Translations under genes and position numbers: made by a program
The notes under the pieces: generated by a model
What the model saw: the letters and a program-made list of their open reading frames with translations, nothing else
What the model was told of the DNA's origin: nothing
The model's database searches: none
NCBI RefSeq assembly: GCF_024298765.1
Contig: NZ_CP101219.1
Length of the DNA: 2,353 nucleotides
From: Escherichia coli
GTDB taxonomy: Bacteria > Pseudomonadota > Gammaproteobacteria > Enterobacterales > Enterobacteriaceae
Direction: 5' to 3' (one strand)
Part shown: positions 1-2,353 of the stretch, piece after piece
Layout: each line of letters begins with the position of its first letter
Position numbering within the stretch: position 1 is the stretch's first letter

Positions 1-120
1 TGTCAGTCCTTCGTTCTTCGCTCGCCGTCTGATTTCGCTTGCGAGTCTGTTATTTACTCTAAGGGTGATAACCTTAGTTCTCTGCCGTACTTCTGAACCA
101 CTACGTTTATTTTTAGCCAT
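1..120 (-). CDS. N-terminal segment of an RHH-domain protein, candidate MbeC/MobC-like mobilisation accessory protein. Start codon at 120-118; the frame runs off the window start.
   Basis: Minus-strand translation from ATG(120-118) gives MAKNKRSGSEVRQRTKVITLRVNNRLASEIRRRAKNEGLT, with no stop before position 1. KVITLRV followed by NNRLASEIRRRAKNEG is the beta-strand plus first helix of a ribbon-helix-helix fold. A GGAGAG Shine-Dalgarno (plus-strand ctctcc, 129-134) sits 8 nt upstream of the ATG. Not in the ORF track because it is truncated at the window edge. Confidence 0.6.
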   Translation of the reverse strand, partial: MAKNKRSGSEVRQRTKVITLRVNNRLASEIRRRAKNEGLT

Positions 121-140
121 CGCAATGACTCTCCATTTTG

Positions 141-240
141 CACGTTTGGGGTGTCGGGGCTTGCCCTGACAGGAGGTATTCTCATGCAAGCGAATGTATT
201 CGCGGTATGACGAATACACATCCTGTCCCATTTTCCGCTA
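141..240. other. Candidate origin of transfer (oriT/bom-like) of the ColE1/MOBP5(HEN) type, upstream of the RHH gene start.
   Basis: GGGGTGTCGGGGC at 148-160 matches, from my recollection, the GGGTGTCGGGGC motif next to the bom/nic region of pBR322 and pUC backbones. It is followed by a GGGCttGCCC hairpin and nested inverted repeats GCGAATgtATTCGC (189-202) and GTATTCG-N9-CGAATAC (195-217). Its position just upstream of an MbeC-like gene matches ColE1-type MOB module layout. The nick site cannot be located by eye. Confidence 0.35.
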
Positions 241-540
241 CAACTTTTCGACGAAAATAAAATACCGCGTCGTAACTTGGTATTTCTGATACAAAAAAAG
301 ATGCTTTATTCAATATTATTTACACAGATTTTAAAAGTTATTGTTTGTTATTTAATAAATAACGCAAAATTAATTTAATCTTTTGTTCTTTGTCGTTTTT
401 TGATTATTGACTAAATAAAGATTATGTCTTCCTGATTATATAATCTATTGCCTGTTAGTGATACGGAGTGCGTCCAGAGAACAGGAGGCAGAAGAGCAAG
501 ATAGTAGCATGTGCATAAAATACAAAATTGTGAGTTATTG

Positions 541-552
541 ATATCGCGATTA
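541..552. repeat. Recurring palindromic motif ATCGCGAT, here as the 12-mer ATATCGCGATTA; further copies at 1181-1188 and 1519-1530.
   Basis: Exact 12-mer ATATCGCGATTA at 541-552 and 1519-1530 (the latter inside the 5' part of rep); 8-bp palindrome ATCGCGAT also at 1181-1188. Three copies of a specific 8-bp palindrome in 2.35 kb of mostly AT-rich DNA is far above chance. Confidence 0.5.
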
Positions 553-597
553 TATATTAAAAATATGACTTAATATTGCTCTTAATATTTATTTTTC

Positions 598-1200
598 CCT
601 CGCAATGGGAGCATTAATCACCGTACAGTGCTCCGCCAGATGCTGGCGGCCTCAAATCCACCAAGCCGCCACGGTTCCGGCAGCGCCTTGAGCGCAACCG
701 GAAACCGACTGGGGAGAACCCCAGACCCCCACCGCTGCAACATCATCGGTCTGCGACCACCTACCAACCGAGTGGCTGCCTGTACCGTGCAAACGGGCTT
801 TGCAGGGGGCTGGCGCGGTTCCTGGCGACCTGAAAGCCCCTGGTTAGGGGTATCGGCGCGCCTGGCTTCCTGAAACCCTCTGTAAGCGTTTTTCGCGCCT
901 TCCATGCCCTGACGGGCATTTAGACCCCGTTTTGTGCGTTTGGGAAGTTCTGAGCGCGTTTAACAGATGGCCAGCGACTCGATCGCCTAGAATCAAATCG
1001 GGATCATCAACGATATGCGAGAGGTGGCACCGCTCGCCGCAGCCCCAGCGACCGAGCCGCCAGGCTCGCGAGTGGGCGAGGAAGCGGAAGGGAATCTGAT
1101 TCAACATAGTGCACTTACGCACAGAATTTGGCCTACGCGCCCGCGTCCGTGCACACGTTTAATAAGAATTAAGAAGGGAAATCGCGATAAACCGCGCCAA
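598..1200. other. GC-rich island with no credible coding frame; candidate structured noncoding RNA or cis-acting DNA element, function unknown.
   Basis: Abrupt change from AT-rich flanks to G/C-majority sequence. The four ORFs in the track here (63-95 aa) overlap on both strands and are Arg/Trp/Gly/Pro-rich, as expected for chance frames in GC-rich DNA. Hairpins: CCGCCAG-atg-CTGGCGG (633-649); nested CGGTTCCGG...GCGC-cttga-GCGC...CCGGAAACCG (672-707); CCCCT-ggtt-AGGGG (837-850); ATGCCC-tgac-GGGCAT (904-919). Palindromes: GGCGCGCC (855-862), CTCGCGAG (about 1064-1071), GTGCAC at 1110-1115 and 1149-1154. Confidence 0.4.
821..880 (+). repeat. Imperfect 20-bp direct repeat CCTGGCnnCCTGAAAnCC (821-840 and 861-880) flanking a hairpin and the GGCGCGCC palindrome.
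   Basis: cctggcgacctgaaagcccc versus cctggcttcctgaaaccctc, 16 of 20 identical, start-to-start spacing 40 bp. A third CTGGCG copy lies at 810-815. Confidence 0.5.
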
Positions 1201-1332
1201 TCCTAGAATCTAATGATCAGGATATTGATCTAACGTATCAGAATAGAGCATCTAACATATCAATCTCTTGATACTTAAAATATTAATTGTTTGTTTTTTG
1301 CTCACCTTTGATGTGCTTTAATTGATATTTAA

Positions 1333-1352
1333 GGTATCAGAATTGTGATACC
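1333..1352. repeat. Palindromic operator/iteron 1: GGTATCA-gaattg-TGATACC.
   Basis: Perfect 7-bp inverted arms with a 6-bp spacer, read directly from the sequence. Confidence 0.6.
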
Positions 1353-1367
1353 AGTCGATTCGGTTTA

Positions 1368-1396
1368 TTGACATCTGGAGATTTTTTCTTGATAGT
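1368..1396 (+). promoter_or_regulatory. Candidate sigma70 promoter of rep: -35 TTGACA (1368-1373), 17-bp spacer, -10 GATAGT (1391-1396).
   Basis: Consensus -35 hexamer; the -10 matches TATAAT at 4 of 6 positions; ideal 17-bp spacing; correctly placed about 40 bp upstream of the rep ATG. Confidence 0.45.
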
Positions 1397-1398
1397 CG

Positions 1399-1420
1399 AG
1401 GTATCAGTTTATTGATACCT
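1399..1420. repeat. Palindromic operator/iteron 2: AGGTATCA-gtttat-TGATACCT, overlapping the predicted rep transcription start and just upstream of the RBS.
   Basis: Perfect 8-bp inverted arms with a 6-bp spacer; same core as operator 1, centre-to-centre spacing about 67 bp; lies between the candidate -10 (1391-1396) and the Shine-Dalgarno (1421-1425). Confidence 0.6.
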
Positions 1421-1434
1421 GAGGGTGTAAAATA

Positions 1435-1968
1435 ATGAGCAAGGCTTTAAACAAACGATTTAGTGAAAATCCTTTCATCAAAGATTTGATAATTCCTGTA
1501 AAAAACAAACAAGTAAGAATATCGCGATTAGGAGAAGATAATAACATAATGATTAACCAATCAACTGGAGAGGTTTTAGGGGGAACTTCGGTAGTAACTT
1601 ATAAAAAAGTTGATAGTGATAATTTTATTAAATTGTTTACCCAAAATATAAAATTGGCTTTCGAGTTAACACAAGCTGGTCAAAAAGCACTATTTGTTTT
1701 ATTTTGGGCAGTACAAAATAAAACAAATAATGATCTAGTCTTATTAGATCAATACACGCTAAATGATTTTATAAATGAAAACAAAGGTTTAACTATGTCC
1801 CTTCCAACATTCAAACGTGGGCTTGGGGAGTTGGTAAAATCACAAATATTAGCAATGAATAAGCGAAAGGGATTTTATTATATAAATCCTAATTTTGTTT
1901 TTAATGGTGATAGAGTTGCATTCACAACAGTTCTTGAAATGAATAAATCGAGTCATAAAGATAAATGA
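1435..1968 (+). CDS. repL: Plasmid replication protein, RepL family (177 aa).
   Basis: Intact ORF with ATG and Shine-Dalgarno, low-GC codon usage. C-terminal pattern ...LPTFKRGLGELVKSQILAMNKRKGFYYINPNFVFNGD resembles the winged-helix region and the conserved NP...GD motif I recall from RepL proteins such as staphylococcal pSN2 RepL. Palindromic operators and a promoter lie directly upstream. Family assignment is from recalled similarity, not a search. Confidence 0.6.
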   Translation: MSKALNKRFSENPFIKDLIIPVKNKQVRISRLGEDNNIMINQSTGEVLGGTSVVTYKKVDSDNFIKLFTQNIKLAFELTQAGQKALFVLFWAVQNKTNNDLVLLDQYTLNDFINENKGLTMSLPTFKRGLGELVKSQILAMNKRKGFYYINPNFVFNGDRVAFTTVLEMNKSSHKDK

Positions 1969-1978
1969 CAATGTATTA

Positions 1979-2018
1979 AAACCCGCCAAATTGGAATTTC
2001 AAATTTATTGGCGGGTTT
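1979..2018. terminator. Candidate bidirectional intrinsic terminator between the convergent rep and RHH genes.
   Basis: Perfect 11-bp stem AAACCCGCCAA (1979-1989) / TTGGCGGGTTT (2008-2018) with an 18-nt AT-rich loop. It is flanked by T/A-rich sequence on both strands, 11 nt after the rep stop and 30 nt after the RHH gene stop. The loop is longer than typical, hence moderate confidence. Confidence 0.5.
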
Positions 2019-2047
2019 AATATTCGTGACGGCTAGCGCCGAAGATT

Positions 2048-2353
2048 TTAGCTAAATGTGTTTGAGCCAGGATATTTATTTTTATGATGCCGTTTTATTA
2101 TTTTTATTTCCTGTTTTAATAAATCCATTTGATTATATATATCAGAAATTCGCTTCGTTACTATTTTCATTTCATCGCAAAGTAAAATTATTTTATGCAT
2201 CACCTCGAGGTACTCTTTATCCTTCGGCCGCTTTCCCTTATCAAATAATTTCTTCTGCATCCGACCAAGTCGGATTAATTCATATAAATACCTGGAAGGT
2301 ACGCGCTGTTTTATTTCATTATTTAAACTTGCCGTCCTGATATATTCTGAAAT
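2048..2353 (-). CDS. C-terminal segment of the same RHH protein if the molecule is circular. The frame is open from the window end (2353) to the TAA stop at 2050-2048.
   Basis: The reverse complement of 2261-2353 translates without a stop as ISEYIRTASLNNEIKQRVPSRYLYELIRLGR and continues into the 70-aa ORF listed at 2048..2260. Codon boundaries land exactly on 2353 and on position 1, so ...EGLT (ending at position 1) joins ISEYIRTASL (starting at 2353) in frame. This completes the second RHH helix (GLT-ISEYIR). Combined protein is 141 aa. Confidence 0.5.
   Translation of the reverse strand: MSEYIRTASLNNEIKQRVPSRYLYELIRLGRMQKKLFDKGKRPKDKEYLEVMHKIILLCDEMKIVTKRISDIYNQMDLLKQEIKIIKRHHKNKYPGSNTFS

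Follow-up and report, generated by a model that had tools for sequence, protein, structure and literature searches.

A reading frame that leaves a DNA record at one end and re-enters at the other raises the question of whether the record is a fragment of something larger or a complete circle opened inside a gene. We examined this question for a 2,353-bp stretch of Escherichia coli DNA (the window, at its full length). On the minus strand, positions 120..1 comprise 40 full codons that start with an ATG at 120..118, and the last codon ends exactly at base 1 (translation, MAKNKRSGSEVRQRTKVITLRVNNRLASEIRRRAKNEGLT). The minus-strand frame entering at 2353 starts with a full codon (translation beginning ISEYIRTASLNN) and is open for 101 codons to a TAA stop at 2050..2048; the remaining two minus frames entering there reach stops after 9 and 10 codons. 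When the 303-nt segment (31% GC) was shuffled 20,000 times, the frame stayed open in just 2 cases. The two halves join in frame, as the initial annotation had proposed, to give a single gene, mobA (minus strand; codons 1-40 at 1..120 and codons 41-141 plus the stop at 2048..2353), which encodes a protein of 141 aa.

The first part of mobA encodes the β-strand and helix 1 of a ribbon-helix-helix (RHH) domain. The second encodes helix 2 and the conserved segment LGRMQKKLF...GKR..DKEY, followed by a ~45-aa tail at the C-terminus that IncI-type NikA (110 aa) lacks. The joined protein belongs to the MobA family (NCBIfam NF041264, 96.1 bits over residues 12-96, against a curated cut-off of 80) and to the NikA-like family (Pfam PF21983, E = 2e-15, residues 12-78). 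Residues 6-51 align without gaps to the RHH domain of R64 NikA (PDB 2BA3, E = 1.4e-6). All three matches span residues 40 and 41, and the RHH domain thus aligns across the junction, as anticipated. The protein is 43% identical over 101 aa to the MobA/NikA homologue that an IncI-gamma/K1 plasmid encodes ahead of its relaxase; against MobA of pOSAK1 the identity is 42%. Judged by these matches, the RHH gene of the initial annotation is specifically that of a NikA/MobA relaxosome accessory protein.

We then compared known plasmids with a doubled copy of the window. Plasmid pGF4-H (NZ_CP172225.1, 2354 bp, RefSeq, flagged circular) aligned over its full length at 99.66% identity, with positions 1-2354 matching doubled-window positions 1095-3447 and a single 1-nt indel located away from the junction. 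A junction probe consisting of the last 300 and first 300 bases aligned to internal positions 961-1560 of pGF4-H over 600 of 600 bases, with one mismatch and no gap. Plasmid pVTB448v-6 (NZ_CP178700.1, 2356 bp, circular) matched over its whole length at 98.1%, and four plasmids of 2461-2630 bp likewise aligned around the circle at 92-93%. Both the pGF4-H and the pVTB448v-6 records were opened at a different base, and therefore the 141-aa mobA lies intact within them. Because these two plasmids match over their whole length with mobA intact, the window corresponds to exactly one unit whose ends have no missing or duplicated bases. The suggestion that the window is a whole mini-plasmid is thereby borne out, since pGF4-H is collinear with it from end to end after rotation. 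Support for a circle is about as strong as comparison of records allows, and on this evidence the window is a known circular plasmid of E. coli, 2.35 kb in size, present as a single whole copy and linearised inside mobA. It belongs to the plasmids typed 'Col(MG828)'. The apparent splitting of the gene is an artefact of coordinates on a circle opened within mobA, and it implies no new biology.

The second gene, repL (1435..1968, plus strand), encodes a 177-aa RepL-family replication protein. It matched Pfam PF05732 (E = 1.5e-9, residues 37-168) and had no match in NCBIfam or PHROG; its orthologues in RefSeq records are labelled 'replication/maintenance protein RepL'. Upstream, at 1234..1419 on the plus strand, motif enrichment, repeats and a promoter scan point to candidate RepL binding sites and a putative repL promoter. 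This region contains the palindromes GGTATCAGAATTGTGATACC (1333-1352) and GGTATCAGTTTATTGATACC (1400-1419), a palindrome half-site (1234-1241) and, between the palindromes, a promoter-like pair of TTGACA (1368-1373) and GATAGT (1391-1396). The motif GGTATCAG occurred 8 times against 1.0 expected, a count reached in 0 of 200 shuffles, and the two palindromes are probable binding sites for RepL. Within repL, a near-perfect 19-nt inverted repeat (1688..1732; 18 of 19 pairs, 7-nt loop) is present in close repL alleles and absent from the IncX3 cointegrate allele; it may act in cis from within the gene and, like the two palindromes, is a candidate for an origin bound by RepL. Between the convergent repL and mobA lies a hairpin, AAACCCGCCAA...TTGGCGGGTTT (1974..2022), with a fold z-score of -4.6 that was equalled in 0 of 200 shuffles. 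The hairpin is likely a bidirectional terminator, and the Rfam matches there were weak, sub-threshold sRNA hits only. We rejected assignment to the ColE1-type (RNA-primed) replicons: RNAI was not found in the window at E <= 1, while ColE1 and L014 matched at 74-81 bits, and the RNAI/RNAII control region is absent. Homology to ColE1 is confined to one element (~1000-1125) and does not amount to membership. Replication would instead be supplied by RepL, acting with the palindromic sites upstream of its gene.

The earlier count of two genes, repL and the RHH gene, is right, as the other ORFs are at most 95 aa long. The large noncoding regions of the initial annotation do have content, namely an R64-type oriT, a widely shared GC-rich module that contains a ColE1 ori-to-bom homologue, and palindromic sites upstream of repL. 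An AT-rich spacer (236..659, 28-30% GC), delimited by composition, the ORF list and conservation in relatives, contains no convincing ORF and is common only to mobA-bearing relatives. A single DnaA box with the perfect consensus, TTATGCACA, lies in it at 518..510 on the minus strand, and a scan for DnaA boxes gave no enrichment over shuffles.

Next to the spacer lies a discrete, non-coding module of 466 bp (660..1125, plus strand, ~60% GC). Small plasmids of enterobacteria with different rep genes, over 880 in number, share it at 78-95% identity. In the loci inspected it lies on the strand of the rep gene, and its core (877-919, 43 nt) is identical in an Arsenophonus plasmid. The longest of the remaining ORFs fall in this GC-rich segment, which lacks a coding signature: variable columns are spread evenly over codon positions (60/59/58), and 1-nt indels break the frame. 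The right end of the module (1000..1125, plus strand) is homologous to the ColE1 ori-to-bom segment, both by blastn (window 1016-1089 against ColE1 1295-1364, E = 2e-6) and by a module profile (ColE1 1295-1407, E = 1e-15; pOSAK1, E = 5e-19; the ColE1-type replicon of L014, E = 3e-19). For orientation, the ColE1 coordinates are 645-749 for RNAI and 1510-1519 for the oriT box. The ColE1 segment between ori and bom contains the PriA (factor Y / n') primosome assembly site. The GC-rich module of the window probably primes synthesis on single-stranded DNA. For the left 340 bp of the module (660-1000), the profile detected no ColE1 counterpart. This part is non-coding, hairpin-rich and sharply bounded, and the initiator genes of its carriers are of three or more unrelated kinds. 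The 'Col(MG828)' replicon probe appears to detect this part, though it is paired with different rep genes. We tentatively suggest that 660-1000 might be an undescribed cis-acting element, for example an initiator-independent leading-strand or single-strand priming origin working with the adjacent ColE1-homologous segment. If so, 'Col(MG828)' would mark no replicon type in the usual sense.

Directly upstream of mobA, at 148..235 on the plus strand, lies an oriT of the IncI-complex (R64) type, identified by homology and conserved motifs and compared with the description of the R64 oriT core in PMC4743918. Positions 148-234 are ~76% identical to the sequence upstream of mobA and the relaxase gene in IncI-complex plasmids. 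The oriT has a conserved box in two parts (GGGGTGTCGGGGC at 148-160 and GCCCTGAC at 163-170). Positions 168-227 form an inverted repeat of ~20 bp with imperfect pairing, and the motif of the nick region is CACATCCTGTCCC (217-229), all on the plus strand. Both GGGGTGTCGGGGC and the nick-region sequence CACATCCTGTCC are invariant among the window, the IncI-gamma/K1 plasmid, pOSAK1 and one oriT of a 1.5-kb plasmid, and the region folds as single-stranded DNA with a z-score of -3.0. The oriT motifs start 28 bp upstream of the mobA ATG, in the same order as in the IncI-gamma/K1 plasmid and pOSAK1. By analogy with RP4 and R64, the nick presumably falls between G225 and T226 of the plus strand. From this predicted nick, base 226 onward would enter the recipient first and mobA last.

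A partner relaxase gene of the nikB type is absent directly downstream of mobA, where the terminator hairpin and the convergent repL lie instead, and the ORF list contains no relaxase-size ORF anywhere in the window, the ORFs other than the two genes being non-coding by substitution pattern. The relaxase is likewise missing downstream of nikA in the described nikA-only plasmids. Most likely the plasmid hitches along in transfer, using a relaxase and mating channel supplied by an IncI-complex plasmid, in the manner of pCERC7 and NTP16. In such a scheme, MobA would bind its own oriT; a NikB-type relaxase of a co-resident IncI-complex plasmid (I1, B/O, K or Z) would be recruited and would nick between ATCCTG and the following T; and the type IV secretion system of the helper would export the plus strand. 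The comparisons establish that the molecule is circular, to which family its MobA belongs, that its oriT is homologous and that it has no relaxase; in-trans mobilisation, the choice of helper, the site of the nick and the function of the GC-rich module are inferred. Possible helpers are common in the same hosts, since 1761 PLSDB plasmids encode NikA-like proteins and 1556 of these are conjugative. According to Moran & Hall 2017 as relayed in PMC9282650, pCERC7, NTP16 and pU302S carry NikA and an R64-like oriT without NikB. PMC9282650 gives NTP16 as the sole nikA-only plasmid tried with R64, and it was mobilised. Plasmid pEC156, which has an R64-type oriT only, was also mobilised by R64 (PMC4743918). 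Against the model, pU302S was not mobilised by IncP and only weakly by F, in a study that did not include IncI (PMC9282650). The limited identity of MobA to IncI-type NikA and its extra tail also count against the model, in which MobA would have to partner NikB, and the true helper could come from another plasmid group. Taken jointly, we consider it highly probable that the window is a 2353-bp circle opened in mobA that replicates by RepL, with mobilisation in trans by an IncI-complex helper as its most likely means of transfer.

Other readings of the window concern its topology, its RHH protein and its helper. The window might be a linear excerpt of a larger molecule, either an integrated copy or a unit of a tandem multimer, with no free circle behind it. 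Precedents for integration exist, in that the 79.8-kb NZ_KR905387.1 contains an integrated copy of a related small plasmid and a RepL-plus-module plasmid is inserted between two ddp1 genes of the IncX3 plasmid pKP2-NDM1. However, a piece taken arbitrarily from a cointegrate or multimer would not start and stop at the same base of the circle, as the window does when set against the free circular pGF4-H, and a multimer would imply the same monomer anyway. We regard a linear excerpt as very improbable. It is also improbable, though less remotely so, that the RHH protein is a CopG/Arc-type repressor or antitoxin beside a decaying oriT relic on a truly non-mobilisable plasmid. Profiles of the CopG antitoxin (E = 1e-3), the RelB antitoxin (E = 1e-4) and Arc-like repressors do match MobA, though more weakly, and MOB-suite typing in PLSDB labels the closest relatives 'non-mobilizable'. 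That label may be attributable to the missing relaxase and to an oriT identity of 76%, probably below the MOB-suite thresholds. Scores for the MobA and NikA models are much higher and clear the curated cut-off, the similarity reaches past the RHH domain into the NikA-specific LGR.QK.LF..GKR..D.EY segment, and no toxin gene is present in the window. In addition, mobA directly adjoins a matching oriT in the order of nikA-oriT of IncI-complex plasmids, and the nick-region motif is invariant among plasmids whose flanks have diverged.

As to the helper, the relaxase may come from F or from a co-resident mobilisable plasmid, either ColE1-type or another of MOBP/MOBQ, which we consider unlikely. The modest identities to IncI-complex oriTs and NikA are in keeping with such a source, a nikA-only plasmid showed weak transfer by F in PMC9282650, where a better-matched other helper is suggested, and the left oriT box GGGTGTCGGGGC is common to the window and the ColE1 oriT. 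Against this, the nick-region CACATCCTGTCC is of the IncI-complex type and not the ColE1-type TATACTGGCTTA, which is found as a second oriT of the 1.5-kb plasmids, and R64 did mobilise NTP16. An IncI-complex helper remains our preferred reading.

By itself the finding matters little, as a gene split over the ends of a record reflects a circular plasmid opened at an arbitrary base; the plasmid is already known, and a near-identical one in RefSeq has both genes annotated. Gene callers that read such records as linear will miss mobA, and for this reason its annotation is truncated or missing in several public relatives. Due to the conserved R64-type oriT and the plasmid's own NikA-like protein, the capacity of the group to spread with IncI-complex plasmids is probably underestimated by automated typing as 'non-mobilizable'.

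Compared with known systems, pGF4-H (E. coli, chicken meat) and pVTB448v-6 are the same plasmid as the window, with repL and mobA in the same order; the differences amount to a small number of substitutions and one to a few 1-nt indels, and their MobA proteins differ by 1 and 13 residues, respectively. The 2461-2630-bp and 2310-bp 'Col(MG828)' plasmids of E. coli (e.g., CP048294.1 and NZ_CP120562.1) share the backbone of mobA, oriT, AT-rich spacer and GC-rich module at 92-95% and carry 94-279 extra bp at window positions 649-653. In the 2310-bp group, a different, barely alignable RepL-family gene replaces window positions ~1124-2063. The pKL1-like 1.5-kb cryptic plasmids, also typed 'Col(MG828)', share the 466-bp module (84-86%) and an R64-type oriT but use another initiator, a helix-turn-helix RepA of 158 aa, lack mobA and carry an additional ColE1-type oriT in inverted orientation. 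ColE1 itself shares ~110 bp of its ori-to-bom segment with the right end of the module, whereas its RNAI/RNAII replicon is absent from the window.

Like the window, the pCERC7/NTP16/pU302S group and pOSAK1 have a NikA-like gene beside an R64-like oriT with long inverted repeats and lack NikB, and the oriT and MobA of pOSAK1 can be aligned with those of the window. The group is expected to be mobilised by R64 and, according to PMC9282650, is ColE1-like, whereas the window carries repL and lacks RNAI; the NikA of the group is ~107 aa long, compared with 141 aa for MobA. We did not assign the window to this group, which is defined by an identical NikA and a ColE1-like backbone, as it has a RepL replicon and a MobA only 42% identical to that of pOSAK1. 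The nikA-nikB-oriT region of R64 and other IncI-complex plasmids resembles the window in placing oriT immediately upstream of its RHH gene; the RHH domains fall in one fold family (2BA3), and the oriT motifs are shared. In contrast, the window lacks the nikB relaxase and the entire transfer apparatus, and identity is 43% for the protein and 76% for oriT. The oriT-only plasmids pEC156 and pBuzz, the latter mobilised by a B/O plasmid (PMC9282650), can be likened to the window in that they use a helper relaxase in trans through a mimicked IncI-complex oriT. These plasmids have no accessory gene, whereas the window retains its own NikA-like protein.

The initial annotation had proposed that the ends of the window carry two halves of one ribbon-helix-helix (RHH) gene and that the window is a complete circular replicon. 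As described there, the minus-strand frame that starts at position 120 comprises 40 full codons (MAKNKRSGSEVRQRTKVITLRVNNRLASEIRRRAKNEGLT) and ends exactly at base 1, and the one that enters at position 2353 opens with a complete codon and reaches a TAA at 2050..2048 after 101 codons (ISEYIRTASLNNEIKQ...). Read as a circle, the minus strand runs ...GAAGGACTGACA/ATTTCAGAATAT... across the 2353/1 junction (slash), giving a single split gene, mobA (120..1 and 2353..2048, minus strand). The 2353-side part of mobA has a GC content of 31%. Its open frame is not due to chance, because the frame stayed open just twice when the 303-nt segment was shuffled 20,000 times and the remaining two minus-strand frames from 2353 close after 9 and 10 codons.

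The joined 141-aa protein scored 96.1 bits over residues 12-96 against the NCBIfam family NF041264, "plasmid mobilization protein MobA" (curated cut-off, 80 bits), and matched the Pfam NikA-like family PF21983 over residues 12-78 (E = 2e-15). Residues 6-51 aligned without gaps to the solved RHH domain of R64 NikA (PDB 2BA3), with GLT/ISEYIRTASLN of the window protein lying opposite GLTVSAYIRNAALN at the junction. All three matches are continuous through the junction at residues 40/41. Matches of the joined protein to the CopG, RelB, and Arc-type RHH families were far weaker. Over 101 residues, MobA shares 43% identity with its counterpart from the IncI complex (IncI-gamma/K1), and this likeness reaches beyond the RHH domain into the segment LGR.QK.LF..GKR..DKEY. 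Where the public record of a relative is flagged linear and cut within mobA (L003, 2006-2464; L004, 1-321), its mobA annotation is truncated or N-terminally extended, the same end-of-record artefact as the split mobA of the window.

Two circular plasmids in the E. coli complete-genome collection, pGF4-H (NZ_CP172225.1, 2354 bp) and pVTB448v-6 (2356 bp), are 99.66% and 98.1% identical to the window, respectively. All 2354 bases of pGF4-H align to positions 1095-3447 of the doubled window (two tandem copies) with one 1-nt indel. A junction probe, consisting of the last 300 and first 300 bases of the window, aligned over 600 of 600 bases to internal positions 961-1560 of pGF4-H with one mismatch. 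The end-to-end alignment and the internal probe match support the proposed complete circular replicon, and on these sequence comparisons we therefore regard the window as exactly one circular-plasmid unit, opened within mobA. A search of PLSDB returned five records that span the entire window at 92-93% identity, all of them E. coli plasmids of 2.46-2.63 kb typed Col(MG828). One record flagged circular, CP048294.1, carries the 141-aa gene uninterrupted (1419-1844), and the junction probe aligns without gaps to its internal positions 1425-2023. At window positions 649-653, the 92-93% relatives have 94-279 additional bases and the flanking alignments overlap by 5 bases (microhomology); these bases are absent from the window, pGF4-H, and pVTB448v-6. 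Essentially identical plasmids have been deposited and annotated, and this one is already known. The finding is real but ordinary: a circular record cut open in a gene.

Homology, conserved motifs, and predicted folding identify an origin of transfer (oriT; 148-235) directly upstream of mobA. A distant-mode search with window positions 121-300 retrieved conjugative plasmids of 82-192 kb and many mobilizable plasmids at ~76% identity. The matching stretch in an IncFIB/IncI-gamma/K1 plasmid lies immediately upstream of mobA (a nikA homologue), followed by a gene for a ~900-aa relaxase; in pOSAK1 it lies upstream of a solitary mobA. The motifs GGGGTGTCGGGGC, CGCGGT, and CACATCCTGTCC are invariant in the alignments, and as single-stranded DNA the oriT is predicted to form a long imperfect hairpin over 168-227 (z = -3.0). 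RP4/R64-type relaxases cleave after ATCCTG, which presumably places the nick site of the window between G225 and T226 on the plus strand. Nicking at this position would send the spacer and GC-rich module into the recipient first and mobA last. The IncI-gamma/K1 plasmid served as the oriT reference in place of an IncI-type plasmid (NZ_CP032888.1, 3370-3470) in which the CATCCTGTCCCGTTTTTC nick segment is missing upstream of nikA, which may reflect oriT deletion or recombination. The NikA of that plasmid matches the solved fragment of R64 NikA (residues 6-51) at 100% identity.

The replication gene repL (1435-1968) matches Pfam RepL (E = 1.5e-9). A strong hairpin (1974-2022; z = -4.6) separates the convergent repL and mobA genes. 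An Rfam scan of the window gave nothing above threshold, and its two weak sRNA matches both fell on this probable terminator hairpin. Palindromes of the GGTATCAG type at 1234-1419 flank a TTGACA/GATAGT promoter-like pair. The motif matches 8 times versus 1 expected, and the palindromes presumably serve RepL as operator or origin sites. A 19-nt inverted repeat within repL itself (1688-1732; 18 of 19 pairs) is kept in close repL alleles and absent from the allele of an IncX3 cointegrate, and might be an intragenic cis site. Comparison with the 2310-bp relatives revealed a swap of the rep cassette (window ~1124-2063 versus 987-1786 of L007): these plasmids retain mobA, oriT, spacer, and module at 92-95% identity, but their RepL-family gene (165 aa) is a different one that can barely be aligned. 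The AT-rich spacer (236-659) holds no convincing gene, judging by the ORF list and composition. It contains a single perfect DnaA-box consensus (TTATGCACA; minus strand, 510-518). DnaA boxes are not enriched (4 matches versus 2.75 expected). A cer-like XerCD multimer resolution site was rejected, since the XerD-arm consensus matched only with 2 mismatches, no more often than expected by chance and nowhere in the spacer. The ORF list of the window includes no relaxase gene, and there is no space for one; the largest other ORFs are at most 95 aa and lie in the GC-rich module.

This module (660-1125) is sharply bounded, has ~60% GC, and alone explains all 883 PLSDB matches. The 466-bp sequence was found at 78-95% identity in several backbones, namely pKL1-like plasmids of 1.5 kb whose Rep is a 158-aa helix-turn-helix protein, RepL plasmids ranging from 2.3 to 8.5 kb, a colicin M plasmid, a Klebsiella plasmid of 1506 bp, and a RepL plasmid integrated in an IncX3 NDM plasmid. 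Module and rep gene share a strand in these loci. The module is non-coding, since variable columns are spread evenly over codon positions (60/59/58) and 1-nt indels break every frame; by the same column counts, a "rep protein" ORF annotated on it in one 1.5-kb record is spurious, and this ORF is disrupted in most relatives. Predicted folding of the plus strand (z = -3.4) and the minus strand (z = -1.6) is no more than suggestive of a structured RNA or single-stranded DNA. RNAalifold found double changes in 2 of 103 pairs among 12 module sequences (covariation term, +1.24), the sequences being too similar for covariation to be informative. A "compensatory" hairpin in the right-hand, ColE1-homologous part had no single register on a hand check. 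A scan of genome contigs for distant module relatives gave only contaminant copies of the 1.5-kb plasmid. These contigs (L022-L040) are short, at 400-2400 bp, and several have a coverage of less than 1. They share 91-97% identity with the 1.5-kb E. coli plasmid, come from assemblies labelled Streptococcus, Streptomyces, Corynebacterium, Clostridium, Mycobacterium, Bradyrhizobium, and others, and almost certainly represent cross-contamination of assemblies.

The right end of the module (~1000-1125) is homologous to a ColE1 stretch ~100 bp past the replication start and ahead of the bom/oriT site (pairwise E = 2e-6). With a module profile, the E value was 1e-15 for ColE1, 5e-19 for pOSAK1, and 3e-19 for a ColE1-type replicon (L014). 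We take this ColE1 segment to hold a PriA-dependent primosome assembly site. From the homology and this presumed site, we infer that the module would serve priming on single-stranded DNA, either the lagging strand or a strand delivered by conjugation.

The left 340 bp (660-1000) are non-coding, hairpin-rich, conserved, and common to >880 small plasmids with unrelated rep genes, and no other part of the window can claim any novelty. Searches by nhmmer with all filters off detected no counterpart of this left part in ColE1, its RNAII/ori region included, or in the leading region or oriT flank of an IncI-complex plasmid. An Arsenophonus nasoniae plasmid (L021, 1833-2051) has an identical copy of the 43-nt core (877-919) between diverged flanks, and there again a small winged-helix gene follows ~220 bp downstream of the core. 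Across the records whose PLSDB typing we compared (L005, L006, L007, L012, L014, L015, and L016), plasmids with RepL, pKL1-type RepA, or other small rep genes all receive the type Col(MG828). So does a ColE1-type plasmid of 4.9 kb, in which the left part occurs alone, right beside an R64-type nick motif. Because this plasmid and plasmids with differing rep genes all receive the same type, the Col(MG828) probe seems to detect the shared non-coding module (660-961), not a replication gene.

The 1.5-kb pKL1-like plasmids have two inversely oriented oriTs (1073-1160, plus strand, and 1230-1319, minus strand, in L006; same in L005), one R64-type (CACATCCTGTCCC) and one ColE1-type (GTATACTGGCTTA), with a GGGTGTCGGGGCGAAGCCCTGACC box common to both. 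The paired oriTs are probably why these plasmids are typed "mobilizable" without a relaxase. In the IncX3 plasmid pKP2-NDM1 (3316-6118), a small plasmid with RepL and the module sits between two oppositely oriented copies of ddp1, an IncX accessory protein gene, and adjoins the IncX3 relaxase gene. This insertion looks like a cointegrate formed at oriT, and it pairs the same backbone with an IncX-type accessory gene in place of mobA.

The window plasmid combines an R64-type oriT with a NikA-like accessory protein of its own and lacks a relaxase and a mating apparatus. The mechanism with the best support is one in which MobA would mark the oriT and a co-resident IncI-complex plasmid would provide NikB and the transfer channel. 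The same hosts offer plenty of possible helpers: NikA-like proteins are encoded on 1761 PLSDB plasmids, of which 1556 are conjugative. Likeness to the IncI-complex system is moderate (43% for the protein, 76% for oriT), MobA carries an additional C-terminal tail of ~45 aa, and the actual helper could come from a different plasmid group. Close relatives are typed "non-mobilizable" by the automated typing of PLSDB, a label that is probably a threshold artefact.

Transfer of this kind has precedents. As relayed in PMC9282650, Moran & Hall 2017 describe pCERC7, NTP16, pU302S, and relatives as encoding a NikA ~53% identical to that of R64 and no NikB, and as sharing a conserved oriT that resembles that of R64 and contains 20-bp inverted repeats; in the same account, R64 mobilises NTP16. 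Plasmid pEC156, with an R64-type oriT alone, is mobilised by R64 (PMC4743918), and pBuzz, with oriTs alone, by a B/O plasmid (PMC9282650). Reviews group such elements as hitchers on a helper relaxase (PMC11389934). The transfer design of the window plasmid falls in this already described class. In contrast to the published nikA-only plasmids, which are of the ColE1 type, the window plasmid is a RepL replicon without RNAI, and its MobA is longer and divergent.

Follow-up and report, generated by a model that had tools for sequence, protein, structure and literature searches.

The window, by which the whole 2353-bp stretch of Escherichia coli DNA analysed here is meant, behaves as a complete small circular plasmid. 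It carries a gene for a ribbon-helix-helix (RHH) protein of 141 aa on the minus strand, identified below as a homologue of nikA, which begins at an ATG at 120-118, encodes the RHH N-terminus in codons 1-40 (1..120), runs in frame from base 1 over the circle junction and continues with codons 41-141 and a stop codon at 2050-2048 (2048..2353). The initial annotation had inferred a circle of 2353 bp, and this is supported because full-length homologues of 141 aa on closed plasmids of 2.3-2.5 kb run through the junction, with 96.5% identity across it. Matches to the whole window at 92-93% identity are likewise closed E. coli plasmids, of 2.3-2.6 kb, and the nearest relative, NZ_CP172225 (2354 bp, strain GF4, chicken meat), is 99.8% identical over the module of nikA and the candidate oriT. 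Besides the RHH gene, the sole other sizeable ORF with a family match is rep (1435-1968), which encodes a 177-aa RepL-family replication protein (Pfam RepL, 1.5e-9). The rep and nikA genes converge, and no toxin ORF lies 3' of nikA. The plasmid had been described as lacking a relaxase, and this was borne out: the ORF list and family matches gave no relaxase ORF in the window, and no remnant of IncK2 NikB or ColE1 MbeA was detected when both were compared with the doubled window by tblastn (best E = 3.5).

Upstream of the rep start at 1435 there are two near-identical palindromic units, GGTATCAG-N5-TGATACC, at 1333-1352 and 1400-1419, with further related copies near 1235 and 1267. They probably serve as iterons or as operators for Rep. 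A hairpin at 1981-2016, ACCCGCCAA(N18)TTGGCGGGT, occupies the gap between the convergent rep and nikA genes; it has A and T runs on its flanks and is likely to be a bidirectional terminator. Scanning the entire window against Rfam with E values up to 1 returned just two sub-threshold sRNA matches, both over this terminator hairpin and one of them to P9. When positions 1-620 were scanned for sigma-70 promoters and terminators, none was found in the oriT or the leader; the single site in this region was at 430-403, and shuffled sequences gave more.

A GC-rich (61%) non-coding block is located at about 660-1125, the rest of the plasmid having a GC content of 34%. Its identity to the 1.5-kb pKL1/Col(MG828) plasmids is 83-87%, and 883 PLSDB records contain it, in company with unrelated Rep proteins. 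It folds as ssDNA with a z-score of about -2.5 on both strands, gave no match in the whole-window Rfam scan, and may be a shared host-dependent replication or priming cassette. A second oriT in this block was considered and rejected, as no nick motif was found and as the shared piece in pIGWZ12-like plasmids lies downstream of mobC, not between mobQ and mobC. The part in question is window 1030-1122, which is 82-90% identical to the stretch just downstream of mobC in 4072-bp MOBQ plasmids (L018, 3957-4047), a size that we take to be that of pIGWZ12.

The RHH gene is preceded by a Shine-Dalgarno-like sequence, GGAGAG (129..134, minus strand), read from the sequence 8 nt upstream of its ATG. An upstream in-frame ATG at 231 (231-121, minus strand) would lengthen the ORF to 178 aa and take it across the oriT, and public annotations include cases where a gene caller has chosen a longer start, giving products of 172-206 aa. 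Homology to NikA and the position of GGAGAG favour the ATG at 120 over that at 231.

The 141-aa protein (NikA-141) matches the Pfam NikA-like family PF21983 at 2.1e-15, passing the threshold of the family profile, and scores 96.1 bits against a curated cut-off of 80 for the NCBIfam model NF041264, 'plasmid mobilization protein MobA'; its RefSeq annotation is 'MobA' only. At the sequence level, its residues 6-51 match residues 6-51 of the solved RHH domain of R64 NikA(1-51) (PDB 2ba3_A, E 1.4e-6). Identity to R64 NikA is 50% over 98 aa (E 2e-29), that to the IncK2 NikA is 43% and that to the pCERC7/NTP16-type NikA is 42%. A central region, LGRMQK-LF-GKR-DKEY-EV, lies outside the RHH domain and is kept in all NikA lineages, and the beta-strand region of the RHH domain varies among lineages in step with repeat A of the oriT. 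Near the C-terminus, residues of about 104-136 (2048-2150, minus strand) form an insertion of ~33 aa (…KIVTKRISDIYNQMDLLKQEIKIIKRHHKNKYP…) that is missing from the R64, I-gamma, K2 and pCERC7-type NikAs, and it is because of this insertion that the protein has 141 aa compared with the 110 aa of R64 NikA. A word-indexed search for homologues of NikA-141 found only its own family, on contigs of up to 8.7 kb; conjugative lineages came no nearer than about 50%. The protein had been called MbeC-like in the initial annotation, a label that does not survive comparison: ColE1 MbeC has no detectable similarity to it by BLASTP (E = 23), and a Pfam scan of NikA-141 gave no match to MobC. Judged from its sequence, the protein is a homologue of NikA, a relaxosome accessory protein, and not of MbeC or MobC.

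The nikA gene lies directly downstream of the candidate oriT (148..229) and reads away from it from the ATG at 120 on the minus strand, which is the layout seen in R64, pN441 and pDV45; the plus strand of the oriT is predicted to be the one that is nicked and transferred. This segment can be aligned, with no large gaps, to the oriTs that precede nikA in R64, pN441, R805a, pDV45 and pLH50-c-A, and the order of its elements, its location upstream of nikA and its orientation match those of I-complex oriTs. On sequence grounds, 148-229 is an oriT of the R64/I-complex type (IncI1, I-gamma, K, B/O and Z; MOBP). An alignment to curated oriTs of MOBP5/HEN plasmids had been suggested previously; the segment does align to an oriT family, namely that of R64 and the I-complex and not MOBP5/HEN. 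The earlier description of a MOB module with an RHH accessory protein and no relaxase is therefore correct in outline and was assigned to the wrong family, as both the protein and the DNA are of the NikA/I-complex type rather than the ColE1/MbeC (MOBP5/HEN) type.

The oriT begins with an 8-bp inverted repeat element (148..170; GGGGT-GTCGGGGC-TT-GCCCTGAC), which includes the motif flagged previously as bom-like, GGGGTGTCGGGGC, present on the plus strand at 148-160. The arms of this repeat, GTCGGGGC (153-160) and GCCCTGAC (163-170), read from the sequence, are complementary at 7/8 positions, and the other nested inverted repeats that had been claimed are also present, at 195-202/211-218 (8/8 complementary) and 168-177/218-227 (9/10). 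A long imperfect inverted repeat pairs a left arm on the plus strand (168..187), equivalent to repeat B, with 201-227, in repeat A and the nick block, and gives an ssDNA hairpin of 168-227. The predicted ssDNA fold of the plus strand over 145-235 is a long imperfect hairpin of -17.8 kcal/mol (z = -3.8), equalled by none of 200 shuffles (0/200).

Twelve of the 13 bases of the bom-like motif (GGGTGTCGGGGC) occur once in ColE1, within bom (L005 1510-1521, minus strand), with 0.04 occurrences expected by chance, and the likeness continues into GCCCTGAC, such that both origins have GGGTGTCGGGGC-N2/3-GCCCTGAC at their far end. The same GGGTGTCGGGGC is invariant in every I-complex oriT examined, and the bom-like match was seen because the 8-bp inverted repeat is common to the ColE1 bom and the I-complex oriTs. 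Beyond this repeat the two differ. The nick-bearing portion of bom falls opposite repeat A in the alignment and shows no relation to it, bom has no equivalent of repeat A, and the ColE1 nick sequence, TATACTGG|CTTAAC, is absent from the window, the best match (2061-2074, minus strand) having 3 mismatches and being no better than chance. The initial annotation placed the oriT of ColE1-family plasmids next to mbeC, which is only approximately true, as in ColE1 rop lies between bom and mbeC.

The equivalent of repeat A, CGCGGTATGACGAATAC (201..217, plus strand), sits where R64 has its 17-bp repeat A (GACGGTATTACAATTGC) and is identical to it at 11/17 positions; no conjugative plasmid was found to have this version, which differs from R64 at 6/17. 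Across the five lineages aligned, there is no indel from the repeat-A columns to the nick block. This repeat is the predicted binding site of the plasmid's own NikA. Compared with any conjugative plasmid, the left arm of the oriT shows only 70-77% identity, and in PLSDB no more than about 41 records have an oriT that matches that of the window at 80% or above, a number that fits the NikA-141 family and two cointegrates. The nick block, CACATCCTGTCCC (217..229, plus strand), has one exact match in the window (0.01 expected by chance) and is identical over 13 nt in R64 (IncI1), pN441, R805a and pLH50-c-A, I-gamma and R805a-type oriTs included. The nic site presumably lies between G225 and T226 on the plus strand, where we place it from the R64 literature and the MOBP consensus YATCCTG|Y. 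Repeat A reportedly lies at a fixed 8 bp from the nick site, and the inverted repeats are said to serve termination.

The 82 bp of 148-229 are the best conserved of the plasmid. The oriT is 95% identical in relatives that match the window at only 72-77% of nikA nucleotides and 70% of the 27-bp leader, and it is 98-100% identical in closer ones. Among 5,426 complete E. coli genomes, 45 had the module, in every case on a plasmid; most of these came from poultry. MOB-suite typed 37 of the 39 PLSDB relatives as non-mobilizable, which is most likely a consequence of the identity thresholds of the program. A single strain can hold two or three different members of the nikA-oriT family (NZ_CP172224/5/6 in GF4; L001 and L013 in STEC2018-607; NZ_CP120561/2 in B771). 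The rep regions of these co-resident plasmids are very divergent and their oriTs are nearly identical, and thus the mobilisation module appears to have been shuffled among compatible RepL replicons.

Two of the 39 PLSDB records of the NikA-141 lineage are cointegrates at the oriT of a helper. In each of the IncK2 conjugative plasmids pTMSA992 and p5312.29, a family member of 2.3 kb sits between yggA and nikA, at the IncK2 oriT, and these insertions were checked by PCR and Sanger sequencing by the authors of the source study, using plasmids from transformants. The inserts come from two sublineages. Compared with the NikA of the window, theirs are 93.6% (pTMSA992) and 71.6% (p5312.29) identical, and the free plasmids p2.3k and pB771_2328 encode the same two proteins. 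The IncK2 plasmid pDV45 was used as the empty-site reference for both crossovers, and both were located inside the CACATCCTGTCC of the nick block that the partners share. One junction consists of the IncK2 left arm, CACATCCTGTCC and the right flank of the small plasmid, and the other of the left arm of the small plasmid, ACATCCTGTCC and the IncK2 right flank. In each hybrid oriT the NikA gene is still beside its own repeat A. The hybrid oriTs form direct repeats that flank the small plasmid (L007, 7002 and 9314; L008, 7893 and 10221), and the base 4 nt past the predicted nick is C, A or T among free and integrated copies. A review (PMC5714925, citing Furuya and Komano 2003) describes NikB as catalysing recombination between oriTs, a reaction that NikA stimulates. 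With two events only, short-homology recombination, and not a relaxase, could in principle be the origin of the cointegrates.

Members of the family also occur together with large plasmids of the I-complex. An R805a-type oriT was present on a large plasmid in 17 genomes, and five of these (LH10-b-1, LH50-c, GF60, GF124.3 and GF43) also carried a family member compared with 0.14 expected (Fisher p = 1.8e-7), an association confounded by the poultry origin of both plasmid types, with p values of 0.003-0.06 in assumed poultry-only universes. Strain SCU-125 has a K2/B-O-like nikAB plasmid and a family member; in strain GF4, no nikAB was found in the first 50 kb of pGF4-A (IncFII), pGF4-B and pGF4-D having been covered over their opening 300 bases.

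Sequence membership, architecture, conservation, the cointegrate junctions and the co-residence signal are the observations on which we propose, with considerable confidence, that the plasmid has an I-complex-type oriT and a NikA-type accessory protein, and that it is mobilised by NikB acting in trans while its own NikA reads a private site. The plasmid's NikA would bind its own 17-bp equivalent of repeat A at 201-217 and recruit the NikB of a co-resident I-complex conjugative plasmid to the nick block at 217-229, which is identical to that of the helper. NikB would then nick the plus strand at about G225|T226, and the strand would leave 5' to 3' via the coupling protein and type IV secretion system of the helper, with nikA entering last. 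The 8-bp and the long inverted repeats would act in termination and recircularisation. The chemistry of NikB may also recombine the small oriT with the oriT of the helper, giving cointegrates that are carried in cis. The pattern observed is of a private NikA/repeat-A pair next to a nick block matched to those of I-complex plasmids; a private repeat A together with a co-varying RHH beta-strand region is expected of a NikA and repeat A that co-evolve, with the nick block kept for a shared relaxase. That a NikA of 43-50% identity can engage a heterologous NikB is part of what we infer. Conjugation of I-complex plasmids depends on nikAB, and complementation of nikB in trans is possible. A point against the proposal comes from pU302S, a related plasmid with nikA, for which PMC9282650 describes no mobilisation by IncP and only poor mobilisation by F. 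The initial annotation had anticipated a relaxase supplied in trans, which agrees with a transfer-origin module and RHH gene on a plasmid that encodes no relaxase, and a specificity factor encoded by the plasmid itself, which is plausible for a NikA with a private repeat A. Its choice of helper, a co-resident ColE1-like plasmid, is replaced here: the expected helper is a conjugative I-complex plasmid that would give both NikB and the mating apparatus. Most likely, therefore, the window plasmid spreads by borrowing the nicking enzyme of a co-resident large plasmid.

The window plasmid shares with R64 (IncI1) and the other I-complex plasmids (I-gamma, K1/K2, B/O and Z) the order and orientation of the oriT-nikA elements, the nick block over 13 nt and a NikA that is 43-50% identical, the RHH domain and the central conserved region included. 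Unlike these plasmids, it has no nikB and no transfer genes, and is a 2.35-kb RepL replicon. A closer parallel in strategy is the pCERC7/NTP16/pU302S group, described as small plasmids with an R64-like oriT, their own NikA and no NikB (Moran and Hall 2017, as cited in PMC9282650); the latter source also gives NTP16 as mobilised by R64. The relaxase is expected to act in trans in both cases, but the pCERC7/NTP16 group shares one identical NikA of 107 aa, its oriT arm is about 80% identical to that of the window and its repeat A is different. Its representative pMB3362_4 also has a Rop gene, which points to a ColE1-type RNA replicon, whereas the window plasmid has a RepL replicon.

Other small plasmids have the origin alone. 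pEC156, which has only an R64-type oriT, is mobilised by R64, and pBuzz is described as mobilised by a B/O plasmid through an I-complex-type oriT alone. These plasmids and pKL1 resemble the window plasmid in having an R64-like oriT and needing an I-complex helper, but have no NikA of their own, whereas the window family has both a NikA and its own site. The oriT of pKL1 (L017, NC_002145; 433-518, compared with window 148-235) directly abuts the GC-rich block with no nikA, and its repeat A and nick block are identical at 30/30 nt to those of conjugative plasmids of the R805a/pLH50-c-A type. pKL1 presumably uses the NikA of its helper, and this exact match probably explains why MOB-suite calls pKL1-type plasmids mobilizable. 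R64-like oriTs are a recognised cluster among the pOriT plasmids of E. coli. The strategy is thus already known, and the window represents a separate lineage within it, with a RepL replicon, a 141-aa NikA and a private repeat A. In a literature search of incomplete coverage, no paper was found that describes the NikA-141 plasmid family or interprets the IncK2 inserts.

The cointegrates could also be read as evidence for conduction only, in which the module is a site of recombination for fusion with an I-complex plasmid and transfer takes place in cis, or, in a weaker form, in which host recombination acts at identities of 12-13 nt. The proportion of cointegrates at the helper oriT (2/39 lineage records) is in keeping with this, as are the directly repeated hybrid oriTs, where initiation at one and termination at the other could free either partner. 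We nevertheless consider conduction alone unlikely, as there would be little reason to keep a private NikA and repeat A were the nick block alone of importance, and as NTP16 and pEC156, relatives of the same class, are mobilised as free plasmids. Against the host-recombination form, both crossovers are in the nick block and none is in the equally long GGGGTGTCGGGGC identity, which from two events is a weak argument.

The fallback offered by the initial annotation was a CopG-like repressor with a relic motif. This explanation, widened here to an RHH protein that is either such a repressor or an orphan antitoxin, beside an oriT-like relic without function, draws on matches to CopG_antitoxin (9.7e-4), a RelB antitoxin model (1.1e-4) and aCcr1, and on the position of the gene beside its own presumed promoter region, which makes autoregulation plausible. 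These profile matches are weak and the NikA-specific models score far better, so that the best profile match is not to CopG-type repressors or antitoxins; furthermore, the central region conserved with the conjugative NikAs lies outside the RHH domain. There is no toxin partner downstream, rep being convergent and not downstream, and a relic would not be the plasmid's best-conserved 82 bp, nor would two cointegrations between oriTs have taken place there. This explanation is very improbable. Lastly, a ColE1-type bom with an MbeC-like accessory protein, nicked by the MbeA of a co-resident ColE1-family plasmid, has in its favour the 12-nt identity with bom that continues to GCCCTGAC, and the RHH accessory proteins of both systems, which are regarded as distantly related, but can be dismissed almost entirely, as the shared block is found equally in every I-complex oriT examined, and the MbeC similarity, the MobC match, the ColE1 nick sequence and any relation between the nick-bearing part of bom and repeat A are all absent.

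Returning to mobilisation by NikB in trans, we tentatively extend it to a reading that we hold as possible and somewhat short of even, in which the NikA-141 lineage is a portable specificity adaptor. It would combine a private NikA/repeat-A pair with a nick block universal to the I-complex, use NikB from several lineages and insert reversibly at the oriT of the helper, with the C-terminal insertion as an adaptation. If this is true, a 2.3-kb plasmid would be usable with NikB whatever the specificity of the helper's own NikA, the ~33-aa insertion would serve in recruitment of heterologous NikB or in competition with the helper NikA, and the tandem hybrid oriTs could alter the transfer of the helper itself.

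The NikA-141 family is mostly from poultry, the niche also of its partners in co-residence and fusion, the IncK2 and related resistance plasmids. It offers a compact natural system in which to study how the specificity of an oriT is set by an accessory protein when the relaxase is shared, and the cointegrates reveal one way in which a small plasmid can become part of the oriT of a resistance plasmid. The family also exposes a blind spot in mobility typing, where oriTs that are 70-80% identical to the references are missed and their carriers are called non-mobilizable. The main value of the finding lies in these natural cointegrates and in the exposure of this blind spot.

Follow-up and report, generated by a model that had tools for sequence, protein, structure and literature searches.

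The window, by which we mean the whole stretch of 2,353 nt of a tiny E. coli plasmid analysed here, carries an I-complex oriT, a GC-rich island at 598–1200 and a RepL-family initiator gene preceded by iteron-like repeats (Table 1). The initial annotation had singled out the island as a GC-rich block of an AT-rich plasmid, without a convincing ORF and dense with hairpins, 8-bp palindromes and spaced direct repeats. Its composition could be confirmed, with a GC content of 59.5% in 598–1200 versus 32.5% elsewhere in the window, and the hairpin density likewise: with stems of at least 6 and loops of 3 to 8, six perfect hairpins, including those at 633–649, 709–724, 788–804, 904–919 and 1053–1068, stand against 1.15 expected from dinucleotide shuffles (P=0.01), and the hairpins at 672–707 and 837–850 are imperfect, yet conserved. 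Palindromes of 8 bp, by contrast, are not enriched in the island (4 observed vs 3.1 expected, P=0.37), and only one pair of direct repeats is substantial, namely 821–842 / 861–882 (22 nt, 82% identity, spacing 40 nt). Folding energy is better than in shuffles for ~601–770 only (z −3 to −4.7); beyond ~770 the island is no more structured than its composition predicts, and no long-range stem of significant energy was found there. A long-range pairing of 670–684 with 775–789 was rejected, since it lacks covariation and position 784 varies freely. The absence of a convincing ORF held up as well. Variable sites distribute over the codon phases as 25/31/21, and there is tolerance for indels of 1, 2, 4, 10 and 11 nt. 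A relative has a long minus-strand ORF that is interrupted by a frameshift in the window, and an NCBIfam search of the island returned zero family matches. With no family match, no codon periodicity and frameshifting indels tolerated, we rejected a degraded protein gene, including the frameshifted remnant of a known one that had been set beforehand as a refuting test.

Table 1. Features of the window with their coordinates, strand and the basis of each call.
Feature	Position	Strand	Basis
I-complex (R64/IncI-type) oriT beside mobA/nikA	148–234	+	76% match to IncI-gamma/K plasmids
GC-rich flank with perfect hairpin 633–649 (CCGCCAG-ATG-CTGGCGG)	598–659		outside the shared cassette
Portable non-coding cassette, 466 bp (module A + spacer + module B)	660–1125		81–94% identity among many backbones
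Sub-module A1, two conserved hairpins H1 and H2	665–730		near-invariant block, significant folding z-scores
H1 (GGTTCCGG..GCGC-CTTGA-GCGC..CCGGAAACC)	672–707		conserved hairpin of A1
H2 (CTGGGG-AGAA-CCCCAG)	709–724		conserved hairpin of A1
Plasmid 'G-site'-like single-strand initiation element (G4-type, predicted primase-dependent), F ssiE-related	733–925	− (predicted)	shared architecture and covariation
Predicted primer-start block, minus strand CTGCAAAGCC	796–805	−	same decamer as at the primer start annotated in phage G4 ori_c
Hairpin H3 (CCCC-TGGTTA-GGGG)	836–851	−	position holds a hairpin in every branch, in unrelated sequences
Helix H5, GGCGCG (855–860) with CGCGCC (894–899)	855–899	−	covarying pairs
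Conserved TTCCAT, then hairpin H4 904–919 (ATGCCC-TGAC-GGGCAT)	900–919	−	stem kept with six different loops
Spacer between both signals, variable, indel-prone	926–1021		highest entropy in the cassette
ssiA-like phiX174-type primosome assembly site (n'-pas, PriA-dependent by homology)	1022–1125	+ (rep-sense)	ColE1 homology
CR (conserved region) of RepL/pHW126-like origin, ATAAGAATTAAGAAGGGAA	1162–1180	+	motif at fixed distance in four genera
Iteron-like repeats before the RepL gene	~1330–1420		
RepL-family initiator gene	1435–1968	+	Pfam RepL PF05732, E 1.5e-9

The island had been treated as one block; the GC-rich stretch is real, but it comprises several elements, and the unit shared with other plasmids ends sharply at ~660 and ~1125 (222 HSPs, 116 loci). 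The flank 598–659 is covered by only 13 to 19 of ~145 homologous stretches and is confined to the window and its closest sisters, and 1126–1200 is limited to close sisters or is part of the RepL origin. Among the hairpins put forward for a conservation check, those at 672–707, 837–850 and 904–919 are kept, while the one at 633–649 falls outside the shared unit. Counting unique full units gave 74 cassettes, and 1,514 PLSDB records match. Over 1,500 enterobacterial plasmids carry the cassette, between them relying on at least six unrelated replication systems; at least 12 left and ~20 right flank types were observed, left flanks vary by backbone, and sub-modules of the cassette also occur separately. 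The initial suggestion of captured foreign DNA is appropriate in the sense that many plasmid backbones exchange 660–1125 as a mosaic cassette. A scan of viral contigs yielded no true cassette copy, and a 17-mer scan of genome contigs returned mostly chance matches in GC-rich genomes. Within the cassette, A1 is limited to small-plasmid copies and missing from conjugative-plasmid copies, and its hairpin H2 displays a compensatory variant (CCGGGG..CCCCGG) as well as loop inversions between AGAA and TTCT. In the spacer, 12 variants have insertions of 55–56 nt after position 969.

The right part of the cassette is homologous to ColE1/pMB1 ssiA (n'-pas, rriA) and very probably acts on the plus strand; by this homology it would depend on PriA. 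Its core hairpin at 1029–1089, with the arms CCGCTCGCCGC / GCGAGGAAGCGGAA, matches ColE1 1308–1364 with 76% identity (E 3e-5; z=13.9 vs shuffles for the ssiA part), the homology continues onward to ~1125, and the matched ColE1 segment is located between ori and rop, 110–170 bp downstream of the former, in agreement with the described place of ssiA. The same arms are invariant in ColE1, IncX4, MOBQ4, RepL, pKL1-like and 24/30-kb plasmids, and in the ~58-nt consensus hairpin, built from 10 divergent sequences, four pairs show compensatory changes. In ColE1, ssiA acts as a primosome assembly site (PMC3167613, PMC3640518). The two sites differ inside the hairpin, where the window has its own perfect inner hairpin at 1053–1068, and in their surroundings, with the window site upstream of a Rep-dependent RepL origin and ColE1 ssiA downstream of an RNAII-primed origin.

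The core of the left part (module A), at 733–925, probably belongs to a structured family including F ssiE, an R100 element and elements of IncI2 and IncX4 plasmids, for which the resemblance to known G4-type signals suggests primase dependence. The 733–925 unit is common to 24-kb, 30-kb, IncX4 and IncI2 plasmids, and its architecture and covariation recur in F ssiE and, downstream of oriR, in the R100 element. Common to five branches are the start block, the H3 hairpin, the covarying H5, CCTTCCAT and the H4 hairpin. The decamer of the start block, CTGCAAAGCC, matches phage G4 exactly at 3996–4005, where the origin is annotated at 3998, and is unique both in the window and in G4 (chance 0.01 each); the CAG/CTG of the block is invariant across all family branches. 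Since the most conserved block of 733–925 is the exact complement of the G4 primer-start decamer, the element would act on the minus strand. At the H3 position, hairpins of GCGGC..GCCGC (IncX4/IncI2), CCCGC..GCGGG (F ssiE) and CCGGC..GCCGG (R100) are observed. Helix H5, which closes a 33-nt loop holding the second copy of the 22-nt repeat, covaries as GGGGCG/CGCCCC in IncX4/IncI2, GGCCA/TGGCC in F ssiE and GGCGG/CCGCC in R100, with 98.3% of cells paired vs 88.8% in shuffles, a value reached by 0/500 shuffles. Compensatory variants occur in H4 as well (ATGCCGC/GCGGCAT, ATCCGC/GCGGAT), and a 27-nt motif in the region of 900–919 is common with F ssiE. It should be noted that covariation in module A comprises few independent events, and that identity to R100 and F ssiE is low outside short blocks: pairwise comparison with F ssiE gave z 6.5 for a conjugative-plasmid copy and z of only 2.9 for the window itself, a search with the family profile found F ssiE weakly (E 0.42), and the best match of the profile in 44 kb of R100, at a modest E of 0.008, lies in a non-coding stretch downstream of repA/oriR. 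We take this to be the expected position of the R1/R100 primase G site, plasmid G sites presumably being of the G4 type.

On its active strand the window element has three stem-loops that precede a CTG start on the 5' side, a layout shared with G4 ori_c, F ssiE and the R1/R100 G site, and like the G sites and F ssiE it sits on a leading-strand template or transferred strand. Unlike them, it is fused convergently with an n'-pas and preceded by the extra hairpins of A1. Compared over the whole region, 733–925 and G4 ori_c are not significantly similar (z 1.2), the start decamer alone matching. A strand call from G·T wobbles in module A was dropped, since a recount by variant type gave 9 vs 8 and hence no strand preference. 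A likeness of 879–919 to the ColE1/pBR322 ssiB-bom region, noticed by eye, was also discarded (local alignment z 2.1, no support from profile search). Of the functions initially considered for the island, single-strand initiation or primosome assembly is supported, by ssiA homology on the one side and by membership in the family of F ssiE and the R100 G-site-like element on the other.

The orientation of the cassette follows replication. It is co-oriented with the RNAII direction in 9/9 ColE1-type plasmids and with rep in all other backbones; following RNAII, the lagging-strand template carries the ssiA-like part and the leading-strand template the G-site-like part. The ssiA-like site, rep-sense upstream of the CR in RepL plasmids, is therefore found on the strand prone to become single-stranded, i.e. 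the lagging-strand template or displaced strand, as is ColE1 ssiA. In RepL plasmids of Bartonella, Vibrio, Klebsiella and E. coli, AAGAAGGG is positioned exactly at −161 from the rep ATG, and at −264 in the window. All enterobacterial RepL relatives have an ssiA-like element on the rep-sense strand 60–93 nt upstream of the CR (93 nt in the window). RepL relatives in Klebsiella, Vibrio and Bartonella are devoid of module A. With a RepL-family initiator, iterons, a ~20-bp CR and an upstream ssi, the window displays the layout of a RepL/pHW126-like REP module, for which the order ssi–CR–iterons–rep has been described, with an ssi that is non-essential and prevents copy-up and multimerisation (PMC6854812, bioRxiv 10.1101/2022.12.05.519187). 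In pIGMS31 the nick is placed on the + strand upstream of the CR, so that the ssi comes to lie on the displaced strand; the window shares with pHW126-like plasmids the module order and an ssi on the nicked, displaced strand. By published description, pHW126, pIGRK and pIGMS31 belong to the same superfamily (RepL-type initiator, AT-rich backbone); however, the window Rep is only ~33% identical to this clade, and the extra ~360 bp of the window, module A, are not reported for pHW126-like plasmids. The principle of one priming signal per strand near an origin is also realised by the ssiA/ssiB pairs of RSF1010 oriV and ColE1, but in RSF1010 a plasmid-encoded primase, RepB', recognises the signals, and the ColE1 signals are both n'-type and back to back, whereas the signals in the window are of different types and face each other.

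We therefore regard the island as probably a composite of several replication cis-elements rather than one. For 660–1125 we propose, at a probability of roughly 60%, an exchanged non-coding priming cassette with one single-strand initiation signal per strand. Homology, conservation of structure, orientation rules and distribution of the cassette are direct observations, from which we infer the enzymology, the primer start and the use in the window plasmid. The plus strand at 1022–1125 would fold into the ~58-nt hairpin, at which, once single-stranded, PriA would assemble a primosome (PriB, DnaT, DnaB/DnaC, DnaG) for complementary-strand synthesis. This strand could be exposed when the RepL origin immediately downstream drives rolling-circle or unidirectional synthesis that displaces it, or alternatively on entry into a recipient from the I-type oriT; the IncI-gamma/K match at this oriT lies directly upstream of mobA in the same layout, with the plus strand as the nicked, transferred one. 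On the minus strand, 733–925 would form three conserved stem-loops followed by CTGCAAAGCC. By analogy with G4 ori_c, F ssiE and the R1/R100 G site, primer synthesis by DnaG primase together with SSB would begin at the CTG (T804). The predicted primer, 5'-AGGGGGCUGGCGCGG..., would run rightwards from opposite T804 and lead to plus-sense synthesis through origin and rep, in the direction of the leading strand. The CR motif of the RepL origin itself forms the right edge of the island, at 1162–1180. Module A may be idle cargo in the window plasmid, given that the sole oriT there hands over the plus strand and that the minus strand is at no time exposed by pure rolling-circle replication. Two further assignments were rejected: a cognate origin of one Rep, because unrelated initiators occur alongside the cassette, and an oriT, because the I-type oriT lies outside the island and one plasmid holds three copies of the cassette element.

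Relatives of module A populate the leading regions of conjugative plasmids. In IncI2 and IncX4, 2–5 copies of the 733–925-type element occur per plasmid, and in the leading regions of F and IncI2 its active orientation falls on the T-strand. Some of the IncI2/IncX4 copies are annotated as hypothetical proteins. In IncI2, 4/4 copies directly precede small leading-region genes, in the sense orientation, and these genes point toward oriT; the second IncX4 copy and three copies on the 30-kb plasmid have the same upstream-of-gene layout. On the 30-kb plasmid, direct repeats of the element flank ccdAB. It is conceivable, though we advance it only tentatively, that 733–925 represents a large unnamed family of single-strand signals (F ssiE, R100 G-site region, IncI2/IncX4 copies), fused in small plasmids with an n'-pas into a convergent cassette that allows duplex conversion whichever strand a helper relaxase transfers.

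The same placement upstream of genes would suit an ssDNA promoter of the Frpo type, in which module A folds on the T-strand and directs early leading-region transcription by RNA polymerase instead of serving primase; in the mini-plasmid, module A would then be a relic or a primer site used by RNA polymerase only. Frpo (F ssiD, ColIb-P9 ssi1-3) and the IncI2/IncX4 relatives are alike in being GC-rich, hairpin-dense, ~200–330 nt long and multi-copy, and both are found upstream of leading-region genes on the T-strand; furthermore, Samuel et al. 2024 group F ssiE with Frpo sequences. However, a −35/−10-like hexamer pair is absent from 598–1200 on both strands, module A is without a −35/−10/UP mimic, and its similarity to F ssiD/Frpo and ColIb Frpo1-2 stays at z ≤ 1 in all comparisons, on which grounds we rejected Frpo proper. 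Transcription starting at F ssiE itself would be antisense to the SLT gene, and the G4 start decamer and the R100 position point to primase, so that we consider the promoter reading unlikely. Doubtful to a similar degree is the view that the cassette is passenger DNA acquired from co-resident plasmids by recombination, of which the ssiA part or nothing is used, the rest being recent and neutral. Mosaic distribution with many flank types, the separate occurrence of sub-modules, the RepL relatives lacking module A and a minus strand not obviously exposed in the window plasmid all agree with it. Against this stand the retention in hundreds of plasmids of 1.5–2.4 kb, of which the cassette makes up 20–30%, conserved stems next to drifting loops and spacers, the strictly conserved orientation relative to replication, and sisters with the whole rep module swapped which retain the cassette at 94% identity.

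An RNA would be equally compatible with the conserved stems and their compensatory changes, and the origins of pIGMS31 and pIGRK have extra promoters of unassigned role; nevertheless, a structured regulatory RNA, be it a copy-number antisense RNA, a ColE1 RNAII-like primer RNA or a leader, is very improbable. The Rfam scan of the window found nothing in the island, while RNAI was readily found in ColE1 controls: the RNAI model RF00106 has no match in the window and was detected in ColE1 and in locus L011. No promoter- or terminator-like signals were found in the cassette or at its edges, and a shared external promoter is excluded because flanks differ between backbones. There is also no similarity to the ColE1 ori/RNAII region (z 0.6 for module A vs ColE1 ori), which, together with the missing RF00106 match, led us to reject a ColE1-type RNAII origin. 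The structured RNA of the initial annotation is not supported, having neither an Rfam family nor a promoter-like site in the island. A Xer-dependent (cer-like) multimer resolution site or a second, Rep-independent origin, both also raised there, are barely credible. Three points speak for them: loss of the ssi region in pHW126-like plasmids leads to multimerisation, direct repeats of the element surround ccdAB on a 30-kb plasmid, and a 'replicon' typing probe is built on the cassette. However, a search for a XerC arm, 6–8 bp spacer and XerD arm, which recovered the ColE1 cer control with 0 mismatches, found Xer half-sites in the island at chance level and none validly arranged, and cer similarity is absent. 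Every cassette-bearing plasmid has its own initiator or RNAI/RNAII system, and the island contains no RNAI/RNAII-type origin.

The preferred reading, a priming cassette, makes the island very probably a known kind of element, and since ordinary host-dependent priming signals account for a quarter of a minimal replicon, nothing exotic is needed. With G4-type and phiX174-type signals on opposite strands of one mobile cassette, it could serve as a small natural system in which to test the classic models of how leading and lagging strands are primed. The copies on IncI2 and IncX4, the main mcr-1 vectors, are a testable candidate for complementary-strand start or early expression in a new host, and if the multi-copy leading-region members also drive early expression, they would constitute a second class of ssDNA promoter distinct from Frpo. 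For plasmid classification, the 'Col(MG828)' replicon type appears to track the non-coding cassette and not a replication gene, and consequently lumps plasmids with at least four unrelated initiators. The 'mobilizable' typing of 1.5-kb relatives comes from separate R64-type and ColE1-type oriTs beside the cassette.

The GC-rich island that the initial annotation had placed at 598–1200 is real and functional-looking, and breaks down into replication cis-elements of known kinds, which together form a portable cassette. Its GC content amounts to 59.5%, compared to 32.5% in the rest of the window, and the reported density of hairpins is borne out by six perfect hairpins where 1.15 are expected (P = 0.01). 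The 8-bp palindromes described alongside them are not enriched (4 observed, 3.1 expected, P = 0.37), and the spaced direct repeats reduce to a single substantial pair (821–842 and 861–882). No ORF of the island has a protein-family match, its variation lacks codon periodicity and indels of 1, 2, 4, 10 and 11 nt are tolerated, in agreement with the proposed non-coding character; the window interrupts a long ORF that a relative carries on the minus strand. Folding energy goes beyond shuffled controls at ~601–770 only. Plasmid BLAST matches the island in 1,514 records. As one element the island holds in part: the unit shared among 116 fetched loci has sharp ends at ~660 and ~1125, and 598–659 (specific to sister plasmids, with the hairpin at 633–649) and 1126–1200 lie outside of it.

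The cassette resides in a complete E. coli-type mini-plasmid of 2,353 bp, whose nearest relatives are E. coli plasmids of 2.2–2.6 kb and whose broader group is that of the AT-rich RepL/pHW126-like plasmids, described for pHW126, pIGRK and pIGMS31. At least 12 left and ~20 right flank types were found, and the neighbours are unrelated replication systems, including RepL and those listed in the table. Portions of the unit also adjoin the pir-like Rep of IncX4 and lie upstream of rep in a ~4-kb MOBQ plasmid. Separate sub-modules are seen (733–908 alone, 1030–1122 alone, 872–1089 in IncX4), and 665–961 also occurs without the right part.

Features of the window plasmid and of comparison plasmids
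Feature	Molecule	Position	Strand	Remark
RepL-family initiator gene	window	1435–1968	+	Pfam PF05732, E 1.5e-9; iteron-like repeats upstream
mobA gene, nikA-like	window	spans window ends	-	
I-complex-type oriT	window	148–234	+	layout same as in IncI-gamma/K plasmid
ATAAGAAYTAAGAAGGGA	window	1162–1180	+	
Cassette backbone	~1.5-kb plasmids			158-aa HTH_36 Rep
Cassette backbone	pMG828-1			own Rep
Cassette backbone	conjugative plasmids, 24–30 kb			RepA
Cassette backbone				true ColE1-type RNAI/RNAII origins
Copies of the structured non-coding element related to window 733–925	IncI2 mcr-1 plasmid NZ_LC511662 (L298)	4827–5030, 5678–5762, 7779–7982, 8755–8814		
Element copy	IncX4 plasmid (L005)	1891–2086		upstream of leading-region genes
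Two opposed oriTs	NZ_OX637967 (L003)	1479–1552 + 1–20; 121–180		R64/IncI-type and ColE1-type bom; adjoining cassette

In sister plasmids of 2.31 kb (NZ_CP054360), oriT, mobA and cassette are retained at 92–95% identity, while the RepL/iteron module differs from that of the window (1124–2063 compared); in these sisters, whole-replicon exchange on a conserved mobilisation and priming backbone has taken place. The 'Col(MG828)' reference pMG828-1 (NC_008486) resembles the window in the cassette (its 871–1334) and oriT only. The Col(MG828) type seems to follow the cassette rather than the replicon, since plasmids so typed carry at least four unrelated initiators. On a 30-kb T4SS plasmid (CP061000), direct repeats of the 733–908 element (4146–4320 and 5001–5176) lie on both sides of a ccdAB toxin-antitoxin module, which suggests recombination at these copies; a third copy is located at 22921–23096 of locus L013. 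Matches also came from records of 1.4–1.9 kb called Escherichia phages (OX638291, OR844749, OR844798) and from tiny contigs (L039, L048, L055, L100) within assemblies of Streptomyces, Flagellimonas and Streptococcus; all are evidently pKL1-like plasmids, mislabelled or contaminant.

We predict the right part of the cassette (1022–1125) to be an ssiA-type primosome assembly site, which would act on the plus strand and for which we infer the enzymology. Residues 1029–1089 share 76% identity with ColE1 1308–1364 (z 13.9 against shuffles), 110–170 bp downstream of the ColE1 origin and between ori and rop, the position described for ssiA/n'-pas (PMC3167613, PMC3640518). The arms CCGCTCGCCGC and GCGAGGAAGCGGAA are unchanged in ColE1, IncX4, MOBQ4, RepL, pKL1-like and 24/30-kb plasmids, whereas the interior of the hairpin differs, and the ~58-nt hairpin displays compensatory double changes at four base-pairs. 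In a 24-kb MOBC plasmid (L012), two ssiA-like sites, 7370–7428 (-) and 9329–9386 (+), stand inverted on either side of repA and the region downstream of it, so that each strand has one predicted primosome assembly site around the origin.

The motif ATAAGAAYTAAGAAGGGA is found 60–93 nt downstream of the ssiA-like element in every enterobacterial RepL relative. In plasmids of Bartonella, Vibrio, Klebsiella and E. coli (L290, L291, L292, L008), its position relative to the rep ATG is exactly -161, and it is probably the CR/nick-region motif of the RepL family. The window arrangement fits the order published for the REP module, ssi – CR – iterons – rep. The ssi of the pHW126-like module is not needed for replication, its loss leading to higher copy number and multimerisation (PMC6854812; bioRxiv 10.1101/2022.12.05.519187). 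In pIGMS31, RepM cuts the + strand immediately upstream of CR, so that the displaced strand would bear the ssi in active orientation and expose it last, as is likewise the case for single-strand origins of rolling-circle plasmids. The strand transferred from the I-type oriT of the window is the plus strand, the same as this displaced strand. In Bartonella pBGR1 and Vibrio pZF002, GAGCGTAGCGAC lies ~60–90 nt upstream of CR, and it is also contained in ColE1 ssiA (GAGCGTAGCGAG). TAGCGA is similar to the CS-6 motif of Gram-positive ssoA.

Conservation of the left part peaks at 670–730, 800–860 and 880–920, where blocks 849–860 and 893–909, set by the search pattern, were left out as evidence. Stems are retained and loops drift, with six loop versions of hairpin H4 (904–919). 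For H2 (709–724) a compensatory variant exists, and in some variants its loop AGAA is turned to TTCT with the stem unchanged. Such loop inversions typify extruded DNA palindromes and mark template switching there. An inverted divergent copy in the IncX4 locus shows a compensatory change of helix H5 (855–860 with 894–899) from GGCGCG/CGCGCC to GGGGCG/CGCCCC, compensatory changes in H4 and another hairpin at the position of H3 (836–851). Its branch covers 1,141 plasmids and 3,201 places with 2–5 copies apiece, chiefly in IncX4 and IncI2; in the IncI2 plasmid, every copy sits upstream of small leading-region genes directed toward oriT. Two copies in NZ_LC511662 are annotated as 'hypothetical protein' (4800–5033 and 7752–7985), probably spurious ORFs. 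Five branches, when aligned, have in common the start block, CCTTCCAT, the H4 hairpin, covarying H5 in four versions and, at the H3 position, a hairpin of unrelated sequences. By pair count, 98.3% of cells are paired, compared to 38–63% in slid registers and 88.8% in shuffles, with 98.3% attained by 0 of 500; independent events are few.

Among the Frpo/ssi references given by Samuel et al. 2024, F ssiD/Frpo and ColIb Frpo1-2 show no similarity to the left element. F ssiE does: 27 nt of its complement match specifically, with z 6.5 for a conjugative-plasmid copy and 2.9 for the window. F ssiE lies on the leading side, 0.6–1 kb from oriT, and is deposited in the orientation of the transferred strand. 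Since a profile HMM does not statistically confirm ssiE kinship (E 0.42), the link rests on this motif and the common architecture. Within the family, conservation is highest in the block GGCTTTGCAG (796–805), the exact complement of CTGCAAAGCC. This decamer is unique in phage G4, where it lies at the primer start annotated for ori_c. Across 44 kb of R100, the best match of the family profile (E 0.008) falls into a non-coding stretch downstream of repA, past the DnaA box and a Ter-like site, where the primase-dependent G site of R1/R100 is expected. The G4 decamer and the R100 match sharpen the assignment, by which the left part would be a folded element of the F ssiE/G-site kind, predicted from sequence to be primase-dependent.

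Elements of this type are active in the orientation complementary to the plus strand of the window. Module A (core 733–925) would thus work on the minus strand, where the primer is predicted to begin opposite T804 and synthesis to proceed rightwards across origin and rep. Cassette and rep point the same way in all Rep-dependent backbones, and the cassette follows the RNAII direction in 9 of 9 ColE1-type plasmids, so that ssiA falls on the template of the lagging strand and the G-site-like part on that of the leading strand. In the 1.5-kb plasmids, mostly one backbone and not independent observations, the plus strand is transferred by the R64-type oriT and the minus strand by the inverted ColE1-type bom; each transferred strand thus has one signal in active orientation, and either strand is transferable, depending on the helper. 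In the window plasmid, module A may be cargo, because the minus strand has no evident exposure unless theta-type opening takes place, as reported for pIGMS31.

Between the convergent rep and mobA genes, the window additionally contains a strong hairpin, AAACCCGCC...GGCGGGTTT (1975–2062, minus strand), with Rfam matches below threshold only (P9, ncr1175), which is most simply a bidirectional terminator.

Follow-up and report, generated by a model that had tools for sequence, protein, structure and literature searches.

A candidate G4-type priming signal and a neighboring n'-pas homolog in a small Escherichia coli plasmid

In the 2,353-nucleotide stretch of Escherichia coli DNA that we analyzed (the window), positions 796-925 hold a conserved, folded element that is probably a plasmid version of the G4-type primase-dependent signal and that, together with the n'-pas homolog beyond it, would form a priming cassette relying on host factors only. 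The sequence-only reading of this DNA had proposed an organized functional non-coding element with real secondary structure, and with a pair of direct repeats as its organizing units. The structured element stands, whereas the repeats do not appear to organize it. The features concerned are listed here.

796-925, minus strand (as template): whole conserved element, a candidate G4-type priming signal ('G site'), from covariance model R1 and covariation
796-810, minus strand: block 1, plus strand GGCTTTGCAGGGGGC, minus strand GCCCCCTGCAAAGCC; the predicted primase start CTG is the complement of 803-805
804-831, plus strand: predicted primer RNA, 5'-AGGGGGCUGGCGCGGUUCC..., its putative length taken from the 28-nt G4 primer; it enters repeat copy 1
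821-842, no strand assigned: direct repeat copy 1, CCTGGCGACCTGAAAGCCCCTG, in the variable interior and overlapping the P1 5' arm
837-850, no strand assigned: hairpin P1, CCCCT-GGTT-AGGGG, from independent folds and covariation
855-899, no strand assigned: long-range stem P2, GGCGCG (855-860) with CGCGCC (894-899), from the RNAalifold consensus
861-882, no strand assigned: direct repeat copy 2, CCTGGCTTCCTGAAACCCTCTG, within the P2 loop
878-919, no strand assigned: most conserved core, CTCTGTAAGCGTTTTTCGCGCCTTCCATGCCCTGACGGGCAT, including hairpin P3, ATGCCC (904-909) with GGGCAT (914-919), from conservation across plasmids
1016-1125, plus strand: homolog of the ColE1 region with the PriA-dependent primosome assembly site (n'-pas, ssiA), from BLAST to ColE1

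Sequence and structure of the conserved element

The covariance model R1 scores the window copy at 138 bits and has 131 matches among plasmid and metagenome loci. Block 1 presents a 5'-CTG-3' on the proposed template strand within a G4-like sequence: CTGCAAAGCC (796-805, minus strand) occurs once in the window, against a chance expectation of 0.01, and the viral strand of phage G4 has the identical 10-mer at 3996-4005, where the primer of oric is annotated to start. The G4 annotation places the primer template at 3970-3997, ending at CTG. The corresponding CAG at 803-805 is kept in 76 of 79 distinct aligned homologs. The likeness to G4 oric extends to a C-run before the CTG, to three hairpins that lie 5' of the start on the template and to the polarity, which is the same. 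In some subfamilies a hairpin stands 3 nt 5' of the CTG, as in GCGCATGCGC-CCC-CTG, and stem-loop I of G4 likewise stands 3 nt away (CTA). In the window itself, however, the nearest hairpin, P1, is ~31 nt off, one 'hairpin' is a long-range stem with a 33-nt loop, and beyond the 10-mer there is no sequence similarity to G4.

All three stems are maintained by compensatory change. At the place of P1, independent folds of homologs give stems of other sequence (CCCGC/GCGGG, GCAGC/GCTGC, CGTAG/CTACG and CCTCGC/GCGGGG), with two-sided changes in 5/5 pairs. P2, whose 33-nt loop contains repeat copy 2 and the conserved CTCTGTAAGCGTTTTT, is independently predicted in R100 and in the loci L012, L013 and L014, and varies as GGCGCA/TGCGCC, GGGGCG/CGCCCC, GGCGG/CCGCC and GGCTA/TAGCC. 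P3 varies as ATGCCGC/GCGGCAT and ATCCGC/GCGGAT, and the core around it (878-919) is conserved in IncX4, an Arsenophonus plasmid, a Plautia symbiont plasmid, pNORD1_2 and R100. Overall, 95.8% of cells are paired and two-sided changes occur in 11 of 17 pairs, the P2 and P3 core pairs of the metagenome set having been fixed beforehand by the search pattern; this level is reached by 0 of 500 shuffles, and slid controls lie far lower. Additional IncX4 copies, which the model matched outside the scan pattern, also have compensatory P2 and P3. Conserved bases track the stem arms and blocks, not the register of the repeats, and among 46 window-type variants the arms and blocks are invariant while the loops vary. 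Taken singly, the sequences give modest folding z-scores, between -1.7 and -2.4; the whole island gives unremarkable ones, -1.3 on the minus strand and -2.0 on the plus.

A degenerate coding sequence, which the sequence-only reading had named as a way in which its view of the repeats could fail, is rejected: homologs differ by 1- and 2-nt indels, and the open reading frames at 618-905 (minus), 628-873 (plus) and 844-1122 (minus) have no Pfam match. Neither the window nor any of ten related loci gave an Rfam match within the element, and a promoter and terminator scan of the island gave nothing relevant. Several other candidates were considered and rejected. A ColE1-type RNAII/RNAI origin finds no RNAI match in the window at E up to 1, and the same Rfam scan detects RNAI in locus L009. 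A ColE1 origin relic on the minus strand, suggested by a likeness of the 872-925 complement to ATGCTCGTCAGGGGGGCGGAGCCTATGGAAAAACGCC, has neither a significant BLAST match nor RNAI, and BLAST of 600-1015 against the ColE1 origin found no significant similarity. GGTTCCTGGC (817-826), taken as a homolog of the CTGGCCTTTTG repeats downstream of the pMB1 origin, is a 10-mer match at chance level to which BLAST adds nothing. A cer/Xer site near 1150-1180 matches the XerC half-site at only 6 of 11 positions. A contig scan with GCCTYCCATGCCN{4,10}GGCAT proved too loose a pattern, almost all of its 120 matches being due to chance.

Direct repeats within the element

CCTGGCNNCCTGAAA is present twice, as CCTGGCGACCTGAAA at 821-835 and as CCTGGCTTCCTGAAA at 861-875; the motif occurs at these two sites only, and 200 shuffles give an expectation of 0. 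The likeness stretches to 22 nt (821-842 and 861-882) with 18/22 identities and a start-to-start distance of 40 nt, and a further CTGGCG lies at 810-815, just as the sequence-only reading had described. A direct repeat of at least 18/22 within 10-100 nt arose in 0.8% of 500 dinucleotide-preserving shuffles of the 601-nt GC island; the repeat is beyond chance, only moderately so. The copies bracket GGCGCGCC (855-862) and the hairpin at 837-850, as had also been claimed, and the pairing of 837-841 with 846-850 is borne out by covariation. GGCGCGCC had been described as a palindrome; it is present but not free, and because 855-860 pairs with 894-899 in P2 it is a stem arm. The likeness between the repeats runs on leftward, with the unit GGCGCG[GTT]CCTGGC..CCTGAAA beginning at 812 and again at 855, and the repeats therefore look like an old duplication of ~40 nt.

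The case for the repeats had been staked on their conservation in homologous islands, and this holds among the closest relatives, where both copies are fairly well kept, but not outside them. In 35 of the 76 unique variants two copies of a relaxed form of the motif are present, while the search for the exact pair that had been proposed for related plasmids finds it in just six of the 76. Copy 1 is kept only in the window-type and pNORD-like subfamilies; elsewhere unrelated sequence or a hairpin stands in its place, and it is missing from the L142-, L145-, L014-, L157-, L180- and L174-type elements and from R100. The 3' half of copy 2 (CCTGA.. CTCTG) is widely conserved and its 5' half is variable, the window's exact 15-mer appearing in one of 81 distinct rows. 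The window's copy 2 is unusually close to copy 1 because of lineage-specific bases: G865 differs in 39/45 relatives and T867 in 45/45. The upstream CTGGCG reads CTGACG in many relatives (G813 differs in 17/45 window-type variants) and likewise in pNORD1_2. The repeats are best read as sitting in the non-essential interior of the element and not as its functional units; in the model developed below, copy 1 would take in the last part of the primer template together with the P1 5' arm, and copy 2 would fill the P2 loop.

Plasmid contexts and the n'-pas homolog

The element occurs in hundreds of enterobacterial plasmids, where nearly every match lies under no annotation, and we found no open-access paper describing it in the literature on pKL1, Col(MG828), G sites and ssi. 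It accompanies at least three unrelated initiator families (RepL-like, Rep_3 and IncFII RepA), is also found without any MobA, and is retained in minimal 1.5-kb plasmids, in which almost nothing is dispensable. Wherever a copy lies near a rep gene, it has the same orientation as that gene in every locus checked. pNORD1_2 combines a RepA of the IncFII family with a PK-repBA leader, and there 463 nt separate repA from the element downstream of it; the IncX4 copy adjoining the rep gene keeps the core and lacks block 1. In the R100 homolog (L021; 45.5 bits with the model), the block-1 CAG falls at 30386 and the core at 30494-30519, downstream of repA1 and ~366-500 nt beyond the AT-rich region and DnaA box of oriR (29847-30020); in the numbering of the R100 record the homolog spans 90385-90519. 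The R1/R100 G site, with its 'blocks A-C', and the leading-strand start are reported from this part of the plasmid, and the homolog would correspond to them.

The G sites of R1/R100, ColIb-P9 and their relatives are reportedly primase-dependent priming signals, an identification said to go back to Masai and Arai in 1989 and Tanaka and colleagues in 1994 and, for the R1/R100 site, to Bernander in 1992 as well. They would resemble the window element in several respects: R100 has the homologous core and the block-1 CAG at the expected distance downstream of oriR, three conserved blocks surround a variable interior, the site lies downstream of rep in the same orientation, and host primase, instead of the plasmid initiator, is what the function is predicted to need. 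Unlike the G sites of the large IncF and IncI replicons, the window copy is found on tiny RepL-type and pKL1-like plasmids, and it has an internal duplication of ~40 nt and an n'-pas homolog directly after it.

Positions 1016-1125 are a candidate n'-pas by their homology to ColE1. Window positions 1016-1089 align with ColE1 1295-1364 at E 6e-7, corresponding to +97 to +166 from the RNA/DNA switch at ~1198; the ColE1 n'-pas would lie within the matched region. In four plasmid backgrounds the pas homolog is found again, on the same strand and ~80-130 nt beyond where the element ends, the element being a truncated copy in IncX4. The module follows the priming element in the loci L010 and L012 and in IncX4 plasmids, and is found in 4-kb MOBQ plasmids as well. 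In a literature search with sequence strings, those from the pas matched vector sequences only. In ColE1, ssiA lies downstream of the RNA/DNA switch and is exposed by leading-strand extension (Allen et al. 2011; PMC3167613). Like the n'-pas of ColE1/pMB1 (ssiA, rriA), the window homolog lies on the strand that rightward synthesis would displace. The window differs from ColE1 in being without RNAII/RNAI, and its leading-strand primer would be made by primase instead of being an RNase H-processed RNAII. The ssiA and ssiB sites of RSF1010 and the sso elements of rolling-circle plasmids are likewise short, folded, orientation-dependent signals that start complementary-strand synthesis, and neither shares sequence with the window element. 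The sso elements are read by RNA polymerase. RepB', a primase that belongs to the plasmid itself, reads the RSF1010 ssi sites (PMC8567376).

Priming model and competing readings

We infer that the element works as follows. The minus strand would become single-stranded and coated with SSB, while hairpins P3, P2 and P1 would remain on it, on the 5' side of CCCCCTGCAAAGCC. Host DnaG primase would read this fold and begin a short RNA primer opposite the T of CTG (the complement of 804); the primer would be plus sense, AGGGGGCUGG..., and DNA synthesis would proceed rightwards. This synthesis would displace the plus strand and uncover the pas homolog ~210-290 nt on (1016-1089), and at the exposed pas DnaB and primase would be loaded to serve the other strand. 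The two-module cassette appears to have been recruited beside different plasmid initiators.

The minus strand has the three hairpins 5' of its CTG, but the wobble pairs in the stems are asymmetric, with 29 G.T cells against 3 A.C cells when read on the plus strand, the cells being non-independent and the alignment having been fitted with an RNA model. This asymmetry points to the plus strand, or a plus-sense RNA, as the molecule that folds, and not to the minus strand. The plus strand also has conserved CTG motifs of its own, CCTGA at 869-873 and CTCTGTAAGCG at 878-888, so either strand may be the template. The element could accordingly act as a folded plus strand, either as plus-sense RNA (rep read-through or a leader, or primer-like) or as plus single-stranded DNA on which primase starts leftwards at the CTG of 870-872 or 880-882, perhaps with the minus site used too. 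CCTG (869-872) and CTCTGTAAGCG are highly conserved, the latter resembling the G4 start CTG-YAA-GC, and both the rep-adjoining IncX4 copy, with its core and no block 1, and the constant orientation relative to rep are consistent with this arrangement. We nevertheless think it unlikely: the exact G4-start 10-mer is on the minus strand, the leading-strand geometry reported for R1 needs the minus strand as template, the R100 and pNORD-like elements have ATG instead of CTG at 880-882, no Rfam family matches, and there is neither a promoter-like site upstream on the plus strand nor a terminator after the element. More doubtful still is a two-way priming module, in which the minus start CTGCAAAGCC at 796-805 would be opposed by a plus start at CTCTGTAAGCG (878-888) or CCTGA (869-873). 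If this were true, the shared fold would be selected on both strands, the internal duplication would be a trace of the origin of the second start, and the module together with the n'-pas would be a portable, initiator-independent 'replisome-loading cassette' that moves among RepL-like, Rep_3 and IncFII RepA replicons and the transfer-leading regions of conjugative plasmids.

The sequence-only reading had interpreted the phased repeats CCTGGC-NN-CCTGAAA as an array of duplex binding sites, iteron- or operator-like, for RepL, for the RHH protein/MobA or for a host factor. The excess over shuffled sequence, the confinement of the motif to two sites, a 40-nt spacing close to four helical turns and the persistence of both copies in close relatives all agree with this idea, which we regard as highly improbable. 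The repeats do not track the initiator, since three unrelated initiator families accompany the element and it is also present without MobA; nor is the pair conserved across subfamilies. Part of the similarity of copy 2 comes from private substitutions, conservation follows the stem arms and blocks, the palindrome is paired, and better candidate RepL sites, of the typical inverted-repeat or iteron kind, lie upstream of repL at 1228-1420. The same reading had offered repeated RNA structural modules as another possibility. This comes near to our view in that the element is a folded single strand; it is not the repeats, however, that form the folded units, and the evidence best supports single-stranded DNA, read by host primase, as the substrate. 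It is also very unlikely that the island is an inert relic of origin-proximal DNA from a ColE1-type or other replicon, with the repeats a neutral duplication. The island is a mosaic whose modules are shared separately with different plasmids, and its module C is clearly ColE1-related, as a relic would have it; against this stand the invariant arms and blocks of the window-type variants, the compensatory changes in distant copies, the persistence of the element in minimal plasmids and the lack of significant BLAST similarity between 780-1015 and the ColE1 origin.

On our preferred reading, that of a host-primase priming signal, the element is most likely an ordinary, unannotated case of a kind of signal already known. 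Biochemical work defined single-strand initiation signals around 1990; they are missing from Rfam and from genome annotation, and therefore a very common plasmid element stands unlabeled in hundreds of records. In practical terms, the repeats should not be taken for a protein-binding array. What the plasmids typed here as Col(MG828) by PLSDB have in common is the island and not a rep gene, so what this 'replicon type' follows may be a mobile cis-element and not a replicon. If the reading is true, it would account for how plasmids of 1.5-2.4 kb with one tiny initiator prime both strands by host factors alone.

Anatomy of a conserved non-coding element

The window is essentially a complete small Escherichia coli plasmid; five plasmids of 2.46-2.63 kb match it over at least 99% of its length, with 92-93% identity. 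The direct repeats that had attracted attention lie in its GC-rich island, inside a conserved element at 796-925.

Features of the plasmid and, from block 1 on, of the element (window positions)
From about 119, minus strand: NikA/MobA-like RHH gene, wrapping round the window ends
660-1125: island, about 62% GC, non-coding; the rest of the plasmid is AT-rich
1435-1968: RepL-family initiator gene (Pfam RepL, E 1.3e-9)
803-805: CAG of block 1 (GGCTTWGCAGGGGGC), present in 76 of 79 distinct rows
After block 1: variable stretch, holding repeat copy 1 (821-842) in the window; in other subfamilies an unrelated short hairpin directly follows block 1
837-841/846-850: hairpin P1, 3' of the variable stretch
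855-860: GGCGCG, 5' arm of the long-range stem P2, preceded by TATC
Between the P2 arms: loop of about 33 nt, holding repeat copy 2 (861-882) and ending in conserved CTCTGTAAGCGTTTTT
894-899: CGCGCC, 3' arm of P2, followed by TTCC
3' of TTCC: hairpin P3, ATGCCC-TGAC-GGGCAT

Metagenome contigs scanned with a specific pattern, pooled with the plasmid loci, yielded the element in 76 unique versions. P2 and P3 were recovered by RNAalifold, and the same two helices formed when R100 and the loci L012, L013 and L014 were folded separately. The position of P1 is occupied by subfamily-specific stems (CCCCT/AGGGG, CCCGC/GCGGG, GCAGC/GCTGC, CGTAG/CTACG and CCTCGC/GCGGGG). Across 81 distinct sequences, 95.8% of cells are paired and 11 of 17 pairs show two-sided changes, in an alignment that was fitted to the model and whose metagenome P2 and P3 cores were predetermined by the search pattern. 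Pairing and two-sided changes at that level occurred in none of 500 shuffles, and slid controls fell far below. Extra copies found by the model in IncX4 plasmids and elsewhere, outside the pattern's selection, carry compensatory forms of P2 (GGGGCG/CGCCCC, GGCTA/TAGCC) and P3 (ATCCGC/GCGGAT).

Gene annotation under the island is absent in nearly all records. Because homologs vary by 1- and 2-nt indels and a Pfam search of the island's ORFs returned zero matches, we conclude that the island is non-coding and reject a degenerate coding sequence. No Rfam family covers the island in the window or the related loci scanned. Elsewhere, weak, sub-gathering-score Rfam matches to Pseudomonas sRNA P9 and Bacillus ncr1175 at 1975-2062 on the minus strand arise from a bidirectional terminator-like hairpin (AAACCCGCC..GGCGGGTTT) between repL and mobA.

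The direct repeats

The sequence-only reading took the repeats for a protein-binding array on one face of the helix, or for repeated RNA structural modules. The repeats themselves are real: CCTGGCNNCCTGAAA occurs exactly twice in the window, at 821-835 and 861-875, against a chance expectation of none, and the similarity reaches 22 nt (18 of 22 identical) at a spacing of 40 nt. They are non-random to a moderate degree, an equally good direct repeat within 100 nt arising in 0.8% of 500 dinucleotide-preserving shuffles of the island. The bracketed hairpin, CCCCT/AGGGG, and the further CTGGCG at 810-815 are likewise present. GGCGCGCC is found at 855-862, but it is not a palindrome in its own right; it supplies the 5' arm of P2, which pairs with 894-899. 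By eye the similarity is longer, with a unit GGCGCG[GTT]CCTGGC..CCTGAAA beginning at 812 and again at 855, and the pair resembles an old tandem duplication roughly 40 nt long.

Both copies are situated in the variable interior of the element. Apart from the window-type and pNORD-like subfamilies, none retains copy 1; R100 and the other subfamilies have unrelated sequence there. Of copy 2, the 3' half falls in a portion of the P2 loop that is conserved widely, but the 5' half is variable. The window's exact 15-mer appears in 1 of 81 distinct rows; G865 and T867, which make the copies more alike, are specific to the window's lineage; and the upstream CTGGCG reads CTGACG in many relatives. Of the 76 unique variants, 6 contain the exact motif twice and 35 contain a relaxed form of it twice. 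The conserved positions track the stem arms and blocks rather than the repeat register, which leaves a phased protein-binding array for RepL or MobA unsupported. The direct repeats are a lineage-specific feature with no sign of a function of their own.

Immediately upstream of repL, 1228-1420 holds three copies of ATCTAACGTATCA and inverted repeats GGTATCAG(N4-5)TGATACC at 1332-1352 and 1400-1420. These are probably RepL operator or iteron sites, and the inverted repeats are better candidates for RepL sites than the repeats of the element.

A candidate primase-dependent priming signal

We consider the element most likely to be a primase-dependent priming signal of the G4 or G-site type. On the minus strand, block 1 reads GCCCCCTGCAAAGCC. 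In GenBank, phage G4 has its primer RNA template annotated at 3970-3997, and complementary-strand synthesis is marked as originating at 3998 (viral strand GTCCCTACTGCAAAGCCAAAAGG). The 10-mer CTGCAAAGCC, including the primase-start CTG, is identical between G4 and the window's minus strand, where it occurs once against 0.01 expected. The polarity is shared as well: the G4 template strand has three stem-loops 5' of its CTG, as the minus strand of the element has P3, P2 and P1. In several subfamilies a hairpin stands 3 nt from the CTG (GCGCATGCGC-CCC-CTG), resembling stem-loop I of G4.

The R100 homolog (locus L021, 30386-30519) has its block-1 CAG at 30386 and its core at 30494-30519. With the oriR DnaA box and AT-rich part at about 29847-30020, the element is some 370-500 nt downstream of oriR, which we take to be the mapped place of the R1/R100 "G site". 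That site is reportedly a primase-dependent signal at which the leading strand starts about 380-400 bp downstream of oriR. Plasmid G sites are said to comprise two essential domains, with three conserved blocks and a dispensable internal domain between, and to resemble G4 to a limited extent, near the primer start; the anatomy of the element agrees with this layout. pNORD1_2 carries its copy 463 nt downstream of a repA of the IncFII family, and the rep-proximal copy is co-oriented with the rep gene in every locus checked.

It is also possible that a second, opposed primase start lies on the plus strand, or that the plus strand has a function. Stem wobbles in P1-P3 (837-919, alignment A5) comprise 29 G.T and 3 A.C cells on that strand, which at face value would require the plus strand or a plus-sense RNA to fold, in conflict with a minus-strand template. 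Conserved CTG motifs occur on the plus strand as well, namely CCTGA (869-873) and the highly conserved CTCTGTAAGCG (878-888), the latter resembling the G4 primer start CTGCAAAGCC on the opposite strand, and the rep-adjacent IncX4 copy retains the 878-888 core without block 1. Since the wobble cells are phylogenetically dependent, fall mostly in P1 (the likely dispensable part) and were aligned by an RNA model that rewards G.U, we treat their asymmetry as a caveat to the minus-strand priming signal, not as a refutation.

Downstream of the element, window 1016-1089 aligns with ColE1 1295-1364 (E 6e-7), or +97 to +166 in RNAII sense from the RNA/DNA switch (GGAAAAA|CGCC, about 1198). In about this part of ColE1 lies the PriA-dependent primosome assembly site (n'-pas or ssiA; here pas). 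The order and strand of the element and the pas homolog are repeated in L010, the IncX4 plasmids and pNORD1_2. As the leading strand is extended, ssiA becomes exposed on the strand being displaced (Allen et al. 2011, PMC3167613).

By the mechanism we propose, the region would be opened by the plasmid initiator and a host helicase, by strand displacement, or by entry as a transferred single strand. DnaG would recognise the folded minus strand and begin a plus-sense primer at A804 (AGGGGGCUGGCGCGG...); DNA synthesis would run rightwards and displace the plus strand, thereby exposing the pas, where PriA would build a primosome for the other strand. The proposed logic is that of ColE1, but with a primase-made primer instead of RNAII.

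Distribution of the island

The island matches more than 1500 plasmid records. Its carriers include hundreds of 1.5-kb plasmids of the pO26-S1 type, whose sole gene encodes a 158-aa HTH protein; RepL plasmids of 2.3 kb in which repL is unrelated in DNA sequence; Rep_3-initiator plasmids (one of 5.2 kb from Shigella, others of type IncX4); and pNORD1_2 and R100 with IncFII-family RepA. It is a mosaic: 787-961 moves separately (as in L010), the core 872-925 is present too in an Arsenophonus plasmid and a Plautia stali symbiont plasmid, and 1030-1122 is found alone in 4-kb MOBQ plasmids, where the 1016-1125 module lies between mobC and rep. Full-length matches to 790-1125 (80-84% identity) occur in the phage-collection records OX638291.1, OR844749.1 and OR844798.1 (H131-H133; 1.4-1.9 kb, "Escherichia phage"), which look like small plasmids of the window's family mislabelled as phages.

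The island opens with three successive strong GC hairpins at 642-724 (GGCGGC..GCCGCC, GGTTCCGG..CCGGAAACC and CTGGGG..CCCCAG). Segment 660-790 is common only to Col(MG828)-typed plasmids and, in part, pNORD1_2; L010, without 660-787, is not so typed. All fetched loci typed Col(MG828) in PLSDB (L001, L002, L007, L008, L009, L011, L015) share the non-coding island alone and no rep gene, and the typing marker may be a cis-element rather than a replicon.

Window 148-235 lies just upstream of where mobA starts and shows about 74% similarity to the stretch right after the island in 1.5-kb plasmids (L003 1069-1154, L016 433-518). This is a probable oriT and would account for the MOB-suite label "mobilizable" on these relaxase-less plasmids. 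Additional full-length copies of the element were found by covariance model, all on the minus strand, at L004 16-152 and 2096-2232, L005 1225-1361 and 3305-3441, L193 491-634 and L018 3194-3327. Such copies occur in IncX4 and other conjugative plasmids, intergenic among small genes (J-domain, XRE and hypothetical proteins), and run opposite to the rep-proximal copy, with block 1 kept and P2 and P3 compensatory; they may serve to prime the transferred strand.

Plasmid primase-dependent and PriA-dependent single-strand initiation signals have long been known. In the literature searched, we found no description of such an element on RepL-type and 1.5-kb plasmids, of its wide distribution and extra IncX4 copies, or of the recurrent G-site-plus-pas arrangement. 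The island is a shared cis-module, not tied to the proteins of the window's plasmid; under the proposed mechanism no plasmid protein would be needed at the site, which would explain the association of the cassette with unrelated initiators.

Follow-up and report, generated by a model that had tools for sequence, protein, structure and literature searches.

A Candidate Rep-Controlled Replication Cassette with Origin Repeats and Operator-Like Palindromes in a Small Col(MG828)-Type Plasmid of Escherichia coli

Introduction

Among the systems closest to the plasmid analyzed here are the pHW126-like plasmids, i.e., pHW126 of Rahnella and pIGRK and pIGMS31 of Klebsiella pneumoniae, which are likewise small, low-GC, cryptic and mobilisable and are found in Gammaproteobacteria. 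Their Rep proteins are distant RepL relatives with a winged helix and, like the Rep described below, lack HUH or Rep_trans motifs. Their elements follow one another as in the plasmid here, in the order ssi-like palindrome, conserved block (CR), direct repeats, inverted repeats at a strong sigma-70 promoter and rep. Their Rep proteins bind these inverted repeats and repress the rep promoter. In pIGMS31, the initiator RepM showed its strongest EMSA binding to the inverted repeats IR1/IR2, repressed the repM promoter and dimerised; the +1 lies inside IR2, the IR and iteron sequences are related, and RepM introduces a nick immediately before the CR (10.1101/2022.12.05.519187). IR1 of pIGMS31 belongs to the minimal origin and is also an enhancer, and the Rep proteins of pHW126 and pIGMS31 relax supercoiled DNA (10.1101/2022.12.05.519187; PMC2831885). 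The relaxase activity of RepM was, however, also seen on pUC18 without the origin, and the authors advise caution (10.1101/2022.12.05.519187). RepR of pIGRK represses PrepR via IR/DR operators (PMC6854812).

In this study, we compared these systems with the replication region of a small E. coli plasmid. A search of the literature for experiments with Col(MG828) RepL replicons returned surveillance papers only ('RepL' also matched 'replication'), and one on the replication of pBGR1, pBGR2 and pBI143 returned nothing about mechanism.

The Plasmid and Its Rep Protein

The window, i.e., the whole stretch of DNA analyzed (2,353 nucleotides), is a complete 2.35-kb E. coli plasmid that, judged by the typing of its relatives, is of the Col(MG828) type: relatives with 92-93% DNA identity across the whole plasmid carry this type in PLSDB. 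Locus L002, despite a very different RepL protein, is also typed Col(MG828). Because plasmids with very different RepL proteins type alike, the typing probe may sit within shared non-coding DNA. Small plasmids of this type occur in food-animal and human E. coli.

Only two open reading frames, rep and a nikA-like gene, were found on the plasmid. As the other frame is nikA-like, rep is the sole candidate for the initiator, and its product is most likely the plasmid replication initiator. The gene (1435-1968, plus strand) encodes a 177-aa protein that the initial annotation had assigned to the RepL family with a winged helix, and both assignments were supported, the winged helix as a prediction. 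The PF05732 profile matched residues 37-168 (profile positions 13-133 of 164) with 38.2 bits against a gathering cutoff of 20.3 (E 1.3e-9), and the same family was found in nearly all of the 120 best Rep homologues. AlphaFold confidently predicted one winged-helix domain at about residues 61-150, outside which the model is poor (mean pLDDT 68). Rep had no match to Rep_3 at E ≤1 and has a single winged helix, not two in tandem; neither Pfam nor the predicted structure revealed an HUH or Rep_trans family or fold. An NCBIfam scan of Rep gave nothing meaningful, neither Rep alone nor a 58-sequence profile gave a significant match in sequence searches of solved structures, a Foldseek search against the PDB gave only weak winged-helix matches (E > 0.04), and a tblastn search of phage genomes for phage-borne RepL relatives gave no match.

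The rep cassette (about 1124-2063) is low in GC and is swapped among plasmids with a common nikA/oriT backbone, which shares approximately 94% identity with several Col(MG828)-type RepL plasmids. The plasmid had been proposed to be a mosaic replicon with a Firmicute-type initiator. The mosaic part holds in the sense of a low-GC rep cassette that is exchangeable between nikA/oriT backbones, but a Firmicute mosaic is not supported: the label "Firmicute-type" came from the Pfam family title alone, and the close relatives are all from Gram-negative hosts (Enterobacterales, Bartonella, Vibrio, Arsenophonus and Bacteroides). With zero close relatives from Firmicutes, a recent Firmicute origin was rejected.

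Downstream of rep, an inverted repeat, ACCCGCCAA...TTGGCGGGT (1981-2016), lies between the convergent rep and nikA-like mobA genes and reads as a candidate terminator. A terminator scan left it unflagged (loop >8 nt), and an Rfam scan of the whole window gave only weak, sub-threshold matches, at this rep/mobA terminator region.

Palindromes and Candidate Promoter Upstream of rep

Sequence reading and a pattern search confirmed two previously noted perfect palindromes of the form GGTATCA-N6-TGATACC at 1333-1352 and 1400-1419, with starts 67 bp apart. The first, IR1 (GGTATCA at 1333-1339, GAATTG, TGATACC at 1346-1352), is a candidate upstream operator and/or origin element, and its 3' end is 15 bp from the -35 hexamer. 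The second, IR2, extends over 1399-1420 (AGGTATCA at 1399-1406, GTTTAT, TGATACCT at 1413-1420) and is the candidate main operator. The arms are perfect over 7 nt in IR1 and 8 nt in IR2, and both 6-nt spacers are non-palindromic. We noticed a third palindrome that had been missed, IR0 (1257-1274, ATATCA ATCTCT TGATAC), whose outer base is imperfect and whose core TATCA ATCTCT TGATA (1258-1273) has a geometry identical to that of IR1 and IR2. IR0 partly coincides with the second copy of a 13-nt direct repeat (see below).

Half-sites are found within and around these palindromes. Those at 1235-1240 and 1269-1274 are present as first reported but are not "degenerate", being exact copies of GTATCA and TGATAC. 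An extra TGATA half-site on the minus strand (1323-1327) lies 12 bp before IR1 within a 36-nt direct repeat, D2, whose copies at 1317-1352 and 1384-1419 are 75% identical, and another TGATA (1390-1394) overlaps the -10 hexamer. A longer, 67-bp tandem duplication was considered and rejected, as the likeness between 1317-1383 and 1384-1450 stops after the 36-nt unit. IR1, IR2 and the direct repeats have (A/G)[G/A]TATCA in common.

The clustering of these sites is not random. All three TATCA-N6-TGATA occurrences in the window are upstream of rep, where shuffles lead to an expectation of 0.01 and none of 200 reached three. GTATCA/TGATAC occurs six times within 1200-1434 compared to a shuffle mean of 0.20 (0/5000 shuffles reached six), and a pair of palindromes sharing one 7-nt arm sequence and one spacer length was found in 2 of 2000 whole-window shuffles. 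In the comparisons below, the palindromes show the behaviour expected of sites that the Rep of this plasmid binds.

The candidate rep promoter (1368-1396, plus strand) matches the consensus, with the -35 hexamer TTGACA (1368-1373) separated by 17 bp from the -10 hexamer GATAGT (1391-1396), although promoter-like sites as a class were not enriched in the window (4 found vs. 6.9 expected). The ribosome-binding site GAGGGTG (1421-1427, plus strand) stops 7 nt short of the ATG at 1435. As first described, the second palindrome is placed between the predicted -10 and this site, and it overlaps the expected +1.

The position of IR2 next to the ribosome-binding site could suggest a function at the RNA level, i.e., a 5'-leader hairpin affecting translation or mRNA stability, and a single strand of IR2 is predicted to fold more stably than its shuffled versions (-5.6 kcal/mol, z = -4.2). 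We nevertheless consider such a hairpin very improbable. Its stem is weak and, given the -10 at 1391-1396, transcription would start near 1402-1404, inside the left arm, so that the hairpin could not form in the mRNA. Moreover, IR1 and IR0 lie outside the transcript yet have the same sequence and geometry, which points to a protein site on DNA.

Candidate Origin Elements

Two iteron-like direct repeats of the form ATCTAAC[G/A]TATCA, also missed at first, are located on the plus strand at 1228-1240 (ATCTAACGTATCA; repeat family D8, invariant in close relatives) and, 22 bp further, at 1250-1262 (ATCTAACATATCA). The previously described AT-rich stretch is real (25-26% GC over 1200-1349) and includes a spacer at 1275-1316, the most variable part of the region, in which 10/43 columns vary among close relatives. 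The earlier suggestion that the origin is embedded in this same region fits the two direct repeats and the conserved block upstream of them. The IHF-consensus match that had also been cited is present at 1258-1270, but this match is IR0 itself, so that it is not independent evidence, and IHF as a separate origin feature was rejected. A DnaA-box search of the window gave one relaxed match (510-518), at chance level and far from rep.

The conserved block (1163-1227, plus strand) opens with the 17-mer TAAGAATTAAGAAGGGA (1163-1179) and is a candidate nick or core-origin region, a role proposed by analogy with the CR of pHW126-like plasmids. None of its 65 columns varies among seven close relatives. 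The 17-mer is oriented with rep and lies upstream of it in every relative compared with a Rep at least 51% identical, Bartonella included, except for L027, whose upstream flank is incompletely covered. It is absent from the pHW126-like loci, pBI143, L014 and L002.

Further upstream, a GC-rich imperfect palindrome, CCGCTCGCC...GGCGAGGAAGCGGAAG (1026-1095), is ssi-like and a candidate single-strand initiation or primosome assembly site; we take it to resemble the n' (PriA) site of pBR322/ColE1. It precedes rep in nearly all RepL plasmids whose Rep is at least 51% identical, and is present in 2145 PLSDB records of many plasmid types, in all of which it is unannotated. Its fold energy was no better than that of shuffles, and a possible primosome role is suggested by the resemblance to the n' site.

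An invariant block beside variable, allele-specific repeats recalls the nic/bind layout that is usual in rolling-circle origins of the pT181 and pMV158 families. The palindromes might thus be mainly the bind locus of a rolling-circle-type double-strand origin, where Rep is positioned for nicking and any effect on rep transcription is incidental. The relaxation of supercoiled DNA by the pHW126 and pIGMS31 Rep proteins, the nicking by RepM near the CR, the inclusion of pIGMS31 IR1 in the minimal origin and the absence of a DnaA box near rep are all consistent with this possibility. We consider it unlikely, however, since IR2 is some 170 bp away from the conserved block, in the interval that separates the -10 from the ribosome-binding site, a position typical of an operator and odd for a nicking-complex site; HUH and Rep_trans motifs and folds are missing from Rep; and RepM relaxes origin-less pUC18 as well. 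The bind-locus and operator roles can also coexist.

Conservation and Co-Variation among Relatives

Within 1200-1434, 1 of 45 half-site columns varies among close relatives, as do 27 of the remaining 191 columns (Fisher p = 0.02), a difference that is only modestly significant and rests on about three independent lineages; with the IR arms alone, the same test gives p = 0.22. In IR1, 3 of 6 spacer positions vary and the arms are kept; in IR2, none of the 22 columns varies. The -35 and -10 hexamers are invariant in the seven relatives, and the spacer between them varies.

Plasmids with 70-80% identical Rep proteins have up to three TATCA-N6-TGATA palindromes before rep, always with a 6-nt spacer, although none was detected in L026 and L031. 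In this sub-clade the last two palindromes are 44 or 67 bp apart, and a palindrome of this type is found 19-36 bp before the ATG in 8 of 9 further sub-clade plasmids compared. Loci L024, which does not span its whole contig, and L031, whose called start is apparently preceded by another ORF, were left out of the comparison of upstream regions. A palindrome equivalent to IR0, made up of iteron 2 and an inverted half-site, is found in L022, L023, L025, L027 and L028, and TTGACA-17-GATATT is at the place equivalent to the promoter in L025 and L026. A concerted change to CTATCA/TGATAG affects both the palindrome arms (L025, L029) and the direct repeats (L025, L026, L029). In relatives with 51-60% Rep identity, the repeat sequences are entirely different and the layout is unchanged, with a pair of direct repeats spaced by 22 bp at the corresponding place, one inverted copy inside the promoter and one more copy ahead of the ribosome-binding site.

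The modules beside the palindrome-bearing rep differ: NikA in this plasmid, a Mob_Pre relaxase in L022, L025 and L028 and a primase-like protein in L027. By this comparison, the sites track rep rather than the mobilisation module. These observations also bear on whether something other than Rep, either a host protein or the NikA-like ribbon-helix-helix protein of the plasmid, binds the palindromes. Proteins of the NikA family bind repeats, TATCA/TGATA resembles parts of AT-rich host-factor sites, and one palindrome fits the IHF consensus, all of which would agree with such binding. The same palindromes, however, also precede rep in plasmids without nikA that have Mob_Pre relaxases or other cargo, and the half-site differs between Rep alleles in the same kinds of host, a change that a host factor would not need. 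The IHF match arises incidentally from a spacer with A first and T last, and IR1 and IR2 have no such match. We therefore regard binding by a protein other than Rep as highly unlikely.

Proposed Mechanism and Significance

The best explanation, to which as a whole we assign a probability of roughly three in four, is that 1026-2016 serves a small Col(MG828)-type plasmid as its replication cassette, in which Rep binds the TATCA sites both to initiate replication and to switch off the rep promoter. Rep, with its single winged helix, would recognise the half-site (A/G)GTATCA. At the putative origin, it would initiate replication from the direct repeats at 1228 and 1250, beside the invariant 1163-1227 block and the AT-rich stretch. 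At the putative operators, half-sites are arranged head-to-head with a 6-bp spacer in the three palindromes, which Rep dimers would bind; the half-site centers are 11 bp apart and would thus be on the same helix face. IR2 is directly after the -10 and over the predicted transcription start, IR1 is just upstream of the -35, and an extra half-site is on the -10, so that occupancy of the operators would block RNA polymerase and Rep would restrain its own synthesis and hence plasmid copy number. Given the double role of IR1 in pIGMS31, in the minimal origin and as an enhancer, the IR1 of the plasmid here may be more than a pure operator.

The sites, their non-random clustering, their conservation and concerted change with Rep alleles, and the family and predicted fold of Rep were observed here; we infer Rep binding, dimerisation, the transcription start and repression from the homologues and the geometry. 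By comparison with the relatives, the proposed autoregulation of rep through the palindromes is well supported. Of the initial annotation, the RepL family of Rep, its predicted winged helix, the operator-like sites and the candidate origin region are supported, and the IHF match as independent evidence and the Firmicute type are not.

A wider reading, which we offer tentatively and consider rather doubtful, is that the Gram-negative RepL plasmids, including pBI143, are one large, barely studied class of hybrid replicons. Their single-winged-helix initiators may combine a rolling-circle-like origin, in which allele-specific repeats adjoin an invariant nick-like block, with theta-like iteron and operator control and with a simple recognition code, readable from natural variants, in which residue 127 of the recognition helix (K, W or R) changes along with the base 5' of TATCA. 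In the lineage studied here, an antisense RNA inside rep may add a layer of control; the candidate runs from a promoter-like site on the minus strand (1904-1877) to a hairpin with 19-bp arms (1688-1732).

For the common and unstudied Col(MG828)-type plasmids, the analysis provides a testable map of origin repeats, three candidate Rep palindromes and a promoter, and presents their rep cassette as an exchangeable low-GC module. The natural variants with switched half-sites could define incompatibility groups and help engineer compatible mini-replicons. The practical value is modest.

Comparison with Known Systems

With the Rep of pEA1, a plasmid typed Col(IMGS31) that served as a stand-in for the pHW126-like family, Rep shares 32% identity over 162 aa (E 1e-25). 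Like the plasmid studied here, pIGMS31 has two inverted repeats directly before rep, and by sequence the candidate operators here appear related to the iterons, as those at the rep promoters of pHW126-like plasmids are. A CR of approximately 20 bp is 'characteristic for all members' of that family. The block conserved among the relatives of the plasmid here, TAAGAAnTAAGAAGGGA, matched neither of the pHW126-like loci L013 and L017 at up to 3 mismatches, and a different conserved block is at the analogous position. The plasmid here also differs in having two 13-nt direct repeats instead of four 20-bp iterons, three palindromes with 5-8-nt arms and a fixed 6-bp spacer, and a shorter Rep (177 vs. 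201-260 aa). A C-terminal coiled coil, as reported in pIGRK and pHW126, is missing from its Rep, and no sign of a second in-frame Rep' was seen.

Closer in sequence are other Col(MG828)-type RepL plasmids of Enterobacterales (e.g., pColZ, pB771_2328 and pRHB41-C11_6) and pBGR2 of Bartonella, with Rep proteins 51-60% identical. These plasmids have the ssi-like element, the TAAGAAnTAAGAAG block, two direct repeats with the same 22-bp spacing and inverted repeat copies around the promoter, as here. Their repeats (e.g., GTACTACGGTAGCTCA and AGACGGTCTATCA), however, are unrelated in sequence to those here, and the distance from rep to the repeats is about 70 bp shorter. In L010 and L011, the two inspected in detail, the operator is seemingly one long-range inverted repeat that brackets the -10, not two compact 20-bp palindromes. 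More distant is RepA of Bacteroides pBI143, a RepL-family relative (32% identity, E 8e-12), whose plasmid likewise has two direct repeats (CATTTTCCA) spaced by 22 bp and inverted copies before repA but belongs to a host of another phylum, has other repeat sequences, lacks the 17-mer and carries a MOBP-typed mobilisation gene.

In the classical iteron theta plasmids (pPS10 RepA, F RepE, pSC101 RepA and R6K pi), Rep monomers initiate replication and dimers repress. These plasmids follow the same logic, with direct repeats at the origin and an inverted half-site repeat over the rep promoter. They differ from the plasmid here, where Rep has one winged helix and no Rep_3 match, no DnaA box lies by the repeats, and relatives show relaxase activity and rolling-circle intermediates. 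Rep would work like the iteron-type theta initiators, yet falls outside the Rep_3 family. The known picture of replication control is left unchanged by our findings, as the same logic has been shown in pIGMS31, pIGRK, pHW126 and the classical iteron plasmids.

Gene content and the replication cassette

The window (2353 bases) is an entire small circular plasmid; in related records, its last base is directly followed by its first. The complete E. coli plasmids pGF4-H (2354 bp, chicken meat) and pVTB448v-6 (2356 bp, chicken) are of nearly equal length and match its replication cassette (1124-2063) at 99.4-99.7% identity. PLSDB assigns the type Col(MG828) to relatives with 92-93% DNA identity. 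Only 7 of 5426 complete E. coli genomes carry this rare rep allele, each time on a plasmid. Two genes are present: rep (1435-1968, plus strand, 177 aa) and, on the minus strand across the window ends (120 to 1, then 2353 to 2048), a gene for a 141-aa NikA-like ribbon-helix-helix protein (PF21983, E 9.5e-16). Neither of these two genes, which are all that the 2353 bases hold, encodes a relaxase; the plasmid therefore presumably relies on a relaxase provided in trans from elsewhere, with the NikA-like protein as a relaxosome accessory protein. Just upstream of the NikA-like gene (region 121-260), the inverted repeat TGTATTCGCGGTATGACGAATACA (195-218) is a candidate oriT element. An unannotated GC-rich element of about 80 bp (1015-1100) recurs in 2145 PLSDB records, from 1.5-kb cryptic to 46-kb conjugative plasmids, and resembles the primosome assembly (n') site of pBR322/ColE1.

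The GC content is 32% in 1124-2063 vs. 61% in 601-1160. Over 1-653, 701-1123 and 2064-2353, the common 2310-bp Col(MG828) plasmids are ~94% identical to the window, while their RepL is almost unrelated to the present Rep (BLASTP E 0.065). Thus, the Col(MG828) type covers several different Rep proteins. The rep cassette (1124-2063) is an exchangeable low-GC module. The initial annotation had proposed a Firmicute-type RepL in a mosaic replicon. The Firmicute part is not supported: "Firmicute" occurs only in the title of the Pfam family, and the closest relatives come from Gram-negative hosts without exception.

The assignment of Rep to the RepL family itself was sound (profile search, 38.2 bits vs. 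a Pfam threshold of 20.3). Rep has 859 homologues at E < 1e-3, mostly on 1-5 kb contigs, and no sequence relative among solved structures. Its N-terminal third (residues 1-60; 1435-1614), which is modeled with low confidence, contains residues that are near-invariant over 58 homologues (R8, N12-P13-F14, S30, G33, D35 and T44-G45-E46) and may serve as a contact for a host factor or as a catalytic segment. Within rep lies an inverted repeat (1688-1732; 19-nt arms, one mismatch, 7-nt loop; DNA fold z-score -5.8 to -6.7) that is found only in the present allele and relatives of at least 98% identity and is missing at the equivalent place in relatives of 80% identity or less. On the minus strand, this repeat is followed by a T-run, and a promoter-like TTAAAA-16-TATAAT (1877-1904) is found ~150 nt upstream of it; together they may point to an antisense RNA or to a cis element of another kind.

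Palindromes and candidate promoter upstream of rep

The twin palindromes described in the initial annotation, IR1 (1333-1352; GGTATCA-GAATTG-TGATACC) and IR2 (1399-1420; AGGTATCA-GTTTAT-TGATACCT), are both present at the positions reported, with starts 67 bp apart, far outside what chance would produce. TATCA-N6-TGATA occurs three times vs. 0.01 expected, and 1200-1434 contains six GTATCA/TGATAC hexamers vs. 0.2 expected, a count reached in 0 of 5000 shuffles. Twin palindromes with the same arms and spacer length were found in 2 of 2000 shuffles. Further analyses revealed a third palindrome, TATCA-ATCTCT-TGATA (1258-1273), that had been overlooked; its geometry is identical to that of IR1 and IR2, and it shares bases with the second copy of a 13-nt direct repeat, ATCTAAC[G/A]TATCA, at 1228 and 1250 (22 bp apart). 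The IHF match noticed earlier does exist (1258-1270) but coincides with the third palindrome and hence is not independent evidence. An extra TGATA precedes each of IR1 and IR2 by 12 bp (1323 and 1390), which makes a 36-nt unit that is present twice. The site spacings (11, 22, 44, 67 and 77 bp) are approximate multiples of ~11 bp and thus compatible with one helix face, which is only suggestive.

The promoter-like site before rep (-35 TTGACA, 1368-1373; 17 bp; -10 GATAGT, 1391-1396) matches the consensus at 10 of 12 positions, and the TGATA at 1390-1394 overlaps its -10. The window shows no excess of promoter-like sites in general; it is conservation that supports this candidate.

Conservation of the repeats

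Seven close relatives, representing about three lineages, vary in 28 of 236 columns of 1200-1434 but in only 1 of 45 half-site columns (Fisher p = 0.02). No column varies in IR2, the -35, the -10 or the block 1163-1227, whereas 3 of the 6 positions of the IR1 spacer do. In the sub-clade with Rep 70-80% identical, known from metagenomes and one E. coli assembly, most members have two to three TATCA-N6-TGATA palindromes before rep. Their spacer is 6 bp without exception, the last palindrome mostly lies 19-36 bp before the ATG, and the distance between the last two palindromes is 44 bp in five plasmids and 67 bp in two lineages. At 51-60% Rep identity (including pColZ and Bartonella pBGR2), the repeat sequences are unrelated and the layout is equal: two direct repeats 22 bp apart and two further copies, one inverted between -35 and -10 and another before the ribosome-binding site.

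In the sub-clade loci L025, L026 and L029, CTATCA/TGATAG replaces the usual half-site. All three have it in the direct repeats, and L025 and L029 also in both palindrome arms, a concerted change. A variable residue of the recognition-helix motif T-F-x-R-G-L (Rep residues 125-130; 1807-1824), set against the half-sites of L022-L030, is K in seven plasmids with GTATCA, W in L025 and L026 with CTATCA, and R in two plasmids with CTATCA or T/A-TATCA; P0007/L024 also has W and CTATCA-type repeats, but in an upstream region judged untrustworthy. This pairing is a possible recognition code, confounded by phylogeny.

The palindromes accompany rep regardless of other cargo: the present plasmid has NikA, L022, L025 and L028 have Mob_Pre relaxases, and L027 has a primase-like protein and a toxin. 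This speaks against binding by NikA or a host factor. The metagenomic contigs L023 (1957-2439) and L026 (2502-3089) contain a second RepL gene, each with its own TATCA-N6-TGATA palindrome; these contigs may be cointegrates, dimers of related plasmids or assembly artifacts.

Proposed mechanism

The feature is real and was correctly read in its essentials. We infer, with a probability of about 0.75, that Rep binds the palindromes and represses its own promoter, and we likewise infer its dimerization and the start site. Rep would recognize (A/G)GTATCA; single sites in the direct repeats next to the invariant block would serve initiation, and a Rep dimer would bind two sites placed head-to-head 11 bp apart. 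IR2 covers the expected start site and the extra half-site overlaps the -10, so that bound Rep should exclude RNA polymerase. IR1, 15 bp upstream of the -35, may add cooperativity or, as in pIGMS31, serve at the same time as an origin or enhancer element. With allele-specific repeats beside an invariant block, the region is similar in layout to the nic/bind arrangement of rolling-circle origins.

Comparison with known systems

The RepL-family relative RepA of pBI143 (NC_005026.1) is 32% identical to the present Rep, and two CATTTTCCA repeats 22 bp apart and inverted copies precede repA. pBI143 is reported among the most numerous human-gut plasmids, in a study that does not discuss its replication control (10.1101/2023.03.25.534219).

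The Rep of pEA1, typed Col(IMGS31) and thus pIGMS31-like, is also 32% identical (E 1e-25), which links the plasmid to the pHW126-like family, where experiments exist. In pIGMS31, two inverted repeats directly precede repM, with the +1 in the right arm of IR2, and are related in sequence to the iterons; the strongest binding of RepM in EMSA was to IR1/IR2 fragments, RepM also dimerizes, relaxes DNA and represses the repM promoter, and intermediates of theta as well as rolling-circle replication were observed (bioRxiv 10.1101/2022.12.05.519187). In pIGRK, RepR and the shorter in-frame RepR' repress PrepR via IR and DR operators, and the origin consists of the conserved region and iterons (PMC6854812). 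The family was distantly linked to pSN2 RepL by Rozhon et al. (PMC2831885). The present plasmid is not a strict member. Neither of the two pHW126-like loci examined has its conserved 17-mer, and in place of four 20-bp iterons it has two short direct repeats. It would work like classical iteron plasmids, although its Rep lies outside the Rep_3 family and is predicted to have a single winged-helix domain, not two.

Follow-up and report, generated by a model that had tools for sequence, protein, structure and literature searches.

A hairpin between the convergent rep and nikA-like genes of a 2.35-kb Escherichia coli plasmid: a probable two-way terminator of the rep cassette

Plasmid organization and gene content

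The stretch of DNA analysed here in its entirety (2,353 bases; hereafter the window) is a complete circular plasmid of Escherichia coli, since the nikA-like gene continues across its two ends, and it is matched end to end by whole small E. coli plasmids. The window covers 100% of plasmids of 2.46 kb at 92-93% identity, and pGF4-H, a circular plasmid of 2,354 bp, shows 99.4% identity to it across the region of interest. The window plasmid is of the Col(MG828) type to which PLSDB assigns these relatives, and 883 PLSDB records match it at least in part.

The initiator gene, rep, belongs to the RepL family (Table 1), and its counterpart in the 99%-identical plasmid pGF4-H is annotated RepL. On the opposite strand the nikA-like gene runs from position 120 to 1 and then, across the circular junction, from 2353 to 2048. 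This mobilisation-accessory gene specifies a ribbon-helix-helix protein of 141 aa; what the earlier note had called simply an RHH gene thus acquires a family, the NikA-like proteins [PF21983, E 9.5e-16], and in relatives the gene is labelled mobA/NikA ("MobA"). The two genes converge. As that note had stated, the interval 1969-2047 lies between their stop codons, the rep stop ending at 1968 and the nikA stop beginning at 2048, and it corresponds exactly to the 79-nt spacer.

Local BLAST comparisons reveal a common module consisting of nikA, its upstream region and the GC island (~2053/2064-2353, 1-653 and 650-1123), which is 84-95% identical in other plasmids. The stretch from ~1123 to ~2053-2064 is swapped in other plasmids for unrelated cassettes, the right boundary falling in the last codons of nikA. 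Since this stretch includes rep and the entire spacer, the hairpin described below belongs to the rep cassette. To judge by its title, as cited in PMC6807383, Moran & Hall 2017 (pCERC7) reportedly dealt with a NikA plasmid group in which variable segments adjoin a multimer resolution site.

The promoters feeding the rep and nikA transcripts are consensus matches only. The one upstream of rep (TTGACA-17-GATAGT) is presumed to be the source of the plus-strand transcript which meets the hairpin. Our search of the literature on this plasmid family found no paper on the transcription of these plasmids.

Table 1. Features of the plasmid and their coordinates in the window
Feature	Position	Strand	Free energy (kcal/mol)	Basis
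nikA-like gene, 5' part (ATG 120-118, 40 codons)	1-120	-		translation; Pfam
Hairpin outside the GC island	124-173		-16.9	50-nt sliding fold
Hairpin upstream of nikA	169-218		-19.2	50-nt sliding fold
Promoter-like TTGACA-17-GATAGT, upstream of rep among palindromic iteron-like sites	1368-1396	+		consensus scan; repeats; consensus match only
rep, RepL-family initiator, 177 aa (stop TGA 1966-1968)	1435-1968	+		ORF list; Pfam PF05732 RepL, E 1.3e-9
19-bp AT-rich inverted repeat inside rep	1684-1733		-18.0/-16.4	50-nt sliding fold
Intergenic hairpin, for comparison	1972-2021		-17.0/-16.8	50-nt sliding fold
Left A/T stem extension, GTATTAAA paired, A1981 bulged	1973-1981			MFE structures
Left arm, GC-rich core CCCGCCAA	1982-1989			exact inverted repeat; folds
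18-nt loop ATTGGAATTTCAAATTTA	1990-2007			folds
Right arm, GC-rich core TTGGCGGG	2008-2015			exact inverted repeat; folds
Right T/A extension TTTAATAT	2016-2023			MFE structures
Minor 4-bp mini-hairpin CGGC-TAGC-GCCG, between main hairpin and nikA stop	2030-2041			folds
nikA-like gene, 3' part (101 codons + stop 2050-2048)	2048-2353	-		translation; Pfam NikA-like PF21983

Other repeats on the plasmid

Palindromic iteron-like sites (GGTATCAG-N4/5-TGATACC) and ATCTAAC(G/A)TATCA half-repeats are found at 1228-1262, 1333-1352 and 1400-1419, where they flank the promoter-like sequence just upstream of the rep start. They likely represent binding sites for Rep, or else an autoregulation or origin region. 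The inverted repeat at 169-218 (GCGAATGTATTCGC.../...GACGAATACA) precedes the start of nikA by 50-100 nt, which makes it a candidate oriT repeat of the NikA-like protein.

Within the rep ORF there is a 19-bp AT-rich inverted repeat (1688-1732; 95% complementary, 7-nt loop) which at -18.0 kcal/mol on the minus strand matches the intergenic hairpin in stability and which a scan found terminator-like on that strand. Upstream of it, at 1904-1877 on the minus strand, is a promoter-like site with 10/12 matches. The repeat could bound an antisense RNA to rep of ~170 nt. Another possibility is an AT-rich origin element within the gene, of the kind reported for phage P1 RepL/oriL (PMC9948254). It occurs in the sister lineage described below as well; among RepL genes that are 50-60% identical no comparable hairpin was found as the strongest in-ORF fold.

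The hairpin in the spacer

The spacer contains a hairpin (1973-2023) composed of a GC core, an 18-nt loop and an A/T-extended stem (Table 1). The core is a perfect 8-bp repeat with 6 G-C pairs, and none of 200 dinucleotide shuffles of the window holds such a repeat. For the 96-nt region around it the RNA minimum free energy is -25.9 kcal/mol on the plus strand (z -3.2) and -25.4 kcal/mol on the minus strand (z -4.1), with 0 of 200 shuffles folding as stably on either strand; folded as single-stranded DNA, the region gives z -4.2 on both strands. The hairpin alone, with its A/U extension, reaches -18.7 (+) and -17.7 (-) kcal/mol, and the core only -12.5 (+) and -12.8 (-). The exact repeat and folds surpassing all 200 shuffles bear out the GC-stem hairpin that had been noted between the two genes, and its flanks are, as had also been noted, A/T-rich on both sides (TATTAAAA upstream, TTTAATATT downstream).

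The A-tract (TATTAAAA) mirrors the T-tract (TTTAATAT) around the stem. For the plus (rep) transcript 1973-1981 would act as the A-tract and 2016-2023 as the U-tract; for the minus transcript 2016-2023 would provide the A-tract, and 1973-1981 would template the U-tract. Four weak pairs inside the loop, two of them G-U, may cut it to 8 nt, on the plus strand only. The mini-hairpin next to the nikA stop is probably incidental, because a G-to-A change in one relative (L003) breaks its pairing.

It had further been claimed that no other strong hairpin exists outside the GC island. This did not hold, since a 50-nt sliding fold finds equal or stabler ones at three places, upstream of nikA, inside rep and at 124-173 (Table 1). 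The intergenic hairpin is the sole GC-stemmed one in the AT-rich half of the plasmid, and the sole one between two gene ends. The window contains one copy of it.

Comparison with intrinsic and bidirectional terminators

With regard to the features by which factor-independent terminators are recognized, the predicted RNA fold has a GC-rich stem, and its position is suitable, the GC core beginning 13 nt past the rep stop and 32 nt past the nikA stop. The loop is not short: either strand forms one of 18 nt, whereas Term-seq surveys put the median at 4 nt in every species and the TransTermHP definition allows 3-13 nt (PMC12207403). The tails, UUUAAUAUU on the plus and UUUUAAUA on the minus strand, each carry 5 U in the first 8 positions with only 3 (+) or 4 (-) of them consecutive, and their weighted U-tail scores are 2.95 and 3.41, respectively.

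A consensus terminator scan of the window did not call the hairpin, because the loop limit of the scan is 8. A rough d'Aubenton-Carafa-type discriminant was negative on both strands (-28 for plus, -19 for minus); these values combine modern energies with a formula calibrated on older tables and are indicative only, and we take them solely as a sign of non-canonical geometry. Two features expected of bidirectional terminators are present, namely convergent transcription units and an A-tract mirroring the U-tract, upstream A-tracts mirrored by U-tracts being a signature of this class (PMC12207403).

Membership of an Rfam family was considered and rejected. Scanning all 2,353 bases at E<=1 gave nothing at the gathering threshold, and the only two matches over the hairpin, P9 (23.3 bits, threshold 43) and ncr1175 (21.4 bits, threshold 60), look like generic matches to a terminator stem.

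Relatives carrying the same hairpin

The same hairpin was collected from 5 PLSDB records, 7 plasmids from 5,426 complete E. coli genomes and 2 metagenome contigs, the last found in one metagenome scan anchored on the 3' end of rep. The pooled set comprises 8 sequences (6 distinct) with 4 hairpin variants. Within the E. coli genomes 7 plasmids and 0 chromosomal sites carried the hairpin; with this distribution, and a single copy in the window, a dispersed REP/BIME-like palindrome was discarded as an identity.

Over the 8 sequences, 99% of the stem cells are paired. Compensatory covariation was not seen (0 double-sided changes), in a set whose 4 variants give little statistical power. Only two substitutions affect the stem, a C-to-T at position 1986 in the left core arm and an A-to-G at the stem base, and both yield G-U pairs in rep-sense RNA and A-C mismatches in nikA-sense RNA. 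Because of these mismatches the hairpin of the sister lineage (L001, L003, L004, L014 and L015) is weakened on the minus strand, with -18.6 to -20.7 kcal/mol on the plus strand and -10.4 to -11.5 kcal/mol on the minus strand. The window, pGF4-H and pVTB448v-6 share a symmetric hairpin of about -18 per strand.

Between the two lineages 5 of the 18 nt of the loop have changed versus 2 of the ~34 nt of the stem, the length of the loop being 18 in both. Such an excess of loop changes favours selection on pairing over selection on a loop motif. Bidirectionality itself is not clearly under selection, because the minus-strand hairpin of the sister lineage drops to the values just given.

Unrelated hairpins at the same position

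Every related plasmid examined in which a cassette converges on nikA has a different hairpin of the A-tract/stem/T-tract type in the spacer. In pSCU-172-7 (L002) and in L020 the spacer is only 33 nt long and almost all hairpin (AAATAAGGTCTTTTT/AAAAAGACCTTATTT; z -5.5 on the plus and -5.0 on the minus strand). That of p537-20_3 (L008) measures 41 nt (ATAAACCCCGCTC...GAGCAGGGTTTAT; z -6.5 and -5.9). Plasmid pSTEC2018_607-o (L005) carries ATAGGTCTTTAAA...GAAGACCTAT (z -2.4 and -0.25), and pSCU-106-10 (L018) and pLH10-b-1-j (L019) carry GCCGATATA...TATCGGC. RepL genes convergent on genes other than nikA are also followed by a hairpin of this type, as in L006 (AAAAAAGCAGC-TTTTA-GCTGCTTTTTT), L013 and the Bartonella record L007.

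These positional analogues resemble the window in that a cassette gene converges on nikA and the short spacer is filled by the hairpin, but in neither stem nor loop is their sequence related to that of the window hairpin. Only L008 has the left-arm motif AAACCC(C)GC; when it is aligned with the window hairpin the left arm and the upstream flank align and the remainder does not. Most analogues have short loops (4-8 nt) and a more canonical look than the window hairpin. Strand bias among them is inconsistent, L005 and L013 being stronger in the rep sense and L008 in the nikA sense.

A structure which is kept while its sequence is replaced fits a terminator and not a sequence-specific binding site. 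We regard this positional recurrence as the main and strongest support for reading the hairpin as a terminator.

Plasmids with other gene orders were also noted. Where a co-directional gene comes after RepL, as in L009 and L010 [NZ_CP075862.1, NZ_CP086479.1], rep is nonetheless followed by a strong hairpin, such as CAGTCGAACAAAA...TTTTGTTCGACTG at -21 kcal/mol. L011, in which a co-directional ORF begins after a spacer of 13 nt, has no hairpin there. In L018 [NZ_CP053244.1] and L019 [NZ_CP100540.1] rep is immediately followed by an extra ORF of ~240-270 aa, annotated as a hypothetical protein, which abuts the stop of rep or overlaps it; the terminator-like hairpin and nikA come after this ORF.

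Proposed function

We think it probable that the hairpin at 1973-2023 is a factor-independent terminator and 3'-end hairpin of rep which, as a near-perfect palindrome with an A-run on one side and a T-run on the other, would in this plasmid double as the terminator of the nikA-like gene on the opposite strand. To take its parts separately, termination of the rep transcripts is quite likely, and the chances that the hairpin acts in both directions would seem slightly better than even. Its service to nikA is less well supported than that to rep.

Polymerase starting from the rep promoter would transcribe CCCGCCAA...UUGGCGGG and then the tail UUUAAUAUU. The nascent hairpin, 13 nt past the rep stop, would pause the elongation complex and destabilise it, and the transcript would end in the U-rich stretch. 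Polymerase arriving from nikA would yield the complementary hairpin followed by UUUUAAUA. One presumed consequence is that rep transcription would be kept from antisense passage through nikA and oriT; another is that nikA transcription would be kept from antisense passage through rep, sparing Rep dosage and copy number. Hairpin-induced pausing and head-on collision of polymerases may add to termination, as in E. coli bidirectional terminators, and the hairpin would presumably also shield both mRNA 3' ends from exonucleases. With so long a loop and such short U-runs, termination in either direction by itself probably has no more than moderate efficiency.

The earlier proposal that one structure terminates both transcripts is partly supported, more so on the rep side than on the other: it has in its favour the convergent genes, the stability on both strands, the mirrored tracts and the positional analogues, and against it the 18-nt loop, the short U-runs and the weak nikA-sense hairpin in the sister lineage. 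Given this last weakness, and given that the element lies inside the exchangeable rep cassette, the hairpin may primarily be the terminator of rep, its service to nikA being secondary.

Alternative explanations

Carried further, the same observations would point to a terminator of rep only, whose palindromic symmetry has no significance, the transcripts of nikA either ending at another site or reading through. We consider this unlikely. The shared nikA/oriT/GC-island module ends at ~2053-2064, that is, at the nikA stop, and so leaves the hairpin to the rep cassette; the two transitions of the sister lineage both spare the rep-sense RNA (-18.6 to -20.7 versus -10.4 to -11.5 kcal/mol), and the analogues in L005 and L013 are weaker on the minus strand too. 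However, the probability that two transitions should both hit one strand by chance is ~25%, the analogue of L008 is stronger in the nikA sense, and both strands of the hairpin of the window plasmid fold equally well. Furthermore, the nikA transcript must stop before it enters rep in the antisense direction, and the spacer offers no other candidate.

According to work from the Liu laboratory (bioRxiv 10.1101/2022.10.23.513370), certain hairpins located between convergent genes of E. coli do not resemble classic intrinsic terminators; they make polymerases pause and, via head-on and trailing collisions, fix transcript 3' ends precisely in both directions. One might suppose, following the Ju/Wang/Liu model, that our hairpin only traps polymerases and that their release depends on head-on and trailing collisions of polymerases from the two convergent units. 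Its 18-nt loop, its short U-runs, its negative discriminant and its absence from the calls of the consensus scan would suit such a role, the E. coli bidirectional terminators between convergent genes being unlike intrinsic terminators and yet requiring an RNA hairpin. The U-rich tails, which have 5 T among 8 bases on each strand, speak against it, as do the analogues of L006, L002 and L013, which resemble canonical intrinsic terminators; the collision model moreover needs active transcription from the rep and nikA sides alike. We rate it as improbable, somewhat below a terminator of rep only. By analogy with the E. coli elements the hairpin could work in a mixed intrinsic/collision mode. There is a low probability that the short U-runs and a loop conserved at 18 nt denote a collision-only pause site or, alternatively, that the hairpin doubles as the priming signal of an enterobacterial replicon of the RepL type. 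Were the collision-only reading true, this minimal plasmid would tie initiator expression, and with it copy number, to the expression of its mobilisation gene.

It is very unlikely that the element acts at the DNA level or is functionless, be it as a protein-binding palindrome, a scar of cassette exchange or a chance palindrome. The hairpin lies ~30-50 bp from the exchange boundary of the rep cassette, and the loop has the same length in both lineages. Chance is opposed by the shuffles, which never reproduce the hairpin, and a specific binding sequence by cassettes unrelated in sequence which all have a hairpin at this place, pointing to a function at the level of structure. In sequence, the stem bears no relation to the iteron-like sites. 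A Xer (cer/dif-like) site at the cassette boundary was also rejected, none occurring above chance (no cer match; 4 matches to the XerD arm versus 2.65 expected).

Among other identities, an IHF-like site in the loop was inspected by eye and discarded as a poor match to WATCAANNNNTTR.

Least probable of all, in our opinion, is a single-strand origin or priming signal for the lagging strand, which presupposes that this RepL plasmid replicates by rolling circle as does the staphylococcal pSN2 family with its ssoA. The hairpin is non-coding and folds strongly as single-stranded DNA (z -4.2). The single-strand origin ssoA is a large imperfect palindrome bearing the motifs RSB and CS-6 (TAGCGT), and the TAGCG in the loop of the mini-hairpin at 2030-2041 presumably resembles the latter (5/6 match), but this mini-hairpin is disrupted in L003 and our hairpin, with 51 nt in a 79-nt spacer, is much smaller than the palindromes of ssoA. 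Staphylococcal plasmids of the RepL/pSN2 family are rolling-circle plasmids with dso and ssoA (PMC5703833). However, a distant blastn search of 72,556 PLSDB plasmids, staphylococcal ones included, returned nothing beyond 5 relatives from E. coli and gave no match resembling an sso; related plasmids have merely a 33-41-nt spacer with a simple terminator-like hairpin; the symmetry of the hairpin is at odds with the orientation-specific nature of an sso; and the palindromic iteron-like sites at the rep promoter suggest control of the theta type.

Significance

A two-way terminator of the rep cassette is, among these readings, the one we prefer, and the hairpin is then a fresh instance of a well-known kind of element which opens no new question. 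It would mark the transcript boundaries in a very small and widespread family of cryptic E. coli plasmids, and its practical value is small. Every exchangeable rep cassette would come equipped with a terminator that the fixed nikA module can use as well, in keeping with a modular design of these plasmids. With its 51 nt and its two-way symmetry the hairpin is a candidate part for probing how loop length bears on bidirectional termination.

Comparison with known systems

The window element shares with ssoA (palA) that it is a non-coding fold on a plasmid with a RepL-family initiator, with TAGCG nearby. It differs in being much smaller and symmetrical, in having no detectable sequence similarity, and in not being kept at this position in relatives.

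The tonB/P14 terminator of E. coli is a bidirectional Rho-independent terminator between convergent genes, and a whole class of bidirectional terminators was reportedly mapped by SEnd-seq (Ju et al. 2019). This class is discussed in bioRxiv 10.1101/2022.10.23.513370 and PMC12207403. The features which the window has in common with bidirectional Rho-independent terminators are one palindromic GC-stem hairpin between convergent stops, an A-run mirroring a T-run and, in this plasmid, equal stability on both strands. Unlike them, the window hairpin has a loop of 18 nt where 4 is typical and U-runs of 3-4, and it forms part of an exchangeable rep cassette on a plasmid of 2.35 kb.

Follow-up and report, generated by a model that had tools for sequence, protein, structure and literature searches.

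The stretch of DNA under study (the window; 2,353 nt of the Escherichia coli contig NZ_CP101219.1) is a complete circular RepL plasmid of 2.35 kb that was cut within its mobA gene. The circular plasmid pGF4-H (2354 bp) aligns to it in one piece at 99.66% identity and is colinear across the window ends. When positions 120..1 are joined to positions 2353..2048 on the minus strand, an uninterrupted ORF of 141 codons is obtained. Codons 1-40, beginning with the ATG at 120-118, occupy 1..120; from there the gene runs on over the circular junction, and codons 41-141 with the stop codon (2050-2048) occupy 2048..2353, the span that a first-pass annotation had flagged for a shift in composition. A Shine-Dalgarno sequence (GGAGAG, 129..134, minus strand) is located 8 nt 5' of the mobA start codon, and the SD/anti-SD duplex energy at codon 1 is -6.4 kcal/mol compared to a gene background of -2.25 +/- 2.28 kcal/mol. 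The counterpart gene of pGF4-H differs by 1 nt and is annotated as an intact mobA. The gene is also intact in the related plasmids L001 and L002, and the RefSeq annotation of the 141-codon gene is already MobA. In all 35 plasmid records found at a coverage of at least 80%, mobA is one continuous ORF; intact members have a constant length of 141-142 aa, and dN/dS of the whole gene is 0.18. mobA is a real gene that encodes a single protein of 141 residues, and its low-GC half is neither a second gene nor an assembly artefact. The plasmid family is carried by 51 of 5426 complete E. coli genomes (~1%). Where a circular contig is opened within mobA, spurious partial ORFs result, and MobA entries marked "partial" were common.

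Upstream of mobA, an IncI-type oriT was located at 148..235 (minus strand). It includes a nick-region core, GGACAGGATGTG (217-228), an adjacent inverted repeat (195-202/211-218) and a conserved block, GCCCCGACACCCC (148-160). Both GGACAGGATGTG and GCCCCGACACCCC are invariant in an alignment with the regions upstream of nikA from IncI1, IncI1/B/O and pCERC7-type plasmids, and the alignment identifies the putative oriT as a homolog of the IncI1 oriT. In IncK2/Z plasmids, two different members of the plasmid family were found integrated precisely into the nick core, adjoining nikA-nikB; both cointegrate junctions are inside the oriT nick core. No relaxase gene or remnant was found in the window, neither in the ORF list nor in a tblastn search for NikB residues 1-489 (best E=1.8), and no nikB remnant was found beneath the C-terminal extension of mobA that is described below.

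At the opposite end of mobA, a hairpin (1977..2022) is located between the stop codons of the convergent genes rep and mobA. Folding of the RNA gave -24.2 and -24.7 kcal/mol (z = -4.0 and -3.5), and on both strands U-runs follow the stem. It is a candidate bidirectional terminator that would end the mobA transcript just after the low-GC tail. The sole Rfam match in the whole window, P9, falls on this hairpin and was rejected, as its score of 23.3 bits is below the gathering score of 43.

Profile and structure searches assign the protein to the NikA/MobA branch of nicking-accessory proteins. A ribbon-helix-helix (RHH) DNA-binding domain is predicted for codons 12-51, which the window ends split into 1..87 (codons 12-40) and 2321..2353 (codons 41-51, second helix; both minus strand). 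Residues 6-51 match NikA(1-51), PDB 2BA3 (phmmer, E=1.4e-6), the NikA-like family PF21983 of Pfam matches residues 12-78 with 58.2 bits (cut-off 27), and AlphaFold2 (AF2) models place a strand at residues 15-23 and helices at 24-37 and 41-50. The NCBIfam MobA profile NF041264 extends further, over residues 12-96, with 96.1 bits (cut-off 80). If the 70-aa tail is searched alone, Pfam and NCBIfam return a match to the end of the MobA profile only (tail residues 1-25) and otherwise nothing below E=0.06. The first-pass annotation had proposed the MbeC family for comparison. Like mobA, MbeC (ColE1) and MobC are RHH nicking-accessory proteins of mobilisable plasmids, but the 141-aa protein has no match to Pfam MobC (PF05713) at E<=10, and the comparison leads to PF21983 and NF041264 instead. 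Members of the family are canonically 103-111 aa long, end after the second long helix and are co-transcribed with a cognate relaxase gene, nikB. With 141 aa, the mobA protein is a length variant, which is no ground for exclusion, and accepted orphan NikA plasmids likewise lack nikB. The family is also characterised by binding to the oriT repeat, DNA bending and a need for the protein in nicking by the relaxase, for which the integrations at the IncK2/Z nick core are indirect evidence only in the present case. Overall, the protein is a minor variant of the known NikA family and largely ordinary.

The homology to NikA is not confined to the DNA-binding domain but passes codon 72 and reaches about residue 109. 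In a tblastn comparison, IncI1 NikA (110 aa) and mobA share 50% identity over residues 6-103. Codons 60-109 (2147..2296, minus strand) encode the NikA-homologous C-terminal helical hairpin with the motif LGRMQKxLFxxGKRxxDKEY, which takes in the first 38 residues of the tail as delimited by the first-pass annotation. In an alignment with 41 other NikA/MobA proteins (57 sequences in total), G70, Q73, K74, F77 and G80 are invariant, and L69, L76, D85, E87, Y88, V91 and I95 are conserved in at least 90% of the sequences. The hairpin is modelled with a pLDDT of 94-96, and dN/dS for codons 72-103 is 0.10. Judged by these alignments, residues 60-109 represent the ordinary C-terminal helical hairpin of the family.

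The shift in composition within the RHH gene is real, as the first-pass annotation had reported, yet modest. GC content is 40.4% for codons 1-71 and 30.0% for codons 72-141 (Fisher p=0.03), and the second half is lysine-rich (K 7% to 20%, R 18% to 4%). Codons 41-141 make up the flagged span, 2048-2353, of which only 2048-2260 is the low-GC half. The N-terminal part, termed moderately GC-rich, does have a higher GC content than the tail, but its 40% equals the plasmid mean (39.4%), and the GC content of the tail equals that of the rep gene (29.4%). The fall in GC occurs wholly at codon position 2 (43.7% to 18.6%), with GC3 equal between the halves (33.8% vs 34.3%, p=1.0). Resampling of synonymous codons on the fixed protein gave an expected difference of 0.114 +/- 0.029, compared to an observed difference of 0.104. 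The amino acid sequence alone predicts the fall in GC, and the shift is therefore one of amino acid composition and not a change in the type of DNA: the hairpin uses Lys, Ile, Asn, Met and Glu codons in place of Arg, Ala, Thr and Gly, which lowers GC. A sharper discontinuity, GC3 included, is found at approximately codon 110 (window ~2146). Here, GC3 is 38.2% on the 5' side and 19.4% on the 3' side, with p=0.056 in the window alone but the same direction in 12 of 12 family genes (13-32% in the extension vs 35-47%). For the rep gene, GC3 is 21%. Overall GC of codons 110-141 is 23.7%.

These codons (~31 residues; 2051..2146, minus strand) form a family-specific extension. In it, the long helix runs on for three more heptads, followed by the basic stretch KIIKRHHKNK, and the C-terminus carries a conserved motif, KNKYPGSxxF. 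None of the other 41 NikA/MobA proteins, which end at aligned residue 109/110, has this extension. It is also present in the 57%-identical protein P0129. A tblastn search with the extension (E<=10) against 72,556 plasmids returned the 39 records already known and nothing outside mobA. Similarly, no tail peptide apart from mobA was found in these plasmids or in 1.8 billion representative proteins. In the phmmer search of the 1.8 billion proteins, two giant repetitive proteins, P0044 with 13 and P0045 with 9 stretches of 33% identity, were set aside as coiled-coil composition matches to the tail and not homologs. These searches indicate that the extension is restricted to the E. coli small-plasmid family. 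The overall identity of extension-bearing lineages goes down to 57-73%, and Y113, M116, D117, L118, E122, I123, I126, K127, K133, P135, S137 and F140 are invariant in 16 of 16 family members. With a dN/dS of 0.155 at a dS of about 0.7 (0.68-0.8), the pattern of substitutions indicates that the extension is kept under purifying selection. In the literature that was accessible, no paper deals with the 141-aa subfamily, and for no NikA-family protein does an experiment or structure address the C-terminal half.

The first-pass annotation had also taken the tail to be probably helical and had suggested a coiled-coil prediction; the tail is indeed predicted to be helical. The AF2 monomer (mean pLDDT 82.7) contains helices at residues 60-78 and 86-133 (pLDDT 82-96). 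The second of these (2075..2218, minus strand) is a single long predicted alpha-helix with an unbroken heptad register, in which positions a are occupied by Y88, I95, M102, I109, M116 and I123 and positions d by V91, L98, V105, I112, L119 and I126. The a/d positions are 86% hydrophobic compared to 24% elsewhere, a periodicity that was matched by 1 of 5000 shuffles. In the model, the extension prolongs the last helix by three heptads, yielding a predicted helix of ~48 residues with coiled-coil periodicity. An AF2 dimer of self-linked chains (paired alignment) reached a pLDDT of 51, is unusable for quaternary structure and agreed with the monomer in secondary structure only. Foldseek against the PDB yielded a best E of 1.0, and its high-probability matches were designed helical hairpins only. 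The net charge of the tail is +8, and its basic cluster is at residues 124-133.

The start of the extension coincides with a recurrent recombination breakpoint zone at codons 111-117 (2123..2143, minus strand), which emerged from maximum chi-square scans, segment identity matrices and the module map. Maximum chi-square tests gave p=6e-12 for the window and L002 (3/333 vs 20/90 differences), p=3e-14 for L001 and L002, and p=8.5e-6 for L011 and L012. On the 3' side of the breakpoint, the mobA allele travels with the adjacent replication module, and module boundaries map to the mobA 3' end. The extension may have arisen when AT-rich DNA from the side of the replication module was captured into the reading frame; it would since have been kept by selection and would also serve as a crossover point for swapping replication modules. 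An argument against such a capture is that lineages with saturated synonymous sites (dS>1) still share the low GC3 in the extension, which may therefore be due to a lasting local bias instead of a foreign origin.

Among known systems, mobA is closest to NikA of the IncI1 plasmid R64 and its I-complex relatives (110 aa). They share the RHH domain and the LGRMQKxLFxxGKRxxDKEY hairpin, and in both cases a homologous oriT with an identical nick core immediately precedes the gene. Compared to R64 NikA, the mobA protein is 31 residues longer at the C-terminus, its C-terminal half is lysine-rich and AT-rich, no nikB follows the gene, and it resides on a 2.3-kb RepL plasmid instead of a conjugative plasmid. 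Full-length NikA is tetrameric and NikA(1-51) is dimeric. A second point of comparison is provided by the orphan NikA/MobA proteins (107 aa) of pCERC7, NTP16 and pU302S, which are likewise encoded on small plasmids without a relaxase, with an IncI-like oriT and a NikA-type accessory gene alone. Identity between an orphan of this type (L007) and mobA is about 42% over residues 4-95. Unlike mobA, these proteins have the canonical length and end in ...LLSRLMAD; their genes have a GC content of 51%, and their replicons are ColE1-type and RNA-primed, not RepL. Orphan nikA plasmids, NTP16 included, are mobilised by R64, according to the summary of Moran & Hall 2017 in PMC9282650.

A more distant parallel is offered by PcfF of pCF10 and TraM of F. 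In both, as in mobA, an N-terminal RHH domain is followed by a C-terminal helical domain; the PcfF stalk binds the relaxase and the TraM stalk tetramerises (PMC6514445). The resemblance to mobA is architectural only, as no sequence or fold match is detectable and the PcfF motif NINQ is absent from the mobA protein. By analogy with these proteins, the mobA tail would most likely work like the PcfF/TraM stalk.

Two alternative readings place a junction near codon 72. According to one of them, which the first-pass annotation had allowed for, the RHH protein starts at codon 1 and a separate lysine-rich protein of 70 aa starts at an internal ATG (codon 72; 2258..2260, minus strand). A 70-aa ORF, 2048-2260, is indeed listed alone, but solely as a result of the cut within the gene. 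The ATG encodes a normal residue of the motif LGRMQK and is not a start codon. It has no Shine-Dalgarno sequence (-2.1 kcal/mol, i.e. background, compared to the value given above for codon 1) and is part of the motif LGR[ML]QK that is common to the 110-aa NikA. Residue 72 is variable, with M replaced by T in L004, by I in L011 and by K in P0129, and with L, M or I in other NikA-family proteins. Moreover, the frame is unbroken in the 35 plasmid records, dN/dS is continuous across codon 72, and the tail never occurs as a stand-alone gene, so that the probability left for a second gene is negligible. Barely more credible is a chimera in which a GC-richer RHH part was joined at approximately codon 72 to an AT-rich tail from another source. 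The 10-point fall in GC between the halves suggests such a fusion, but GC3 does not change there, the fall is fully predicted by amino acid composition, IncI1 NikA aligns unbroken over residues 6-103, NF041264 spans residues 12-96, and no recombination breakpoint was found near codon 72 in any pair tested. A weaker form of the idea of sequences of different origin does hold ~38 codons further on, where residues 110-141 are absent elsewhere, have lower GC3 and start at the breakpoint.

The other alternatives concern the extension itself. It could be a functionless read-through tail that followed the loss of an ancestral stop codon and is merely tolerated, as its absence from all other NikA-family proteins, its similarity in composition to the neighbouring AT-rich DNA and a one-off example in the NikA sequence P0049 might suggest. 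The low dN/dS at a dS of about 0.7, the 12 residues that are invariant across lineages of 57-73% overall identity, the continuity of the heptad register with the upstream helix and the length of 141-142 aa in every intact member make this unlikely. It is still more improbable that the low 3' GC stems from an overlapping element at the DNA or RNA level, be it a terminator, an origin, an antisense RNA or an antisense ORF, and not from the protein. Although a strong hairpin is found just 3' of the stop codon and a 94-aa antisense ORF (2056-2340) is present in the window, the hairpin is outside the CDS, stop codons interrupt the antisense ORF in L010, L013, L014-L016 and L018, the other relatives lack its start codon, and Rfam gives no credible match. 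Synonymous sites of the extension diverge freely, while non-synonymous sites do not. A doubtful but more serious possibility is that the extension, chiefly its basic end KIIKRHHKNK, wraps or bends oriT through additional non-specific contacts with DNA or acts in autoregulation of mobA, with no role in relaxase binding or oligomerisation. The net charge of the tail and its basic cluster are in line with this reading, and DNA bending as well as, in many cases, autoregulation is known of RHH accessory proteins (PMC6514445, PMC4175270). On the other hand, the a/d heptad pattern argues for helix-helix packing and not for a DNA-facing surface, and the most conserved part, the terminal motif KYPGSxxF, is not basic.

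We consider it probable, though far from certain, that one gene encodes one relaxosome accessory protein of the NikA family, on a RepL plasmid with an IncI-type oriT and without a relaxase gene, and that its conserved hairpin and family-specific coiled-coil extension serve in oligomerisation or recruitment of NikB. The RHH dimer would bind the inverted repeat beside the nick site, and the helical hairpin together with the extended coiled coil would form an oligomerisation stalk. The NikB-type relaxase that this stalk might recruit would come in trans from an I-complex helper plasmid (IncI1/IncK/IncB/O/IncZ). That the C-terminal half acts as a relaxase-interaction domain, as the first-pass annotation had surmised, is plausible by analogy and fits the family architecture, in which the RHH domain is followed by the hairpin that is conserved in IncI1 NikA.

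A more speculative extension of this favoured reading, to which we attach little probability, is that the additional residues are an adaptation of relaxase-less "hitcher" plasmids. The longer stalk and the KNKYPGSxxF end would let an orphan MobA capture, from several I-complex helpers, their NikB relaxase or coupling protein, or out-compete the resident NikA for it. The conserved DNA of the extension would also provide a constant site of crossover, where the mob/oriT module is combined anew with different RepL replication modules. The orphan NikA plasmids of the pCERC7/NTP16 type (107 aa, L007) do without the extension, and life without a relaxase therefore does not require it.

About half of all plasmids have no relaxase, and many of them are thought to move with a borrowed one (PMC10123127, PMC11389934). 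The plasmid family described here carries an oriT and an accessory protein only. If the coiled coil tunes the engagement of a helper relaxase, it would be a small and easily tested determinant of the pairing between helper and cryptic plasmids.

The window is an entire small circular plasmid, cut within mobA. Plasmid pGF4-H (NZ_CP172225.1; circular, 2354 bp, E. coli, chicken meat) aligns with it at 99.66% identity as one 2354-nt piece spanning the window ends, and pSTEC2018_607-n and related Col(MG828)-typed plasmids likewise give end-spanning alignments at 92-94% identity. Joining positions 120..1 to 2353..2048 yields an uninterrupted 141-codon ORF on the minus strand, which differs by 1 nt from the pGF4-H copy; these plasmid records all label it, as an intact gene, 'plasmid mobilization protein MobA'. 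A 70-aa ORF is seen alone in the window because the latter is cut inside mobA. The sole other gene encodes a RepL-type replication protein (1435-1968) and is convergent with mobA. Between the two stop codons lies a strong hairpin (1977-2022; z = -4.0 and -3.5) with U-runs on both strands, likely a bidirectional terminator, that was missed by the consensus terminator scan owing to its long loop. Public assemblies also contain frameshifted or read-through MobA/NikA variants (P0041, 97 aa, 13 member sequences; P0029, 141 aa; P0049, 144 aa), which could be pseudogenes or sequencing errors, and many 'partial' MobA entries with surplus N-terminal residues that stem from contigs cut in the gene or from upstream mis-starts.

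The first-pass annotation had described a moderately GC-rich N-terminal part of mobA and a low-GC tail. The shift is real, with 40.4% GC in codons 1-71 vs 30.0% in codons 72-141 (Fisher p=0.03), lysine rising from 7% to 20% and arginine falling from 18% to 4%; the 'GC-rich' half is simply at the mean of the plasmid (39.4%), and the GC content of the tail is that of the rep gene (29.4%). The drop is restricted to codon position 2 (43.7% to 18.6%), while third-position GC (GC3) is 33.8% vs 34.3%. When synonymous codons were redrawn from mobA's own usage with the protein sequence held fixed, the expected half-to-half GC difference was 0.114 +/- 0.029, compared with 0.104 observed. Equal GC3 and a protein-predicted GC difference thus attribute the drop at codon 72 to amino-acid choice and not to another kind of DNA. 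The observation is correct and mostly trivial, an amino-acid-driven shift within one already annotated NikA-family gene.

Family membership was assigned by NCBIfam MobA NF041264 (96.1 bits vs a cut-off of 80, residues 12-96) and Pfam NikA-like PF21983 (curated cut-off passed, residues 12-78), and the N-terminus matches the ribbon-helix-helix (RHH) structure of NikA(1-51), 2BA3 (E=1.4e-6). In a tblastn search of 72,556 plasmids, the 110-aa IncI1 NikA shows 50% identity across residues 6-103. Among 57 aligned sequences, the motif LGR[ML]QKxLFxxGKRxxDKEYxEV crosses the codon-72 junction, with G70, Q73, K74, F77 and G80 invariant, and all 41 non-family NikA/MobA relatives (103-111 aa) end at aligned residue 109/110. 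Since NikA homology continues past codon 72 up to this point, the ordinary NikA-family C-terminal region accounts for about 38 of the tail's 70 residues; by these alignments, only residues 110-141 are additional to the family.

A separate small gene starting at the internal ATG (2260-2258), as had been suggested, is refuted. This ATG lacks a Shine-Dalgarno sequence, its energy of -2.1 kcal/mol being within the gene background (-2.25 +/- 2.28), whereas codon 1 is preceded by GGAGAG 8 nt upstream (-6.4 kcal/mol). Residue 72 is T and I in two related small-plasmid records (L004 and L011), K in the 57%-identical MobA lineage P0129, and L, M or I in other NikA-family proteins. None of the homologues compared has a split mobA. 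An antisense ORF (2056-2340) was rejected as well, as stops interrupt it in six relatives.

The extension is present in every intact subfamily member, all of 141-142 aa, among them the P0129 lineage, which has the same 2.2-2.3-kb mobA/RepL arrangement. Twelve positions are invariant in 16/16 family sequences (Y113, M116, D117, L118, E122, I123, I126, K127, K133, P135, S137 and F140). The Nei-Gojobori dN/dS of codons 111-140 is 0.155 at a dS of ~0.7, compared with 0.21 in codons 1-71 and 0.10 in codons 72-103; the extension is thus translated in the mobA frame and under purifying selection. Outside the end of this mobA, the extension was located neither by phmmer with the 70-residue tail among 1.8 billion representative proteins nor by tblastn with the last 43 residues in all plasmids (E<=10). 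The AlphaFold2 model (57-sequence alignment; mean pLDDT 82.7) places helices at 24-37 and 41-50 (RHH), 60-78 and, as a single long helix, 86-133, followed by eight non-helical residues. In the long helix, the heptad register is unbroken from Y88 to I126; a/d positions are 86% hydrophobic vs 24% at the others, equalled or beaten by 1 in 5000 shuffles. NikA has roughly three of these heptads; the extension contributes three more, then a basic cluster (KIIKRHHKNK) and a conserved end (KNKYPGSxxF). Foldseek returned no informative structural relative, and a linked-dimer model (pLDDT only 51) was too low for use.

A fusion of sequences of different origin, contradicted at codon 72 by equal GC3 and continuous homology, holds in a weaker form 38 codons downstream. 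GC3 of the extension is 19.4% vs 38.2% for codons 1-110 (p=0.056), similar to the rep gene (21%), and 12/12 family genes examined show the same direction (13-32% vs 35-47%). Maximum chi-square scans place a sharp breakpoint at codons 111-117 between the window and the related plasmid L002 (3 of 333 nt differ before it and 20 of 90 nt after it; p=6e-12), between L001 and L002 (p=3e-14) and between L011 and L012 (p=8.5e-6). Upstream of it, L002 and L009 have 99% identity to the window, and downstream 80-82%. The window shares one extension allele and RepL module with L001; a different allele occurs with a different module in L002 and L009. The family-wide conserved mob/oriT block stops in the last few mobA codons (2053-2064). 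Together, these findings indicate that the last ~30 codons behave as part of the border to the exchangeable replication module, which is consistent with, and no proof of, a derivation of the extension from replicon-side AT-rich DNA. As synonymous sites are saturated between deep lineages (dS>1), the persistently low GC3 may instead come from a lasting local bias and not from the history of the segment. What is mildly new is a conserved, family-restricted 31-residue coiled-coil extension coinciding with a recurrent recombination junction.

The replication module (1124-2063 vs L002 and L009-L016) is exchangeable family-wide, with RepL proteins of 137-181 aa and, in 3.1-kb members, sometimes an extra hypothetical gene of 258-270 aa, while the mob/oriT block and a GC-rich block stay conserved. 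The latter (660-1123; 61% GC) has no conserved ORF and no Rfam match. It matches 883 plasmid records in all and is common to hundreds of E. coli plasmids of ~1.46-1.55 kb with essentially no annotated genes (83-87% identity); Col(MG828) typing may rest on it, or it may be a second element, of RNA type, for replication or resolution. Between oriT and this block, a non-coding stretch of 27% GC (250-600) with several inverted repeats (e.g. 334-354/356-376) is conserved within the small-plasmid family. Within the RepL coding sequence, an inverted repeat with a 19-bp stem (1688-1732), flagged in the terminator scan and self-matching in reverse complement in blastn against relatives, could be an origin or regulatory site of the replicon. 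Up to three different family plasmids occur per strain, as in GF4 (NZ_CP172224.1, NZ_CP172225.1, NZ_CP172226.1) and STEC2018-607 (L001, L012), which implies that their differing replication modules are compatible and offers an occasion for the swapping observed at the 3' end of mobA.

The oriT upstream of mobA is homologous to its IncI1 counterpart. The nick-region core GGACAGGATGTG (217-228, minus strand), adjoined by an 8-bp inverted repeat, and the block GCCCCGACACCCC (148-160) do not vary among the window, two further lineages of the family, IncI1, IncI1/B/O and pCERC7-type plasmids. Neither a relaxase gene nor a nikB remnant was found in the window. NTP16, an orphan nikA plasmid of another lineage, is mobilised by R64 according to the account of Moran & Hall 2017 in PMC9282650. 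In the IncK2/Z conjugative plasmids pTMSA992 (NZ_KR905387.1; L022, 5123-7446) and p5312.29 (NZ_KR905385.1; L023, 5765-8110), a whole family member is inserted directly upstream of the resident nikA-nikB. The inserted members differ (99.7% identity to L002 and 99.9% to L016, respectively), and both insertion junctions fall within the shared 12-nt core GGACAGGATGTG, resulting in two hybrid oriT copies. The assemblies were PCR- and Sanger-verified in PMC5350095, which mentions just 'another fragment of 2.3 kb between yggA and nikA', unexplained. The insertions look like relaxase-mediated oriT x oriT cointegration. Insertions with such junctions are the in vivo signature to be expected of I-complex NikB acting on the family oriT by relaxase-catalysed oriT-oriT recombination.

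In the most likely mechanism, MobA dimers would bind the oriT repeat via the RHH domain. PcfF, an analogous accessory factor of the RHH type, uses its stalk to bind the relaxase, and the TraM stalk forms tetramers (PMC6514445). By analogy, the C-terminal helical hairpin and lengthened coiled coil of MobA would form an oligomerisation and recruitment stalk that brings NikB from a helper plasmid to the nick site. Alternatively, the basic end of the extension could make additional DNA contacts. In the stalk model, the stalk contacts would gain strength or a changed specificity from the three added heptads and the conserved end of the protein.
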